A stretch of DNA of 10,519 bases from an uncultured Opitutales bacterium. Its GTDB lineage: Bacteria; Verrucomicrobiota; Verrucomicrobiia; Opitutales; UBA9783. Each line of letters begins with the position of its first letter. Position 1 is the first letter of the stretch. The notes below the pieces were generated by a model, which saw nothing but the letters and a program-made list of their open reading frames with translations, ran no database searches and was not told the origin of the DNA. A program made the translations under genes and the position numbers. Location: positions 1 through 10,519 of the forward strand of contig CAKUSQ010000006.1 in assembly GCA_934691225.1 (NCBI GenBank). The letters are read 5' to 3'. Below, in pieces: positions 1 to 10,519 of this stretch.

Positions 1-369
1 GCATTACTCAAGCTAACAAAAGCTATCGAAGATAATAATTATGCGGACGTTTTAACGGGCATTGAAAATATTATTCATTCAGGTTGTGATGCTTATAGAA
101 CTGTTTTGGACATCGAAATGTATTTTCATGATCAGCTCGTAAATGCTTCTAAAAATGCTCCTCAAGTGAAATATTCGCCTTTTGTTTATGCAAAAATTCT
201 TGAAATTTTAAAATCGGGCGAAGAACAATTGCAACGAGGTTTATCGATAAAAAGTAATTTGGAAGCCCTTTTATTTAAAGCTATTGAATGTACAAAGGTA
301 TCGTCCATTGAAGTTTTGTTGCAAGCGTTGAATTCGCTTCCTGATGAAGTAAAAAAAAACGACTTTTAG
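1..369 (+). CDS. dnaX: DNA polymerase III subunit gamma/tau (DnaX), 3' portion. This is the zero-frame (gamma-like) product; the 5' end lies outside the window.
   Basis: Frame 1 is open from base 1 (ALLKLTKAIEDNNYADVLTGIENIIHSGCDAYRTVLDIEMYFHDQL...), so the ATG at 106 in the ORF track is internal. The helical pattern resembles clamp-loader domain III of DnaX (E. coli ...ALLEAVRQGD..ALL.LVEQL...G.D...LL.EM...LH..., recalled from memory). The frame ends EVKKNDF* with TAG at 367-369, 3 codons after an A9 run. Confidence 0.7.
   Translation, partial: ALLKLTKAIEDNNYADVLTGIENIIHSGCDAYRTVLDIEMYFHDQLVNASKNAPQVKYSPFVYAKILEILKSGEEQLQRGLSIKSNLEALLFKAIECTKVSSIEVLLQALNSLPDEVKKNDF
351..359 (+). other. A9 homopolymer, a candidate recoding site: -1 slippery heptamer A_AAA_AAA or a transcriptional slippage tract
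   Basis: Zero-frame codons are GTA AAA AAA AAC (349-360). This gives an X_XXY_YYZ heptamer of all A, like the E. coli dnaX A_AAA_AAG. The -1 frame has TGA at 345-347 and the zero frame has TAG at 367-369, so the only productive frame-switch window (348-366) brackets this run. Confidence 0.5.
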
Positions 370-728
370 CTTTAAATAATTATATAGAATCTAAGATTGC
401 ACAACCCAAAAACGAAACACTTCCTTCAGATTCTTCTGAAGCAAATAGTTCTATTTTAACGCAGAACTTTGCATACACAGACGCGCTTGTATTTCAAAAG
501 GAAGCCTACGTTTCAAGTTTTGAGCAAGAACCTGTCTATGATTTGGACAGTTTTAAAAATTCTTCAGAAAAAATTGAAAAAACGCTCACACCTCCACCTA
601 ACTTTCAGGATCAATTGAACAAATTTCCTCAAGAAATAAATGCTGCTTTTAAACGTATTTTAAATGCAGAAATTGTTGGAATTTGGCCTATTAAAACAAG
701 TAATTTTTTAAAAAGCAAAAATTCATAA
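351..728 (+). CDS. dnaX: -1-frame continuation of dnaX (tau-specific C-terminal extension), reachable only by a frameshift or slippage at the A9 run
   Basis: Frame 3 is open from 348 to TAA at 726-728. It reads KKKRLLALNNYIESKIAQPKNETLPSDSSEANSS...TPPPNFQDQLNKFPQEINAAFKRILNAEIVGIWPIKTSNFLKSKNS. An S/P/N/Q-rich linker is followed by the motif F.R.L.AE....I.PI, which resembles the E. coli tau C-terminus (LRRFFDAELDEESIRPI). The ORF-track entry 543..728 (TTG start) is the tail of this frame. Confidence 0.55.
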   Translation, partial: KKKRLLALNNYIESKIAQPKNETLPSDSSEANSSILTQNFAYTDALVFQKEAYVSSFEQEPVYDLDSFKNSSEKIEKTLTPPPNFQDQLNKFPQEINAAFKRILNAEIVGIWPIKTSNFLKSKNS

Positions 729-2114
729 CCAATGCGGGAGCAACCGAAGCGCTAACATTAAGAAAATTGTTGGAAGTAAAGCACCTAAAAATAAAGGTAA
801 AGGTTTAACAATTCCATCTTTAAAAAATTTCGATAATAGTGACTGTCCTGCAGGGTTAGGAGCATTAGCAATAACCGTTAAACCACCGCCAACGACAGCG
901 CCTCCAACAACGGATAACTGCAGCTGTGAATCATTTAAGAATTCTGGCACCAACGATGCCAAATAAGTAATGGAAGCATTATCATTAAAAGCTGTTAAAA
1001 AAGCAGAACCGAGAAACAACAATGTATCATTGAGGCGTGACAAAACAATTTCAATCCACCATTCCTGCAAACCTCCATGTGTAACAAGACCTGCTAAAAA
1101 ACATCCTACTAGCAACGATTCCTTAATATTGAGGGGCGATTGGTATTTCTTAAAAATATTAGCTGTTGCCAAAAATGCTAAAAATCCCCACATTAACAAT
1201 GCTGTGTGGTGCGCATTAAACACAACCCAAGCCAAAAAAAAGACATGCAATCCGATGATAACAGCTGGAATTTTTTCATGCGTGTTATCTTCCTTAAATA
1301 CATTTTTAGCCAAAATATTTAAATGATGCAGTTGTTTTGAAAAGATTAAAAAATAAAAGAGCGACGCAATTAAAATTCCTAAGGTAGCGTAAATACCTAA
1401 ATGAGAAAACACGTAGCTATTCGACCAATTCCACTTGGATGCTATCATTAATATAGGTGGAGATGCAAAATTTGTTAAAACACCTCCTACAGAAATATTT
1501 ACGAATAATAATCCTAAAGTTCCATAAGAAAAAAAAGCGCTTGGTTTGTACTTGTAAACTTTTTCAGCTAGTAACATTGCTGAAATCGTCATAGCTGCTG
1601 GCTCTGTGATCAATGATCCCAATAACGGACCTAAAATTAAGATACATAACCACCATGTAGATGGTTTTTCTTGCCCGAACATGTGCACAACTTTTTGAAT
1701 GCAAGCTTCCGCTAAATATAAAATAGGGCGTGTAGAAGCAATTGTCATGATACCAAAAACAAAAATGGGCTCTGTATATTGCCTTGATGAGAAATATTCA
1801 ACCGTCGCATTCCAGCCTTTAAACATTACGAAACATACAACGAGTGGGATTAACCAAATTCCAAAGATAGCCTCTACTTCCCCCAACCAGTGCATTATCG
1901 CTACTTTCGCATCAGACTCACCCTTGGCGCGCAAGGTCTTAGCTTTTGATGCCAATTTGCCTGCAAAGAAACTGTGAAAAACAGCTCCCATAAAAATCAA
2001 AAAAGCAACTAAACGAAAAGGATCCTCAGAAATTTTTTGCATCCACAAATTAAAAAAAGCATCTGAAGGTGTTGCAGCTATGCTAGCTACAAATAATTTA
2101 TGGAACAACAACAT
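723..2114 (-). CDS. Polytopic membrane transporter, ion-transporter-superfamily-like. It may belong to the family usually annotated as 'putative Na+/H+ antiporter' (DUF1504-like); substrate unknown.
   Basis: 463-aa ORF with roughly 11-12 hydrophobic segments. It carries the loop motifs GSLITEPAAM and GGGLTVIANAPNPAG, typical of ArsB/NhaD/CitMHS-type carriers. The family assignment is from memory and unverified. Confidence 0.8.
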   Translation of the reverse strand: MLLFHKLFVASIAATPSDAFFNLWMQKISEDPFRLVAFLIFMGAVFHSFFAGKLASKAKTLRAKGESDAKVAIMHWLGEVEAIFGIWLIPLVVCFVMFKGWNATVEYFSSRQYTEPIFVFGIMTIASTRPILYLAEACIQKVVHMFGQEKPSTWWLCILILGPLLGSLITEPAAMTISAMLLAEKVYKYKPSAFFSYGTLGLLFVNISVGGVLTNFASPPILMIASKWNWSNSYVFSHLGIYATLGILIASLFYFLIFSKQLHHLNILAKNVFKEDNTHEKIPAVIIGLHVFFLAWVVFNAHHTALLMWGFLAFLATANIFKKYQSPLNIKESLLVGCFLAGLVTHGGLQEWWIEIVLSRLNDTLLFLGSAFLTAFNDNASITYLASLVPEFLNDSQLQLSVVGGAVVGGGLTVIANAPNPAGQSLLSKFFKDGIVKPLPLFLGALLPTIFLMLALRLLPHWL

Positions 2115-2120
2115 ATTTTT

Positions 2121-2148
2121 ATTATATAAAAATTTTTATTTTTAACAA
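2121..2148 (-). promoter_or_regulatory. Candidate sigma-70 promoter for the transporter gene: TTGTTA-N16-TATAAT, then 6 nt to the ATG
   Basis: The minus strand reads ...ctgcTTGTTAaaaataaaaatttttaTATAATaaaaatATG. The -35 is at 2143-2148 and the perfect -10 is at 2121-2126. The background is AT-rich, so a chance match is possible. Confidence 0.3.
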
Positions 2149-2172
2149 GCAGAAAAATTCAAAATTGCCACC

Positions 2173-2901
2173 CTACCCTTTCTTAACATGGCTAGGTGCA
2201 ATTAAAACAACATATTCACCTTTTTCCGGACATTGAAAAGCATCTATTTCACTGATTGCACCTCGATAAAAGGTCTCATTCAATTTCGTCAGTTCGCGTG
2301 CTACAAAAACATAGCGTTGCGGATCTAAGATTGTTTTTAACAATTCAATTAATTTCTGGATGCGATAAGGTGATTCGTAAATTATTAACGTACCACGAAA
2401 ATCTTTATATGAATCCAAAAGCCGTTGACGAGGCCCTTGTTTTACGGGTAAAAACCCTAAAAATAAGAACTGATCGCTAGGGAATCCTGAAACGCTCAAA
2501 GCTGCGATAGAAGCTGTAGCCCCAGGAACAGGAATTACAGGCACTGAATGTTCACGGCACAATTTAACTAAGCGGTATCCAGGATCACTGATAGTAGGTG
2601 TTCCAGCGTCACTGACAAGCGCAACTGTTTGACCTTGATGTAAACGATCGAGTAAACGTTGAGCACTTTTTTCTTCGCCTGCATCACGATACATGAAAAG
2701 CTCTTTATGCGATAATTTTAAAACCATCAGCAGGTTTTTCGTTATTCGAGGTGTTTCGCAAGCAATGCAATCGCATACGTTTAAAACTTGTATAGCTCTC
2801 AAGGTTAGGTCACCTAAATTGCCAAGTGGAGTTGCAACTACGTATAACGTCCCTGATTGAACGTTTTGATGGCTACATAACTCCATTAAATTGTCTAGCA
2901 T
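2173..2901 (-). CDS. rsmI: 16S rRNA (cytidine1402-2'-O)-methyltransferase RsmI (tetrapyrrole-methylase fold)
   Basis: The N-terminus GTLYVVATPLGNLGDLTLRAIQVLNVCDCIACETPRITKNLL matches the RsmI signature (E. coli LYIVPTPIGNLADIT.RAL.VL..VDLIAAEDTR.T..LL). It also has GTPTISDPGY and IPGATA motifs. The start ATG overlaps the tyrS stop (TAATG); an alternative start is Met6. Confidence 0.85.
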   Translation of the reverse strand: MLDNLMELCSHQNVQSGTLYVVATPLGNLGDLTLRAIQVLNVCDCIACETPRITKNLLMVLKLSHKELFMYRDAGEEKSAQRLLDRLHQGQTVALVSDAGTPTISDPGYRLVKLCREHSVPVIPVPGATASIAALSVSGFPSDQFLFLGFLPVKQGPRQRLLDSYKDFRGTLIIYESPYRIQKLIELLKTILDPQRYVFVARELTKLNETFYRGAISEIDAFQCPEKGEYVVLIAPSHVKKG

Positions 2902-4079
2902 TATTTTACTTTAAAAAATAATTTTTTACCAACGCGAACAATACAGGTTTCATTCTTTGGTAAAGCATAGGTCAATGAAGAAATTCGTTGCTCATTAACC
3001 TCTACGCCACCCTGCTCAATAAGACGCTTTAACTCTTTTTTACTACCTTCATAGAGCTTTGTATTAACAATAACATCAACCAAACTTTCGCACGATAAAA
3101 ATGATTCCCATGAAAACACCGGCATGTCATCTGGTAACTTTTTTTGAGAAAAAACAGTTTCAAAATGCTTCTGTTCTTCTAAAGCTATAGATTCTCCATA
3201 AAACTGCTTAACCAGTTTGTAAGCCAACGCTTTTTTCATCATCATAGGGTGCTGCTTTTTACGCGCTTCAATTTCTGTTTCGCTTTCTAATCCAAGCAGT
3301 TTGAAATAGATCCACATAGCTTCGTCCGGAATCGACATGATTTTACCGTACATATCTCTTGAAGTGTCGTTAAACGCGATGTAATTGTCGTAACTTTTTG
3401 ACATTTTCTTCACACCATCGAGCCCTACTAATAAAGGCATGCAAAGGACAGCCTGCTCAGATTGCCCAAAGATTTTTTGGAATTGTCGTCCCATACACAA
3501 GTTAAACAGTTGATCCATACCACCTAACTCAATATCTGCTTTGAGAACAACAGAATCGTAAGCTTGAAGGATAGGATACAAAAACTCAATCAGTGCAATA
3601 GGTGTTTTATTGCTGTACCGCTTAGTAAAATCATCTCTTTCAAGCATTTGTGCTACTGTAACATTTCGCGACAAACTCAGCAAATCACTAAACGACATTT
3701 TACCGAACCATTCACTGTTTCGACGAACCTCAGTTTTCTCTCCATCAAGAATTTTAAAAGCCTGCTCCAAATAAGTTTTTGAATTTTCAGCAATTTGTTC
3801 GGACGTTAACACAGGACGCGTTGAAGATCGACCACTTGGATCGCCAATTTGTGTAGTAAAGTCCCCTATTAAAAAAATAATCTGATGCCCTAACGATTGT
3901 AATTGACGAAGTTTATTAAAAACAACCCAATGACCATACGTTAAATCAGGACGTGTAGGATCTACTCCAAGCTTAACCCTAAGTTGCTTACCTTGAGCTA
4001 TTTTTTCCTTTAAATCATTTTCACCTACATAACGTTCAACATTTTGAGAAATAATTTTCCACTGTTCTTCTGCGTTCAT
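2901..4079 (-). CDS. tyrS: Tyrosine--tRNA ligase (short, type-2-like form with a C-terminal S4 domain)
   Basis: 392 aa. It has a HIGH-region variant (DLTYGHWV), GDPSGRS, and the class-I KMSKS motif (VKKMSKS). The C-terminal S4-like RNA-binding segment is SKKELKRLIEQGGVEVNEQRI. AAGGA lies 5 nt before the ATG. Confidence 0.93.
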   Translation of the reverse strand: MNAEEQWKIISQNVERYVGENDLKEKIAQGKQLRVKLGVDPTRPDLTYGHWVVFNKLRQLQSLGHQIIFLIGDFTTQIGDPSGRSSTRPVLTSEQIAENSKTYLEQAFKILDGEKTEVRRNSEWFGKMSFSDLLSLSRNVTVAQMLERDDFTKRYSNKTPIALIEFLYPILQAYDSVVLKADIELGGMDQLFNLCMGRQFQKIFGQSEQAVLCMPLLVGLDGVKKMSKSYDNYIAFNDTSRDMYGKIMSIPDEAMWIYFKLLGLESETEIEARKKQHPMMMKKALAYKLVKQFYGESIALEEQKHFETVFSQKKLPDDMPVFSWESFLSCESLVDVIVNTKLYEGSKKELKRLIEQGGVEVNEQRISSLTYALPKNETCIVRVGKKLFFKVK

Positions 4080-5335
4080 GGTTGTCCTTTTATGTTTCTA
4101 ATATTTTTACTGCGCATTAAACATACAATACACAAGGATGCTAATACAGTGTTTAACAGTACACCAAGTGCAAGTTCATAATCTGACGCTTGATAAATAC
4201 GAAGTCCTTGTGCATTAACCGCACCTGTCCAGTATTCATCCAAAGATCTCGCTACAAACAACTGCAATAATGTCAAACCTAACATATTTATTGTATTTAC
4301 CCAACCAATGATTAAACCTGACGTTTTGGGTGTAGATAACTGCGCTGATAAAGCAAAACACAATACATCACCGCAAGCAAAGAATCCTAGCAAAAACAAA
4401 ACACTTTGAAGTATCACAGCCGGCATTTGATTGGGACCATAAATTAAAATAGCAAATAAGATCCCTAGTGCTAAACAACAGGTACGTACTCCTTTCAATA
4501 TCTTTTTGCCTCCATTGAATAACATAGGAATTAGAAATGCACCCAATAAGAATCCAGCAAACATGAACTGGTTAAAAAATACAGCTTGCATATCATTTAA
4601 ACCATATTTCGTGATTAAAAACGAATTACCCCAAAGATCCGATAAAGTTGTTACGACAGAACATGTTCCTACCGTTAATAATGCGTACAAAAAAATCCGA
4701 TGATTAAAAACGACTGAAAATAACGTTTTCCAAAAATTCGATGTTTCTAATTCAGCATTCTTTTCATGGTTTCCTGATAAAGACAACAAACATAATAAGA
4801 ACAACAATGCACCAAAAGTATTTAAATAACATGCAGTTCCTTGCCAATCATTATTGACTAAACAAAGCTGTTTTAGCAAACTGTTTCCAACAATAACAAT
4901 AACTGTCCCTAAGGTACAGGTAATTCCTATAAAAACACCACACAATTTATCTGAAAAAGAATCCGTTGCCATTTTTACAGCACTCATAAACGCTGGTGCA
5001 GCTCCGACACCAATTAATATACGTCCACATTGTGCCCACGTAGCCGAATGTGTATGTGTGAATATAAATTGCCCTGATAAGCACAAACCAAATGATGTTA
5101 AAATCAACCATCGAATACCAATACGATCCAATAATATTCCAAATGGTATCTGCAAACAACTATATACAAAAATACAATACGTACTTAAAGTTGCGAATTC
5201 ATTGGCTGAAAAATTGAAAGTTCCGCGAATTTCATTCGTAAACGTACTTGGATAAACGCGCAATAAGTATTGGTATGAATAAAAGAGAGATAATAAAAAC
5301 CAATTCCAATAAGCCTGCTTGTTAGCCTGTTTCAT
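4076..5335 (-). CDS. Major facilitator superfamily transporter, substrate unknown
   Basis: 419 aa with about 12 predicted TM segments. MFS motif A is in the TM2-3 loop (GILLDRIGIRW). The stop overlaps the tyrS start (ATGA, 4076-4079). Confidence 0.85.
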   Translation of the reverse strand: MKQANKQAYWNWFLLSLFYSYQYLLRVYPSTFTNEIRGTFNFSANEFATLSTYCIFVYSCLQIPFGILLDRIGIRWLILTSFGLCLSGQFIFTHTHSATWAQCGRILIGVGAAPAFMSAVKMATDSFSDKLCGVFIGITCTLGTVIVIVGNSLLKQLCLVNNDWQGTACYLNTFGALLFLLCLLSLSGNHEKNAELETSNFWKTLFSVVFNHRIFLYALLTVGTCSVVTTLSDLWGNSFLITKYGLNDMQAVFFNQFMFAGFLLGAFLIPMLFNGGKKILKGVRTCCLALGILFAILIYGPNQMPAVILQSVLFLLGFFACGDVLCFALSAQLSTPKTSGLIIGWVNTINMLGLTLLQLFVARSLDEYWTGAVNAQGLRIYQASDYELALGVLLNTVLASLCIVCLMRSKNIRNIKGQP

Positions 5336-5397
5336 AACCTTTCATCCAATCAGAAATATTACTACAAACACAAGCTAAAAATAAATAATTCGACCAA

Positions 5398-5440
5398 TAT
5401 AAATAAAAAATAAAAGTGGGAACGTTAAAATTCCCACTTA
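5398..5440 (-). terminator. Rho-independent terminator of ppdK
   Basis: A perfect 9-bp stem pairs 5414-5422 (aagtgggaa) with 5431-5439 (ttcccactt) around an 8-nt loop. On the minus-strand RNA it is followed by UUAUUUUUUAUUU. It starts 5 nt after the ppdK stop. Confidence 0.75.
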
Positions 5441-5444
5441 AAAT

Positions 5445-8144
5445 TTACTTGCGCGGATTTTTTAAGGCCGCTTGTGCACAAGCTAAACGAACAATTGGAA
5501 TGCGATTAGGTGAGCAACTAACATAATTTAAACCTACGTTATGGAAAAATTCTACCGAACGTGGGTCACCACCATGTTCACCGCAAATACCTACCTCCAT
5601 TGCTGGTTTTACTTCACGGGCACAATTTACAGATAACTTCACTAACTCCCCTACTCCATCCACATCGATCGATGCAAACGGATTAACCGTAAAGATCTCA
5701 TGATTGATATATGCATTGAAGAATTTGCCCATATCATCTCGACTGATTCCTAGGGTTAATTGTGTCAAATCGTTTGTACCAAAACTGAAGAAATCAGCAA
5801 CCTTAGCAATATCAGCTGAACGAACCGTCGCACGAGGATTTTCAATCATCGTACCTATCATACAAGGAATATCAATATGATGTTGTTCGCACACTTTCTT
5901 TCCAACAGCTTTAATCAATTGCACTTGATTTTCAAGTTCTTTCACAAATCCTACCAAAGGAATCATAATTTCCAAATGGACCTTGTTACCTGATTTAATA
6001 ACTTCAGCTGCCGCTTCAAAAATAGCAGTGGCCTGCATTTCGGTAATTTCAGGGTAAGAAATTCCTAAACGACATCCACGATGACCTAACATTGGATTCT
6101 GTTCGGATAAATTGGCTGAACGACGCTTAATTTCCTCAACAGGCATATTAATAACAGCTGACAAAGCTTCAATGGCTTTTTCATCATGTGGCAAAAATTC
6201 ATGCAACGGTGGATCTAGCAAACGAATGATAACTGGATGGCCCTTCATTGCTTTAAAAATACCGATGAAATCTTCGCGTTGTAATGGCAGCAGTTTTGCT
6301 AAAGCCTTACGTCTCGCAGCTTCGTTATCAGCTAAAATCATTTCACGCATTGAATCAATGCGATGCCCACTGAAAAACATGTGTTCAGTACGACATAATC
6401 CAACACCTTCCGCACCAAAAGCAAAAGCTGCTTCAGCTTGTTTAGGGGTATCCGCATTTGTCCGAATTCCCAATTGACGAAACTCATCGCTCCACGTCAT
6501 AATTTGATGGAACATACGATAGGTTTCACTTTGTTCTGGTTTTAAAGTGCCATTAAGAACTTGCATAACTTCTGATGGCATGGTGTCAATCGCACCTTGG
6601 AAAACTTCACCCGTCGTTCCATCAATTGAAATAAAATCACCTTCATGCAATACAACAGCATTGCGTGTGATTGTTTTTTTATGGTAATCGATGGTTAAAT
6701 CACCTGCTCCACATACGCAAACTTTACCCATTTGACGTGCTACCAAAGCCGCATGTGAACTTACACCACCACGACTCGTCAAAATACCTTCGGCGACCAA
6801 CATACCGCGCAAATCTTCAGGCGAAGTTTCTGCACGACACAAAACAACTTTCTGGCCTTCTTTAGATAATTCCTCTGCACGATCTGCAGTGAAAACAATC
6901 TGTCCACAAGCAGCTCCAGGTCCTGCCGGCAAACCTTGAGCAATACATTTTACATGCTTCTTATGAGCATTATCAAACACAGGAACTAAAAGCGTTGCAA
7001 TTGATTCTGCTGGAATGCGCAATAAAGCTGTCTTTTTATCGATCAAACCTTCTTCTACCATGTCCAAAGCAATTCGAATAGCTGCTAAACCCGTACGTTT
7101 ACCATTACGCGTTTGCAACATAAACAAATGTTCATCTTCAACTGTAAATTCAAAATCCTGCATATCTTTGAAATGATTTTCCAAAGTTTCACGGATTTTC
7201 AATAAAGATGCGTAAGCAGCTGGCATTTCCTCTTTCAATTGAGCGATAGGATGCGGAGTCCGAATACCTGCAACAACATCTTCACCTTGTGCATTAATGA
7301 GATATTCACCATAGAAAACGTTTTCACCGTTCGCTGGATTACGCGTAAAAGCTACACCTGTAGCACTCGTATCGCCTGCATTACCAAATACCATTGCTTG
7401 TACATTGACTGCAGTTCCCCAATCCGACGGAATATTATATTTATGACGATAAATGATAGCGCGTTCATTGTACCAAGAACCAAATACAGCACCGATAGCT
7501 CCTTCCAACTGTTCAAAAACATCTTGAGGGAAATCACATCCTTTTTTGGAACGTATCAGTTCTTTGAAACGAACAATAATTCCTTTTAAATCATCAGCTT
7601 CTAATTCGGTATCATAATGGACACCCTTAGCTTTCTTAACATCTGTCAAAATAGCATCAAAAGGATCGTGCTCATCATCAGAATCCGCACCTACTCCCAT
7701 CACAACATCGCCGTACATTTGAATAAAACGACGATAACAATCGTAAGCAAAGCGAGGATTTTTCGTAATAGTGGCAAAACCTTCAACCGTTTTATCATTC
7801 AAACCAAGATTTAAGATGGTATCCATCATACCTGGCATTGATTCACGTGCGCCCGATCGAACAGAAAATAAGAGTGGATTTTCAGCATCACCAAATTTTT
7901 TCCCTAACTGCGCTTCTACACTTTCAATTGAAGCCCTAATAGCCGCCTTCAACTCAGGCTTGATCTGCTTATTTGCTTTGTAATAATCTAAGCACATGGC
8001 GGTTGTTATTGTAAATCCGGGAGGCACAGGCAATCCAATACGTGACATTTCAGCAAGATTAGCACCCTTACCTCCTAATAACGCACGCATAGTTGCATTT
8101 CCATCGGTTTTTTTACCAAATTCATAAATCATTTTATCTGTCAT
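5445..8144 (-). CDS. ppdK: Pyruvate, phosphate dikinase
   Basis: 899 aa. The N-terminal ATP-grasp region is [30 protein letters not shown]. The phosphohistidine swivel motif is [22 protein letters not shown]. The C-terminal PEP/pyruvate domain has [13 protein letters not shown] and [10 protein letters not shown] strong SD (GGGGAG) lies 6 nt upstream. Confidence 0.97.
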
Positions 8145-8150
8145 ATTTGA

Positions 8151-8156
8151 CTCCCC
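8151..8156 (-). promoter_or_regulatory. Shine-Dalgarno sequence of ppdK
   Basis: The minus strand reads ataGGGGAGtcaaatATG, a 6-nt spacer. This is the only strong SD in the window. Confidence 0.6.
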
Positions 8157-8175
8157 TATTTAAATAGCCTTTTTT

Positions 8176-8204
8176 ATCTAAATATGTTTAAGTAACTTTG
8201 TCAA
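8176..8204 (-). promoter_or_regulatory. Candidate sigma-70 promoter of ppdK: perfect -35 TTGACA with a weak -10
   Basis: The minus strand reads TTGACA (8199-8204), then 17 nt, then TTAGAT (or 18 nt, then TAGATA). The same near-palindromic TTGTCAA also reads as TTGTCA (8198-8203) on the + strand, followed by N17-GATAGT or N19-TAGTAT. It could therefore serve the divergent small ORF/fliA unit. The -10 elements are weak. Confidence 0.3.
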
Positions 8205-8271
8205 TCTAGTTATAAAAAAAGATAGTATTTATATACGGAAATTATGCATAAACATTTAGAAAAAATTTTTT

Positions 8272-8287
8272 AGGCATAGAATTTGCT
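8272..8287 (+). promoter_or_regulatory. Sigma-54 (-24/-12)-type promoter-like element upstream of the small ORF and fliA
   Basis: aGGCAt-agaat-TTGCt compared with the consensus TGGCAC-N5-TTGCW. GG is at 8273-8274 and GC at 8285-8286, so the spacing is exact. All of GG, CA, TTGC and W match. The predicted transcription start is near 8297, just before the ATG at 8304. Confidence 0.35.
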
Positions 8288-8303
8288 TCAATTAAAAACA
8301 AGT

Positions 8304-8531
8304 ATGAACGGTCATTTAAGGAAACACTATTTACTTTTAAGTGGATTTATAGGGTTTTTAATAACTTTTATATGGGGTGTTTTAAACCAAAAAGTTCCAC
8401 TTACAAACCTGTTTCATGCATCTTTAGGTGGAGGTATAAACCTAGGATTAATGCAAATTTTATTATGGATGAACAACAAGCATGAAAATCGAAACGCAAG
8501 GACTGCATTTAATTCCAACATAAACGATTAG
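8304..8531 (+). CDS. Hypothetical small membrane protein (2 TM), about 75 aa; the alternative TTG start at 8283 gives 82 aa
   Basis: MNGHLRKHYLLLSGFIGFLITFIWGVLNQKVPLTNLFHASLGGGINLGLMQILLWMNNKHENRNARTAFNSNIND. It has a basic N-terminus, two hydrophobic helices and a polar tail. It ends 11 nt before the fliA ATG. It has no SD and I recognise no homology. Confidence 0.45.
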   Translation: MNGHLRKHYLLLSGFIGFLITFIWGVLNQKVPLTNLFHASLGGGINLGLMQILLWMNNKHENRNARTAFNSNIND

Positions 8532-8542
8532 AAAGTTTAAAT

Positions 8543-9334
8543 ATGGATTTTATCGCAGAAAAAAACAAAACTAACATATCCACCTCTCATCAGTTATCAT
8601 CAACCAACAAACAAATTTTACCGGATTGGGAACTCGTCCGCCAATACTTACCTTTGTTAAAATCCATTGTGAGTAAAATGACTCCTAATTTCCCACCTTC
8701 AGCCGATCGGGAAAGTATTTTCACGATTGGTCTGTTAGGACTTATTGCTGCTACTCAGGCATACAACAAACAAACTTACAACGGATGTTTTGGAGCTTAT
8801 GCAAAAGTACGCATAAAAGGTGCACTATTAGACGAACTTCGACGACTAGATTGGTTGCCAAGATCAACGCGAACACGCATAAAATTATTCAAACAAAGGC
8901 TAAACCAATGTGAACAGTCGTTAAAAAGGCCTCTATCGAATGAAGAAATCTGTAATTATTTGCATATTTCTAAAAAAGAACTTATCCAATTAAAACAGCT
9001 TTCTAAACCGTTTGTTTTTGTTCCCTTAGATTTAAAGTCAGACATTGATAAAACGAACAATAAAAATTATACGCTTGAAGAAAAAATTTCCGATACTAAC
9101 CAAGTCAATGGTAGAGAAATTTGCGAAAAAAATGAACTAAAGCAAATATTAAAAGCACATTTAAAAGCGTTACCTAAAATGGTCCAACAAGTTTTTGCAT
9201 TGCATTACTATGAAGGTCTTCGTTTATCAGAAATTGCTGTTATATTTAAACTAAGCGAATCGCGCATAAGTCAAATTCACAGTGAAACTATTGTGAAATT
9301 GCGACAACGTCTTCTAAAATCACTTGAAAAATAA
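8543..9334 (+). CDS. fliA: RNA polymerase sigma-28 factor (FliA/WhiG family)
   Basis: 263 aa. It aligns by eye with E. coli FliA across several regions. Region 2: LVRQYLPLLKSIV...IGLLGLIAATQAYN...FGAYAKVRIKGALLDELRRLDWLPRSTR, with the DW.PRS signature. Region 4: LPKMVQQVFALHYYEGLRLSEIAVIFKLSESRISQIHSETIVKLRQRL. Confidence 0.9.
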   Translation: MDFIAEKNKTNISTSHQLSSTNKQILPDWELVRQYLPLLKSIVSKMTPNFPPSADRESIFTIGLLGLIAATQAYNKQTYNGCFGAYAKVRIKGALLDELRRLDWLPRSTRTRIKLFKQRLNQCEQSLKRPLSNEEICNYLHISKKELIQLKQLSKPFVFVPLDLKSDIDKTNNKNYTLEEKISDTNQVNGREICEKNELKQILKAHLKALPKMVQQVFALHYYEGLRLSEIAVIFKLSESRISQIHSETIVKLRQRLLKSLEK

Positions 9335-9371
9335 TACTTAGAAATAATTAAAACTTGCAATTTCAACAAAA

Positions 9372-9626
9372 ATGTTTGATATAAAATGTATGAACAAATG
9401 CGTATCTGAGTTAAGACAAGGAGAAACAGGATGTATCGCAAGTGTAAATCGTAATGATGCTTTAGGAATTCGGCTCATGGAGATGGGCCTTACACCAGGC
9501 ACAGCTGTTCAATTCATTCGAAAAGCTTCCAAACAAGGCCCTTTAGAGATCGCTGTTCGAGGTTATCGTTTAACCCTAGGACTTTCTGAAGCACAGTCCA
9601 TCTTAATTCATCAACCCCAAGCTTAA
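9372..9626 (+). CDS. feoA: Ferrous iron transport protein A (FeoA, SH3-like)
   Basis: 84 aa, or 78 aa from the ATG at 9390. The typical FeoA pattern is present: LSELRQGETGCIASV....LGIRLMEMGLTPGTAVQFIRKASKQGPLEIAVRGYRLTLGLSEAQSILI. It lies directly upstream of feoB. Confidence 0.85.
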   Translation: MFDIKCMNKCVSELRQGETGCIASVNRNDALGIRLMEMGLTPGTAVQFIRKASKQGPLEIAVRGYRLTLGLSEAQSILIHQPQA

Positions 9627-9631
9627 ATTTT

Positions 9632-10519
9632 TTGAATGTGATTGATAGCGTAGATAGAATAGTTTCAAAACAAATTTATATTATCGGCAATCCAAATGTC
9701 GGTAAAACGATGTTATTTAATGATCTCACCGATGCTAATGAAAAAATGGCTAATCTGTGTGGGATAACTATGGGAATTACGCCGGATGTTTTCTTCGACA
9801 GTTACGGTATTAGACACAAAGCTTTTGATTTTCCTGGAACTTATGGATTATCCGCTTACGCTCCTGAAGAACGCGAAGTTTGCAACGCTCTATTTGATGC
9901 CACAGATGACATTCGAATTTTGTACACGTTAGATGCAGAACACTTAGAACGAAATTTGTTTTTGGGAACACAAATCCTTGAATTAGGACTTCCGACATGT
10001 TTTGCAATAACACTTTCAGAACAAGCTTGCAATCGAGGACATTTCATCGATATTCCTCGGTTAGAACAAGCTCTTGGTGTTCCTGTAGTTTTAATCTCGG
10101 AACGTTTACGACAAAGAAAGCAGCAATTAAAAGATATTGTTACACTGGACAAATTTAAAGTAAACACATCTTTTCACGTAGACTTGCCAGAAAAAGTCAC
10201 TAATATTGTAAAAAGTTTATCGTCAGAAACCGACATAAGCAGCGTTTGGTGTTCGATTTTATTGTTTCAAGGAACAACTCAAAGAGAAGTTATTACAAAA
10301 GATAAAGAAAAATTATTTGTAAATGCTTGCAAAACAATTGATGAAATCGATCCTGACTGGAAATTAAAGTACATTGAATCTCGCTACCAAAAAATTGAAA
10401 AGTTTTTAGAAAATGTTATTGAATCGAATCCCTGCGAAAATAAAACGAATTGGGATAATTTGTTTTTACATAAGTTTTGGGGACCTGTTAGCATATTTAT
10501 AATTTTTTCAGGGTTACTT
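9632..10519 (+). CDS. feoB: Ferrous iron transporter FeoB: N-terminal G-domain plus helical domain and the start of the membrane domain. Partial; continues past the window end.
   Basis: Absent from the ORF track because it has no stop in the window. Frame 2 is open from 9590 to 10519. The only plausible starts are TTG 9632 or GTG 9638. It reads ...KQIYIIGNPNVGKTMLFNDLT (G1)...GITMG (G2)...FDFPGTYGLS (G3)...LDAEHLERNLFLGTQILELGLP...NWDNLFLHKFWGPVSIFIIF. This is collinear with E. coli FeoB (LIGNPNSGKTTLFNQLT...DLPGTYSL...NLERNLYLTLQLLELGIP...DKIVLNRFLGLPIFLFVM). The exact start is uncertain. Confidence 0.9.
   Translation, partial: MNVIDSVDRIVSKQIYIIGNPNVGKTMLFNDLTDANEKMANLCGITMGITPDVFFDSYGIRHKAFDFPGTYGLSAYAPEEREVCNALFDATDDIRILYTLDAEHLERNLFLGTQILELGLPTCFAITLSEQACNRGHFIDIPRLEQALGVPVVLISERLRQRKQQLKDIVTLDKFKVNTSFHVDLPEKVTNIVKSLSSETDISSVWCSILLFQGTTQREVITKDKEKLFVNACKTIDEIDPDWKLKYIESRYQKIEKFLENVIESNPCENKTNWDNLFLHKFWGPVSIFIIFSGLL

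What the first reader, a model, noticed from the sequence alone, without database searches (positions are those of the whole stretch)
345..728. dnaX is split over two frames at an A9 run: standard decoding gives a gamma-like protein, and tau requires a -1 shift or a one-A insertion
Seen directly in the sequence:
- The zero frame reads ...LPDEV KKN DF and stops at 367-369.
- The -1 frame has TGA at 345-347, opens at 348, and stays open for 123 codons after the run, to TAA at 726-728.
- The only window in which a frame change is productive (348-366) is therefore centred on A9 (351-359).
- A9 contains the heptamer A_AAA_AAA in the correct phase for tandem tRNA-Lys slippage.

The run lies immediately after the domain-III-like helices. 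This is the same domain boundary where E. coli dnaX shifts at A_AAA_AAG.

The extension looks like a real tau tail. It has a low-complexity linker and then ...AAFKRILNAEIVGIWPI, compared with E. coli tau ...LRRFFDAELDEESIRPI.

The logic is inverted relative to E. coli. There the zero frame makes tau and the -1 shift makes gamma. Here the unshifted product is the truncated form, and the replisome-coupling tau form needs recoding, so the event would have to be efficient.

I see no strong hairpin within 5-10 nt downstream and no SD-like stimulator upstream. That favours RNA-polymerase slippage on the A9 tract, as described for Thermus thermophilus dnaX, over purely ribosomal frameshifting.

The trivial alternative is a homopolymer-length sequencing error, with the true tract being A10 or A7.
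Basis: partly seen in the sequence, partly recalled or inferred. Interest (0 to 1): 0.72.

Follow-up and report, generated by a model that had tools for sequence, protein, structure and literature searches.

The report
Two-frame dnaX joined at A9 run
The replication clamp-loader gene dnaX of this gut Opitutales bacterium really is split over two reading frames at a conserved run of nine A's, so the long (tau) form needs a programmed -1 frame change; this layout was already described by computation in 2013, so this is a well-supported new member of a known kind.

Summary
The zero frame ends ...LPDEVKKNDF* at 367-369. The -1 frame is closed by TGA at 345-347 and then open from 348 to TAA 726-728. 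A9 (351-359) fills the only productive window.

It is not a sequencing error. The identical 370-aa short form occurs on 15 contigs, and the species-level cluster on 22. Sixteen related Opitutales/Verrucomicrobiota loci (GC 0.31-0.50) all carry A9 (one A10) with the same -1 relation.

The -1 ORF is under purifying selection. Its variable linker has 0 stops in 1042 codons, against 56 and 69 in the other frames. It has no conserved start codon or SD. Its C-terminal motif matches the C-termini of in-frame taus of more distant relatives (hhalign 90%, E 1.4e-6).

No conserved RNA structure, SD-like stimulator or Rfam DnaX element flanks the run. A/T runs of 9 or more are purged elsewhere in these loci. 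This favours RNA-polymerase slippage, with ribosomal -1 shifting not excluded.

The "reversed" dnaX layout was reported by Antonov et al. 2013, including Coraliomargarita (Opitutae). No experiment was found. Verdict: real, interpretation supported, new member of a known kind, moderate interest.

The parts
1..369 (+). 3' part of dnaX in the zero frame. It corresponds to residues 249-370 of a 370-aa gamma-like DnaX (domains I-III plus one extra helix), with stop TAG at 367-369.
   Evidence: Translation. It is 122/122 identical to the tail of P0181 (370 aa). P0002 and its homologs carry PF13177, PF22608 and PF12169. A P0002-based fusion (the window's -1-frame extension appended) is 46% identical to E. 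coli tau over 289 aa, all within the DnaX part (E 1e-84).
351..359 (+). A9 homopolymer, the recoding site. One extra A in the mRNA, or a -1 ribosomal slip on A_AAA_AAA / A_AAA_AAC, joins the two frames.
   Evidence: It is the only A/T run of 9 or more in the window. It is A9 in 15 of 16 related loci and A10 in one, always with a -1 relation and in two different codon phases. All columns of the run are invariant in alignment A4, while flanking third codon positions vary.
345..347 (+). TGA in the -1 frame, the upstream limit of the productive shift window.
348..728 (+). -1 frame extension ORF (126 codons plus TAA at 726-728), the predicted tau-specific tail SKKKRLLALNNY...GIWPIKTSNFLKSKNS.
   Evidence: Forty-four small-ORF homologs were found. 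The whole-ORF dN/dS is 0.18-0.36 in this frame and about 1 or higher in the other frames.
351..398 (+). Conserved start of the extension, KKKRLxxLxxxIxxK, predicted as a helix directly after the run.
   Evidence: KKKR is invariant in A1 and KKK[RTL] is seen in all loci. The AF2 model has a helix at residues 3-17.
399..485 (+). Variable, low-complexity linker that is predicted disordered.
   Evidence: pLDDT is below 50 for residues 24-35 and 40-42. Length and sequence vary among loci. The linker is nevertheless kept open: 0 stops in 1042 codons over 16 loci, against 56 and 69 in the other frames.
486..710 (+). Conserved C-terminal block: L.F..E...F E.EP.YD.D.F ... PPP.F ... LP....FK.IL....VGIWPI. 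It is the putative Pol III alpha-binding end of tau.
   Evidence: Y64, F69, P82-84, F86, F101, L105, G111, W113, P114 and I115 are invariant in 40 sequences. dN/dS is 0.03-0.20. hhalign against the C-termini of in-frame taus gives probability 90.4%, E 1.4e-6.
377..379 (+). TAA in the +1 frame. Transcripts with one A fewer (or two more) would give a second short form, ...VKKTTFSFK*.
   Evidence: A near stop in this frame is present in all four loci examined.

Best explanation
This is the 3' end of dnaX from a gut/rumen-type Opitutales (Verrucomicrobiota) bacterium, with the 'reversed' two-ORF layout.

Standard decoding ends two to seven codons after a conserved A9 run. It yields a 370-aa gamma-like clamp-loader subunit (domains I-III).

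A fraction of expression enters the -1 frame at the run. It yields a tau of about 490 aa, made of four parts:
- the same N-terminus;
- a short helix;
- a disordered variable linker;
- a conserved C-terminal motif that, by homology with in-frame taus, is the polymerase-coupling end.

The frame change most likely arises when RNA polymerase slips on the A9/T9 tract and inserts one extra A, so that normal translation of those mRNAs gives tau. A -1 ribosomal slip of tRNA-Lys on A_AAA_AAA may contribute.

Shown: the layout, its conservation, the coding constraint and the tail homology. Inferred: the slippage mechanism, its efficiency and alpha binding.
For: Layout.

Not an error: the identical short form is on 15 contigs, and 22 contigs in the species-level cluster all end ...DEVKKNDF.

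Conservation of the site:
- 16 loci with GC 0.31-0.50 carry A9 or A10 and a -1 relation.
- L013 and L015 have the run in another codon phase.
- The productive windows of all loci intersect only on the run.

The extension is translated as a continuation of dnaX:
- ω is 0.03-0.2 in the C-terminal block in the -1 frame only.
- The linker has 0 stops in 1042 codons, against 125 in the other two frames.
- There is no conserved start or SD; L006 has no ATG/GTG/TTG in 105 codons.
- No promoter-like site was found.
- KKKR-L conservation begins at the run.
- Contig L020, with A10, encodes exactly the predicted fusion.

Tau identity: hhalign of A2 against the C-termini of single-ORF Opitutae taus gives 90.4%, E 1.4e-6.

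Slippage:
- RNAalifold finds 0 conserved pairs in -75..+90.
- Local folds have z of about 0.
- There is no Rfam DnaX element.
- Other than the dnaX runs, A/T runs of 9 or more number 1, against about 20.6 expected in 87 kb.
- A single-ORF relative has an in-frame A10 at the same site with stops 8 and 6 codons later in the other two frames, the Thermus-type layout.

Precedent: PMC3711429, PMC5009743 and PMC1088944.
Against: - No RNA or protein data exist, so neither the frame change nor its level has been observed.
- Pfam, PDB sequence profiles and hhalign against E. coli tau domain V find no tau similarity.
- The homology to tau tails rests on 39 aligned columns of a region I chose by eye.
- The AF2 model of the tail is of low confidence (pLDDT 64.9).
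- Linker ω (0.2-0.9) does not by itself discriminate between frames.
- Some AT-rich bacteria tolerate long A runs without slippage (PMC1088944).
- The loci are partly related, so the counts are not fully independent.
Confidence: 0.8

Rival explanations
1. Purely ribosomal -1 programmed frameshifting: tandem tRNA-Lys slippage on A_AAA_AAA or A_AAA_AAC of a faithful A9 mRNA produces tau, with no contribution from RNA polymerase.
For: Both heptamers are present in the correct phase. Only the -1 direction is ever required in the 16 loci. By the rule of PMC3711429, a single direction argues for ribosomal frameshifting.
Against: No conserved SD-like element or downstream structure was found. In E. 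coli, A_AAA_AAA and A_AAA_AAC are much less shift-prone than A_AAA_AAG (PMC5009743), yet no locus uses AAG. The run is kept at 9 or more A's even when only 7 are needed, and in two codon phases. A/T runs of 9 or more are purged elsewhere.
Confidence: 0.13
2. Split gene: the downstream ORF is translated on its own as a small protein (a detached tau C-terminal module), and DnaX exists only as the 370-aa form.
For: Gene callers annotate it as a separate 70-196 aa ORF in all 44 clusters and in 24 of the 25 hits (the other judged spurious) in 1.84 billion representatives.
Against: The called starts are at inconsistent positions. There is no conserved start or SD, and L006 has no start codon in 105 codons. 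The unconserved linker stays open right back to the run in all loci. There is no promoter-like site. In-frame fusions exist in relatives.
Confidence: 0.04
3. Homopolymer sequencing or assembly error, or a recent inactivating frameshift: the true gene is a single ORF, or the tail is a decaying pseudogene.
For: One related 2.2-kb contig (L020) has A10 and a single 511-aa ORF. Homopolymers are error-prone.
Against: The same break is found on 22 contigs of the species cluster from ENA, Logan and NCBI. It is also in 16 divergent loci. Every DnaX cluster at 60% identity or more except L020 is truncated. Purifying selection acts on the tail.
Confidence: 0.01
4. DNA-level phase variation: replication slippage between A9 and A10 heritably switches cells between a gamma-default state and a tau-only state, and this, rather than RNA-level recoding, supplies tau.
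For: An A10 variant (L020) exists that is 94% identical in nucleotides to the A9 locus L009. PMC1088944 discusses replicational slippage on such runs.
Against: Tau is the polymerase-coupling subunit, which is established knowledge for E. coli, so A9 cells without recoding should be unfit. Yet A9 is the assembled consensus in essentially all genomes. L020 is a single contig in one sample.
Confidence: 0.02

Closest known systems
Two-ORF ('reversed') dnaX with a poly-A junction, predicted by GeneTack (Antonov et al. 2013, NAR, PMC3711429; restated in Atkins et al. 2016, PMC5009743)
   Same: The DnaX N-terminal ORF stops just after a poly-A run, the second ORF is in the -1 frame, and tau needs recoding. 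Transcriptional realignment was proposed by analogy with Thermus. The published set includes Coraliomargarita akajimensis, which I recall to be in the same class (Opitutae) as this window. Coraliomargarita DnaX proteins also appear among my truncated homologs (P0163 and P0179, 380 aa).
   Different: Nine of the published genes have A10, while this clade is fixed at A9. The clade here is a set of gut/rumen Opitutales MAGs that was not in the 2013 genome set. This study adds the codon-phase variant, the tail motif, the selection analysis and the run-depletion analysis. Neither study has experimental proof.
Thermus thermophilus dnaX transcriptional slippage at A9 (Larsen et al. 2000, as summarised in PMC1088944 and PMC5009743)
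   Same: An A9 run lies late in dnaX. The products differ by the tau C-terminal region. Stops lie close to the run in the frames that give the short form. No ribosomal stimulators are required.
   Different: In Thermus tau is the zero-frame product and gamma comes from slipped mRNAs; here the roles are reversed. A marine relative (L021) has the Thermus-type layout at the homologous site.
E. coli dnaX -1 programmed ribosomal frameshift (A_AAA_AAG with an upstream SD-like element and a downstream stem-loop)
   Same: Same gene, same -1 direction, a lysine-codon slippery site located after domain III, and two products that share the N-terminus.
   Different: The shift makes tau, not gamma. The heptamer ends in A/C, not G. 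No SD-like element, stem-loop or Rfam match was found. The site is about 35 residues closer to domain III.
Shigella flexneri mxiE and IS-element ORFA-ORFB fusions made by transcriptional slippage on 9A/9T runs (PMC1088944)
   Same: Two overlapping ORFs are fused when RNA polymerase inserts one nucleotide in a 9-nt homopolymer, and the longer product needs the slip.
   Different: The genes are unrelated and the role is regulatory or transpositional, not an essential replisome subunit.

Membership tests
Two-ORF (reversed) dnaX, tau by recoding at poly-A (Antonov et al. 2013) | The upstream ORF is DnaX (ATPase domains I-III). | tested here: met
   The window's zero frame is identical to the tail of P0181. 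Homologs carry PF13177, PF22608 and PF12169. A P0002-based fusion (the window's -1-frame extension appended) is 46% identical to E. coli tau over 289 aa, all within the DnaX part.
Two-ORF (reversed) dnaX, tau by recoding at poly-A (Antonov et al. 2013) | A zero-frame stop lies directly after the shift site, and the second ORF is adjacent in the -1 frame. | tested here: met
   TAG at 367-369; the -1 frame is open from 348 to 725. The same holds in 16 loci.
Two-ORF (reversed) dnaX, tau by recoding at poly-A (Antonov et al. 2013) | A poly-A stretch (7-10 A) sits at the junction and is conserved among relatives. | tested here: met
   A9 at 351-359. A9 in 15 loci and A10 in one.
Two-ORF (reversed) dnaX, tau by recoding at poly-A (Antonov et al. 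2013) | The second ORF encodes the tau-specific C-terminal region. | tested here: inconclusive
   hhalign against in-frame Opitutae tau C-termini gives 90.4%, E 1.4e-6 over 39 columns. There is no Pfam, PDB or E. coli domain V similarity. No DnaB- or alpha-binding test is possible.
Two-ORF (reversed) dnaX, tau by recoding at poly-A (Antonov et al. 2013) | A trans-frame tau protein is actually produced. | not testable with these tools
   This needs cDNA sequencing, proteomics or a reporter assay. No experimental report for this class was found in the paper library.
E. coli-type dnaX programmed ribosomal frameshift element (Rfam DnaX element) | A_AAA_AAG heptamer. | tested here: not met
   The heptamers are A_AAA_AAA and A_AAA_AAC. 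No locus has AAG.
E. coli-type dnaX programmed ribosomal frameshift element (Rfam DnaX element) | An upstream SD-like stimulator and a downstream stem-loop. | tested here: not met
   RNAalifold finds 0 pairs. Fold z-scores are -0.58, 0.03 and -0.20. No Rfam hit to a DnaX element at E up to 10. No conserved GGAGG-like motif is present in A4.
E. coli-type dnaX programmed ribosomal frameshift element (Rfam DnaX element) | The frameshift yields the short gamma, and the zero frame yields tau. | tested here: not met
   The arrangement is reversed here.
Thermus-type dnaX transcriptional slippage | A homopolymer of about 9 A in the sense strand late in dnaX. | tested here: met
   A9 at 351-359.
Thermus-type dnaX transcriptional slippage | Tau is in the zero frame, with stops close by in both other frames. 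| tested here: not met
   The zero and +1 frames stop (367-369 and 377-379), and the -1 frame carries tau. The Thermus layout is seen instead in relative L021.
Thermus-type dnaX transcriptional slippage | The mRNA population is heterogeneous in the number of A's. | not testable with these tools
   No transcript data are available. There is indirect support only: A/T runs of 9 or more are depleted elsewhere (1 observed against about 20.6 expected).

The most novel reading that the evidence does not exclude
In this Opitutales clade the tau:gamma ratio may be set entirely by RNA-polymerase slippage with gamma as the default product. The A9/A10 tract may also be polymorphic at the DNA level (L020). 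Lineages or subpopulations could then flip between 'gamma-default' and 'tau-default' replisome stoichiometries by single-A changes. This would be a natural, evolvable dial on replisome composition, visible as both layouts at one homologous site within Opitutae (window compared with L021). The tail would carry a clade-specific polymerase-binding motif (..FK.ILNG.IVGIWPI) unlike the characterised E. coli domain V.
Probability: 0.12. Interest if true: 0.55.

Novelty: new member of a known kind. Interest (0 to 1): 0.35.

Why it matters
Tau couples the polymerases and the helicase in the replisome. A genome in which standard decoding cannot make tau depends on recoding for an essential function.

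The practical consequences are for annotation. Gene callers split this dnaX into a 'gamma/tau' gene of about 370 aa and an anonymous small ORF. This happened in all 44 clusters and in 24 of the 25 hits (the other judged spurious) in the representative library. The tau tail of a whole gut/rumen Verrucomicrobiota clade is therefore unannotated, and its conserved C-terminal motif has no family.

The clade also holds both layouts, tau-by-slippage and gamma-by-slippage, at one homologous A-run. That makes it a clean natural system for testing how slippage efficiency sets replisome stoichiometry, which has not been tested experimentally for the reversed type as far as the searched literature shows.

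Tried and rejected
- Pfam on the window fragments alone gave nothing, even for the DnaX part. Identity had to come from full-length homologs.
- Pfam on all 40 tail sequences at E up to 10 gave only noise.
- The PDB profile search gave only a spurious PPPDF match to connexin.
- hhalign against E. coli tau domain V gave no similarity.
- The AlphaFold model of the tail had pLDDT 64.9 and was mostly disordered, so a fold search was not worth running.
- The metagenome-contig scan with the tail profile returned only 2 loci, and genome contigs returned 5. Most comparative DNA came from the look-up of encoding contigs.
- The exhaustive representative search found no full-length tau with this tail. It clusters at 50% identity, so it hid P0074, and the 'never fused' claim had to be withdrawn.
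- Linker dN/dS was not discriminating. The stop-codon count was used instead.
- The Rfam scan and the promoter/terminator scan were negative.
- Independent initiation, sequencing error, pseudogene decay and pure phase variation were considered and rejected or down-weighted, as listed under the rival explanations.

Full report
**1. What is in the sequence**

The window starts inside a gene.
- Frame 1 reads ...SSIEVLLQALNSLPDEVKKNDF and stops at TAG 367-369.
- Frame 3 (the -1 frame) has TGA at 345-347. It then reads SKKKRLLALNNY...AAFKRILNAEIVGIWPIKTSNFLKSKNS and stops at TAA 726-728, a total of 126 codons.
- The run of nine A's occupies 351-359.
- The frame reached by deleting one A stops at 377-379.

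An A9 run alone is not remarkable in a 36% GC window, because 180 of 200 shuffles contain one.

**2. Is it dnaX, and from what organism?**

The fragment alone hits no Pfam model. A search with the conceptually fused protein found DnaX proteins of 370-375 aa that carry PF13177, PF22608 and PF12169. They cover only the zero-frame half of the query.
- P0181 (370 aa) is 122/122 identical to the window.
- A fusion of the 97%-identical homolog P0002 with the window's -1-frame extension is 46% identical to E. coli tau over 289 aa, all within the DnaX part (E 1e-84).
- Related genome contigs are labelled as uncultured Opitutales or Verrucomicrobia MAGs from human gut and rumen.

**3. Not a sequencing error**

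All homologs end at the same place...LP[DE][DE]VKKND.., SKKKPL.. or VKKKDTAI.
- The species-level cluster holds six distinct 370-aa sequences on 22 contigs from ENA, Logan and NCBI. The variant identical to the window accounts for 15 of those contigs, the longest of them 848 kb.
- Among the DnaX clusters at 60% identity or more to P0002, all are 365-386 aa except one.

**4. The two-frame layout is conserved**

I collected 16 distinct loci with GC from 0.31 to 0.50.
- Every locus has a homopolymer at the junction: A9 in 15 loci, and A10 in L001, where the following C is replaced by A.
- In every locus the tail is in the -1 frame.
- In L013 and L015 the run sits in a different codon phase (AGT AAA AAA AAA CCT), and a -1 frame TAA overlaps its first base. 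The run is still A9 and the relation is still -1.
- The intersection of the productive windows of all loci is essentially the run itself.
- In the nucleotide alignment the run is invariant, while flanking third codon positions vary freely.

**5. The extension is a real coding sequence entered from dnaX**
- A profile of the tails finds 44 clusters, all of them small called ORFs of 70-196 aa with no Pfam domain.
- An exhaustive HMM search of 1.84 billion representatives finds 25 hits. All are small ORFs of the same kind except one 1561-aa protein (P0065), which I judged a spurious repeat match.
- Twelve positions are invariant in 40 sequences.
- Among six loci 86-94% identical in nucleotides, ω for the C-terminal block is 0.03-0.20 in the -1 frame and mostly above 1 in the other frames.
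- The linker between the run and that block is poorly conserved (ω 0.2-0.9). Even so, it contains 0 stops in 1042 codons across the 16 loci, against 56 and 69 in the other two frames.
- Gene callers choose inconsistent starts.
- There is no conserved ATG/GTG/TTG or SD. L006 has no start codon at all in the 105 codons before the PPP motif.
- No promoter-like or terminator-like site lies in 300-900.
- Conservation (KKKR-L..L) begins at the run.

**6. Is it a tau tail?**

Direct tests against known tau models failed:
- Pfam;
- PDB sequence profiles;
- hhalign against E. coli domain V (probability 0.06%).

AlphaFold predicts a mostly disordered tail with short helices at residues 3-17, 86-91 and 95-105 (mean pLDDT 64.9).

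Relatives at 51-55% identity, however, include many single-ORF DnaX proteins of 446-524 aa. They have KKK at the homologous position and a C-terminal motif LP.ST+..L...F+A.F. A profile-profile comparison of the 40 tails with 16 of these C-termini gives probability 90.4% and E 1.4e-6 over 39 columns. The end of the extension is therefore probably homologous to the C-terminus of in-frame taus. Its function, alpha binding, is inferred from E. coli knowledge and has not been tested.

**7. Two informative exceptions**
- L020 is a 2.2-kb JGI contig, 94% identical to L009. It has A10 followed by CGC and encodes a 511-aa protein that is exactly the predicted fusion ...PEDVKKKRLLTVLEN.... It is either a homopolymer error or a real A9/A10 polymorphism.
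- L021 is a marine relative whose protein was seen on at least 22 contigs. It has an in-frame A10 at the homologous site, with stops 8 and 6 codons later in the other two frames. This is the Thermus thermophilus layout.

Both layouts therefore coexist among these Opitutae/Verrucomicrobiota DnaX homologs at one site.

**8. Mechanism**
- RNAalifold on -75..+90 of the 16 loci predicts no pairs.
- Local folds of the window have z-scores of -0.58, 0.03 and -0.20.
- No Rfam DnaX frameshift element is present.
- No SD-like motif is conserved.
- In 87 kb of these loci, the only A/T runs of 9 or more are the 16 dnaX runs and one intergenic T9. A first-order Markov model expects about 20.6. This is the signature that Baranov et al. 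2005 (PMC1088944) associate with slippage-prone RNA polymerase.

Together with the fixed length of 9 or more A's in two codon phases, this favours insertion of one A by RNA polymerase. A -1 ribosomal slip on A_AAA_AAA or A_AAA_AAC cannot be excluded and may add to it. In E. coli these heptamers are much weaker than A_AAA_AAG (PMC5009743).

**9. Comparison with what is known**

Antonov et al. [quoted passage not shown]
- They found 17 genes in 12 genera.
- Twelve have poly-A stretches: nine with A10, and one each with A9, A8 and A7.
- The nine A10 cases include Coraliomargarita akajimensis, which from my own knowledge belongs to the Opitutae.
- They proposed transcriptional realignment by analogy with Thermus.

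Atkins et al. [quoted passage not shown] I found no experimental test of the reversed type.

The window is therefore a new member of a known kind. It comes from a clade that was not in the 2013 set, and the comparative support is considerably stronger.

**10. Verdict**
- The feature is real.
- The supposed similarity to the E. coli tau C-terminus is not supported.
- The site lies somewhat closer to domain III than in E. coli.
- Interest is moderate: the idea is published but untested, and the clade offers both layouts for comparison.

Noticed in passing
L020 1688-1697 (JGI 3300026525, contig Ga0256870_1031386): A close relative, 94% identical in nucleotides to L009, has A10 instead of A9. The two frames are fused into one 511-aa DnaX (P0074) with exactly the predicted junction ...DVKKKRLL.... 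It is a single 2.2-kb contig, so this could be an assembly error or a real A9/A10 polymorphism.
   Followed up: partly
L021 1429-1438 (ENA ERZ909104, marine metagenome; protein P0156): A 54%-identical relative has a single-ORF 466-aa tau with an in-frame A10 at the homologous site. Stops lie 8 and 6 codons after the run in the other two frames, which is the Thermus-type layout (gamma by slippage). Both layouts thus exist in these Opitutae relatives.
   Followed up: partly
L013 2409-2417; L015 2445-2453: In this sub-clade the A9 run lies in a different codon phase (AGT/TGT AAA AAA AAA CC.), and a -1 frame TAA overlaps the first A. The productive shift window therefore starts inside the run. The run is still A9 and the shift is still -1.
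   Followed up: yes
all 16 loci (87 kb); L009 477-485: Apart from the dnaX runs, the only A/T homopolymer of 9 or more is one T9 just upstream of an SD plus ATG (intergenic). About 20.6 are expected under a first-order Markov model. Runs of 7 and 8 are also depleted (55 against 75, and 16 against 31).
   Followed up: yes
window 296-728 (protein P0001, ENA 672-nt contig): An ENA gene call of 146 aa reads straight through three TGA codons as Trp (MYKGIVHWSFVASVEFASWWSKKKR...). The caller apparently applied a TGA=Trp code to a short contig. It is an annotation artefact, but it gives independent support for the A9 sequence.
   Followed up: partly
window 723-728: The extension's stop (TAA 726-728) overlaps the 3' end of the convergent Na+/H+ antiporter gene (723-2114, minus strand, PF07399). 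No terminator-like hairpin was found between them. The same antiporter, TP_methylase and TyrRS neighbours recur in L003.
   Followed up: partly
L001 1-892; L015 2847-5331: Type III secretion-like genes (CesT chaperone, IpgD-like phosphatase, secretin with a T3S_SPI-1_N0 hint) lie beside dnaX in two of the gut Opitutales relatives. L012 has FliD nearby.
   Followed up: no
window 8543-9334: A 263-aa sigma-70 family protein with regions 2 and 4 only (FliA/sigma-28-like size) lies downstream of a PPDK gene (5445-8144, minus strand). It was not examined further.
   Followed up: no
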